From assembly GCF_024521635.1 (NCBI RefSeq), contig NW_026250427.1:434001-498000 (forward strand): a stretch of 64,000 nucleotides of DNA, given 5' to 3'. The notes under the pieces are model-generated. The model did no database searches. It was not told where the DNA came from and saw nothing but the letters and a program-made list of their open reading frames with translations. The position numbers were made by a program, and so were the translations under genes. Origin of the DNA: Tricharina praecox (lineage: Eukaryota). Of the stretch, positions 1-64,000 are shown piece by piece (the stretch's first letter is position 1; the number at the start of each line of letters is the position of its first letter).

Positions 1-457
1 TTCTTCTTTCTTTATTCGGTACCAAGAAAAATTACACTTTGTAGACAGGAGTTGAATGGGTCTCGCGTGGCTCTTCGTCCTACATTTCATACTAGTCGGC
101 GGAGTTGGGGTTTCCGCCACTGATTCCAGAGTCCAATGGCGGGTCGTCTTACTAGGTATGATAGTACGATCTCGAGTGATAGCTTGCGTGCGATGATTCC
201 TCAAGCGGTCATTCAACCTGCGGACCCCCCGCGGGTGTTGGAAGGACTCGTGGTAGTGATCACTAGAACAATTGAGATAGAGAGAAGTTAAGTGGTATGT
301 TCGGGTCTAGGAGCTACCGGTACAAGAGAGAGAGAGAGAGAAATAATCCCGAACTTGGACGCGCTACCGCACCGAATGTTCCAAACACCCACCGCCGGTC
401 CTCCGAACGGCTAGTGGACTACTCCAGGAACACACTCGTTCCTACACAATGGAGATC

Positions 458-1975
458 TGAGGCCTTCTACTGCTATTCAGATTTGTAGGCGGAGGTTCTC
501 CCGCGAGCAAGCGCTTCAGCTTGGAGTTTCCCCATCACCCGCTGCGACACTGTTGTTGCAGAACGATGGGAGAGCTGTCGGCGAGAGGAGGGAGCGAGAG
601 GAGGACTTGTCGGCGGGAGGAAACGAATGCGGTTAGCAATGGGTCAAGCGAGGTCGTCTGCTTCTTCTTCTTCTTCTTCTTCTTCTTCTTCTTCTTCTTC
701 TCTTCTCTTATCATCTACATCCCCTCTCTCCTTGTGTGTTTTTCTTCTCACGACTTGCTTCCCAGCCTGGAGAGGCATTGGCGAAAGAGCCCTCGCAAAA
801 CGATCAGCACCATTCCTTCTTCGCTGTTCTCCATCTTCATGGGTAACTAGACCTGATGCCTCTCTTCTGCCCGCCCCACATGTCGACGGGACCGCTGGAT
901 TCCTTTCCATTCCCTCTACGCTGCTTCCCTTCCAGAAATATTTCTGATCGGACATGAACTTCAATGGTAACACCAGGGCTGTCAACCGTCCGGAGGATGA
1001 AATGCTCGGATACCCGTCAGGTACCTATACATAGGTACCTGATAGCACTAGCGTGCTATGCTGACTACTAGTTTGCGGAGTAGTACATAGCGCGGTGGCT
1101 ACCAACAAAATTCTCAGCTTTCAGCAGAATTTTCAGCGTCGTCAAACAATCGAGCTCAGGGGATAGACCCTGCTGGAAGTAGGAACGGGGATGGTGTGAA
1201 AGTTCTATACCGTGAGAGACACTGCGAAATGGAGCCGCACAGCCACACAGCCACACATCCGCACACCTGCGCCACCGGGTGGCGTCACGCCGCTTGCATT
1301 GTCCTAGTGTCCTAGTCAATTCCGGGCCCTGCAGGGTATCCGTCCTCATTTCTCAAGCCCGGAAGACTGTAGTCCTTGGTCTCCTCAGCCCGATTAATTC
1401 TGTTCCGGGTCGGGCAACCTCAAAGACGGACGGGACGGACGGTTGGCAGCCCTGGGTAACACTTAGGACCTATAGAGTCTAAAGTCTGGAGTTCTAAGGT
1501 CTGCTACTGTTATTCAGCTTTATGGGCGGAGGTTCTCCTGCGAGCGAGCGATTCAGCAGCCAGCTTGGAGTTTCCCCGTCATCCGCTGCGACACTGCCAA
1601 CACCCATTCCTTCTTCGCTTTTCCCCTACACAAATTATGTTCCAAGAACAGTCTCCCAAAAGTATACCACTCGAATAATAACTCCAATTCTCTCTACATA
1701 GCTTCCCCTCCAGAAATATTCCTAAGTGGACATGAACTTCAACAGCAACACCCAGGACTCATGGGGTTCTAAGGCCTTCTGCTGCTCGGTATTCAGTTTT
1801 GTGAGCAGAGGTTCTCCCGCGAGCGAGCGAGCTATGCAGCTTGGAGTTTCCCCGTCACCCGCTACGACACTACCAGCTAGCAGCACCCATTCCTTCTTCA
1901 CTATTCGCCCTGCACAAGTTATATTCCAAGAAAAGTCTCCCAAACGCGGATACGAACTCGAATAGCAACTCTCTT
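458..1975. repeat. Three degenerate copies of a ~210-280 bp repeat unit (A ~458-980 interrupted, B ~1487-1762, C ~1763-1975)
   Basis: Shared blocks GGTTCTCC(C/T)GCGAGC, CAGCTTGGAGTTTCCCC and CCATTCCTTCTTC occur in all three copies; CCAGAAATATT...GGACATGAACTTCAA is in A and B. Boundaries are approximate. Confidence 0.75.
661..700. repeat. (CTT)13 microsatellite
   Basis: Read directly; lies inside the insertion that splits repeat copy A. Confidence 0.95.
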
Positions 1976-2679
1976 CGAACTTGGACCCTCACCGTAGAGA
2001 TACCAAGTCTATCTTTCCTTGCGATATCGCTCGACCGGTATGCGCGGCGAGCATTAAACCCGTGGATGATTTGGAGGCTCCGTTCACCGTTCACCCCTCC
2101 ACTCCACTCGTTGCTAAGAGTGCCCATTGATGCTGACTCGCCATTCAGCTCGTGCCTTCCGAGTCGAGGGTCTCGATGCTCCTCGCTCGCTAGCCGCCAA
2201 CTCTGTTTCCTTGTGTCAGTAGGCATAGTCTCCAACTTTCCGACGCGAGATATGCTGGGCGGCCCCCCACGACCATCCTCAGGATTTCCTCGATGAGGTT
2301 ATCCACACACTATCACTCGATCCAGTCAACCGCGATTTTGGAAATAGTGATGGCGACACAGTGAACCGTACTGTCCTGCATGCTGAAAGCCAGACGAGGC
2401 TGACACCTACGGAGATACGAAGACACTGCAGTTCCGGATAAAAAGTTCAAGGAACAAGATGGAAGAAAGAGTGTGACTAAGGCACGACGAGTGATATACA
2501 GCGGCACACGAGTCGCTTGAGCTGCCGCCGTTACATAAGACGCGCATGCAAACGTGCGCGGCGACTCTAGATTCCCACATACGCCATCCACGCGCGCACA
2601 CTGCACAGCCCTAGGCATGATTGGTTACCCGGTGGATGTGCAGTCGTGTCCACCCAGGGCCCAGGGCCTAGGGGGTGGC

Positions 2680-3890
2680 CTGGTTAGTTACCGGCCGGAG
2701 AAGCCCGAAGATTCGACAGCAAGCGGCCATTCAAGCATTCCCGGACTCCGGACCAGCGAAAGCACCTATATAGGCGCAATACAGCCCGGTAACTACTAAG
2801 CACCCCCCACTCCAAGTCGATTTAAAGGGAAGGGCGGGAGGATGATCGGTGTTCAGCCAGGTAACCCTGCGAGCACCTCTGAGAACTGCTTCCTGGGGAG
2901 ACTTCGAGAGCAGCTCTCTCTCTCTCTGGGCAAGATTGGGGAAGGGTCATACTACGCACGGGGAAGCTATGGTGGACATTGGAGCATAGCCAAGCTGTTC
3001 GAACTTTTGCAGATGAGAAGTGCGCGAAGGGAGCCATCTCCATACGAATACCATAGATAGGCACATGTGGGCAGGAAGGCCGGCCCGGCAGACAAGGTGT
3101 CGAAGATGAGGGAACGGAACGGAGCGGAGCAAGAGTGTCCGGCGAGCGGATGTGCCTGGCCTGTGGGATGTGCATCTACATAGAGTTCATGGCTAGACAT
3201 CGTTATTAGTCAATCTGTCTTGATGGGTTTCCGGCCGGCCAGATCGCCCGGCAAGGTTTGAGGACCTCTACCTAGTAGAGCACATGGGAGGAGGATGGCC
3301 GGGTAGTAGTGTGCACTTGGTTTCTTCTCTCACTTAGTTCCTTCCTTCGTTCCTTCGGTAAGCAGCGGCGCCGCGAGTCCGTGCCGGACTGTTCGGCAGT
3401 TACCGCAGTGGGAGGTCCACCTCGACTCGACACTGGTCTAGAATCTAGATGGGCTACATACATGCGAATTGAATCGACGACCCCCCGGGCCTCGGCGGCC
3501 GACTCCAAGGAATTAGGGAAAAGGTTATTCCTAGTCGGTTTCAATCCGTAGGTATGAGTCTATCATAGGTACGGCCCAAACTGTCAACGCGGGAACTTGA
3601 CGGTCTTCGAACTCTATCCTGGGCTGAGGATTCGATCAAGGTGGGGGAATGCTCTCGTTGCTGATTTCGAATACACACAGCACGGAATCTCGCCATGAAG
3701 GTATTAACTTCGGGATGGAAGTTGGACCGAGTACATACAGTCATACACCACTGCTCGCGAACATGACCAAACGAAAGTTCGGGGACCGGGACAACTATGA
3801 AATCCAGATTCAAGCCTTTTTCTTGGCCATCGTATCCCGCCTGCAGAAGCAGCTTATGATCGATCTTGATTCAGCATGTCATTCCGAGGG
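2680..3890 (+). mobile_element. Probable highly degenerate Ty3/gypsy LTR retrotransposon pol relic (RNase H end to integrase)
   Basis: Motif remnants in gypsy order across broken frames: YRPEK (2689), YGGHWSIAKLFELL (2968), GRLQG...IPSRFQSVGM (3497), DRD...LQKQLMIDLDSACHS (3784-3885). No intact ORF or LTR seen. Confidence 0.4.
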
Positions 3891-4206
3891 CACCTTCCCC
3901 TGAGGCGGCCGGTCCTTCGCGACGGCAACAAAATATTACCGGTACGCCGGTACGGCCCCTCGCTCTTTTCGCCCCCCGCATCCCGGCCGCCGAAGTGACG
4001 ACCGGCGGGTACGCCCATAAACATTACCCGGAGTATACGCAGTCCACCATATCTACCGAGCCGGAAGAATGAGAAGAAAAAAAGGAGCTCCGATCGTGAA
4101 CTAACTTTTCCATCGAGAGTATACTATTCTGTGCTCACTGCCGAGAAGCATACCTTTAGTTCACTACACGACTTTTCTATTCGCCCAGCATAACTATCAT
4201 ACGACG

Positions 4207-6770
4207 ATGGAGCATGATCAGGACTGCAAAGAGCACGAGCTACCGCCCGGATCCGAGAGTGATGTGACGACGGCACCCCGGGGGCATCTGAAGAAGCCCA
4301 TGTTTTTGGAGTTTCGCAGCGGGAAGGGGTTCATCATCGCGGTGGTTGCGGTGGCGGTTTTTACGGTGGGGTTCTTTTCATTTTTTGCGGCTGACCGGAC
4401 CGTGGGGGCGGCACACGGTGGTTTGTTTTTTGTTGCCGGACTGGACTGACCGACGAGTGGTGTACTTGACAGGACGTCTTTCTTTACGGCCTGGTGAGTT
4501 CGAGATTTTTATATCATATCCACACAATAATACTGATGCTCCGCGGCGTGCTACCTATATTCCGTGGACTATGCCGGTCTCGCCTATGCGGCGCTCGCCG
4601 TCGCGGATTATCCATGCGTATCTAAGTGACTAGCCGCTTGCTTACATAACCTACTAGATCGTACCGGTGTTCCCCTTCTCCCTCGAGGACCGGGTGGGTG
4701 TTTCATCAGACAGTACGCACTTCCCACTGCCCCGACCGTACCCAGGAGCTACCGCTTATATTATCTCGTGCTCTCCAAACAGGTGTTCAGAAATGGTACG
4801 CATGTGGACGGTCTCCGTCGCTCCTGCCTTCGAGATGGATATTGACCATCCGTGGCATGTAGGGTCTCCGTACTGCTCGCCGTTTATGGTGTAGGGTTAC
4901 TAGTCGGATCTCCGGTCTGCGGGTACATAGCAGGCACGTAGTTGGACGCTCTCATCCGTCCGTCGTCCGCAGGACTGTACATACTGACCGAAGACGTCCA
5001 GATCGCACCACCAGCCGCCGTGCACCGTTCATGGCCGGTCTAGTAACGCTCGCCGGCTCCACGGTGATGCTGTGCATCGGCTCCAACATCACGGTCCTGG
5101 TGATCGGCCGGTTGCTGCAGGGGATATCCGCGGCGGTGGTGTGGACCGTTGGTCTGGCGCTGCTCGTAGACACCGTGGGGCAGGATGAGGTCGGCGAGAG
5201 CATGGGGGTCGTGGCTGTGGCCATGAGCTTGGGCATCTTTGTGGCGCCGCTACTGGGCGGTGTCGTGTACGAGAAGTAGGTTGCCGTGACGGGTGGGCTT
5301 GTATCGGCGACGCTGTGCTGACACGTGTGGACAGGGGCGGTTACTATGCTGGTAGGGTGTTCGATATGGCGGTTGGTCGTACTGCAGGCGGGTACTTACA
5401 CAAATGTAGTTTTCGCCATGGCGTTCGGCTTGATCGGCGTCGACATAGTGCTACGGCTCATCGTCATCGAGAAGAAGACTGCGCAGAAGTACATGGACCC
5501 GGAAGAAGAAGCAGCAGGCGACCCAGCGGTTCCTGCAGATCTGGAGAGAAGCGACCAAGGAACGGTATTACCGGATTCGGTAGAGGAAAGAGAACGTGGG
5601 GATCAGCCAGACTCTAGCCCTGAAGAGCTATCCAAAATAAGACTATTCCTAAGGAGAATGCCCCCAGTAATAACATTGCTGGGACACCCTCGACTTCTTG
5701 TTGCACTCTGGGCGACGTTGATGCAAGCAGTGCTGACGACATCGTTCGAAACAACCGTGAGTTATTCCACGCTTGCGCATCTGGAGATCATGGCTTGACA
5801 TTCCACTTAGGTTCCACTGCATGTGCACGACACCTTCGGTTTCGGGCCGACCGGCGCAGGGTACAGTTTCCCCCCCAAAAGCTGAGTCCCGAGCGTGAGC
5901 TGACCTACATGGAAACACAGCTTGATGTTTATTGCACTGATAGTACCGTCGTTCTTCGCCCCACTGATCGGTATGCTGTCCCCCCTTCGCGAGTCGCCAG
6001 ATCAATGCTGAAAATCCCGCAGGAAAGATGTGCGACCGCTACGGACCCCGCCTATTCGCCACGGGCGGGTTCATCCTGCTAACTCCCTTCCTGATCCTGC
6101 TGCGTCTACCTGACAAGAACGAGGTGGGCCAGATCGTCCTTTTCTGTGCGCTGCTGGCCCTGGCCGGAGCGGCATTGGCGCTCGTCATGGCACCGGTCAT
6201 GGCCGAGATAACGCTGGTGGTACGGGACCTCGAGAGCAAAAGGCCGGGTAGATTCGGGCCGAACGGCGCTTATGGGCAGGCGGTATGTGTCCTCCTACGT
6301 TAAGTGCGGTTATGGAACCGACAATTAACGGTCTCTTTCCCGGTGTTAGTACAGTCTCTTCAACGTTGCATTCGCAGGCGGGTCCGTTGTGGGTCCATTG
6401 CTAGGTATACCTGCCCTGCCCTGTCTTACGTTACGACTATCCTGTAAACTCCCTGCTGACATCGGTAACACAGCCGGCTTGCTGAACGACGCTGTGGGCT
6501 GGAAGACTGTGACTTTGGTCTTGGGTAACCTTGCCCCTCCCTCCATCCCTCCCTCCCTGCTCGCCTTCTAACACTTGGTTACGCAGGCCTCTTATCCTTG
6601 TTCGCCGCTTTCCCCACGGTACGTTATTCCAAACCACCTTCCTTCCCTCTGTAAGGCTGTAAGGCGAGAACGGCAAGCTAACAGCGAAGCAGTTCATCTA
6701 CACTGGCGGCCTGATGACGAAGGAGAATCTAAAACGCTTGAAGATTTCGCGTTCGACCCGGGCGGTGTAG
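4207..6770 (+). CDS. MFS transporter, vesicular amine transporter (SLC18/DHA1-like) type, ~510 aa, 15 exons
   Basis: Exons 4207-4365, 4473-4493, 4658-4712, 4783-4795, 4863-4933, 5002-5275, 5335-5351, 5410-5756, 5811-5860, 5921-5970, 6023-6282, 6350-6404, 6474-6524, 6587-6618, 6693-6770 (1533 nt). Motifs FTDVFLYGLIVPVFP, GYIADRTTSRR, GRLLQGISAAVVW, GKMCDRYGPR, YGQAYSLFN. Confidence 0.9.
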
Positions 6771-9491
6771 AATCTAGAGCGGTAGGACAGGATTAGGTAT
6801 ATATTGGCAGGTGAGGGAACCTGTGTAGGTATGTGGATATGGAAATGCGGATAGAGGTAATGTAATGTATAGTCATGGTAATCTGAGGTTTGGAAATCGG
6901 TGAGGGATACCGAAGACGGGCAGAATATATATAGATAGAGCTTTTGGAATTAGTGAGGGGTAGTGAGGACGGGCAAAATATATATAGAGCTTTTGGCGTT
7001 AAAACTTGGGAACTCCAGGAAGCCGGAGAATTCTACCGACGGGCTGCAATTGTTTCTGTTGCATACTCGGAGGTGAACGAGTGGGAACACATGTACTGGC
7101 TTCAACGTGACCGACCAATCAATCGGCATTTCACGCGAGCGAGCGTGTGGCGGGATGGATGTATCCAGCCGGCCTGTAGGCTGTTAATAGTTATACCAGC
7201 ACCACAACTCTCGAACCAAAATCTAGATCTGAGAACCCGCCCTCTAACTACATCGTTAGTTACCATTGCGGATATATTGAATATATCCGCAATATAAATA
7301 CCTAGAAAGTAAGGCTCGCCACCCAGCCTCGGGCGGCGATCCGGAGCCCGCTCGCCATCGCTATCGTACATGCAGGACGTTGTGTAGTAGAGTGGAGATG
7401 TATAGGTATACGTACATAGTGACGTAGGGACCTCGGCAGTGACTTGGAGACACTGCACGCAGGAGATAGGCCCGGTTTCTTTCCGTGGCCTGTGGCCCGC
7501 GGTTGGATATCGTGAGCCACGAAGTTCGAAGTTTAGCTCCCAGCTTCCCAAGGTCTAGAGGGTGGGAGCTTCAGCTGTTGAGTGTGGAGCGTTGGGGAAA
7601 TGATACCTGTGCCACCGAGGGCTGATGTGCGGAGGTATTGTGTGCACTGTGGAGTGCTGCGGAAGCATGTGCGGCTACCGTTATATGCTGTAGTCGTTTT
7701 GTGGGGTGGAACTTCAAGTTCTCAAGGTTCTGACGCCTTTTACCGCCGTTCTACGTATGCACGATTCACGATACTCTTCTAGCAGCACCGCAGTGCTCCC
7801 CGTTACATACGGTGACTATGCCTGCAATATCTACGTGGTTTTGGGCTTTACCAAGAATGAAAATAAGTGCGCTACTACATATAAGTAGTACGTATATGGT
7901 ACTGCACGGTGCGGCAACAATGATGTGACTGCAGGGTATGGCTTGTATATACGGCTGATATGCAAGTCTGCAACTACTCTACCGGGTGAGGGTAAGGCAT
8001 GCACCACCACCAAATTCTAAGCGCAGCAGAGTAAATAGAGCGAGAGAACCTTAATGCATTGTTGGCCTTACTATGTAGACTACTGCGACCGCAGCAGAGA
8101 ATATAAACAAAGATGACACTACCTGGCCCATGAATTTTACGTCGAGTGATCATCAGTGGTTGTCTTGTGCGAACGGCAAAGTTGTGCACCACGGTATCCC
8201 CAGTTCACCGGCACACCCGCTTCCAACCATCCAGCAGGAATTGAAGCTACTCAACTGGAATAAAGGGGTGTGAATCGAGTTTATAGAGTACCTAGGACGA
8301 CAAAAACAGATTGTCCAGGGTCCATACGTTCTAGATGGCAGCTATAAGCGCCCAATCCGCCCAATCCACCCAATGTACCAGGCAGAATTACTGGTCCTAG
8401 GTGACTTAGACAGGGACAGAGTTTATCTTTCACTATACAAACGAAAAACAGGCCGGCCGGCTTTCCCACCCCGCTCCCCCTCACCTCCCCCTCACATCGA
8501 AGACCCATACCTACCGTACATACTCCGTTCCGAAGCCCTACATACAACCCGGTCACGACGCCTAGCTACCTATCCCTGTGCAAAACTCCGACTGCCGACT
8601 GCCGAGCAATCGGCCGTAAATCAATAACGTCTAGGTAAGTTGGAATGCACTCGCCCTGGATTCGTGGGTCGACCATCCATGCTTGCGTCGGCTCTGCTCA
8701 CATCCGAAGTGATCAACAGATCAACATACCGCCGGGGAAGGGGTTGGGTTCGTTTTGAGCGAGTGCTTTCCCGCTTCATACCGCGCTTCCTGCTCAATCC
8801 TGTGCTTGTGGTTGGAGGAGCGCATCTGTTCGTATATGTACAGTGCACAGTGCACAGTGCCGTCTGCCTCCGAGGACACCAGACCACCACCGACTTCCGC
8901 TTGAAGCACGCACATAGCCTCTCAGTGCAGGTAGAAGTACATGATACTGGGTACTATAAATGCCGATCCAGCCCGCTTGTCGGGGATACAAGCACAAACA
9001 AACGCCTTTACCTCGGCCGGGTCCTTGCATCGCCGTACATACCGGTCCTGCAGAACACAATGAAGTGCAACGAAATTCGTGCGGCCATGCAACGCCAGCT
9101 GTACACATACAGCGGCAGGTCACTCAGCCCGACATGTGGCTAGGTACTGCCTCGGGCGTGCCGGGGCGTGTCGTGGTGTATTGACCTTGTCTATTGCCTT
9201 GTTTCCTTGTTTATATTCCATGGGGTCCGGTTGATCCTGCGACTGTGACTTGAACCACATACCGTAACATATGTGAGATGAACCGACATGTTGAATCGAG
9301 TATCCCCATTCTCGGTGGTAGGTGGTGCTCCTTGTCAAATAGAAGAGAATCTCCATGCTTATCATGTTCAATTACTACGCAATTTCTCGAGACTAGAGGT
9401 CCTCTATATCTATCGACAGAATCTCGAGTCCCTCACATAGTTCATGGTATATATAGCATACCGATGACGATGCGCGCCGAAACACTGTCTG

Positions 9492-9592
9492 CCAGCATTG
9501 CTGCGGTCGTCATCGACACATTCCGGACGCCCAACTCTTCCAGCATCGCTGCGGCGGTCATCGACCGCTTCCGGACGTCCAAACTCCAGCAC
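9492..9592. repeat. Two imperfect tandem copies of a ~48 bp unit
   Basis: CCAGCAT(T/C)GCTGCGG...TCATCGAC...TTCCGGACG...AACTC occurs twice, followed by a partial CCAGCA. Confidence 0.8.
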
Positions 9593-10069
9593 TCCTGAGG
9601 CGCAATTGGGCTCCCAAAGGAAGGTTGTAGAGGTTTCTATATCCAGCTGTCAGTACCCGTCCCGCTGGACAGCTCGCCATTTACATCCCGTTCCATATCC
9701 TCGGCCACAACACCATCATTACCAGACAGTACCTCCTTCCTCTGGAGTTGAGTCCAATCTTTACCGACCAGAATAAAAGGAGAATCTGATCGCTTGCCAC
9801 GATCTGAGGTGCTTGCATCCAGTACATAGCCAGTCGGAAAGGAAGGGAAGGAAGACTAAGTCTGCCATCATTATCAAGGTTTGCCATCCCACGGACCCAA
9901 CCGTTCCATTCAATCATACCACTCCGTCGAAAGACCAAGCTCGCTGGAGACTTGATAAGGTCTGACATTGAATTGATCCAGTCGAGGGCCAGCGGCCCAC
10001 CCGATCCGATCAACTGCCCAATCCCACCAGCACGTTCCCGTCAGGACCAATCGTACCTCGCAAGCAAAC

Positions 10070-11302
10070 ATGCTCACATCATCACCACCACGCAGGGCAT
10101 CACCCACTTCAACATCCCTCCGCATACCCCACCTCCTGCTACTGTTGGTGGTGCTTCTCCTGATCACTTCACCATCCGCCGCAGCCGACTGCGACTGCGG
10201 CTACCGCATAAAACAGACGGGGCAGCTATTCACCCACCAATCGGCGGTGACCTTCAACACCTCGGCGAACTCCTCAACCGCGCTGGGCAGCGAGTGGGAA
10301 GTTCAAGGGTGGCGAGTACCAGCCAACACGACACTGGGCACGATTCCGCGGCAGAACCGGGCCGCAAACGTGTGGGTCGCGGACAGCAAGCTGCACCTTC
10401 GCCAGCGGGCCTGGCGGGAGGGCGAGGACGTGAGTATCGCCGAGATACATACCGGCCGTGACGACATCCTGTACGGCAGCTTTAGGATCCGGAGTACGGT
10501 CGTGCAGCCGCAGGCGGCCACCGGCGGTGCGGTCGCGGGATTCTTCTTTTATCGTGTAGGCGCCAAGGGGATGCGGATGCGAGTTTGATGGTTGATTTCT
10601 GACGCACGCCCCAGGACGATGTTACTGAGACCGATATCGAGATCATCACCAAGGACGGGAATAGCTCCAAGACGGTGCATTACATAAATCATCCAAGCAT
10701 GTCCCACCTCTACCCCGCCGCCGCCAGCAGGGCAAGCAGCTAACCATGTGATGGTGATCCAGCGTACAACGTCGAGACGGACACCCTGATCCCCGGCACG
10801 TCGTTCACGGAGCCCCTCGACAAGCCATGGACGGAAATGCAATGGCACCGGTTCGACTGGGGACGGAATTCGACCTCGTTCTACCAAGACAACGTCTTTA
10901 AGCGTCAAATCAGCAAGAATGTTCCGGACGAGGTCTGTCCCCTTAACCCCACACTTACGTTGTTCCTTTTCTAACGGAGACAAGCCCGGGAAAATCATGA
11001 TCAACATCTGGGCCAACAACGGCTCGTGGTCCGGACCGCCGTCCAGCAGAGATGTCACCCTGCAGATCGAGCAAATACGCCTGTATTTCAACACTACCAC
11101 CAGCAACGCAGGCCAGGACGAGCAGTTCAATGCGCAGTGTGCGCAAGCGAAGAACGACGACAAAGCTGTGTGTGACGTCGAAGACGAAAATGAGCCCGCC
11201 GGTACGGGTGAGAATGGTAGTTCGAGCGGCAGATTATCCGCGGGGGGGTGGTGGATGGCATTAGTGGCCGTCGTAGTCGTCGTGTCAGCAGCATGGGTAT
11301 AA
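10070..11302 (+). CDS. GH16 glycoside hydrolase / transglycosylase, secreted and probably GPI-anchored, ~351 aa
   Basis: Exons 10070-10555, 10615-10696, 10763-10932, 10985-11302 (1056 nt). Signal peptide followed by DCDCGY; DILYGSFR; GAVAGFFFY; catalytic ETDIE; HRFDW; NIWANNGSWSG; hydrophobic C-terminal tail. Confidence 0.9.
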
Positions 11303-11550
11303 TCCGGCCGGCGTAATCCGGCCGGCAAAAGCCGGTGGCTTTTATGTAAACGAGTCGTACGACGAAATGCGGGGATCGAGCTTCATGGTGGGGGGAGAGG
11401 GAGGGGATTCAGGGGAGGCGGATCAAGCATCCCTCCAATTAGCGCAATTGCATCATCTTCAGAGCTCTCTGCTTAAAGCGGCAATTGCCCGCACTCTTTG
11501 CACTCCAGAGTCAATCCTCCAGACTTCCAGTGTCCACCACCGCCGCCGCA

Positions 11551-12775
11551 ATGCCACTTCCCGAGTCCCTCGCGTCCCTGAACCTCTCCCCCGCCACCCT
11601 CGCCGTAAACCCAGCCCTACCCCACCACACCGTGGCGCACCCCCACTGACGCGCCCCAGATCCACGCGGACGAGCACCTCTGCGACACCACGGACATCGC
11701 ACCCCCGCTGCACGTGTCCACGACATTCCGGTACCCCAACAGCCCCTCCGCACTGGTGCCCTTCGAGCAGCCGACAGCGGACTCCCCCCCACTCCCATTC
11801 GTCTACTCGCGGCTCTCCGCGCCGACCTCCACCCGCCTTGAAGCCACGCTCTCCGCGCTCCTCAATGGCCCCACGCTCGTATACCCCTCCGGGCTCTCGG
11901 CGTTCCACGCGCTCCTCGTGCACGTGAACCCCAAGCGCCTCCTGATGACCGGCGGCTACCACGGCTGCCACGACACCGCAGCGATCATCTCTCGTCTGAC
12001 CGGCATGGAAGTAGTACCACTATCCACGCCGCCGCGGGCGGGCGACCTCGTGCACGTCGAGACGCCTCTCAACCCCGACGGCACAGCGAGCGACATCTCT
12101 TACTACGCTTCACTCGCGCATAGCGCGGGCGCGCTCCTCTCCGTCGACGCAACGTTTGCGCCGCCGCCGCTGCAGGACCCGTTCCGCCACGGCGCTGACT
12201 TCGTCATGCACTCCGGCAGCAAGTATTTCGGCGGGCATTCGGATATGCTCGCGGGCACGCTGAGCGTCAGGACCGCTGAGGCCGCGTTGACGCTCGTGGG
12301 CGAGCGCATGTACCTTGGCGCGACCATGGGGAGCATGGAGGCGTGGCTGGGCGTTAGGAGTATCAAGACGCTGGAGCTGAGAGTGGTCAGGGCAGGCGCG
12401 AATGCGACGGCGCTGGTGAAGTGGATTGATAGCGAGATGCGGAAGGAGGGGAGTGTCATCGCGAACACAGTCAAGCTGGTCACCCATGCGAGTCTGCAGG
12501 ACGAACCGTGGTTGAAGGAGCAGATGCCGAATGGGTTTGGACCCGTGTTTAGCTTGGTGATGAAGTCGGAGGAGATGGCAAAGTCCCTGCCGAGTAAGCT
12601 GGTGCTGTGGGCTCACGCGACGAGCTTGGGTGGTGTCGAGAGTCTGATCGAGTGGAGGGCCATGTCGGACACGGGATGTGACAGGGCACTGCTGAGGTTG
12701 AGCGTGGGCATCGAGAATGTGGACGATCTGAAGGCCGACCTGCTGAGGGGCTTCGAGGCTGTTGCGGCATTGTAG
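11551..12775 (+). CDS. Cys/Met metabolism PLP-dependent enzyme (cystathionine gamma-synthase/lyase family, YHR112C-like), ~389 aa
   Basis: Exons 11551-11604 and 11660-12775. Motifs IHAD, IAPPLHVSTTF, YSR, ETPLNP, VDATFAPP, HSGSKYFGGHSD (PLP lysine), ATSLGGVESLIE, LRLSVGIE. Confidence 0.9.
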
Positions 12776-12912
12776 ATTGTACATATGGCGCATCGTTAGA
12801 AGTATATAACAAGATTGTTATAGCTGTCCCAGACTAATCTTCCGAGCGCTACAAATTGAACTTTTCAACCACATATCGTACAGTGAAATCAACCGACTTC
12901 ATATCGCATCCA

Positions 12913-14124
12913 TCATTTCTTTCCCTTCTTCTCCTCGGCCCACTTATTCAGTATTCCCTCGACCTTGGGCCCCCACACCTCCTCGCCCTTGTCCATCAGA
13001 TCCTCCCACTCGATAACGCCCTCACCGCCAAGCTCATAGTCTCCCTGCCGGGTGCGCACAAGCTTAACCATGTGCGCCTCTGTACCCAGGGCCTTTCCAA
13101 GATCATGAATGAACGAGCGCACGTAGAATCCTGAAGTGACAGTCAAGCGGAACGTAGCAACCGGCGGCTTACCCTCTGGCTTTTTGGGGAGGGTAGCAGC
13201 CGGCGTAGTCTCCACGGCTACGGTAATCACCTCGGCGGTGTCAGTTTCAGCCACGGGCTCACCCTCACCCTCGCTCTCCTTGACCTTTTTAGCGGCCTTC
13301 TCATCCTCCGGCTCCGGCGAGTGCGCACGCTTCTCTCCGGTGGCCTTCTCTTCGGTGCTAGCGGCGGCGGTGGTGGTGGCGGCGGTGGTCGGCTTCGTCT
13401 CGAACGCGAGCAACGCGATCTTCTCCTCGTCCGGCACCTCCTCGGCGGGGTACTCGTACTCGTGGTCGGACGTGAGCGATAGCAGCTCCAGGCTGACGGT
13501 GCTGACGGGGCGGGACTGGATCTCGGCCGGCAGAGGCTTGCCCTCGCGCGCGTACTCGTAGAGGCGCTTGCCGTTCATGTGGAGGGCCGAGTATCTTGTC
13601 TCGTATTAGCAAAAACGCACACCGCTAGGAGGACGGGGAACAAACATCGGCGGTTTCTGCATAATATCTCCCCGGAAGGCCCCCAGCTCCTTCTCGATCA
13701 CCTCCTCTGTGATGCGTTCCCAGCCACAGCTGCCCTCCTTCCCCCAAGCCACAATCTTCCCCAGCGCATCATACGTATCGGTCCCCGCGCCAAACAAGGC
13801 AGTGGCCTCATACGTCTTTGTGCAACCCAGGAACTGCTGCAGCTGTTTCGTCCCCGCGCCGATTCCGGCCACAAGGACCCCGCTAGCCATGGGGTCCAGC
13901 GTCCCGCCGTGCCCAATCTTCACCTCAAGGTCGCGCGCAGACTGCTTGCGCCGCCGCCGCTGCTGGCCCTTGCTCTCGCGCTCGCGCTTCGCAGCCTCCG
14001 CCGCAAGCGTCTCCGCGAAGATGGACGAGGGCTTGAAGATTCGCTGTAGTTTGCGGAGTGCCTCCGCCGAGCTGATACCGATCGGCTTGTTGATCGCCAT
14101 GAGGCCCTCGAGTGGGACGGTCAT
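12913..14124 (-). CDS. PUS4: tRNA pseudouridine-55 synthase (TruB family), ~386 aa; in-frame upstream ATG at 14289 gives ~441 aa
   Basis: Intron 13595-13645. Motifs AINKPIGISS, KIGHGGTLDPMASGVL (catalytic Asp), TDTYD, [43 protein letters not shown]. Confidence 0.93.
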
Positions 14125-15900
14125 GCTGGTGGTGGAGTGTGGTAGTGGGGGTGGTGCGGAGCTGGGTGAGTCGCGGTAGGGATTGCTGAGGTACGTGCGC
14201 GCGAGACGCGTTGCTGTCGTTGCCGTTGCCGTGGCCGTGGGGATGAGGCGGCTGTTGCTGACGAGAGACCGTGTGAGAAGTGGGCACATGGAGTCGCGGG
14301 GTCGTCGTTCGTGAAACCTTTGCTTCCTTCCTTTTCTTCTTTTGCGATTATACTTTGTGTCGATCGAATTAACTTCAGAACCTTGCGCCTGGATATAAAA
14401 TACGGTATGTACGGCACCAGCCCTTAGTTATCCTGTTTTTTCGGGCCGGTCTTTTTTTTAAGACTGCGGAGTTCGCAATTGGACTAAATCGTTTACTAGG
14501 ACTTTTGGGCAGACCGCTAACTGCAATGGGTGCACGTGCTACTTTATGTAAGCACCTCTGGTCACGTGCGATGAACCGATGGAACCCGTTCCTGGGCCTT
14601 TGGCCTCAATAGGTAATCGGCCTTTTGATCTTTTTTCAGGTCCTTTTTCGGAGCGGCCATACGTGGACTGGCTATATATGTAGACCAGGCCGCATTGCCC
14701 CACTTTTTCCTGGTGCTATTGGAAATGTCGGGGAAGAAAGTAAGGAATGTCGGTATCTAGAATTACACGGTATCTACTCATAGATATCACTCGTCTCAGC
14801 CCGCTCGAAGAAGCGCCGCAAAACGTAACGATTACCATTTAGAAGTAGTGAAGACATTTCTCACTCATATAATCCTACAAGCCTGCAAATCTTTCTGTCT
14901 GTCTAGAAAACAGACTCGTGACTGTAGACAGGTTACTTGCTTGCCTGCTAAGGGGCCAGCCCATCTTTCATGTCTACGTAAACCTCAGCAATAAACTCCT
15001 GTAAGTACGCAAGCTTGTCTCACACCGCCTCCAACCATCCCACACCGTCTCACTCCGTCTCACTCGCCAGACTTACCACCTCAGAAAACCACTGATACAG
15101 AATCTGTCCCTGTCCGTGGTATTCAAGTGTATGTATGCATGTAAACTCCCACTCCCCCTCCCATTCTCTCCCATCCCATCCCCCTCCCATCCCCTCGGCC
15201 CTCCCATCCTATCCCATCCCCGAGACTCCCGCTCCCATCCCCAAGAGCTGTCCTTCATCTCCTACTTCTTCTAGAATAACCACCCCCTCCCTCTCCCTCT
15301 CCCTTTCCCTTCCCCTCAGCACTGGGCAAAAAATGCTGGATTGAGTCCTCAGCTGGGTCCTCACGGTATCTATCCGTCCGTCTGTCTGTCTGTCCCCTCG
15401 TAATCCCAAACCGCAACCAAAAATCATTAACATCGAAAAGAAAAGATGGAAGAAAAAAAAGGAAACGTTACTGGCTGTCTCTGGAGTTTGCCAAAGAGAA
15501 GAAAACCTTCTCGCTAACATCCACAACAAAAGGTAAGAATAGGAGTGGTAGGAGTGGTATGCAGCATCCCTAGTGGTATACGGCATCCGTAGTGGTAGTG
15601 GTAGTAGTAGTAGTAGACCGCAGTTGTGGCAGTGGTGGTAGTATGTAGTAGTAAAGCGGGCAACATGATAACGGGTGTGTAATGGGGAGCCACCATAATC
15701 AAGCCACTCGAAGAGGTACGATATATGGAAAAAATAAACCCAGCAGTCTTTTACATTTGCAGTCCTTCCCCCAGAGAAACCTTCCCCCCTTCCCCCAGGG
15801 AACCCTTCCCTCAGAGAAACATTTCCCCAGAGAACTGGTGAAAGTCGAAAGTCGAGAAAAAAAAAAAAAAAAAAAAAAAAGAAAGCAGAAAGCCAACCCC

Positions 15901-15949
15901 CATCCATCCATCCATCCATCCATCCATCCATCCATCCATCCATCCATCC
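15901..15949. repeat. (CATC)12 microsatellite
   Basis: Read directly; lies downstream of samB. Confidence 0.95.
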
Positions 15950-16670
15950 AACTTTCCCAAACTTTCCCCATAATAATCCCCCCCCCCCCGTGCACCCACC
16001 CACCCATCCCACTGATCAAGAGGAGAAAGCGAAAAAAAAAAGCAGAGTTCAGTCATCACTGATCCCGACGACAATTGAGAGGTAGTAGAGTAGCAACAGT
16101 GTTTGCAAACAATCTTGCCTGCGGCGTTCATGGACAAATATGCGCAGCAATGGTAAAAAAAAAACAGAAGAAAAAAAAGAAAGAAAGAAAAGAAAAAAAA
16201 AGACAAACAAGAAAAGAATCAAGGTAATAAACCAATATGCGAGACGCCAGGTGATAAACAGCGTCAAGCAGCGACGGGAAACCGAGCTGTCAGTCTCCCC
16301 GTCCGTCAAACAACTGCTCCAATGCAATAAGAAGAAAAAAAGGAAAAAGGCCGTTCCATCGGCTCATCAAAACTGTACCCGCCGTAGCGTACCGACTGAC
16401 ATAACCCAAATAAAAGGGTGGGGAAAAATCAAATGAGGCGCGTATGGTAGAAGCAACAAATCATGGGAATCAAAGCAAAAAAACTACGCCCAATAAAGCA
16501 GTCCCGAGGAGAAATAATCACAAGAAACCCCCACCGTAGAGCGCCAGTAAAAAAAGACAAAGAGTAGACGAAGAGCAGGAAAAAGGGGATAGAGATAATA
16601 ATCAAAAGGGCATAAAAAACCTCCCTGAGGAGAGAGGCGCCTCCAAAATGAAAAAAGCCCGTGTCTTCCA

Positions 16671-18428
16671 CTACGCACCATTGTCCGTGGTTGCCGCTAC
16701 ACACCAATGGCGGTGATAGACCCATGCACTCTTCTGGCAATCCTTGCTGCAGTATTTGGTCCGTCTGCATCGGCGGCACTTTGCAAACTGACGTGTGAAC
16801 TCCTCCCATTTGCCGCACTCGTAGTAGGCGCACTGCCTAATTCCGCCCTTCGAGTCATCCTTCCGACACAGATTCCTCATGACGACACCGGCCCAGTATT
16901 GCATGTCCGAGGGGTGGTGTCGGACAGTGAACTTCTCGACCAGAGGGAAGACGTTGAAGTCGTCGGGCAACAGGTACTCTTCCATCTCATCCTCCCTCCT
17001 GACGGGCGGCGGGCGGCGTCGTCCGGTTTCCTCGTCCAGCAGGTGCAGTTCTTTCTCAATCATGAGGCGTGGTACCAGGTGTGACTGCTGAAAGTAGGAC
17101 CGCAGATTGCAGTATTTCGAGACGTAGGCCAACAGCTGCAATGACATGAGAACATCCTCCTCGCGTGGCATCGACGAGGGAAGGGTCGGTGCCGACGTTG
17201 AACCGGCGTCCATAGTGTATCGGGAAACCATCTGTAGGGATCCGGCGATCGAGAGCGGCTGGTTCACTGCGGGTCCTCCGAGCGCGGTATTCACCGGACC
17301 TGTCGGATTGATGATGCTACCATCAACCGGAGACCGGTGAGTAATGTTGAACGTCTCCCCCTCGTCCTGGGAATCCGTTCCGGGAAGGGCAAGCGTCATG
17401 GGCTCGTCGACCGACTCCAGCATAGCATCTCCTCCCATGTCCATGTCCATATCGCTCTGGATATCCACAATCGGCTCATTCCCATTCCCAACCGGTGCCT
17501 GGTTCCCCATCTCGTCCGCACCGGCCTCATCAGACTCGCCCGAGATCGATCGCTGGCGACGAACCGAGGGCCGTCCCGCCCGGGGCACAACTCTGTCGTT
17601 GTACAAGGGTGTGACGTTCGCGGTAGTGGTGGGTCCCGGTGTGGTCGGCGACACGGGCTGAGATGCACCTCCTACAGACAGCATCGAGGGTAACCGGTCA
17701 GCGTCGCGAACCGGCTGAAGCCCGAATTCGTTGGCCAAGGTGGTGTCCATCGTCGGTAGAGGCTGCAGTCCGTTGAACTCGCGCGGCGCAACATATGGAA
17801 ACGTCGGTCGGTTATCCTGTTGATGGTGGGTGTGGGTGTGGGTGTGGTGGTGGTGCCGTGCGTTCGTTGCCTGCGGGTAGCGAACCTGACTCGTACCTCG
17901 CTGTTGCACCACAATGTCCACCTGCGGCGGGATCTCGGACTGAGCAGCTCCCGGACGACGTACAGTAAAGGACGATGACGACGACGACCCCCGATTCTCT
18001 CTAGCGCGTGAGCCCTGGGCAGCTGCGGCGCTCCGTTTGGTAACTCGGTCGACGACTCGGATGTAGTTGTCGAGTATGGTCGCGATCACAGGAACCATAT
18101 CCGCCTCGACCACCCTCGTCCGGACTTTCTCCGAGCCTCGAACCCCAATGTTGACGACGCACTGAAATGCCAAATTCCATTTCCACATGCTCATCAGGTC
18201 CTTGCTCCGGCCTTCCTTCAATATGACCACCAGTCGTTCTATTCCGCCATCGATGGTGAGGATGTCTCGAATGCGAGCCGACGAGGTGGTTAAATAAGCC
18301 AAATGGTTGAGTGAATTTATTAGAGGCAGGGTCGAAGTGCAATCCAAAGCTCGGCGGTCATAAAGGGCAGTGGTGATTCCGACGGAAGCCTTGTTGGCGG
18401 AAGGAATACTAAAGTTGACTTCCCGCAT
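16671..18428 (-). CDS. samB: MYND-type zinc finger protein SamB/Mub1, 585 aa, single coding exon
   Basis: N-terminal MREVNFSIP...ITTALYDRRALDCTS...LINSLNHLAYLT; EDVLMSLQLLAYVSKY; YWAGVVMRNLCRKD; C-terminal MYND finger CAYYECGKWE...CRRCRRTKYCSKDCQKSAWVYHRHWC. Confidence 0.92.
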   Translation of the reverse strand: MREVNFSIPSANKASVGITTALYDRRALDCTSTLPLINSLNHLAYLTTSSARIRDILTIDGGIERLVVILKEGRSKDLMSMWKWNLAFQCVVNIGVRGSEKVRTRVVEADMVPVIATILDNYIRVVDRVTKRSAAAAQGSRARENRGSSSSSSFTVRRPGAAQSEIPPQVDIVVQQRGTSQVRYPQATNARHHHHTHTHTHHQQDNRPTFPYVAPREFNGLQPLPTMDTTLANEFGLQPVRDADRLPSMLSVGGASQPVSPTTPGPTTTANVTPLYNDRVVPRAGRPSVRRQRSISGESDEAGADEMGNQAPVGNGNEPIVDIQSDMDMDMGGDAMLESVDEPMTLALPGTDSQDEGETFNITHRSPVDGSIINPTGPVNTALGGPAVNQPLSIAGSLQMVSRYTMDAGSTSAPTLPSSMPREEDVLMSLQLLAYVSKYCNLRSYFQQSHLVPRLMIEKELHLLDEETGRRRPPPVRREDEMEEYLLPDDFNVFPLVEKFTVRHHPSDMQYWAGVVMRNLCRKDDSKGGIRQCAYYECGKWEEFTRQFAKCRRCRRTKYCSKDCQKSAWVYHRHWCVAATTDNGA

Positions 18429-21400
18429 GATCTCGAAGGGAACGGTAACCGATCTGCACGAGAGGGTCGACGATTAGTTTCCGTTACCAGCGATGCACGG
18501 TGCACGACAGCAACACTGCTCACAGGAGGGAAGGGAAGGTAAGGGGAATGGGTTCGAGATGTAGGTACCTGCGAGGACTCGAGGAGGTGATAAAGGAGTC
18601 GAGTGATTTAACACGGATGAAGCAAGCAAGAAACGAGCAAGGTTACAAGAGACAACCCAAGGGAGCGAAAGAAGGAAATGGATTCGTAGCGTGCGAGGTA
18701 TCTGTGTGGTTTTATCGTTGGTGAGCAAGAGGCAAGGGATTGGTCGGACAGTAGCGGAGATCTTACGGGCTGCAGGTGAACAACGCAGAAAAGCGAGACA
18801 AGGAAACAAGGTAAGGCCGAGGTTGAAAGGGCAGGCTGACTGGCTGGCGTTGAGCGGATAGTGACAGCAACGAGGTGGCCGGTAGAGTGAAGCTCTTACT
18901 GTTTTTTTCTCGAAGAAGGAAGGTTGGGCTGAAGAGAAAGGCACGGGGGGGAGGGGGGATGGGAGGAGGAGGAAGTGGATGGAGGAGGAGGAGTAGGAGT
19001 AGTGAGAGCAGGAGCAGGAGGGGGGGGGGGGGGGGGGTGGAGGAGGAGGTGTGCGTGTGTGCGTGCGGGTTTCCGGAGGGTCCAGCGGTGGTGTCAGCGG
19101 TGGTGTCGGCGGTAGTGGTGGCAGTGGAGGTGGTGTGGGTTTAAGGTGACCAAGAAGCGTGGCGGTGGTCTGTGAGTCGGGTGGTTACCGATGGCCAGAC
19201 GGGACAAGGACAGCGACCAGCAGCAGCAGGGAGGAGGAGGCGATGGAGCGAGCGGCAAGCGATTTGCGACCGCCGCGACTTTGAAGGGACCAGCAACGAA
19301 CGGGAGGGAGGCAAAGGGGAGAGGGGAGTAGGGGAAGAGTGCGAGTACGGTAGGGGGGACCAAATAACCGCGCAAGCAGAGGGGGCGGAGAGGGAGGGGA
19401 GAAGACGACGAGGTAGTTAGAGGTGTAGAGGCTGGTAAGGGTGGACGAGGAGAGGCGGTGGTGGTGGTGGGTGGTGGGTGGTGGGTGGTGACCGGGTGGC
19501 CAGGACTGGCTGGGGGGAGCGATCTCTCTCTGTCTTTCTCGCTCGTCGGCAGCCGGGCGGGGGGGAGGTGAAGGCGGGCAAAAGATGAGGACAGTCGAGA
19601 GGAGAAGAAGAAGAATGGGTACAGGGGAGAGGAGGACGAGGACGGAGATCGAGACCTGCTATTCTGGCAGGCTGGTGCAGTTGCCGCCAAACTCCTCACG
19701 ATTCTCTGTCTCTCTTTCTGTATTTCTCTCTCTCTCGTTTTCTTGACTCGAGACTCGAGACTTCTTTGCTGGAGAGAGCGGAGAGAGGTGAGTGGAAATG
19801 GCTTCTGATTGGCCCAGGCGAGGCTGCAGAGCAGGGAGCTAAGATTGAAGGTGTGAGCGCCAAAACCCAAGCACTGCCAGAGTAATAACCGTAGCAATAA
19901 CAGCGAGACAAACCGACAACCAAGCACCGAGCAGCAGAGAGAGCGAGCACGCAAGCACCAGAGCACGTAGAGTATTTGCAATCAACTGCGCTACTCTACT
20001 CCATTCTACTAGGCATCTGGTCGGCGTGTAGCGGTTGGTTCCACCTCTTTCTCGGTATTCGCGACAGTGGGCACTGGCAGCCTCTCCACTGTCTCTCTTT
20101 GTTTCAATGGCGGTACTCGGGAATAAAACCAGATGGCTGACTGCGCATAGCAAGTAGGTACACAGTCACAACCATCGCCGTGATTGGCCGCAACTCCTTC
20201 TTGAATCACTCAGATACTGCTCACCGGATGCGAAATGGCTTCGACGCACACACGTAACCACCTACCTATAGATATATACGAGATGCCCCGGGATTCGGCA
20301 GCATAGCGGTTTAGTTGCTATGATAGCTGCGTGCCCCGACGTCAAGCGGCCTCGACTCGACTCGCGAGCTGTCGAGCTGTCGAGCTGTCGGCCGCACGGC
20401 CATCGTCATCAAAGCTGTACTTACCATGCCCGTGCCATCCGCCGCCTCCTCACGAGATGAACGCCACATCTGGGCACGCCGCTCCAAAGACAAGATGAGT
20501 CCCGGAAGTTGAACGCCACTTGCACAAGAGCTTGCAATTCCAGCAATTCCACTTTCACGACCGACCGCACATTACAGAGCCCGCGCAATATCCGGGCAGC
20601 GGACCGCAGCTGTCAAGTCACGGAGGTTAGTTACCAGCTCGGATCGGTAACTTGGGATGTGTGTAGTGGCACAGTCCGCCGGTACTCCACCTACTCTACT
20701 CCTTGAGTACTCCACTCCACTCTAGGTAGTGACGGTCTATAAATGCTGGCCTGGCCCTGCATGCTCGGTACGAAGCCGAAAACTTCCGCTCTCGAGCTTC
20801 GAGCGAGCACAGCGGCCTTCAAAACAGGCGTTCCCACTCTGCTCTAGATACTCTACAGGTCCCGACCCTTTTCTGCCTTTCGCTCGTTGTGCCCACCGCC
20901 GCCGTTTTTTGGGCCACAATGCGTGCGTGATCCGCGTTCCTTATCGCGCCCCCAGTACACTGCAACAATTTGGCATAGAATCAGCTCCCGGCTTGGCCAC
21001 ACCACATGCACTGGAATCTTCCAGAACCTAGAAACAATAGTTACTCTACCTACGGGCATGTACGGTACAGTAATTTATGAAGTGAAGTGAAGTGAACAAA
21101 CATCCAGTTGTGCGGACCACTACCTGGGTATGTAACCATGGTGACGGTCACTCCACCCAGTGCACCCATAGCCCGTATGTCAGTACAACTCTCCAGCAGA
21201 CTGTCCGTGTCCGTCGGGATTACGCCACTCCCGCGGCTTTCGCCTCTGAACTTTGAAGTCACTTCACTGGCTATCACATGTATCTTATGTCCATAAAAAT
21301 GATTTGTTTGGTTTGCCGCTGTTCATCAACACGGTACATATCATACACATACACACATGATCTACATTGAATTCGCGCCACTACACATAAAGGAAGGTCG

Positions 21401-23749
21401 GCCGGCATGCACATACTCAATGTACTCTACGTACTCTTGGGGGCCAAGAAGGATCTTCAACAAAAGTCTTCAGATTGATCGGCCGGTTCGACCAGCAACA
21501 AAAAGCAGCGGGCAGCAGGCTGGGTGAGTGAGTCAGGGCATGGCAAGGCGACGATCTGCTGATTTGCGAACTGATGCCAAATGCACGGCTTTTGCCGCTC
21601 AGCCCTATGTGTGTAGAGTAGATACGGTGGCGACCATATGTTTGTTTGTTCACTCATGTACATACGGCGCAGAGCATAAGTGGAGAGACTCTCACAGTGC
21701 GAAGCCAAAAACAACGACGCCCGTGAAATCGTGGGCAGTGTGCAATGGGCAATGGGCACGAGCTCTCAATACATACCTGCCTACCATATAGTTTCTCCTG
21801 CACTGCAAAGTAAACTTTCCCTCATGCTCCCTCATGCTCTCATGCCCTCACGCTCTCATGGGGCCAGGCCAGGCCATGATCCATCGATCGCTTCCCCCCA
21901 AAACCCCCCGGAAAAAAAAGGTTTACTTTTGTTTCTGCAGTGCCAACGAACCCGCACAGAAAAACATACCGTACATACAGATTGTTTCTGCATACTCTGC
22001 ATACCTACTTCGCAGTGTCCGCTAACTATCGCTGAAAAAGCTGGGACGAACATCGTTTCTTTTATTTACATAGAGTACATGGAAAGGCGAAACGAGAGTA
22101 CGGTAAGGTAAGGTAAGATACTTCAAACAAGTACCGCCGTGCGGTACTCGTGCCAGGTATTCTTGGTATGTACCCTGCCACTGCATATTCTAAGCGCCAC
22201 ACCGCCTCCGCCGCCATCGTTGTCGCCGTCGTTGTCGCCGCCACCGGGGGTTTTGCTCGGTTTCCATGCATTTATGTATTCTGCGTATAGGGGCGCCACT
22301 GGACAGGAGGTTTAAGAGTGACATTGGGCGGGCGGTTATGTATTTATGTACATAATGTATGTATGTGTGGAAAGCGGCGGTGTCAGTGTCAGTGTGGGGA
22401 TAGGAGGACGGTGTGGGCATAAGAGGATGGTGTGGGCATAAAAGGACGGTGTCGGTGTCTCGTTGGGCATAGGTAGGATAATGTGCCATGTGCACTTATG
22501 CGATCCTTAACGTGCGAGGACCTGGCTGGATAGGTAAGTACCAGGTACCTATGGCCTCAATCGAAAATACCGCAAGCCCGCTGCCCACTCACGAGTCGCG
22601 ACATCAAATCAGATCTAATTCAGTACTTCACCCCAAGCCGACCACCCCAAGCTGGCCACCAGTACCAGTAGCAGCACCACCAGTGGCCACGCACGCATCC
22701 CCAGTCTCCAGTCTCCAGATCCTCGCTCGAGAGTCGAGATACATACTTCATACATAACTTCCGTTTCCTGTGTACGCGGCATCGATCATCGCACCTGTCC
22801 AGCCTCGGTGTTTTAGGCACGCCGATCGCTCATTTGTAAAAATCTCTCATCCACTCATGTCCAGTGCGTGGGGTGATTCTCAGTCACGGCTCGGTCACTC
22901 GCTGTGTCACTCGTCGCTGCTAACATCGGACCGAGGATTTCTCCGAGCTTGATAATCAGCACACACACCAAAGAGTACAGGTCGACGCAAATATGTGGCG
23001 GCCGTGTTACACACACACCCAAACACACACCCAAACACACACACTGTATGGAATACCTACGGTACAGTCATAGTCATTCCTTGTCCAAGCATTTGAGCCC
23101 TTCTATGCACATCCATCGATCACTGTAGTTGTGTAGATGAAACACCGCCGAATCAATATCCAACGCATGCTGCGCCGCCCTTGGGGGGAGTGAGTGCGCA
23201 AACGCGGCCACATGCAATGCCACTCGGTGACTCGGCACGAGGACGAACTCGGTGATGTTTTTTTTGGGGCGTTGGGAATTGGAAATTGGAATGGTTCGCT
23301 CATACTGTGACACTGCTGTCCAGAAGGAAGGCGGAAGGTATGGGAAAAGTCATGGGAAAGGCATGGGAAAAGGGAGTGACTCACTCGTCGTGACAGGATC
23401 GTGACCCACCGACTCCCTACCGTTCCCTAAAGGAAGAAGAAGAAGAAGGAGGAGACTGGTGGCGGGTGGTCTTTCACAGCCCAAGCTCGGAATTTGATCC
23501 TCGAATACCTAACGGCGTGCCGCACTCCATTATCCAGTCATCAGTGACCCAGCTATCCAGTGACTCCATGTTGAACCAGCACCCAGAGACCGAGCACTTA
23601 CCACCTCGCAACTTCTGGCAGGATACATGCCTGCAGGTTGCAGCGCAGCGCAGCCCACCCCCTCGAACCTCCGCGCCGTGCCCCGTCGGTGGCGAACAGA
23701 ATCCGAAGATTAGGCAGGTAGGTAGCGGGCGCGTGAGAGTGCGTGGTTG

Positions 23750-24272
23750 ATGATTGACATTGCCATTCATTCTCGACTCTCGACTCTCGAGCGTGTTGCG
23801 GTTTGTATGTAGTTCACAGGCGGGTTTTCTGAGCGGAAATGGGCTGCTTAAGAGGGGGTGGAGGAAGTGGTGGAGGATGAATGGTGGAGGATGAATGGGG
23901 TACCTCAGAGCCTAATGCCCTCGAATCTCGAATCTCAATGGTTTCCTGCGAGCCCCGACTGATCCTCGATGCCGCTATTGAGTCTTGACATGATTGAAAC
24001 TCATTCATTCTCGATTCTCGACTCTCGGCTCTCGGCTCCCGAGTGAGTTGCGTTTTGCGGTTTGCGATTTGTATGCAGTGAGCGGGCTCGTTTCGTGGAC
24101 GGAAATGAGCTGCGTAAGAGGGAGGGTGGAGGAGGTGGTGGAGGATTACTGGGGGAGGATTACTGGGGGAAGATGAATGGGGGAGCTCAGAGCCTGATAC
24201 CCTCGAATCTCGAGTCTCGATGGTTTCTTGCGAGCCCTCACTCGTCCTCGATGCCGCTATTGAGTCTTGACA
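23750..24272. repeat. Tandem duplication of a ~240-280 bp non-coding unit (copy 1 ~23750-23990, copy 2 ~23991-24272)
   Basis: Both copies share CATTCATTCTCGA, CGGAAATG.GCTGC.TAAGAGGG, CTCAGAGCCT.AT.CCCTCGAATCTCGA and TCCTCGATGCCGCTATTGAGTCTTGACA. Confidence 0.85.
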
Positions 24273-25061
24273 ATGACAATGACAATGGCAATGCCGATCC
24301 GAGTTCGCGGGGGAAAGATGTGCTTGGAACGAGCATGATCTGTGGTTTGGAGAGAAGCTCGTAAAACCCATCTACTGCGAAGACTCCACGCTGCAAAGCC
24401 CCCGAATCCCCGACTCTCCGAGGCGGCACGGATTGTATCACAGACTCACAGGATATCACTCTGGCCTTACACTTATCCTGCACTTGCCCTGCACTTCTCC
24501 TGCACTTGCCCTGTACTTATCCCACACTTATCCCACATAGAATCTCATCTATCTCATCCATCTACTGTCCCTGACCCGGCGGTGTTCCAAGCCGAGTGCC
24601 TACATCCTACCCAGTGACCTGTGCGGTATTGAGCGTCGAGTGTCATCGTATTGCTCCGGGTGATCACACAGCCTTTCAGCACCGCACCACAACACATTTC
24701 ACCTTACGAAAGTCCTTTGTATCATACCAGCAGGACTTTTGATGTCACGATGAACATCTTTTCCCGTGTAAAAGTCCTCCGTACGGCCAGCTTTTGATGC
24801 TTTTCCTCGACAGCTCCACAAGCAGCATAAAATAACGGTTATCGCTAGTGATCAAAAGTCTCTCGGATGGGCACGGCTCGATTTATGTGACCTCACGCAG
24901 CACATGCGTCAATAACCGCCCATGACATGGCGACGTAGTAGTCTCCGCACATAGATACACCAAAACAAACGCCAAATGAACTACGGAACCAATCGAATGC
25001 ACGCTAAACGGGAAACAAGTAGGTACACAACAACCAACAGCCTGCAGCCTGCATCTTCCCC

Positions 25062-27038
25062 TCAACGCCACGGATTATCATCATGATCCGTCTGATAGTG
25101 CTGATTCGTCGTGGTGGACGACTTCCTCTTTGAGCTCCTGTCCTTCTCCCTCTCCTTCTCCGATCTCGACGACAATCCCGACCCGGTGCGCTCCAGATCT
25201 CTTCCGTAGCCACTACTCGCGCGCTGCAGCTGCTCTCTAGCATAGCTACTTTCCGAGCGGCCGTGTCGCGGCCGCTCGTCGGCGCCCTCGGAGCGCTCCT
25301 TCTTCTCCCACTTCTCGCGCTCCTTGCGCTCCTTGCGCTCCCGTCTCTCCTCGCTGGTCTCGTTTTCCTTGCGCTCCTTCTTCTCTTGTTTCTCCCGCTC
25401 CTTCCGCTCCCGCCTCTCCTCTTTGGTCTCCTTGTACTCTCGGCCCTCGACATCGGACCGGCCGGACATGCCCGAGTCCGTCCGTTCGGGAAAATACCTA
25501 CCCGAGTCTGCACGTATTAAATCGCCAGGCCGAGAGTTGGACCTCGACGACGACGATTTCCCGTCGGCGTGGCTCGACCGCCGCGAGGACTTCGACGATT
25601 TCGAGTACTCCTTATCGTGTTGGAACGTATTCGCCCTGGCAATCCCCGGCATAGGCTCTCTATCGTACTGGAACGTTTTCGCTCTGGCCACGCAAGGCAC
25701 GGGCGGCTCACTGTCATGCTGAAACGTCTTCGCGCGGGCCATTCCCAGCATGAGCGGCCTACTGCTTCGGCTGCTACGGCTTTCAGCGTGATGTGCATAC
25801 GAGCCGAAGTCCTCCTCGTCGTCGCTGGTTTCGAGGAACATGTCGTCCCTGACCCAGACACAAATGAGGCTGCGGGCGCGCTCTGCCAGCTCAAAGTACG
25901 CGGGGTTCGTCTTCGCCTCGAACATGGCGACGTGCGCGCCCACCTCGTCGTCGGCCTTGACGTTGACGCAGCGGAAGAACTTCTTGCGCAGCGGGGACTC
26001 GTCCGCAGGGAGCGAGCAGAACGTGCGCTCCTTGCCGTCGAACATCATCGACGTGCCCATGCGGTCGCCGCCCAGACTCGTGAACAGGTTTGCGAAGCCG
26101 ACGCCGTCCATCCCCGCCGCGCGATTGAGGCGCACGCGCAAGTCCTCCGCCTTCATCAGCGCGCCCACAAACTCCAGATGACTCGAGACCCAGCCGAAGC
26201 CGGCGGAGATATCGTCGCGCTTGATGTATGCGGCGGCGGCGCCGCCCGCCAGCGCCGCCGCCGCCCCCCCGTACGCCGCTACCTTCCCCCACTTCCCCCA
26301 CAGCGACTGCTGCGCGAGCTCGTTCTTCCGCCCCGCCTCCCGTTCCCGCTCCTCCTCCTCCCACGTCTTGACCATCGTCCCCTCCACCGCCGCCTGCGAC
26401 GCAAACAGTCCCGACGCGATCGACGACAGCGTGCCGTAGGCACCCGACGCCGTTTTCCACTTCTCCTCGGCAGAGTGCGCGAACACACTGGGCGCCAGCC
26501 CGAGGTAAGGCGTATCGAACGCGAGGATCCCGACGATGTGCGGGAACGGCAGGCGAGCGTCTCCGGCCACAAGGTCGTCGTCCATTATGCTCAGCAGCGC
26601 GTCGGCCGCCACGATCCCGCCCATCGAGTGCCCGACCAGGATGGTGTGCACGGAGGGGTCGATCGTGGGCGACGGCGTGTGCCGCGCCACTTCGAGATCG
26701 ATCACGACGTCTTGCAGCCATGACCGGAAGCGCGCTACGGCGTTGGGAAGCTCCCCCCGCGTCTCGTATTGTGGGTAGATCGCGGTCTCGATCGCGAGGT
26801 GGGGTCGCGCGTTCTGTAACAGCGCCCGGATGTGCTGAGGGATGTGTCAATTGCTGCGACGCCGGAGGAGACGCCAGGGAACTCATCTCACCTCAGGGAA
26901 GCCCCGGAAGGTGCCGTCGTCGCCCTACATCGTTGACAGCGCCTGTCAGCTGTCACGGCCCGACGTCCACCAGCTGGCTGGAGTTGTAGCTACCTTGAAC
27001 CCGTGGATGAAGCACAGCAACAGAGTCTGCTTTCCCAT
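25062..27038 (-). CDS. Alpha/beta hydrolase (DUF676/PGAP1-like) with a charged low-complexity C-terminal tail, ~616 aa
   Basis: Exons 27038-26994, 26924-26892, 26834-25062 (1851 nt). Motifs LLLCFIHGFKGDDGTF, YPQYETRG, VGHSMGG nucleophile elbow, AFDTPYLG, HLEFVGAL, RTFCSLP, DEVGAHVAMF. Confidence 0.85.
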
Positions 27039-27916
27039 AGCGGCGGTGATGGAAGTGGGTTCGTAAGGATGAATGGGTGAAGTAAAAGTGAGAGTGGAGG
27101 TGGAGGTGCGTGAGAAAGAGCGAGAGAGAAAGAGAGAGAGAGAGAGCTTGGTCTCCACGTCGATAGTTACTCTATTGCTGGCCGGCGTGGGGCTTGTCTG
27201 TTGGCTGGATCCGCGGGCCAATCACACGTGCATGGATAAGGCACTATCTATCGGTATCGGATAAACCATGACGGACCACGGTACCGTACCGATCAGGGTG
27301 ATCGACTCGAGACTCGGTTCCGAAATAGAGCCGTTTTCATTCACCCACTGAGTCTGGTTGTGATAGTTACTAGGCCCGTTATTAGTCTGAGCTTTTCTCT
27401 TGCAGCGCGGCGGACCGGCGGCCACAATGCGTTCCTGAAGCAATCTTCCTGGAGGGTAAGAAGCATGTAATATCAACCCAGTACACATCCTAGGGCAGCG
27501 GCCGTCTGAGGACGAACTCGAATTGAAGATAGGGTGGTGTGACGCTGGCGATTCATCTGGTCATTCAGTTTGCGATAGACCGGGCCGGCTCACAAATCGG
27601 AAGCCACAATGGCTAGTTACACCGGCGAATGCAAAGAGGCATACAGTAGAGGCATTCAATTCATCATCTTCGCAGTCCGACAAAACACCAACAGACCAAA
27701 AAATCGCAGCAATCGCTCGCAACAACAGACACCAAACAAGCCAAAATCCAAACAAGAACCCCCCTAGGTACCAAGAAATGAAGAAGAAGAAGAAGAAGAA
27801 GTAAAAGATAAAGAAAAGGCCCTCGTAACATCGTAAAATACTGCAGATATCCCGGCCGAGGAAACGGTATCATCACACCTACATGGAACCAGAACGGTCG
27901 ACTCTCCCTCCCACGT

Positions 27917-28853
27917 TCAGCACGCGCACCCGGACCGATCCTCGATGATGCCGGGGATGAATGGGTCGTCCAAGATATCCGTCATCTCGCTCTCCTGCTG
28001 TGCCAGGGCATTTCTCGCGATAGCTATCGGCGCGCGCGTATGCACATTAGCTCCCGTGCTCGCTCGCTCACCACCCCATTCACGGAATACCTTCGAAAGC
28101 CTGTTCGACGCCCTCGCCCTCCTTCGCAGAGCACTCAAAGTACGGCAGCTGGCCCTTCTGATGGCAGTAAGCGAGGGCGCGCTTGCGGGGGACCTGTCTC
28201 TTTCCCTCGCCGAGATCGATCTTGTTTGCGAGCATGACGAACGGGAAGCTCTCTGGGTCGCGGGGCGACGCCTGGATGAGGAATTCGTCGCGCCAGCTAT
28301 TGATGTGCTCGAACGAGGCGGCGGAGTTGACGTCGTAGACGAGGACGCAGCAGTCCGCGCCGCGGTAGAACGCTACCCCGAGCGATTGGAAGCGCTCCTG
28401 GCCCGCTGTATCCCAGATCTGAAGGATGAGCGGGGTTAGAAGATCGCTACTACTACTACTACGAGTCGCGCGTGCGCTGCCCGAGGAATGGGAACAGGAA
28501 CAGCAGGAGGAAGAGGAAAAGGGCGATACGGTCAGGGTGACGCTGCGGTCGTCGAGGATCACTTCTTTCGTCAGGAAGTCGGCGCCGATCGTCGCTTTGT
28601 ATGATGGCGAGAACTTCTTGTTGACCTGGATTGGGATCGTGAGTGGACGTGTACTTTTGAGCGAAGAGAGGGCTGGGCGGGAAATGTACGTATTGGTTCA
28701 TGAGCGAGGTCTTCCCGACGCCGCTGTCGCCGAGGATTATCACCTAGTTGCAATGGGCACCACCCTCCCGTCAGCGACGACTCCCGCCAGAACGAAGCTG
28801 GGGAGTGGAAAGTGAAGCATGCGCACTTTGAGGATCTTTCTTCGAGTTGCCAT
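27917..28853 (-). CDS. YPT7: Rab7/Ypt7-family small GTPase, ~203 aa
   Basis: Exons 28853-28827, 28743-28690, 28625-28530, 28418-28091, 28023-27917 (612 nt). Motifs [47 protein letters not shown] and C-terminal CAC prenylation motif. Ortholog versus paralog status is uncertain. Confidence 0.88.
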
Positions 28854-29833
28854 GGCTAGTAAATAACCCCACGGTGTGGGGATGTGCTGGAGTATGGGAA
28901 AGGGCACTTTCAGTGAGGAGGGGCGCCGAAGAGTAGAGTGCGGAGGTGGAGTGGACGACGACGACTGCCGTGTGCGATAGGTAGAGTTAGGTAGGTAGGC
29001 CGTGTGGTTAGCACGTAGGGTCCACTCTTCGCATAGCTCGGTGCGTTCCAACGGCTTTAGCGCTGGGGCCACCGATAAAGATCGACGACGTCAGCCAACC
29101 GATAACAAGGTGCATGTGCGAGCGCTGTTGAGCATCGGCGGAGGGGGGGTTCTGCAGGGAAGGCGTGGCGTATTGTGGAGTCACGAGAGCCACATCCGAC
29201 GATATCGCACCGCCATAACTGTACTCGACTGGCAGTCCCGGGGGAGATTCACGGGCAGAAAGACACGGGCCCTAAAAGCCAGTTATTCACGGCTTCCCAA
29301 TAACTCACGATAACCACGGCTTTTGTGGGGAATGAGAGCTCGTAAGGCTACGAACGGCCATGGATGAGGAGGTGTCGGAGGTGCCATAACCCCAGCTTCA
29401 CGAGACACAATCGACGCAACCCCCCGAGAGATAGTACCTTTAGTGGCACGGTTTCGACTTATACTCCTTGTTAAGACCATCAAAAGCCTCGACAGCCATC
29501 GTGAGCCAATATCGACGGCCTTCTAGCGAATGGGATCCCAGAACTGGACGATAGCTCGTCACGATACAGCATCGATCGAGACGAGAAGCAAAAAGCACAC
29601 AGAAGCACCGTATGAGAGCATTTTTTTTCCATCCAATCGATCTACATAGAGTACCCGTGCGCCTCCAGACGCCCCCGGCAATGGGACATAGTTACATACA
29701 CCCTAAAACCGAACAAGGCGAAACCCAACAAAAAAACCAGAGGAAGGTATTCCAGAAAGAAATCAAATAATATGAAATGAAGGAAGAAGATCGAATATCA
29801 ACACACGCCGCTCGCTCAAAGGGAAGCTTGAGC

Positions 29834-30781
29834 TCACGCACAACCCCTCCAGGCATCACGCAGCGAAATCGCGGCACCTACGCACCCGAATGCTCCGACC
29901 GCAGTATCATCGAGCAGGCCCTTCTCCAAGCTCCAGTGGATCTATCCTCCGTCAGCACAAACGACCGTCTCGAGGGTTAACCGGGCGAAACATACCGACA
30001 GCGGCGCGGTAGTCGCATTGCAAACCCACGCCTTATTCCAGTCGTCCCTGGCCGCGCGCTCCTCCTCTCCGGAGACCACCAGGCCCCTCAGGCCCCTCGC
30101 CTTCTCGTTACGAAGCCACCTCATTCTCTCGAGCTTCACAAAATCGAGTACGATATGCGCGGCCCAGCAGCGAGTACTCCACAACCACATGCGTCCCTCC
30201 GTACGTTTCGAGAACGCCAGGAGCGAGTGCATATTGAGATACGCCATATTCTCGAGGACCTGGTAGGCAGCGTTGACAGCGACCTGCGCGAGCACCAGCG
30301 AGCGCACCACCGCGTCCTTCGGTGGACTCCGCAGCGTCCCCGCGCCCCACTTGTAGATCCCCACCAACCCCCACAGGCGCATGAACATGCGCACGTCCGA
30401 GATCTTGGAGGCGAGCTTGCGCAGGCGGTTGGAGGCCGTGGCCAGCGTGGTAGACGCGGGCGTGAGCACGACTAGCGGGATGGGCGTAGCAAGCTTGACG
30501 GTCAGCAGCAGCGCGAGGCGCGACAGCTGCGGCGCGAGGAACGTCGACGAGTAGTAGATCAGGCTGAGGAGGCGGTCGGTGCCCGAGGGCGTGGAGAGAA
30601 GGCTATAGGACGGTCAGCAACGCGACGAACGGGGGGAGGCAGCCGGGGATTCAAGTGCGCACCGGCTGAGGTGATCGAGCTCGCCTTCGGCCTGGCGGAG
30701 GTGCTTTTTGACGACGTAGAGCAGCACAGAGGGGTCGGTCCCTCCGGCGTCGCCGGATGACTTGTCGACGGACCACGGCAT
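29834..30781 (-). CDS. PEX11-family peroxisomal membrane protein (Pex11C-like), ~277 aa
   Basis: Exons 30781-30663, 30602-29996, 29941-29834 (834 nt). Motifs LLSTPSGTDRLL, ISDVRMFMRLWGL, YQVLENMAYL, WLWSTRCWAAH, APLSIHWSLE. Confidence 0.8.
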
Positions 30782-32175
30782 AGTGTCGGAATGGAATGGC
30801 GGTAGGTATGCTGATTCTGGGCTGTCCACCTGCGATCGGAGAATGGCAGGTATGCTATACGGTACGGTAGATACTCGAGGATAGAGAGAGAGGGGGGGAA
30901 TGGTGTTCTCTTGTTCACACGCCCGGTGGACCACGTTTAGGCCGCCTCGTGGCTGGCTGGCACCTACGTACCCTGGGTACATATTACCGTATTCACGTCG
31001 TTCGGGCCATAGCCGTGTCTACATACAATTGCTATAATTTCCTAGGAACGTGATCGTCAAGCCTCGGCAAGTCGGGCGGTGGGTCGGTCAGCTTCACGCT
31101 AGGGATCGTATCAGACTCCCGAGTCCCGAACGGCCAATTGAGAGCGATTTTGGAGGGGGGCTCGCGCGCCTGCAGAGCTTTAACTACCGTACAGATACTT
31201 TCTTACATGCTAGGTATGCGCATATTCTATCCAACGCGCGACCCGCAACAAGAAACGTGCACTTTCAAATTTCAATGTCCCCATTCGCGTATGTATGCCG
31301 CCGAAAGTCGGACAGAGCTGCCGGCGAGAGGCAAGGAGCGACGACGCCGCGACGCCGCTCCACCAAGCTCGTATTTAAGCTGCAAACGTCACGGCCAAAA
31401 ATGCCGGTTGCTCCAGCAACGCTGCAATGCGCATATGCACTGTATGAATGTGCAATTCTTCAACAAGAATATCTATCACTCGTCCAACTTCACATGCGAG
31501 CCACGGATATAGAATTGAGAACTTGAGCCCCCTGCGAAATCCGTTCCCGGAGTTAATCCACACCCGTGGGATTTCAAGATGCGTAGAATCCGATGCCCCG
31601 AATGTCACGGAGCAGCGGGTCTTCAGACGAAAGGTGTCTCGAGTCTTGACTCACATCGAGCTCGGAGCGAGATCGTATCAATGCCGCTGCCAACGTGCTA
31701 CATACACATTGATATTGCTGTCAGCCGTGAGCGGTGGGACTGTAGTTATGAGTGCAAATCGCATCTCTCTCCGCTGACAACATCTGCCCTTGGTTTGCAT
31801 AACAACCCCACGAATCAACGATGCCCACGGCCGCAGCAACGACGAACCGAACTCACGCGCTTCCTCTCCTCCTACCTGCACTCAATGACGCCTATTTTGC
31901 GTCATATCGGCTTTATGGTCGAAGCCCCGCCTCCCGCGATGGGAGAGTGCACCTAGGTCCTAGCAAGACTTCACCTCCCCGTCCGTATCTGTGTAACGGC
32001 ATGATATCTCAACAAAACTGGTGGAGATTGTTTTGGCACACCATCCGCCAAAACAGAATCTTCAGAAATCTTCAGATGCAAGGGACTTCTCCACACCGCC
32101 GTCTGCCCAGTGCCGGTGTATGGTAAACTCCATGGAAATCTGAACACTGGGAATCTTGTTGAACGGTAGTTTGTT

Positions 32176-32257
32176 GAATGAGTACTTGCTTGGTGAATGA
32201 GTACTTGCTTGGTGAATGAGGACTTGCTTGGTGAATGAGGACTTGCTAGGTGAATGG
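32176..32257. repeat. 19-bp minisatellite GAATGAG(T/G)ACTTGCT(T/A)GGT, four copies
   Basis: Units start at 32176, 32195, 32214 and 32233; no spacers. Confidence 0.9.
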
Positions 32258-32598
32258 CAATGATAGAGGTACAGAAGCCTCAAAGCTGCCATTGAGCCTG
32301 GCAGGCATTTCCCACCATGAATGTGCTGCTTTAGGGGTATCATTTGCACGGCCTCTGCTACCTATTGAGCCTTTGAAGTCTACATCCTTTACCGCATCAT
32401 CGTACAAACCCCATGCTTCACCCACGATCACACCAACATTCTGAACAACTTACTACAAGACCAAGACCGAGATGAAGGAAAGATAGCCACCGTCTAGTAT
32501 TACAACCAATACATACACACAAGCCCGCGTAGATGTAAACAAAACCCATCCCACCCAAACTCCGCACTCACCAAACAGCACGCATATATTCACACATT

Positions 32599-34231
32599 CT
32601 ACACAGCCTGCACGCCCCACCCATCCCTCAGCACACCTTCAACCTCCTCCATCGCGAGTCCCCCCGTCTCCGGATAAATCCTATAGCACACGACCCAGCC
32701 AGCGGCACAGACTGCAGCGTACACCGCAAACGCGACACTGGCGCCGAGATGCTCGACGACGCCCAGGAACGTGGCGGCAACGACCAAATTCCACCCCCAG
32801 TTCGTAGCCGTCGCCGCGCCGGTCCCCACGCCGCGCACCGACATGGCAAAGAACTCGCTCTGGCACAGCCATGGCACCGCGCCCAGCCCCGTCGCGTAGA
32901 AGGCTACGAATGTGATGATCGCGGCGACGATCATTGCTGCGGGGAGGGTCGGGAGGCCGGAGGGTGGGGTGGGTAGGCCGGAGGTGGTTAGGTCTGGTAG
33001 TGCTAGGAAGCCGAGCGCGCAGAGGGATAGGCCCGCGGCCATGCCGGCGAGGGAGACGAGCAGCATGCGGCGCCGCCCCACGCGGTCGATCAGGTGGAAG
33101 GCGAAGGCGGTGCCCGCGGCGTTGGTGCCGGCGACGACCATGGCCACGGCGGTGGGGCTGCGGAAGCCGATGCCGGCGAAGATGGTGGCCGAGAAGTACA
33201 TCAGCGCGTTGAAGCCGCAGGCCTGCTGCAGGAACTGCAGGAAGCATGCGAGCGTCAGCGCCCGCCGGTTGCCCGGGACCCGGAAGAGCGATTTGAGCGT
33301 GCTCCTGAGCGGGGGCGCGGGGCCGGTGCGTACGCCCGCTTCGATCTCCGCTAGCAAAGAGGTGATCGCCGGTGTGCCGTAGACTTTGGCGAGGGTTTCG
33401 GCCGCCGCCTTCCGCCGGCCGCACTGTAGCTGCCATCGCGGCGTCTCTGGCATTAATAGCATCAGCGCTGCCTGCACGACGGCGGGGACCGCGCCTAGAC
33501 CCAGGATCCAGCGCCATCGCTCGCCCAGGAGCAGGCCGACCGCGTACGCTCCTAGCTGCCCGCACGTGATGCAGAGAACACTGATGACCACCAGCCGTCC
33601 CCGGTGACTTGCCGGCGCTAGCTCGGAGATGTAGAGCGGTACCACAAGACTCCCGACACCCACACCCACGCCCACCACCACCCGGCCCGCCACCATCGAC
33701 CACACGCCCATCGCGCCCGCTTGCCACAGCGCGCCGACAATGAACAGGAGATCTGCGATCCAGATAACCGCGCGCCGGCCCCAGCGATCTGCACACACGC
33801 CGGCGACCAGGCCCCCTGCGAGCGCACCGAACGAAGTCGCCGACGTGATCATCGATTTATCCCAGGTGGTGACCGGATGTTCCGGCGTCGACAGCGTAGG
33901 CGCGAGGTATAGCAGTGCCGACGAGATGGATGCCGTGTCGTCTTTTGCGCAGCGCAACGTTCTCCTCCCGCGTTAACCAAAGCTCGCATATGTACACAGT
34001 TACCCCGGCGGGCCAAACCAGATCGGAGAGGAGTCATCGGGTAGGTAGCGTACAGCCAAAGAGGAGTCCACTTATTCCTGCGCTGAGCGTGAGCGCCCAT
34101 AGCCAGTATCCTTTCGTTTCGGGTTCGGGCGAGGGGTGTGCTGGAGAGCTCGGCGAGGATGGTGGCAGGAGAGGAGCCCGGTCTTCACTGCCACCCACGC
34201 CGCCGCCGCCGCCACTGTCGAGTACTGCCAT
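32599..34231 (-). CDS. Sugar-porter MFS, myo-inositol transporter (ITR)-like, ~506 aa
   Basis: Intron 33942-34053 joins GISGLLFG-YDTASIS. Motifs ADRWGRR, YISELAP, PETPRW, LQFLQQACGFNALMYFSATIF, IDRVGRR, YPET. Confidence 0.9.
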
Positions 34232-35230
34232 CTCGTATGGTTGAGAGGAAGGAATGGTGTTCTTCTGCACGGTGGAGAGTTTGCGAGGCCACGATGGTGG
34301 TCGTTGGTGCGCTTTGAGTCGTCGTGCGTAGCAAGGAGGTTGAAGTTAGAGTCCACGTGCGCGCGTCAGTACTGGTCCTTACATAGCTACCATGGTTTAG
34401 TTAGCTCCAGGCCCCAGGTCAGCTCCAGGCTTCGCATTGAAGAATAGTCATGTGTTGTTTCGATTCCCCAGCTCCGTCCGGCCGACCGCACGTAGTCCAC
34501 ATCCCCTCCACGTATCCCGGAACAAGTACGCGTGTCATCGCTTTCCCGGGCCCGACAACTGCCTGCGAGCGACGTCCCGCCGACTGGGCGCCAGGCACTT
34601 CCGATAAGGCTACATGCTAAGAATGCGAGGCTGAAAATAGTCGCTCCGTACATACGCACTCTGCACAGCTTTCTTTTTCTTGGCCTGGTACGAGTTGATC
34701 TCACTCCACTCCGCCGTAAATGCGCATGTGCCGGCAGCGCCAGGGTACTCGCCATAGTCTGAATTTCACGCAAAGTGTCCTTTCCGCGCTTCAGCTCGCC
34801 GCCATCTCATGCCATTGGCCGGTGCGACATCTCGCAACGACAGAGCAGGAATCGCAGTCAGCCTGCGCAATTGAATCTCTTTTGTTCCTCTCCCTCTTTT
34901 TTCTCTTCTCTTCCCTTTCTCTTCTCACTCCACTTATTTGCTTCTCTTCGCGAGTCTCTCTTTTGTAACCAAACCCCGTCTCTGCAATCGGGCTACCGTG
35001 AGGGCGCCCCTCCCCCCCACAAGATTAGATTCCCGCCAGCAGCAGCATAGCGAAGCACCAGCTCAAGGTTACTTCTCTTGACCCCTGACCGCCACGAACG
35101 ACGAACCTTCCATACCATACCCCCCGTTCCCAGATCCCACAGCAACATACCCATCTCCTACATACACATACACATACACATACACATACACCGCAACCGA
35201 AAAACCACAATCGCTCCCTGCTGAGCAGCC

Positions 35231-38200
35231 ATGGCTCAGAAAGACAAACTCGGCGGCGGCGTCGTCGTCGCAGACGCTGAGCCCTCGTCGCGATCACGAA
35301 AACGCAGCAAGAGCAGATCGCCGACGCGGGCGAGCAATCAGGACACCTCTCCACCACCACCGCCACCCTACCAAGAGAAACCCGAGTCGTCGCGAAACGA
35401 TGTCGACCCGGGAGTCAAGGACAATGACATCTTCCTGTTGCCGTCGTCAGACTATTCCTTAATGATCCTGTTGACTTGTATCGCCGTCGCCGTGCGGTTG
35501 TTCCGGATCTACCAGCCGTCGAGTGTGGTGTTCGATGAAGTCCAGTAAGCCTCCAGAACTCAATGCAGGGAGAGAGAGAGGGTGGGAGAGAGAGAGAACG
35601 TGTCACTGATGGGCCCATGCGTGCGTGTCATAGCTTTGGCGGATTCGCGATGAAGTATATCAAGGGACGGTTCTTCATGGACGTCCACCCACCGTTGGCG
35701 AAGCTCATGATTACCCTCGCCGGTTGGTTGGCCGGCTTTGACGGAAACTTCGATTTCAAGGAGATTGGAAAGGACTACCTGGAGCCCGGCGTTCCATATG
35801 TGGCTATGCGCATGCTTCCGGCAGTTTGCGGTATCTTGGTTGTTCCTACGATTTTCTTGACCTTGAAGGCAGCGGGTTGTGCCACGGCTTCGGCGACTCT
35901 GGCGGCTGGATTGATCATCTTCGGTAAGTTCTCAAACCCCCGACAATTCGGATGATTGCCGGCGTGGGAATCGATTGGACTGACTGACTGACTCGGTTCT
36001 ATTCTAGACAACGCATTGGCCACCCAGTCTCGGCTTATCCTCCTTGACGCCCCACTCGTTATCTTTACGGCTCTGACCGGACTCGCGTGGACCTGTTTCC
36101 TCAACGTCCACGAGCAAGGCCACACCCAGGCGTTCTCGCTCAACTGGTGGTTCTGGCTCGTGTGCACCGGACTCGGATTGGGTGCTACTGCCAGCGTCAA
36201 ATGGGTCGGCCTGTTCACCATTGCGTGGGTTGGAAGCTTGACGATTCTGCAACTGTGGTCTCTGCTCGGCGACACCAAAAATGTCTCGGCCAGCTCCTGG
36301 ATGAAGCACTTCTTCTCGCGCGCCATGTGCCTGATCGGTATCCCGGTCACCTTCTACATGGCTATGTTCGCGATCCACTTCACTTGTCTCCGCAACCCCG
36401 GTGAGGGTGACGGATTCATGTCCTCTGAGTTCCAGTCCACGCTCAACTCAAAGGGAATGAAGGATGTCGCCGCCGATGTCGCCTACGGCTCCAAGATCTC
36501 CATGAGGCACTACAACACTCAGGGTGGTTACCTCCACTCTCACGCGAGCATGTACCCCGGCGGATCCAAGCAGCAGCAAATCACCCTCTACCCCCACAAG
36601 GATGAGAACAACGTTTGGTTCCTCGAGAATACCACTTACCCTGAGGGAGGAGTCGGCGTCACCGGTTTCGACGAGATGGATCCCATCTGGGTCAAGGACG
36701 GTGCCATCATCCAGTTGTACCACGTCAACACCGACCGAAGACTTCACTCTCACGATGTCCGCCCTCCGGTCACCGAAGCTGAGTGGCAGAACGAGGTATC
36801 CGCATACGGCTACAAGGGATTCAAGGGCGACGTCAACGACTACTTCCGTGTTGAGATCGTTAAGCATCTCTCGGACGGCGCAGTTGCCAAGGAGCGCCTG
36901 AGGACCATCCAGACTAAGTTCAAGCTTGTCCACACTCAGACCGGATGCGTGCTCTTCTCCCACAAGGTGAAGTTGCCGACGTGGGGTTTCGAGCAGCAGG
37001 AGGTCACTTGCGCCAAGGGTGCCACGCTGCCCAACAGCATCTGGTACATCGAGTCCAACGAGCACCCCAAACTCGGCGCAGACGCAGAGCGCGTTAACTA
37101 CCGCAAGCCTGGTTTCCTCGGAAAGTTCTGGGAGCTTCAGAAGGTGATGTGGAAGACCAACGCCGGCCTCGTCGAATCGCACGCCTGGGACTCGCGCCCC
37201 GACTCGTGGCCCATCCTTCGTCGCGGTATCAACTTCTGGGGTAAGAACAACCGCCAGGTCTACCTCATCGGCAACCCTCTCATCTGGTGGTCTTCGACCG
37301 TCGCAATCTGCATGTACGCCTTGTTCAAGGGTCTTGCCGTCCTCCGTTGGCAGAGGGGTTACCGCGACTACGCCGTCACCAACTTCCGTCGTTTCGACTA
37401 CGAGGTCGGTGTGGCTGTCCTTGCGTGGGCTTTCCACTACTTCCCCTTCTTCCTGATGCAGCGCCAGCTGTTCCTTCACCACTACCTTCCTGCGCTCTAC
37501 TTCGCCGTTGTCGCCTTGTGCCAGACATTTGACTTTGTCGCTTTCCGCATCAAGGCCATCGGTCTCAAGAAGCTGCCCGTCGTCGGCTGGTCCATCGCTG
37601 TCGTCTTCCTCGCCCTCAGTGCCGTCGTCTACGGTCTGTACAGCCCGCTCGTCTATGGCAACCCCTGGACCAAGAGCGACTGCCGCCGCGTGAAGCTCTT
37701 CAACACCTGGGACTGGGACTGCAATACCTTCCTTGACAACTACTCTGACTACAACAACATCGTCTCGAAGAAAACCGCCGCCGCTACCGTCCCCACCACT
37801 GCCGCCGCCGCCCCTGTCGCCGAAGTCCCCGCCGCCCCCGCCAAGCAGGAGCAGCAGCAGCAGCAACCCATCATCCAGAAGGACAATGTCGCCGCCGCAC
37901 CTCCCGTCGTCCCGGCGGCAGAGCAGCAGCCCGAACCCGTCAAGTCCGAAGAGCCCATCGACTCTATGATCACTGGGCAGCCCGCGCCGCCAGGAGAGAT
38001 CGTTGACACAGATGAGCACGTCGAGTACCGCGACCAGGACGGCAACCTCCTCGACCTCGACCAGGTCAAGGCCCTCGAGGGTCAGGTCGAGTTCGAGACG
38101 AAGTACGAGACTCGCTACAGGATGATCGATGAGGATGGAAATTACATTCCCGTCAACCCTGATGACGTCGCGCCTGAGCAGGGTGAGGAATCACCTAAGC

Positions 38201-39205
38201 AGGAGCAGGAAAAGCCGGTGGAGAAGGAACAGGTGAAGGAGCAGGAGAAGCCGGTGGAGCAGGAGAAGCCGGTGGAGCAGGAGAAGCCGGTGGAGCAGGA
38301 GAAGCCGGTGGAGCAGGAGAAGCCGGTGGAGCAGGAGAAGCCCACGGAGCAGGAGCAGCAGTTGCCCCAGGATCCTGAGGCCATCGAGCCCGAGACTACC
38401 AAGACTGTTGAGACTTTCGAGACTGTTACCGTTCGCGTCGACGAGGACGGCAAGCCCATCGAGGGTGACGAGCAGACCCGCACTGTGTACATCGACGCTC
38501 CCGAGGGCTCGGAAGTCCCGGACGAAGCTGGGTAAGTCGTCTCTCCTCTCCTCTCTCTCACACTCTAACTTACTGACCCTCCCCCAGCTCCAACGACGGC
38601 AAACCCATCGAGGCTGAACAGGAGACCCACACCGTGTACATCGACGCCCCTGAGGGCTCGGAGGTCCCGGCCGAAGCTGGGTATGTCGTCTTCCTCCATC
38701 TCCTCTTCCAACACTTACTAACACTCCCCCAGCTCTGACGGCAAACCCATCGAAGAGGAGACTCACACCGTCTACATCGATGCCCCCGAGGGCTCGGAAG
38801 TCCCGGTTGAAGCTGGGTAAGCTGTCTCCCCTCCTACTCCCCGTCCAACACTTACTAACACTCCCCCAGCTCCAACGACAGCAAACCCGTCGAGGCTGAA
38901 GAGCAGACCCACACCGTGTACGTCGACGCCCCCGAGGGCTCGGAAGCCCCAGCCGAAGCTGGGTAAGTCGTCTCTCCTCTCTCTCCCCTCAACACTTACT
39001 AACGCCCCCCAGCTCCAAGGACGGCGAAGAACGCGAAGAGGTCGAGATTCTCCGGACCATCTACGTCGACGAGTTCGGCAACCCTCTCCCCGACTCGGAG
39101 CAGGAAGGCTACGTCGAGGTTAAGGGAACGGAGGTGCCTGGCGAGGAGCTGCCGCCGGCGTCCACGCTTGCGGATGCACCGGTTGAGGCGCAGACTACCG
39201 ATTAG
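35231..39205 (+). CDS. PMT1: Dolichyl-phosphate-mannose:protein O-mannosyltransferase, PMT1 subfamily, with a long acidic repeat tail, ~1196 aa
   Basis: Exons 35231-35544, 35634-35923, 36008-38531, 38588-38680, 38733-38816, 38870-38962, 39013-39205 (3591 nt). Motifs VVFDEVHFGGF, FFMDVHPPLAK, SRLILLD, KWVGLFT, MIR repeats (GGYLHSH, RLHSHD, LFSH), RQLFLHHYLPAL. Confidence 0.93.
38203..38346 (+). repeat. Coding 18-bp minisatellite (EQEKPV); five perfect copies at 38239-38328 plus degenerate flanks
   Basis: GAGCAGGAGAAGCCGGTG repeated in frame within PMT1. Confidence 0.95.
38440..39012 (+). repeat. Four-copy tandem array of an exon+intron unit (~137-148 bp) in PMT1
   Basis: Each unit encodes D(G/S)KP(I/V)E...T(H/R)TVY(I/V)DAPEGSE(V/A)PxEAG and is followed by GG|GTA...CTTACT(A/G)AC...CCCCCAG. 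Confidence 0.93.
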
Positions 39206-39689
39206 ATAAGAGAGTAGACGGATGCGATGCGATGGGATGGGGATATACTATCTTATAATTACATGTCATGTCATGTGGATGGATGTCATGAAAACGGGGA
39301 GGGGGCGGGGGCGGGGGGGAGTTTTTCTTGCTATTCTGTTCTGTTTTGTTTCTGTGGCATATAGGTATTGAATGCTAGCGGTTCGCGAGGTCGGAAGTCG
39401 TGATTGCGGTTGTGGTTGTACTTGTGACATGTGGGATGTGTACTCGTCGCCAGCTACCTTCATTGTGTGGCACTCGCTACCTAGTGTCGTGCTGGGGAGA
39501 TGTAGCTGTTTCTTGATCCCTTAACATTGAGGCCATGGTTCAAGATGTCCGAAGAAAACGAAGGACCGAATGTTCAGCATACCTAGGCGTGTCATTGCCT
39601 TCAAGCATGACGGTCATGTGACACCTGTGTGGCAGTCGCTGGAGGAACAGTGGATTCTCAAAGATGCGACTTGTTACGATGTATATACA

Positions 39690-40943
39690 CTACGCCCTCT
39701 GCGCCACATCCGAGTCCTTGACGGCCTTAACGGCCTCAACCTCCATTTTCCTGATCTCATACTCGCCCCTAATCCTCTGGGCCTCCCTAAGCTTCTCCTC
39801 CTTCTCAGTCCTGCCGTTCCCGCCCCACCAGCCCTTCTTTCCCTCCTCCATCAGCAGCGCCTCCTCCTCGAGTATCTTCCCCATCTGCACCAGATTCGCC
39901 GCCGCAATCCCAGCGCACTCCTTGCACGCGAGCCTGTAATCGACCAGCTCCCACGCCTTATGGAACGCGCCCTCGCTCCAGCGCAGTCCCTCATCGCGCT
40001 TTCCGATCGCAAAGAGCAGTTCGCCGACGGTAGCCTCACTAACCGCGACCCTACACGGATCCCCCACGGCCTCCGTATACCTCTTCGGATCTTTCACCTC
40101 ACGGCCCGCCTCCGCCGTCTTCCTCCTTACGAGCACATCGGTCGCCATCTCCAGCGCCCTACCGATCTCCCCATGCCTAGCCAGGAACACCGCCATCTCC
40201 CCCACGGCGCCCATAAGCTCGGGGGTATTCCTCCTATCACCAGGGGTGGGCAGTGCCGGCCCCCCCGCGATCCTCACAGCCTGCTCCAGCGCCTCAAGTG
40301 CACCCACCGCATCCCCGCGCCACTCCCGGATCCGCGCCAGACGATTCGCCGCCTCGACCTTGAGGCGCGGCGCGTCCGCGGGCACCTCCAACGCAGCGCG
40401 GTACTCCGCTTCCGCCTTATCCCAATCCCTTAATTTCTCCTGCGCCTCGCCGCGCTCCTTTCTCAGCAGGACGAGCTCCCACCCCCCGCCCGCCCCTTCC
40501 CCACCCCCACCCACCACCGCCTCAAGCGCGCGATCATACATCCTCTGCATCTCCTCATCCGTCTTCCTTTCAACGAGCGGATTCCATGCGTTTGGCATGC
40601 GTGCCCTGAGGAGGTAGTAGCGTGCGCGCAGCGGCCATGACGGCGGCGTCGGCTGCGACGTCTCTGCGGCGATGAGGAGCCCGAAGTGAACCAAGCCCTG
40701 CAGGAGCAGGATGGAGATGTTCACCACGCCGGCGATCTTTAAGGCCGGCTTCCAGTTCCCCAGGACCGCACGCCAGAATGACCGTGAGCGCAGGCGGGCG
40801 CGGAGGTCGGTGGTGGAGATGGGGCGGCGGGGTGGGAGGGTGGGGCGGGCGGAGAGGAGGGGGAGACGTGGGCGGGGGATGGAGTGCGGGATGGAGTGGC
40901 GGAAGAGAGGTATCCGTCCGAATGTGGGGCGTAAAGGTCGCAT
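39690..40943 (-). CDS. Mitochondrial-presequence, single-TM, TPR-like helical protein (possibly Mgr3-related); alternative in-frame ATG at 41048
   Basis: Intronless ORF. Arg/Pro/Leu-rich N-terminus almost free of acidic residues, hydrophobic segment IAGVVNISILLLQGLVHFGLLIAA, TPR-like helices (GEAQEKLRDWDKAEAEYRAAL), DPC...GELLFA and CKECA. Confidence 0.7.
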   Translation of the reverse strand: MRPLRPTFGRIPLFRHSIPHSIPRPRLPLLSARPTLPPRRPISTTDLRARLRSRSFWRAVLGNWKPALKIAGVVNISILLLQGLVHFGLLIAAETSQPTPPSWPLRARYYLLRARMPNAWNPLVERKTDEEMQRMYDRALEAVVGGGGEGAGGGWELVLLRKERGEAQEKLRDWDKAEAEYRAALEVPADAPRLKVEAANRLARIREWRGDAVGALEALEQAVRIAGGPALPTPGDRRNTPELMGAVGEMAVFLARHGEIGRALEMATDVLVRRKTAEAGREVKDPKRYTEAVGDPCRVAVSEATVGELLFAIGKRDEGLRWSEGAFHKAWELVDYRLACKECAGIAAANLVQMGKILEEEALLMEEGKKGWWGGNGRTEKEEKLREAQRIRGEYEIRKMEVEAVKAVKDSDVAQRA

Positions 40944-41595
40944 CGCGATGGGTGGGGTTGGTGCGGGAGAATGCTGATGATCTGCAGCCTGCGGGCGCTG
41001 TGGTACCGGGGTGCGCCGGGGTGCAAGGGTAAGCCGTGATGATGTCATGTGCGGCTAGGCCGAGTCGGGATGGGTGAGTGATGGGTTATGAGAATCGCTA
41101 ATTGTGTAGGGTCTGGTATCTCACCAACGTTATGAGATTCCGTAAAGAGGTTACCTGTGGGATCTCGACACTCTTCAGGCAAGCCAATCGACTTGCTACA
41201 TATCCCTTCGCTTTCTGTTCCGGTATTCCCGTTCCTCACCACCGATGGCCTGAGCTGACACTGTGAGTGATAGGTAACTACATCACTTCGGCTGCTCCTC
41301 AACACCGGCACCGATCTAGGAACCTCTCGTTATCGTTTGTATCCTTTCGGAAAGTTCGGTTCGACATACTCGTGTACACACATATACCCGCTTGGAATAT
41401 TGTCCTCCTCGGTACGCAGTCGAGCGAGCCCACATGAACGAAGCCAAATAGTCGTTACATTTCCAAAATAAACATTACATTTCTAGCTACTCTTACACCC
41501 AACCGTTGCTCTATCGGGTACAAATGACACAATGACACATACACCTACAGATACGTACACATACACCGCCGCCATCCATCCCTCCGTATTCCCAT

Positions 41596-43295
41596 CTACT
41601 CAGTAACCCTGAGAGGATGCGCCTCGGTATTGAACACCCACCCACTACCGCCCTGCACACTGACCTCGCTGTCGTCAAACACGAGGTAGAGGTACTTCAG
41701 CACCTCAGCGAACCAAAAGCTCTCCTGGAAATCCGTCTTCTCGCCGCCCAATGGGAGCATGACGTCCTCAACGCTAGAGTACCCGCTGTCAGTCCTGCAC
41801 GCATCATTGATAGCGACGAACGCATCCCACGCCCAGCGCTTATACTTCTGATCGCCGGTAAGGAGCAGGGCGTGGTAATAGCTCTCGACGACCTCGGGTC
41901 GCAGATGGTACGCCGTACCCGTGGGGTACCATCCATTAGCGGCAAAAAACGCCTGGTGCTCCACCGGGGCGGGGCTGCTCCACGCCCAGCGCTCCGGCCC
42001 GATTCCCGAGGCGGTGGAGGCATAGGTGGCGCGGCACCCGCGCGTCAGCTCCAGTCCCGCGTCCCGGATCTTCGCACTCGACAGCAGCGCGCCGCCCAGC
42101 GCCAGGTTGCCACCGATGAAACACGTGAGATGCCCCTCCTCGGGCACGAGGGTGGCGGCGTCGCGGTACTCGGCGACGAAGGTGGTGTCGCGCCGTGGGC
42201 GCTGCAGCAGGTGCTCCACGGTGCTGTCGGCGGCGAGCAGCCACCGCGAGGCGTACGAGCCGAAGCGAGAGGGGCTGTAGATCCACATCTTCAAAAGGTA
42301 CTCGTAGAAGCTGTCGGTGCCGCCGGACCAGCCGCCCGACGAGTCGAGGAACCGCCCAGACGCGATGTCGATGTTCGTTCCCAGCATGCCGGCGAACGGC
42401 TGTCCCGCGTCTGGCAGTGGGTTCAGGAGGTAGTCTTGCGCCCGCTGCGAAAGGCGCGCGTATTTGGGGTTGCCGGTGAGGTCGGACAGGCGTGTCCATT
42501 CTAGCACTAAAGTGCCGGTCGTGGCAAGGCCGTTGCTGCTGTCCCGCGAACTGTTGGTCGCGAAGTCGAGGTTGTTGTACGGGATCCCCGTAGGCGTGTC
42601 GAAGGCGAAGGACATGCGGTCTGCTAGCGACACGGCTTGCGTGAGCAGCCGGTCCACGAGGTAGGCTTTGTCCTGTTGGGTGGTGTCAGCGAACCCTGGG
42701 CTCCTCATGACGGAGGGGCATAACATACCTCTGGCACGAGATGGGCATACGGTCCCTTCAAGAGATCGTACCCGGACAACAGGCCGCCTAGATACCGGAT
42801 CTACCCCGTCCATCACCGTCAGCATCCATACAATGTATCCAACGACTCCTCAGCCAGCGGGTGCTCACGGTAGTTTCAAACAAGCTCACTTCCGTAGCGG
42901 TAGTGTTGAAGTCCACCTCGGCAAGGAACCCAATCGCCTCGACGACGACCTCGCTGAGCTCCATGAGACACGCCGTGCTCAGGGCATCAGCAATGGAGGC
43001 GCCCCAGCCATTTCTGTCCCCGTCAGTCAATCCCCCTTCCGCATAAGACACAAAAGGAACCATCGACATACCTTGAATTCCCTCCACGGTTGCTAACCGA
43101 CAGCAGCTCATCATACCCCCACGCATATTTCTTATACCCCTCCCACGAGTGGACGAACGCCTCCTTGATGGCAGCAGCGCGGTCGAAGTCACTGGTGATG
43201 CCCGCATTCCCCACGGTGGAGTTTGTGCTCTGACGAGGCGGGATTGTGGCGGCCACCACGCAGGTAGCAATGGCGAGGATATTCCAGAAACGCAT
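41596..43295 (-). CDS. GH47 class I alpha-1,2-mannosidase, secreted type, ~505 aa
   Basis: Exons 43295-43072, 43013-42869, 42800-42729, 42672-41596 (1518 nt). Motifs YAWGYDEL, FETTIRYLGGLLS, TGTLVLEW, DSFYEYLLK, HLTCFIGG, LRPEVVES, QESFWFAEVLKYLYL, FNTEAHPL. Confidence 0.93.
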
Positions 43296-45149
43296 GACTG
43301 GCTGATTGGCTTGTAGCTAAGAATGAATAGTGAATTGGTGAATGGGTGAATGGGTGATGAGAGGAAAATTGGAAGGGATGGGAAGGGAAGGGAAGGGATG
43401 GACGAGCTCGCGACAAAAAGACCGCTGGGATATATCTATCCCCGTTAACTTCGACTTCCTTCTTAACCTCAAGCTTTCGGGCGCGGGCTACTTATATGTA
43501 GATGTTGATCTAGAGCAGAGCTTCGTGATCTTCAGACTCCACATCCCCCCCCCCCCTTCTCTAAGTTCCCCCCCCCCCCACCACCACCCGCCCCCTGCCG
43601 TTCGCACGCGGACATCGGAAATCCTAATGCAACAGGCAAGAGGCAAGAGGCAAGAGGCAAGTGACTTATCCCCTCCCCTCACCGGCACGCTCGTCCTGAC
43701 TCCTCACGCTCACACTCACCCGCACTCCGGGGGCGGGAAGTGACATTAGTTGCTAACCTAGCAGTCCATCCAGTCCAATCTAACCAGAGCGAGCAAATAA
43801 CTAGCATCTGGTTGGCAAAGGCAAGGGAGGATACTTTAATATTTAATATTAGCGCATCACGAAGGCAGATCATCGGCACGTATGTATGGAGAGTAGAGTA
43901 CAGTGACGGACGGCAACTTGCAAGACACCTCGACACTGTGACACTGTCCAAAGGGGAGGTGGGAGCTACTCTATGTCCCGCCCCACGGGCCACCAGGGCA
44001 GTTTCTAGGAAGTGAAGAGCTGCACGATTCCGTGCCGGTTCATCCAGCCAGCCATCCTCCATACCTCATATGTCCACTCTTGGCCATGCTGGTGGTGATG
44101 ATCGTAGTGGTTCGATAGTTACTCTATATCTATTTAGCATGCCTCCCGAGTCCCCAGCACCCCCGCATTCTGCAGCTCATCATATATAAACTATCAACGT
44201 GCAGGCTAGGAGGTGGGGGAACACCGCACGCCGCACGCAGGTACCATACATACCATACATTACATAGATTACATACGCATCTCGCTGTACACAGACTGCC
44301 TATCAGTGGCTCTCACCGCTCCATTTAACACTCCGAAAACAACTCCCTCCCCCCATCACCTCCCACCGCGAATAGAATCTGCAGAATATGTACTCTACTC
44401 TACGTAGGATGTAGATAATATAATCCCAGGGGGAGGCACCCCGGAGATTCCCCTCGATCTCGCGAGTCGCGAACCGCAGGCGACCCCCCCTCGGGGTTTG
44501 CCTGCCGAATGTAGCGATTACCTCCGGTACCGAGACAGGCAGGCTGGTATGTAGGTTGGTAGGTTGGTACCGTGCCGATCATTCCCTAGCCACTGCGATA
44601 CCGCGAGACTAGCTGTGAAGTCATGCGGTGGGGCAGACGGGCAGAGGGGGGTAGATGGGGCAGAGTGAGGTGGCAGAGGGGGCGGTCACTTGCAAGTCAC
44701 CAGTTGCTCGTTCGTGGCTCGTCGTGGTGGCTCGTGGCTCTTGGGCTTACATACAGGAGCGTTGTTGTTGCTGTCGTGGGATGGATGTCAGATGACCGAG
44801 ACACTCTACGAGTAGAGAGGGCACGGCGAAACCCGATGATGTTGATGGTGAAGATGATGTAACCAGCTCGAGTTCGAGCACCCCACACGCACGCAGCGTG
44901 CATCGTGCAGGTGCAGGAGAGTGGAGATGGAGAGTGGGGAGTGCAAAGTGGCTGCAAGTCTGCAAGTCTGCAAGTCGTAGATGATCTACATACCATGTAG
45001 AGTACTCTATGACGAGGCCGCAGAATCAAGAGTGGGAATATATACCAATTTAGTACAGTAAATACGCCGTGAGATGCTCTGCCGCCATGCATGCGCCGAA
45101 AAGAAACCAAAAAGGAGGTCTCCCCTTCCGAGCCTTCTCCAGTGTTCAC

Positions 45150-45196
45150 AAGTTCACAAATAAGTTCACAAATAAGTTCACAAATAAGTTCACAAA
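45150..45196. repeat. 12-bp tandem repeat AAGTTCACAAAT, ~4 copies
   Basis: Read directly. Confidence 0.9.
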
Positions 45197-45771
45197 CTCA
45201 GCGACCGGGACATATGAACATCGAACCCACACGAGTCGAGATATCCCCTCCACGTGCCGAGTTTAACTGTGCCTGTGCCTGCTCCCGTGTGCCTGTGCCT
45301 GAGTGTGCCTGCCCTGTCCCACGGCACGTGCCAAACCTACGCATGTGGTCTGGTCTAGCCGTCCAGGTCTAGGCTTCATCTGATCCTCCCGTCACCGAAG
45401 TCCAACGTCGTCGTCTCCAAATGCCCAAAATCCTCAAAATGCTAAAATTTCATTTCTGCACGTATCGTGGTTTCAACCTTTGGATTTCTGTTCCCCTCCC
45501 TCTCCCTCCCACCGAGCTTCTCTGCCCGCCTACTTCCTACCAAGGTCCAAGAGTGAGCCCCCCTCCCTTCCCCCAGATCAGATCAAGATCCCAAATAGAT
45601 GCCAGCATTAATCCCCCCGTTCAACAACAATAACAACAACAGCCGCCGGCGCCCGAAAGAAAAAAGAAAAAAGAAAGAAAAAAAAGAATCCAACTACCAA
45701 AGGAGATTACCATCGCATAAAAAACCCTTAACTTAACTTAACTTACCCATATACCAGCCCGCAACCAGTCG

Positions 45772-45819
45772 GAAGAAGAAGAAGAAGAAGAAGAAGAAGA
45801 AGAAGAAGAAGAAGAAGAA
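45772..45819. repeat. (GAA)16 microsatellite
   Basis: Read directly; lies just downstream of the EGF-domain gene. Confidence 0.95.
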
Positions 45820-45917
45820 AATAGTATATCAAACACAAGAATCGAAGATCATCAAAAAAAAACCTCAAACCAAACCAAGAAATATTTACACCCCCCCCCC
45901 CCCCCCCCTGCTATAAC

Positions 45918-48651
45918 TCAAACACCACCAACAACACTCCCATCATCTAACACGACACTCCTATCGTCGAGACGAAACGTTATATCGCCGGTAGTAACGT
46001 TTCCGAAATCCTTGCCGCGGCCAAACCCATCGTCGAGAGCCTGGTGGGCCGCTTCGGCGGTAGCAATGTCCTCCGTCTGTGCCAGGAACAGCACGGCGAC
46101 GCGCGCAAAATCGACCGCATCCTGGTCGAGCGCGACTTCGCGGGACGCGGCGGCGCTGGCGCTGGGAGTGCCAGCCGCAGTCGCAGTCGCAGTGGGGACC
46201 ACGGGCAGCGTTGTGTCGGTGAGGAGCTGCCGCCGTGATCGCCGCCGTGTCGCCGTGGTCGTGGTGGGCTCCGTGCGCCCGTTGAAGCTGACCAGCGCGT
46301 TCTGCAGCGTGCACGAGAGGTTGCCCTTGCTGAAGACGCCGAGGATCAGGGAGGGATCGAGCGTGATATCGTACGACGCCTGCGACTTGTTGAACAGTCG
46401 CGGCAGAGCGGAGCCAATCGTGGCGTTCTTGATCCCCTCGACGCCGCCCTGGTCGGCGAAGTCGAAGCTGGTGCAGCTCGAGTCTTCGCCCTTGGTCTCG
46501 CACGAGGCGCCGGTGAAGCCGTTGGTGCAGATGCAGCTGCAGAGGTCGCTGTTGGCGATGTTCTCGCCGCCGTTCTGGCACGGGTTGCTTTCCTTGCACC
46601 GCGCGAGGATGCTGGCGTTGCTATTGGTCGAAGCGTTGCGCGTCTTGTTGATGTTGACCAGCTGGATCGGCACGACCACGGCTGCCGTGATCACGACTAG
46701 GCCGAGGATCACGAGGATGATGAAGGCCCAGAGCGGGAGTCCGCAGATGCGTCGTCCGCTCTTGACCGGTCGCAGCGAACCATTGTCGTCGTATCCGTCG
46801 ACGCCGGATGCGGGCCATTGCGACATCCTCTGCGGGAAAGTTTGCGGGCCACCGAGAGCTGGCGGAGGAAACGAGGCGAGGATATCCGAGATCGAGTCCG
46901 TCTCTCTGTCGCGGCTGCGATCTGCATCACGTTAGCCTTGTACTCCACTCCTTCACGGGGCACATACTCGTCGACGACTCGGTATTGAACCCGAAGAAGC
47001 TACCCCTCCCACCCCACGCCGTGCTCCCCGGCCGTCCCGTTTCCAACACGGCCGCCAGCTTGGTGGCCCTTCGGATCAGGTCGGGCAAACTCGTCAGACT
47101 CCCTCTTGCCTCGGCGTCCCTCACCGCATCCATATTCAGCCTTGGCGGTACACGTCTGCCGGGAACCCGACTGCTACTCGGGCCGGGTTGAGAACCCCTA
47201 CGCGCTGCAGCCTGGGGGATCGAAGGCGGAGGCGGGAACGCAGGCAGTCCCAATTCCTTGGACTCGGCCGTCGATCGAGATCGCGTCGTTTCCGACGGCG
47301 AGCGAGTCGACGGAAAGTACTCGCTGTCGGCAGCTAGCGGCGGCTGAGAGAGCGGCGATGGAGTCGTAATCGAAGCTGGCGGCGATACCTTCGGCACCGC
47401 TCCTGATCCGGACGACATCGTTGTCTGGGGAGGAGAGTTTTTCCTCGTCGCAGAACCAGCGGCAGAAGCAATAACGGCAGCGGAAGTGGTGCCCGCACGG
47501 CTCCTGGACCGCTCGGGACTCCTTATCTCGGTCATTGTTGGCTTGTGTCTCTTTCCCAGACTTGCCTGGCGAACCAGCGACGGCTCGTTATCCTGCCTGT
47601 CGTGTCGGATCGGCAGCGCATTGTCGTGTTCGTCGCTCGAGAAGGAGTCCGCCTCGTCCGGATCCCAGCCGGATGGGATGGCGGCACTGGAGGCGTACGA
47701 ATCGTGTCGGGATAGGCTGGGTTCCTCAGGGATCGGTGATACCTGCATGGTTGTTTGCTGCGAATAAAACGACGACGCTGCCGTCCGACGAGATGACGGT
47801 TGCGGCGGCGGCGGTGGAGGCGGAGGTTGAGGGACGGTATCAGCTGAACTTCTCTGCTGTTGCTGCCGCTGCTGCTGTTGATTCGGGACTGGTTTTGGAA
47901 ACCGTGGGATTACACCGGAGGATTCATTATTAACAGCGCCAGTGCCGGCACCGTAATCATACGATGGGTCGAAGCCAATGTATATAGACCTGTCACTCTG
48001 CATGGAAGGATGAGTGCTTGACGTGGTCTCCCTCCCCTGTTGTCTTTGTTGCTGTTCGGTCGAGTAACGAGGCTGTGCTCTCTGCTGCTGCTGGTGGTAG
48101 TTCTGCTGCTGTTGCTGCTGCTGCTGTCCACTAGGTGCTGCTGATCGATAAGCGACAATAGCGGGTTGAGAAGGACTCGTTTCATATTGTTTCTGCGGGG
48201 TTGGGGCTGATTTGGAATTTCCAGGAATGTAAATCCGACTCTGATCCTGCGACATGGGTTGCTGTGGCTGTCGTTGCTGTCGTTGCTGCTGCTGTGGAGG
48301 CAAGGGAGCTCGGCGTGCAGGATTTCCTTCACCGCCAGCATAGGACTCGCCGGCAAAGGAATAGCCAGCCCCAATCTGGTGATGCTGCTCTTGCTGTTGC
48401 CGTTGTTCCTGCTGTGGCTGCGCGCGCACCTGAAGACCCGGGCGTAACGGGTACGCAAAGTTCCTCGATACACGCTCTTGCCCGCCAATCCCGCTGTTCC
48501 CACCAGTCCCACCCGACGTGCCAGCAACACCTCCACTTCTTCCCGATTGTTGTCCTGCCGAAGGCTCCGGGACGGCATATCCATACGTCCCATCACCACC
48601 CATGCCCCCACCATTTCCACCCCCATACCTCGCAGCACCTTGTGCGCTCAT
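45918..48651 (-). CDS. Uncharacterised single-pass membrane protein with a Q-rich disordered N-terminus and an EGF-like domain, ~895 aa
   Basis: A 46-nt intron at 46922-46967 (GTATGT...GCTAAC...CAG) joins the two track ORFs in frame (2688 nt). TM segment LPLWAFIILVILGLVVITAAVVVPI; Cys module CKESNPCQNGG...CSCICTNGFTGASC. Confidence 0.85.
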
Positions 48652-51600
48652 CTTGCTTCCTTCTTTCCTTCTTCTTTCCTTCCTTCTATCGTCTTCTTCC
48701 TTCTTCTTCCTTCACAACGTGTCCTGCAGCTGACAGGCCTGCCTGAGTATGTATGTGTGTTTATTTCCGTTCAATCACCGTTGCTCACCGGGGTGGTATT
48801 CGTGACGTTGCTTGCTTGCTACCTAGCTGCTGGGATCCTGGGGTCTGGTTTGTATGTACGAGTACGTAGGTGTGTAGCTTGTAACCAAGTAACCGCTCGG
48901 CGGCTGCAACTGTTCCACTCCACTTCACTTCTCTCCTTGCTGCAACGAGGCGTGTGAGATTCTGGAGAAAATAAGTATCGCCTTTATTCCCGTCTTTTCT
49001 TGTTTTTTTTCTTCTTGCGCTGGGCTGGGCCGGACGAAGACGAGGGGAATGTTCAAGCCTGTTGAAATTTCGTGAATGCGTGGAACGATGGCTGTTGACT
49101 ATTGCTGCCGAAAACGAGTGACTGGCGGCAATGAGAAGCGCGAGAAGAAGAACAAATTAGATGCAGATCGTCGATAGCTGAAGAGAGACAAATGAGTGTC
49201 GTATGTATGGTATGTATGTATGTAACCGTCCACAAAAGTCGAGCACGAAACGGATCGTGAGGAATGGAGATCTAGGTGATTGACGACGACGGCGGTAAGA
49301 GCATAGTATGCTGAGGACCCGGGAAAAAAACGTGGAAGGAAGAATTGGCGGGGAAAATAGGGAATAAAGAGTGACAGCCAGCCAGCCAGTCAGTCAGTCG
49401 AAGACGAAGAGTGGGGTGGTGAAGGAAGAAAGAAGAAGAGGAGGAAGAGGAGGAAGAAGGGATGCGAGGATAGCGGATACGGTAGACTGGCAATGTCCAC
49501 TTCACTTTACTTTTCCTATTCTTTCGTCAATACAATATAAACAGAGTACCTAGGAGGCTAGGAGCGCGCTTGACCGTGCGAACGAACGAGCGAGCGAGCG
49601 AAAGAACGAACGAGAGAACGACGGACCAGGCCACGCAACTTGGTGTTGCCTGCGCTGCAAGGTACTGGGTGAGTGAGCCAATCTGTGAATATTAGACGGG
49701 GGGAGGGTGGGGGAGGGGGGGGGCGGAGGCTGACTGACCACGGTGAGGGTTTGCCTCGTATGTACACGGTACGGACGGTAGGTAGTGTTATTCGGTCAGA
49801 ACTACTCGTACTCGTGTGTTTCCGCAGCGATCGGGGGGTTTGGAGATGTTCTATTCGGAAGGGAAGGGAGAATGAGAAAGCGCAGTCGAGGAACATCGAG
49901 CTCGAAACAGGACGCGCAACGAACGACTCGAATCGAACGGCTGGATAAAATGGCTCAGTTCGCGGGGTCCGGGTTGGCCTCACCATTTCCCCAACAAGCA
50001 AGCAATCAAGAAATCAATCCCCCTCCTCGTTCTCCTCTTTCTCGCGAAAAGCCAGGAGGAGGAGGCGGGACGGGATATCGTGAAGGGGTAGAGCATAGTA
50101 CCTACTACCTACTGTTCGTCCCTGCGTACTATAGCCTACATACTTCCGCTCCAGCCAGGCAGGGGGTGGTTTCACAGCTGCAGAGTCAAGTCCCGACGCA
50201 CCGACCTTTGTCCCTGCTGTGCAAGTACTTGTGTAGGTACATATGCAAGTGACGAGCAGTGTGAAGAGTCCGGGTCGAGCAAGTAGATATGTAGAGTGGT
50301 GTTGGTGTCAACTGTGGGTATGTATGCACTTCACCACCTCACCACCTCCCCTTTCGCATTCCACTGCTCGCTTGCCTCGTGCCGAGCGGCAGCTTGGATA
50401 CATTACGATATGTCCATACATACTTCATGCGATGTCCATCCTCCTACATCTACATATGATACTGTAGTTACGTAGCCATCCCCCTTCGAACCAAAGGAAG
50501 GAAGGGCGAAAGTCACAAGACTGTGATCTCTAACGTCTCGAAACCAAAACAAACCCTCCTCTCTCCCCCATTCCCTTCCCCCTCATCCAAGACTTCACCA
50601 ACTCCTCCTTCGCTCCAACCTGCCATACCGCAGTCAAACCGTTCCACGACCCTACCCTACCCTGCCCTGCAACACCACACTCACACCCACTACTACTACT
50701 ATATCCGCTGCACCGCCAAATAGGTACATACTTACATGCCTAACTAACTAGTAGAGTACCTAACCAACCCCTACCAATCTCAGGCTGAATAACCAGGTCC
50801 AGGACTAGGGCTACATAGAACCAAGACCTGCCGGATTTCCTTCGGGAAGGTTCATGGCACGAACGGGAAAGAAAAGGATGGGAGCAGGTGTTTCTCGCTT
50901 GCTTGGTGCTTGGTGCTTGGTGCATACGATGTAGCATGGGAATTCCAGAACTCTGGTGTTCCCCGCTCCCTCCGGCAGACTGGATGGATCATGGAGGACA
51001 TATCATAAGTACCCTAAGGTACTTGCTTACTTGGTTACCGGTACTCTACTCAGATCACGACAGTGCGCTACGAATAGGTACATCATACATGACTGTAACT
51101 CCCAAATTCCCAATGCCCATTGGAGCACAAACACGCGGATCCGTAACACCACCCCGCCCGCGCCCACCTTCCCGCGAAGTATTCGTCAATACAGAGCATT
51201 AGGTATAAATGTAGGGTCCCGGCACCGCGACGACAGCAGCACCGCCCACCAACATGCGCACGATGACATCGTCCAGGACGGGCCGGCACGCTCGAGTATG
51301 ACGATCGTGATTCGCCGGCTACGAATAGAGGGCTGCGTAGGTAGATCTGGAAATCTGAAAATCTGGAGGTGCAAGGAGGGAAGAGAGAGGGGAGGGATGA
51401 GATGGGAGGGATAGTATGGGGGTCACACTGGGTATAGTATTGTCAGTTCGTCATTTCGCTCGCCGCCCGGCTGGTTAATAAAAAAATTTATTTCATCATC
51501 GTAGCATTCGACCTTATCAGATCATGGCTGTATACACTCCGGTTCCACCCCACTGTCTCCGACCGCTGGTCGCGAGCTCGATGTGGGTTCCTCATTGCTC

Positions 51601-53232
51601 TCCGCCCAAAAGTCGGTTGACGATTTCCCTGCCCTGCCTACCTATCTGTCTCCAAGTCTGTCTCCATGTCGCCACTATGTCGCCACTATGCTCGTCACAC
51701 ACCGTCCCCCCTCCCCCCCTCCTCCCGAATTCCATGGGCATTAGGGGAACTATGGCCCTACATAAATACCCACGGTGCGAGGCCGGCTACGAATCCTCTA
51801 GGTACATAGAATCCGAGAATGAGAGTGAGAAAGGGTACGGGATCATATCCCATCACCCGCTCTCGTCCACCTGCCCGCTCTTGTCCGCCCGTTCGTCTAT
51901 TTGCCCGCCTGCCCGCCGGCCATCGCTCGAGCACCGATGATGCCGTTACATACTCCACATAGCACAGACGTTCCCGGAATTCCGGGGCGTGGACCAACTA
52001 CTCACGAGCACCCCGCATCCCGCAGCCGCATCCACCTTCCTCGGCTGGACCGGCCCGGACTGGCTTTCTTCTCCCCTTTTTTTCTTTTTAGCAATGGACA
52101 TTTCTCGCCTCCTCGAAGGGGTTGACGACGTACTTATGGTAGAGTACCACGCTATGAACGAACGGATATGGTGCGCTCCTGTAAGGAGATGGTGAGGCAG
52201 GTGGTGAAGACGGCTTGGGTCCCGGGTGACGGGTGACGGCTGGGGTGACGAATCATGCCATATCACTCGTGATAGTCCGTACCAGGCAGGAGTATGTATG
52301 CTAGATATGCGAAGATACACGACTACATAACGAGGCCGTGCGGTGATTATGATCGGCGGGCCGATGAATATGCACTACATAGATCGCGTTTCACATCGCA
52401 GAACCAGCCGGGCGGTCGTGTGGGAAATCGATATCCCCCTCCACGTCCCGTCCCCGCTGTGCATATCCATAACAACTTCAGTTTCTTCAGCGTGTAGTAG
52501 TAGTATCTAAATGGCATTCAAGTACATCCCCCTCACTTCTCGTATGAAACCTGCCCAACTGCCCAACTACCTACACGACTGACTATATGCACCAGGACTC
52601 TCCAATCACTCTCCAATCACTCTCCAATCATCCGCCCAAGCAACGAAAAACGACAAAAAACTACAGAGTAGGTAGGTACAGTAGGTACAGTACAGCACTG
52701 TGGACAAAGAAAAGATTGCAAAGAAGAAAAGAAAAGAAGAAAAGAAAAGAAGAAAAGAAAAGAGAAGAAAAAAAGGACTATCGTATTCCCGCCTCGACCG
52801 ATCGAACAGAAGCCAGCACTATAGAGTAGGTAGGTAAAAAAGTAAAAGATAATAATATCGGTAGTAGTAATAGTAGTAGCAAGTAGTAAGTAGCAAGTAG
52901 CAAGTACATAAAGTGCGTACGTAGTGTATAGAGTAGTAGTAGAAATGAACTGAAACCTGATGGAACGGAACGTAGGAACGGAGAAGAAAAAAAAGGGCAG
53001 CAATATTACACGGAACCAGCAACAGGAGTGAACAGTGAACAGTGAACAGTGAACAGTGACGAGTGATGTGTTCCCCACCCAGCCAGCCAAACCAGCCCAG
53101 AAATGAAATGAAAACGAGAAAAAAGAAACAACTCCATCGCCCAAAGCAAGAAAAGTAAAAGTAAAAGTAAAAGTAGGATAATCGGTAGGAATGGTGAAAG
53201 GTAAATGACGGAATGGCCTAAGGCAGCTGCTG

Positions 53233-55353
53233 CTAGCTAGCGAGTATCCTCCCGGCCTGTCCCACCTCATGCCGCCCTTCTCCCCCATCAGCACGCACAC
53301 TCATCTTCCCCGCGGCACTATCGCTTCGTCCGGCGGCGGCCTCGTTCGCCTGCGCCGCCCACTCCTCGCGGCGAACCTCCTTCATGCGGCGATCCGAGAA
53401 CCTCGTGTCGCCGCGGTGGTACCGCCGCTTGAGCTCGATGTATGTTGGTGGGCGGGGACGACACAGGACGACCACAAAGTTCTTCCACCACGTACCCTGC
53501 GAGAATGGTCTGTGGCGTTCGGAACGGACGAACTTGTGGCCGTGCAGGTACTCTCTTGTGGTTTCTCCGCGCGCCATCAGGAACACGTGGTAGCCGCACA
53601 GCGCGGCGGGATAGGGGGCGGCGAGGGCTCCGTAAATCACCATGGCGAACGGGATCCGTTCTTCGTGGATCGCACTCGAGAAGGGCCCCTCTCGTTTTAC
53701 CAGGTGGATTAAACTCAGCGCGACGAGGTAGAGTGCTAAGAAGGTGGCTGAGGTGATGAACACGAAGAAGTAGCGGTAGTTTCGGCGGCCGACGCAGTTG
53801 TTGAGCCAGACGCAGTGGTGGTCTTGCGTCTCGATGCATGAGTCGCACACTTTGCAGTGGTGGCAGCGTGGGGGCCGCCAGATGTTGCAAGTGCGGCAGT
53901 ACTTGATGGGAACCTCGAGGTGCAGGGAGTTGTTGCCCGCCGGTCGGATTAATGCCCACGAGTTCTGTGGCGGCACAGCCAGGGCGTCGTCACCGGGGCG
54001 AGGAGAAGCATCCTGAGGATGTAGGTTGCGGGGATAGATCTACATTGCATTGGGTTAGGGGTTACAGAGCCGGCCAGCAATCCGATCGGGTGGGGGGAGG
54101 GAAACGGGAGCTTACTCCGGGGTCCGAAACTGCGGCCTTTATGAAGGACATCATTGTGACCGCGAAAAGGTATGCGAAGGTGATTGGAAGTGCGGGCGAG
54201 ACATTATGCCACAGAAAGCCGGCTCTATTGGATCATAACCGTCAGCTAGCCGTACTCATCGTTAGGGGCGGCAAGAGACGCACGAATATCCAAAAAACAA
54301 AGCCGCAGGCAAGCTGACCAGAATCCCCGTGAGGATGTTCATGGGAAAGTCTCGAGCCGTCTGCCACCGACCGCCAAAGCAGAACCGCATGTTGCCGGGG
54401 AAATACTCGTGGTTTTTGCCGAGTTTTGGCGGTCGCTGCTGTCGTTTCGCCGTTATGCTCGAACGCGATCCATTGCTCGAATCGCCACCGTGCGAGGACG
54501 AGTTTCTATGCTGTGGCATCCGCCTCACGTTCACATTTCGCACCGAATTATCTTCGCCGACGATCTGCCGAGTTTCATCGCGGAGAGGAGCAGTCGAGTT
54601 GAGCGAAGGCGCCGTACGAATAGTCTGCTCGACCGTGGACGACATCGAAATATCCCTCGGATGTTGTTCCCCGATGCGCCCCGAGCTATTGTTGTGATTG
54701 TGATGATGTACGATCGGCATGTTCGTCGGGAGCTGTGGGGACGCCGTTTTCGTTGCAGCTCTCGCGAACCCTCTGATCCGATTCTGCTCCTCATCCTCCT
54801 CCGTAACCCTTCCCCTCTGCACTTGCAGCTTCGCCGAGCTCATCGGTCGATAGAATGCTTGATTCGTGACACCCGGGGCGTGCGTGCGCGACGCAGACGA
54901 ATCGGGCCTACCCCTCGTACTCCCACCCGCGATCGATGACGGCAGACCTCTGTTACCGCCCGAGACGCTCGGCCAGTTCCTATGGGTTGTGGAAGTAGTA
55001 TTCGACATGGCGGTGCTCGGGCGTGTCGAAAAGGAGTCCATCATGTCGGCGACCGACGCGCGGGTAGCGTGATGGTGCGGATGTCCTCCACGGGCGGACG
55101 ACCGAGGAGAAGCTTGGGAAACTGCTGCTTGCGACTGCGATTGCTGGGCCTCGGCGAGCCCCATAATCTCAGATGCGTTGTCGCTGATGTCGGTCATTCG
55201 CGACGAGATCACGCTGTGCGTGTTGGCACCGTGCCGGTTGCTGCTGCGAAGGTGGTGGTCTTCATCGTGGATCGAGAGCGGGAGTCCACCTCCTGAAGAG
55301 GAGGTCGGCGAGATTGGCGTCCGCACGTTTAGAGAATGACGGGGCGAAGTCAT
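53233..55353 (-). CDS. ERF2: DHHC palmitoyltransferase, Erf2 type, ~661 aa
   Basis: Exons 55353-54284, 54224-54116, 54039-53233 (1986 nt). Motifs [71 protein letters not shown]. The exact start and extreme C-terminus are less certain. Confidence 0.88.
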
Positions 55354-56217
55354 CGAGGTGGTATATGCCGGATGATGACGCGAGGCATCAGGCGTGGGTT
55401 GGGGTGTCGAGGTGGTTTCGCAGAGCAGACGGAGGGACAGGTGCTGGCGGTATTGTTGAGTTTTGATGACGATGAAAGGAGTTGGCGACAATGGGGGGTG
55501 GATTCTTTCGCTGGTGATTTCTAGAGCATGCGACTAAAAGAGCCTATAAGCGAGGCGCATTCCCCCCTCTTAGATACAATTCCAGATCGACTTACCTATT
55601 TATTACGAGATCATTTATTACGCCACGTCTGGGTACATCAGATGTACATGGTACATGCACTCACTGCTGTCCTGCAACACCAAACACCGCTCCATTCTTG
55701 ACCAACCGACACAGGTAGCTAGTCTTATTTGTCAGACAGTTCTCCAATGGCAGAAATCCTCCCACCGCCCGTCACACGATATCACTCACCGGTGCATCTT
55801 CAACCATTTCAAATCGAACGTAAGATATTATCGTAATTGTTACGTAACGTACGTGCAAGAAGAAATGTACTCGAAGGTAAACTATAGTACACAGAAAGTC
55901 CTGAAGTCCCCAGAATCCCCACGAAAAAAAAGGAAAGAAAATAACGTAGACAGCAGAAAACGGACGAAAAGCAACCCTATAATATTCCCAGAGAACAAAT
56001 CACGCAAAGAAAGAAAAGAAAACAGTACAAGCTCTCACTACAACCCTAAAAGGGTGAAGGAGAAAAAAATTGATCGCTGTAAACCCCGCGGGGACAAAAA
56101 AAACCACAAAAAAAATGCAACCCAATCCCACCCCGTAAATGCTGGTGGGTAAAAAAAAAAGGTAAAAAAAAAAGGCCCATCGCACTCGTTCCGGCGTCGT
56201 GGAGTTCGTGTACTCGT

Positions 56218-58862
56218 CTAGGCTTCAATAGCCACATCGGCGGCGACATCCATCGACTCGATGAATGTGCCCTTGACCTGGGCAAGGGGCTGGCCTTCGC
56301 TATCCGAGATAGCGGCGGTGACACTCTCGGTGATCCCGATGGTAAGCCTGCGAGTGGTCTTTCCATTCTCCTTCGCCGCGGAAGCTTCTGCAAGAGCTTC
56401 CTCAACGGCCGCCGCGACAGCAGACTCGCTCGTCACTGACCTGGGAGTGCTCGGCTTCGCAATCGTCTTGTTGACCTTGTAGGTCCGGATGATCCGCGAT
56501 CTCGTGCGCGTAGACCTGATCACTGGGGTACCAGTGGTCTTCTTGACGGGAGTCTCGTAAACATCGTCAGACGCCTCGGAATCGTCTTCAGAGTCAGAGG
56601 GTATAACAATCTCTGGCTCTGGCTCTTTGGTTGGTGGAGGCGTGGGAGGCCTTCTAGGAAATGGAGGCTTGCGCTCCTTCTTGGTGGGCTGGGCAACCGG
56701 CACCAGAGGCTTTTCCTTCGCAGATAGTTTCCTCTTCTTTCTCGGCTTCGTCTTCTGGGGCGGAGTGATGCCGAGCCTATCGCTACGCTTGCCCAGGACA
56801 CCGCGGCAATTATCGGATCCACATTTGCAGGGGCACTGCGTGACACCCTTGAACCACCTGCAACCTTGTCAGCTAGTTTCTACATCACAGCTCATCACTC
56901 GCAACTCACGTAAAGTTGTAGTCGTAGGTGAGTTCGTCACCAGCATCAATTCCCTTGTCACCAGCAAAGAGGGCCATTCTGGGCTGTCCGCCAACAACCC
57001 TGGAGCAATGTGTCAGCCATCATTAACGTCAAGTGGGAGGAACGAGTGAGCAGCTTACCACTTCTCCATGGTACAGTTAGGATCGCACGAATCTAAACAT
57101 AAACACTACATCAATGCTAGTCCTCCGGCATGTTTCACACACCAGGTAAAGCTTACGGTTCACAAAACGCGCTACCGATCCTCTGGTGGCGTCCAGAATC
57201 ATGTTTTGGTCAAACAACATCAGATAGTAGTTCTAAGGATATGTCAGTAAACTGTGATCGCATAAACACATTCGCAAGGAAGTTTACCGTGTTGTTGTTG
57301 TAAACCTCGTCCAGCCTGCGCTCACTCTCCTCCTGGGTGATGATCTCCCCAGAGTACTCGACAATAATTTGTCCTGGCTGGAACGACCTCAGAGCCCGAA
57401 GGCCATATCCACGATTGCCAGTCTGTGACACCTCCACGCCTATGCCAAACTCCTTGGCCGATTTGACACGATCCATAAGGTCGGCAAACGACCTATTGCT
57501 GCAATTGCGACCAAGGTCACAGTTGAGATCTGTACACTCAACCCAGGTGCATCTGTTCAGGCACGATTCGCTGCAATCTTCAGTGCAAACACACTTAACG
57601 GTGGATGCCCCCTCCCTCTTCCAGATATATTTGGCATCGCCAATCAACTGGTCTACCGACACGTCAGTCTCAATTGCAATACATTGTAGTGGAGCGGAGG
57701 AACGCAAGTACTTACTGTGGCTAAGCTTCCTCCAAACCGGAGGTGCCGGGCACTTGGACCCGCTCGGCGCAAACACAGCGTATGGGAGCTTGAAATCTCT
57801 CTTCTTCTCCATGATGTCTTTCCCGCGAAACATCGGGAGTGGCAGGGAATTAGGTCGCTGCTTCTTTCCCTTGCCCTTCTTCGACGCGGGCCGCAAATTC
57901 AAGCTAGCGCCATCGTCCTCCTGGCCAACGTACAAACCCTGATTCATCCACACCTTCTTACGTTTTGATGGTAGTTCCGGCTCCTCATCGGCAGGTGTGA
58001 CTGACATGGCCTTTGAGGGCTTCTTGGACGTCGACTTGACAGAGGATTCCTCCTCCTCCGCCTGCGTCTCTCCCTTAGCCTTCTTCCTCGCACCCCCTGT
58101 CTTCGCGTCGGCAGCCTCGGTGTCGGCGGTCTCGCTCGACCGGGCTCGTTTGACGGATTGAGTCTTTGGAGTTGCAGCGGTGGTCATGGCGGCGATGGCG
58201 TTAAGCGCCGACACTCGCGTGCTGGCCCTGCGCGGGAGTTCCTTTGCAGACTTGGGCTCCTTGATAACCGGCTTCTTCGCGGTGGAGCGGAGCGCACGCG
58301 TCTTACTGGGCAAATCGTCATCTTCGGCGGGGGTCTCCGAGCGCGGAGAGAGAGAGGGATTGGTCTGCGCGGGAGTGGCAGGAGGGGTAGGCGCGACGGC
58401 TGCAGACTTCTTTCCAGCGATCGCGGCGGTGGTGGTCGCGGTGGTCGTGGTCGTGGCGGTCGTGGTGGTCGTGGTCGTAAGGACGTTGTGTTTAATTCGC
58501 TGGCTGCAGCGACGCGTTGTTGAGATCGCTTTCTGACCCTTCGTCGCGATCACCGTGCCGGTTGGCTGGTCGTCTACCTCAGCGGCCTCAACCTCAATTT
58601 GCTTTGAGACTTGGGATTCGAGCGCATTGTGCAGCTTCTTGAGGGAACTGGTGCCCTTCACAACCTCCGGTGTTGTGCGCAGGGAGCTGCCATTGTCGTC
58701 GTCAGCGGGGGAGGAGGCTGTCGTGGTTGCAAGGGTGGTCGTCGAGGCCGCATCCGAAGTGGATGGTTGCAGGCCGATCGGAATACCCTCGAACGGGGTA
58801 TTGAACATCGGAGGCGACGACGTAGTGTGTAATGGAAGAGGAGGAGGATCCGACGAGTCCAT
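56218..58862 (-). CDS. ash1: ASH1-like SET-domain histone (H3K36) methyltransferase, ~783 aa
   Basis: Exons 58862-57716, 57652-57288, 57232-57157, 57092-57059, 56999-56910, 56857-56218 (2352 nt). WMNQGLYVGQ; AWS cysteines; [54 protein letters not shown]; post-SET CKCGSDNCRGVLG. Confidence 0.9.
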
Positions 58863-61800
58863 TTTGGCCTGTGAGGGCGAGCACCCCTGCTCGTTAGCGG
58901 ACGCGGCGGGAAAGGGTTAAATCCGACAGCGCGCTCGTAGTCAGACGTGTGGTGGCGGGAAGGGAGAGGAGACAAAAGGCTAGTTGTTTGTCGCGGTGGG
59001 TTGTGGGGGAGAAACGAACATTAAGGAGCGATGTGTGAGAGAGAGGAAGAGAGCGCGAGCAAGGGGAGACAGGGAGGCTGGTGGCAGCAGGACAGCAACG
59101 GTAACAACGGGAAGCAGGCAAGTGGCTTTGCAGCGCACGGAAGGATGGGGGTAGGGGTAGAGTTGGGCTGGCTGGCTGGCTGGCGCGCGGGACGCCGGGC
59201 AAGCAAGCAGAACAAGAGCAATGAGTAATGTTTACTTACAGACGTGGGAGATGTTATGTGAAAGTGTATTGTTTATCTGAGGGAAGCTCTAGCAGTCAGA
59301 AGACCTGGAGGGAGGAGGAGGAGTTAGCGGTGGTGGTTGTGGTGGTGGTGGTGGTGGTGGAAGTGATGGTGGTGGTGGTGCTGGAGGAAGGTGGAGGAAG
59401 GAGGTGAGACGGTGGTAGTCGACGTTGCCGTTGACGGGGAGGATGAAGAATAGGACGAGGAAGGAGGAAGAAGTATCTTGTAGGCGTGTGACGGGGAAAA
59501 AGAAAAGAAGACTTACTGGGGACTTGACAGCGGTGAGTGATCAGATGGCGAAGAGATGTGGAGCAGGCAAGCGGGGTTGTGCGGACTGCAGGCGGTGATG
59601 TGGACAAAGAAGGGTGGAAGAGGGGTGGAGGAAGAGGGATGGAGGAAGAGGGATGGGAGAAGATGGATGGAGGAAGAGGGGATGAGAGAAGAGGAAGTAG
59701 CGGCGGTGGTTGGTTAGTTGTGGTTGTGAGTGATACTGGCGATGTTGGGGGAGCTGGTCGAGGGTGAATGGCAAACGAGAAGGAGGGAGGGAGGGGGGGG
59801 GGGAACGACGAGGTTAAATGGCGGAGGGTAGAGACGAGAGCGGGACAGAGACAGCCAAACCAGCCCTTCGAAAACGACAGATATGCAGTGTGTGTCTCTG
59901 ACCAGACTCACCGATTTCGATTGCGTCTTCTGTTTTAAGGCCTCTGCATCACCATCACGACTCCGTGACCTCCGCTGTTCTGGGCTGAAATGTAAAATTC
60001 GTGGGCTACAACCATGCCCGAGCATGTCCAAAAGTGTAAACAACCATAGCCTGCTTGTCCATCCAGCCAAGGGAGAGCAATTCGCACCGGAATGGCAGAT
60101 TTATGATCTCATCCGAAGTTAGGAAGCACCGGAGGATGGGGTCCTGTTGGGTAAATGCAGTGGGCAAACACATATGCACGCTGGACGACGATGTTTAGGG
60201 TTTCATCACCTCCATGCATCCCAATGTTGACAGCCTTTCGATCCCGGTGATGCCTCGGGCATGAACATCGATCTGCATTCCGGCGGATCCCCAGGTACGA
60301 ACGTTGCAGGCCACCCGTGCGTGCCATCCTGGTGGCAGTGGGGATGACGCATCTATGGTCGTGTCGGAGAGAGACATAAACACCACAGCTCCACCCACGA
60401 TCACCAGAAAGACATCGCGGCCATGGAGATCGACTCCGCCAAAGCAACGGGTCCGGCGACGTGACGGCACTGGAAAAAGGTGGCTAAAAGACGTGAGGAT
60501 CTCGCCCTTCCTGCTGAGCCGTGTAACTCGACAACTTGCCGAATGCCTTGGAGAAATTGTCGCAAAACTCTCCAAAGCACGTTACCAGACTCTACGATTC
60601 ACTCGCGGACGAATCCGCAGCTAAAAGTTTGTGGCATTGTCGAACTTCGCTGCGGCGGTGACTCGATTCCCGGTGGGATCGGCGCCGCACTCGCCCGCTG
60701 CCCGCCCGCTGCTCTACCACAACAAATATACCCAACTCCGTTCCTCTGCGGAGAAGCTCTCTAAATAACAGCCCAGACAATTACATCATTGAGGCCAGTT
60801 GCTTAGGGCCGACCTAGAGAAAAGTCCCGGCTGGTGCCCATCGTGACCTCGCACGTAGAGCTACAAACAACATTGGCTGCTTCCACTACCCCGCCGTAGT
60901 TCTAAAAACAGCCGACCACCTCTCACCAAACTAGGTGGGATATTCGTACATATCATAGCCCTTCGTCATCAGGTGCGATAGCAACGACGATCGGACGCCG
61001 GGCCCCTCAGCTAAACCGAAGAACGACAGGTTTCCTTCCGGTCTCAATTATGTCCCCCTCCGGTCCCAATCATGTCCCCGCTCAGCACATGGGAAGTAAA
61101 AAGAGCCCAGTCATATGAATAAGCTCCCCAGTCGAGCTGAACTCCTGCCGCGAAAAGTCGGGCTTGAGAACAGACGTGACCGGTAAACACAAACTTGAAC
61201 TTGCTTCTATTCCTAACCAAACCATCCTTTCGATTGCGCATGGCGAGACCCTCACATCCCACATGCCAAAACTTTCCTTTACCTAGAGCCTTGTTCACGA
61301 AACCAATCTAAAGAGTGCAATGATAAAGTGGTAACCATCGAGAAACCAATGATAACCGGCTTTACTGGATTCGATTGGACATCTGCCCCCATTTACGCCT
61401 CTTGTACACCACTGCCCCATCTCAGCACAGAATATACTCCTCTGAGTTGGCAATCCACCCTCTGCGAAGAACGAAACAGGTGAGAACAGCTATTCCGGTG
61501 ACGCATCACATTTTCTCACTCGACGATTCCTCCATTTTCCCGTCTCACCTTGGTGTAGATGTCTACACGATGAGAAACCGTGTTCAACCGCCCAGCAGTG
61601 CACGCTTCTCCTTCGCACGATATCCCATCTTTATCCAGACGAGCGTGTGTTCCCCACGCCCCCACCCGGCCCACCCCGGACCACCCCGGCCATTGGCCCA
61701 TCCGAGTGAGTGCACATGAACCTGCTCGGCCTTCCTGCGGTCCTTGCAGAGATGTCTGTCGGAAAGCGCAGGCACAGTTCAACACGTCATACGGCCGCGA

Positions 61801-62835
61801 GAGGTGTGCGCGGGAAATGCCATGCTGATCGCGGCCAGTTCTCACTCGTGACGTCCAAATGCGGAAGGCTCAGCTGGGTGCATGGCATTACATGCTTGCT
61901 TGCTTACTCATCATAGGCTGCGTGTTTATGCGCTAGTGAGTACGAGTGCGAGTGGCGGAGGCGGTGGCGCTAGGGTGGCTATGTCACTGTCTGTGTCACT
62001 GTGTTACTGTCGATAGATAGGGGTGGGAGGGGAGTCGGCGCAAGCAGTGGAAGTGGAAGTTATATTTGGCTGGTTGTGACGGTGCGGTACGGTGCGGCAG
62101 GATGGATGGGAAAAGGGTTTCATATGGTACATAGATCAGTGTCGAACATGGCCAGTCGCGACGAGCGACAGGCGTTGCCTAACCCCTCATCCACCAATAT
62201 CCCCCAAGCACTTCGCAATGCATTCTCTGTCGCGTCCTATTCAAACCAGCGCTAAATACATGCACATAACTGGTTTCACTATCTCTCTTCCGAGTACGCT
62301 ACATGCCAGCCTCGTCCCGATTCATGGACCATCACTCGCAGAACCTTCTCCATCTGCTCACTCTCAATATTTGCACAACTTTATCATTGTGGATGTCCCA
62401 GCAGGCGGGCAGGATATATGCACTCTCTAACAGGTTAGCCGTCGCTTGATAGAAATACCAAGTAGGGCTCGTGGAAGATGGATCGGGATATCGTAGGCAC
62501 GAAGAGACAGAATAGGCAACAACGCACCTCACCTGTTTATCCATCCAACCTCGATTTTTCACTTTCCGCACCGAACCCCGACTGAATCCGATGACACTCT
62601 GCAACGCTCTTTCTCTCTCGGTGTAGAATTTACTAGAGAAGTCGAGTTGCGGCAGCCAATAGGGTAACGGCTGTCGGCATACATACTCTACAGGGCCATG
62701 CATGGCCGCCACGCGGAATTCAATACGAGTTCGAGTTTGAGGCCCCCGGGTAACGAGTGAGTTTCAATTCTCATCACCGCCGTTTAAACTTTCTACCAGG
62801 TGGAGGTGGTGGCGGTGGTCCTGCCAAGCTAACGA

Positions 62836-62844
62836 TTGACTCAT
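62836..62844 (+). promoter_or_regulatory. Putative CpcA/Cpc-1/Gcn4 response element (TTGACTCAT)
   Basis: TGACTCA core ~170 bp upstream of the HOM2 ATG; amino-acid biosynthesis genes are established cross-pathway-control targets. Confidence 0.6.
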
Positions 62845-63013
62845 GCAACACCAAGCGAAAATCTGCATGGTTGCCCCGCCATAGATAAAACTTCGGCCGC
62901 CATCACCTCCAAGCTCGACCGTTCCCGCCACACCACGCACGCCCCGCCCCTCCCTCCCTCCCGCAAGCTCAATTCCACCCACCACGAACGACATCAAAGT
63001 CACGATCGCGAAA

Positions 63014-64000
63014 ATGGTTGCTACAAAGAAGTGCGGTAAGAACAACCCGTTTCGCTGTAATGATTTCATAAGGCTGACATCCCGCCCCCCAGGTGTCCTC
63101 GGCTGCACCGGCTCGGTCGGCCAGCGCTTCATCCTGCTGCTCTCGGCACACCCGTACTTCTCGCTGCACGCGATCGGCGCGTCCTCCCGCAGCGCCGGCA
63201 AAGCGTACAAGGACGCCGCGCGGTGGAAGCAATCCGCGGCGATGCCCGCGTCGGTAGCCAACATGGTTGTGAAGGAGTGCAAGTCGTCGGAATTCTTGGA
63301 CTGCGACATCGTGTTCTCGGGGCTGGATGCGGACGTGGCCGGCGAGATCGAGGCCGACTTCTTGGGCGCCGATCTGGTCGTCTTCTCGAACGCAAAGAAT
63401 TACCGCCGCGACTTGGTCACCCCCCTCATGGTCCCCCTGGTAAACACGGACCACTTCAGTATCATCCCCCATCAGCAACGGGAGAAGGGGCTCAAGAAGG
63501 GGTTCATGGTCACGAATGCGAATTGCTCCACCACTGGCCTCGTCGTCCCGCTCAAGGCCCTGCAGGATCGCTTTGGACCGCTTGAGGCGGTGATCGTGAC
63601 GACGCTGCAGGCGATCAGCGGCGGTGGTTACCCCGGCGTGCCGAGTATGGATATCCTGGACAATATCGTGCCGTTCATCGGCGGCGAGGAGGAGAAGATC
63701 GAGTGGGAGACCGGCAAGATCCTAGGCAGTGTCAACGACGCGGCCACGGCGTTCGTGCACGTGAACGAGACGAAGGTGTCGGCGCAGTGCAACCGTGTGG
63801 CGGTCATGGACGGACACACCGAGTGCGTTTCTGTCAAGTTTGGTGGCGGGAAGAAGCCGACTGTTGAGGAGGTCAAGCAGGCGATGCGGGACTACGTGAG
63901 TGAGAGCCAGACGCTCGGCTGCCCGAGTGCGCCGAAGATGGCCATCGATGTTAGGGAGGAGGAGGATCGTCCCCAGCCGAGGCTGGACAGGGACACCGAG
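63014..64000 (+). CDS. HOM2: Aspartate-semialdehyde dehydrogenase, 3'-truncated by the window end
   Basis: Exon 63014-63035, intron 63036-63092, then open frame. Motifs GVLGCTGSVGQRF, VFSGLD, FSNAKNYR, NANCSTTG (catalytic Cys), LQAISGGGYPG, GEEEKIEWE, CNRVAVMDGHTE, RPQPRLDRD. The ORF track missed it. Confidence 0.95.
   Translation, partial: MVATKKCGKNNPFRCNDFIRLTSRPPGVLGCTGSVGQRFILLLSAHPYFSLHAIGASSRSAGKAYKDAARWKQSAAMPASVANMVVKECKSSEFLDCDIVFSGLDADVAGEIEADFLGADLVVFSNAKNYRRDLVTPLMVPLVNTDHFSIIPHQQREKGLKKGFMVTNANCSTTGLVVPLKALQDRFGPLEAVIVTTLQAISGGGYPGVPSMDILDNIVPFIGGEEEKIEWETGKILGSVNDAATAFVHVNETKVSAQCNRVAVMDGHTECVSVKFGGGKKPTVEEVKQAMRDYVSESQTLGCPSAPKMAIDVREEEDRPQPRLDRDTE

Follow-up and report, generated by a model that had tools for sequence, protein, structure and literature searches.

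How did the end of a fungal O-mannosyltransferase gene come to carry four short introns that look like copies of one another, and does this arrangement allow the cell to vary the length of the protein? The locus lies on contig NW_026250427.1 of Tricharina praecox, within a stretch of 64,000 nucleotides (positions 434,001 to 498,000) that we refer to as the window and whose own numbering is used throughout. A sequence-only reading of the window had proposed that the introns were gained by tandem duplication of exon+intron units inside the gene, and that splicing or unequal crossover could then tune the length of the encoded tail. Here we describe the array, ask how its introns behave in transcript contigs, and compare it with relatives and with known systems.

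The PMT1-type gene and its four-unit array

The big exon of the gene corresponds to the ORF at 35992-38535, which carries the Pfam domains PMT, MIR and PMT_4TMC in that order (PF02366, 8.8e-35; PF02815, 1.3e-41; PF16192, 2.9e-73). The PF02366 match is partial because the ORF given to the search was without the N-terminal exons. With phmmer against the PDB, the best solved-structure match was yeast Pmt1 (E-value 2e-165, 555 bits), ahead of Pmt2 (9e-100, 338 bits) and Pmt4 (4e-74, 253 bits), and for this reason the PMT1 label is justified at the subfamily level, by phmmer scores, for this putative mannosyltransferase. Residues 5-602 of the ORF align to residues 175-756 of S. cerevisiae Pmt1 (PDB 6p25 chain A), and the PMT, MIR and PMT_4TMC domains are common to both proteins. 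The two differ in what follows: yeast Pmt1 has ~60 residues left after aligned position 756 (of 817), whereas the Tricharina protein has a ~447-residue acidic, repeat-rich tail. Removal of the first intron restores the loop-1 DE motif FDEVHFGG (VVFDEVHFGGFA) across that intron; a catalytic role for the DE motif in luminal loop 1 of PMTs is discussed in PMC7759382.

Once all six introns are taken out, the coding sequence runs from the ATG at 35231 to the TAG ending at 39205 and comprises 3591 nt, or 1196 aa, with 0 internal stops. The gene and its parts outside the array are listed here, with X2, X3 and X7 denoting sequencing runs described below.

35231..39205, + strand: PMT1-subfamily protein O-mannosyltransferase gene; 7 exons, 6 introns, stop codon TAG at 39203-39205
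35545..35633, + strand: upstream intron 1, 89 nt; GT..AG joint in X2, X3 and X7 contigs; unrelated to the array introns
35924..36007, + strand: upstream intron 2, 84 nt; GT..AG joint in X2 and X3 contigs; unrelated to the array introns
38202..38359, + strand: 18-nt in-frame tandem array, ~8.8 copies, encoding EQEKPV; called by Tandem Repeats Finder and by repeat finding; upstream of the exon+intron array
39013..39205, + strand: last exon; its start is a diverged relative of the unit, and it encodes the conserved C-terminal end ...EAQTTD
39206..39383, + strand: 3' UTR, reaching at least to 39383, where the X2 contig ends; partly conserved with the relative L001

The opposite strand holds a 265-codon ORF at 38191-38988, which we rejected as a by-product of the GC-rich repeat; all 6 joints read GT..AG on the + strand.

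The array itself occupies 38437-39012 and consists of four head-to-tail units of 151, 145, 137 and 143 nt (MAFFT). Each is a coding piece of 28-31 codons followed by a GT..AG intron of 50-56 nt lying in phase 2 of a Gly codon:

38437..38531, + strand: coding part of unit 1, the end of the big exon; placed by alignments; orthologous to the single unit of L001
38532..38587, + strand: array intron 1, 56 nt, GTAAGT...CTAAC/CTGAC...CAG, phase 2; joint 38530>38587 (cut +1), GT..AG, in X2 and X3 contigs
38588..38680, + strand: unit 2 exon, 93 nt; contig pieces 38587-38679
38681..38732, + strand: array intron 2, 52 nt, GTATGT...CTAAC...CAG, phase 2; joint in X2 and X3
38733..38816, + strand: unit 3 exon, 84 nt, with two in-frame deletions (3 and 6 nt) when compared to units 2 and 4; contigs and MAFFT
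38817..38869, + strand: array intron 3, 53 nt, GTAAGC...CTAAC...CAG, phase 2; joint in X2 and X3
38870..38962, + strand: unit 4 exon, 93 nt; contigs
38963..39012, + strand: array intron 4, 50 nt, GTAAGT...CTAAC...CAG, phase 2; joint in X2 and X3

Every array intron splits the Gly codon as GG|C, and all four have a branch box, CTAAC or CTGAC (ACTTACT[AG]AC), 10-19 nt before the 3' end. The internal exons of 93, 84 and 93 nt code for variants of one 28-31-residue peptide. By MAFFT the units are 84-90% identical in their coding parts and 71-84% in their introns, and repeat finding recovered them as a 4-copy family of 124 nt at spacings of 149, 136 and 146, with gapless identity of 65-90%. Tandem Repeats Finder, whose indel penalties are strict, reported 14 rows, none with a period of ~145 nt. 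With up to 3 mismatches allowed, the last 20 nt of the intron are present 3 times in the 64-kb window, where 100 shuffles give an expectation of 0.01; an indel sets the fourth copy apart. Among the introns the resemblance is mosaic, introns 1 and 4 being identical over their first 19 nt and introns 2 and 3 over their last 26 nt. Retention of intron 1, 3 or 4 leads to an immediate GGG-TAA, and retention of intron 2 adds 17 more codons before a stop.

These results confirm the duplicated exon+intron units to the base. The Pfam domains and the closest solved structure uphold the identification of the gene as a PMT1-type O-mannosyltransferase that the sequence-only reading had offered. That reading had also placed four mutually copied introns of 50-56 nt at the positions given above, all in phase 2 of the same Gly codon, and the alignments and the GG|C split agree with it. 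It was likewise right that the internal exons are 93, 84 and 93 nt and encode variants of one peptide, as far as the sequence goes, that retaining intron 1, 3 or 4 gives GGG-TAA, and that the stop-to-stop ORF ends at 38535.

Splicing of the array in transcript contigs

Eight sequencing runs were found, 7 of them with part of the gene. Logan contigs from 4 of the 8 (X2, X3, X6 and X7) were mapped, the other four (X1, X4, X5 and X8) being DNA-type runs. X2 and X3 come from two studies and carry two organism labels; their 'RNA?' label is a guess, and they may be the same strain. We took them as RNA because six introns are cleanly removed from their contigs, and from this it is inferred that they are transcript assemblies in which the four-unit, fully spliced form is the dominant mRNA.

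At the 5' side, one X2 contig covers 35200-38236 and one X3 contig 35200-38266, with the introns at 35545-35633 and 35924-36007 absent from both. The contigs of both runs break inside the 18-nt repeat at 38202-38359. A second contig then takes up the gene in each run, 807 nt in X2 (38372 to 39383) and 758 nt in X3 (38315 to 39283), and each of these bridges all four array junctions, with exactly the four introns missing and 0 other letters. X2 and X3 contigs are 100% identical to the window. The remaining mapped runs, both metatranscriptomes, contribute one short contig (X6) and two (X7), none of them on the array, and X7 shows the first upstream intron joint alone. Across the four mapped runs there are 6 joints in total, all GT..AG. 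Bin depths over the array correspond to exon-only coverage (for example 164 vs 269 in a bin that is ~61% exon, X2/X3), which means that the array introns are covered by no contig of X2 or X3.

Neither exon-skipping joints nor intron-retaining contigs occur among the contigs of X2 and X3, a data type that drops rare variants. Splicing of the array therefore appears constitutive at the contig level, at which low-level isoforms would be dropped. Mapping transcripts to the four junctions, the check that the sequence-only reading had suggested, found all four in use in both X2 and X3. The same reading had called the internal exons 'cassette' exons through which splicing tunes tail length. This part is unsupported so far, as the array joints in X2 and X3 are the four canonical ones, with no skipping. 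For fungi at large, PMC4324775 describes mainly intron-definition splicing, with retention more frequent than skipping; in the Trichoderma data presented there, intron retention rather than exon skipping makes up the bulk of alternative splicing events (93.4%).

Origin of the array

With tail residues 640-847 as query, 9 proteins were found. In the four closest, P0001-P0004, the ORF call finishes in ...G, at the point where the intron would start; the tail of P0002 also has a separate 14-residue duplication. P0005 and P0006 reach the same C-terminal end (...AEAQTTD), which P0010 carries too, and judging from protein sequence alone each of the first two looks like a read-through of one in-frame intron-like stretch. 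Looking at the protein level for short or spliced versions of the tail (residues 788-847) gave 4 candidates, none of them significant. When the 63-residue last exon was scanned with HMMER against 1.84 billion representatives, 12 matches were obtained, of which P0010 and P0013 are last-exon ORFs of relatives. Three sequences among the other last-exon matches show a repeat of the WVDENGNxL- or YxDQFGNxx-type. P0011 and P0012 look like Gram-positive wall proteins. We take the resemblance of these other matches to the last exon for a short hairpin-like motif and not for homology.

For DNA from relatives, a metagenome scan with the tail alignment gave at least 590 pattern matches and at least 51 confirmed loci with the conserved tail motif. 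With the peptides of the four units and that of the last exon as queries, tblastn against these found one locus, L001 (1 of the 51 among the loci listed, a set that by tblastn of their tails does not include the own contigs of P0002, P0003 and P0004). L001 is the contig of P0001, which it matches at 100% by tblastn. P0001 and the window ORF agree at 685 of 840 aligned positions, and over the big exon L001 shows 82% identity. A single unit is present in L001, with a single 48-nt intron (713-760; GTAAGC...ACTAAC...TAG) that occupies the same GG|C codon and phase; the last exon comes next and is 79% identical to that of the window over 61 of 63 residues. The EQEKPV 18-nt array is absent from L001, and an 18-nt ETxxTV repeat is without its second copy there.

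The window units resemble one another more than they resemble the L001 unit, both in their exons (85-90% mutually vs 76-82%) and in their introns (71-84% vs 47-59%). Likewise, dS among units is 0.16-0.58 and in orthologous window-L001 stretches 0.46-1.78, the unit values resting on small counts (27-31 codons per unit). Because the window units are more alike, the simplest reading of these comparisons, with one outgroup for which there is DNA, would be that a single ancestral unit of exon end plus intron was amplified to four in the window's lineage, after the split from the L001 lineage. The steps of amplification would, again on the simplest reading, have come at different times, the most recent pair being units 2 and 4. 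As a separate matter, gene conversion among units could make an old array seem young. The proposal of intron gain by intragenic tandem exon+intron duplication is thus borne out by a relative with a single unit whose intron sits in the same codon and phase, and the copy-number comparison that had been suggested with it gives one unit in L001, the sole close relative with DNA, against four in the window.

The units also hold a short string that could mark where the duplication began:

38446..38453, + strand: GACGGCAA microhomology, with copies at 38595-38602, 38737-38744, 38877-38884 (GACAGCAA) and 39020-39027 (GACGGCGA)

Together these are five copies of GAC[AG]GC[AG]A, at 38446, 38595, 38737, 38877 and 39020. 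Every intron is followed by CTC(CAA)[CGT]GAC[AG]GC, which resembles the start of the last exon, and then by A/G-CCC[AG]TCGA[AG]G, which resembles unit 1. Units 2-4 accordingly change partners at the string: 5' of it they match the last-exon start (CTCCAA[CG]; CCCCAAC in L001), and 3' of it they match unit 1 (A/G-CCCATCGAGG), unlike the last exon.

We suggest the following course of events. The periodic tail peptide, with a hydrophobic-x-D-x-x-G pattern on both sides of the intron, would have pre-existed and supplied the microhomology. One 8-nt GACGGCAA would have stood in the penultimate exon and the other at the start of the last exon, ~145 nt apart, and unequal exchange or replication slippage between the two (codons D-G-K/N) could have produced the first duplication and carried along the intron between them. 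The amplified segment of ~145 nt would then comprise the 3' end of the penultimate exon, the short intron in full and ~15 nt from the start of the last exon. Later copies may have arisen by unequal exchange between units, each bringing along an intact intron, 5' site, branch site and 3' site included. Since complete introns would have been copied and the coding parts of the internal units are multiples of three, three introns and three exons of 28-31 codons would have been gained in frame; since all four introns are removed, the mRNA codes for four tandem acidic modules and then the conserved C-terminal end. To judge by the present-day sequence, unequal exchange at GACGGCAA probably made the units.

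Tandem duplication of an exon together with its intron is a known kind of event and mechanistically ordinary; here it is found in a fungal PMT1. The SRGY-box exons of RBMY arose in this way in animal genes, and fibrillar collagens are built of 54-bp exon units. As these animal cases have been described, a head-to-tail unit of coding sequence and complete intron is amplified, each copy has its own splice sites, and coding parts in multiples of three give tandem peptide modules, all of which resembles the PMT1 array: its units can be aligned, all copies are spliced in frame, and L001 is a one-unit outgroup. Internal tandem repeats at exon-intron boundaries are also described in human segmental-duplication genes (PMC2812944). 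The present case differs from the animal ones in that it concerns a filamentous fungus, intron-definition introns of 50-56 nt and the tail of a housekeeping ER glycosyltransferase, and in that all copies appear to be constitutively spliced.

Another route of intron gain, tandem duplication of an AGGT proto-splice site, has been put forward for Drosophila (PMC2891723), fission yeasts (PMC3629103) and the RdRp of potato (PMC4974935). As set out in these reports, it has in common with the PMT1 array that a small intragenic tandem duplication raises intron number and that the source can still be identified. In the AGGT model, however, the new intron is made from the duplicated exon between AGGT copies and has the length of the duplication, whereas the duplication in PMT1 (137-151 nt) is ~3x the intron (50-56 nt). 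We rejected assignment to that class, the intron copies being homologous to a pre-existing intron (that of L001); the array stands outside the model because this intron was duplicated in full and the protein became longer. Human polyubiquitin UBC, with its dual-specific splice sites, resembles PMT1 in that the sites fall at the same place in each unit and frame-preserving alternative joining is possible in principle, as its description in PMC10809524 has it. It differs in that isoforms with variable numbers of monomers were observed there (PMC10809524) and none is seen in the PMT1 contigs, and in that the 5' and 3' sites of a PMT1 unit are distinct and enclose a real intron. Several near-identical short introns are likewise a mark of the introner-like elements of Dothideomycetes and other fungi; in the account of PMC4457414 these elements are dispersed in unrelated genes without a co-duplicated exon, whereas the PMT1 copies are adjacent and the exon is co-duplicated. 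Our full-text literature search, with supplements outside its scope, found no such array described for a fungal PMT gene, which agrees with what the sequence-only reading had supposed.

Several other explanations have to be set against this course of events. We think it quite unlikely that the splice sites are used combinatorially or that array length varies among strains, so that PMT1 would come with one to four luminal acidic modules through cross-unit splicing or strain copy number. The layout would permit it, as exons of 93, 84 and 93 nt hold the frame whatever 5' site joins whatever later 3' site, the tail is repeat-prone (three expansions relative to L001, besides the 14-residue duplication in P0002), and stochastic splicing in the tandem repeat gene UBC, as presented in PMC10809524, gives a human precedent. 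If true, the array would be a length-variation device adjusting some property of the luminal tail, e.g. calcium or partner binding, and would parallel, in a fungus, the stochastic splicing of human polyubiquitin to different numbers of monomers. Yet the array joints in two runs from two studies are the four canonical ones, without a skip or an intron-covering contig, and splicing by intron definition with dominance of retention, as reported for fungi (PMC4324775), does not favor it. The units are also 10-15% diverged in their coding parts, which argues for an old and stable array and not one in rapid flux. It is similarly improbable that four units are ancestral, with three lost in L001 and the window copies kept alike by gene conversion. 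Such a history could explain the mosaic identity of the introns, which suggests conversion or exchange between units, and dS of 0.52-0.58 in the oldest unit pairs does come near that of some window-L001 stretches (0.46-0.68). However, no window unit is distinctly nearer to the L001 unit (76-82% in the exon, 47-59% in the intron); the distant P0005 and P0006 show only one intron-like in-frame stretch, as read from their proteins; and L001 is also without the two 18-nt expansions of the window, which fits growth in the window's lineage.

Four independent insertions of a mobile, introner-like intron family would be in keeping with the multiplication of introns by such elements in some fungi (PMC4457414), but here the similarity runs on through the flanking coding sequence (84-90%), all four introns interrupt the repeated peptide at one and the same codon, and the two upstream introns of the gene are unrelated. 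Within the 64-kb window the 3 matches to the intron end are all in the array, and blastn-short outside it gave low-complexity CT matches only. With the exon co-duplicated and no intron copy elsewhere in the window, we rejected this reading, which is exceedingly improbable. Hardly more credence can be given to a repeat collapsed or expanded in assembly. Repeats of ~145 nt are prone to mis-assembly, and the period went uncalled by Tandem Repeats Finder, but the units differ at 10-29% of positions and are thus distinguishable. Moreover, the transcript contigs of two studies hold four coding units in order with 0 differences, so the array is not an assembly artefact of the window; we rejected this explanation too on the strength of independent contigs with all four units in the same order. 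A lineage-specific amplification from one unit to four, seeded by microhomology, constitutively spliced and lengthening an unstructured luminal tail, is in our view very likely what occurred.

The acidic tail and the significance of the array

After the last membrane domain there are ~447 residues, with 19% Glu, 11% Pro and a net charge of -76 over 407 residues. Pfam finds no domain in this tail. It is prone to repeats, with three separate tandem expansions compared to L001, and the EQEKPV array appears as a 44-residue gap in P0001/L001. Within the units there are no stops and no frameshifts, indels come in threes, and the core T-x-T-V-Y-[IV]-D-A-P-E-G-S-E and the frame are kept; all 6 unit pairs have a dN/dS below 1 (0.13-0.86; small counts). 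AlphaFold2, run on a 172-residue stretch of the tail with a 6-sequence alignment, gave a mean pLDDT of 52.3 and a pTM of 0.17, and although the first ~50 residues (the conserved motif) reached ~58-81 pLDDT, compared to 33-53 for unit 1, these values are too weak for a folded or disordered call.

PMTs are described as having 11 TM helices and a luminal loop 1 (PMC7759382). Because the number of helices is odd, family topology predicts that the C-terminus of PMT1 should be luminal, in the ER. Consistent with this, 4 among 26 orthologous tails readable in frame end in KDEL, KEEL or KKDEL (L008, L014, L015 and L026). Most likely, then, the modules are under weak to moderate purifying selection and add length to a repeat-prone, acidic and mostly unstructured luminal tail, and we commit ourselves to the reading that the effect of the array on the enzyme is modest at most.

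The finding overturns no view of intron evolution or of O-mannosylation. Few intron gains still reveal their source sequence and mechanism, and here there are three in one gene, polarised by a one-unit relative, with an 8-nt microhomology as the likely breakpoint and all copies spliced. This makes the gene a tidy teaching and benchmark case for fungal intron gain by unit duplication. It may serve as a benchmark for gene predictors as well, because prokaryote-style ORF calling goes no further than the first array intron, both in this gene and in its relatives. For the family itself, the array draws attention to the long, conserved and uncharacterised C-terminal tail of Pezizomycotina PMT1 enzymes.

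Short tandem duplications in the PMT1 tail

The tail of this protein O-mannosyltransferase contains short in-frame repeats:

38202-38359, forward strand: 18-nt tandem array of about 8.8 copies encoding EQEKPV in frame, a short way upstream of the exon+intron array
38392-38427, forward strand: small tandem duplication, two in-frame copies of 18 nt encoding ETTKTV/ETFETV

Aligned with the close relative (metagenome locus L001, encoding P0001), the EQEKPV array falls opposite a 44-residue gap in the relative, and the smaller repeat has two copies in the window compared to one in L001. Another relative protein, P0002, carries a separate duplication of its own, in which 14 residues, GGDEETRTVYVDAP, occur twice. 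The PMT1 tail appears to be generally prone to tandem duplication. The contigs of sequencing runs X2 and X3, which we took as transcript assemblies, are each interrupted within the EQEKPV array, so its copy number is that read from the genomic sequence.

Contig departures and truncated records

At 35349, within a Pro-rich coding stretch, and at 37866, where a run of AGC triplets (37844-37865) finishes, contigs leave PMT1 for unrelated sequence in X2 and X3 alike. Most likely these loose ends arise where the assembly graph branches into other transcripts, and are not biological. Prokaryote-style ORF calling cuts PMT1 off at the first array intron, giving the ORF 35992-38535. The database records of the closest relative proteins, P0001-P0004, stop with a final ...G where the homologous intron lies, and the conserved last exon is therefore absent from them.

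Sequence flanking the coding region

The following feature lies a short way upstream of the PMT1 start codon:

about 35120-35170: CA/CATA-type microsatellite

Its frames read HIHIHIH, THTHTHT and YTYTYTY, and transcript contigs extend beyond 35200 on the upstream side by 38 nt or more. At the other end of the gene, a 3' UTR block at 39240-39295 (TATAATTACATGTC...CATGTGGATGGATGT.ATGAAAACGGGGAGGGGG) aligns nearly identically with L001 985-1035, whereas nearby synonymous sites have diverged between the two. The block may be a regulatory element.

Motifs of the last exon and the tail

In an HMMER scan, the last-exon motif VYVDE.GNPLP weakly matched WVDENGN.LK-type repeats, in proteins with the appearance of Gram-positive wall-anchored proteins, and one Y.DQFGN repeat protein (P0011, P0012 and P0017). 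The likeness is probably that of a convergent hairpin-like motif.

Farther upstream in the tail is a longer motif:

38017-38160, forward strand: conserved tail motif of about 45 residues, HVEYRDQDGN..D.EQVK.LEG.V.F.T.YETR

This motif is strongly conserved (dN/dS of 0.04 between the window and L001) and present in at least 51 metagenome loci (L001-L051). It lies far past the last Pfam domain of PMT1 and itself has no Pfam match. Among the metagenome tails that could be read in frame, 4 of 26 end in KDEL-like signals. In the PMT1 enzymes of Pezizomycotina, the motif would seem to form an uncharacterised luminal element.
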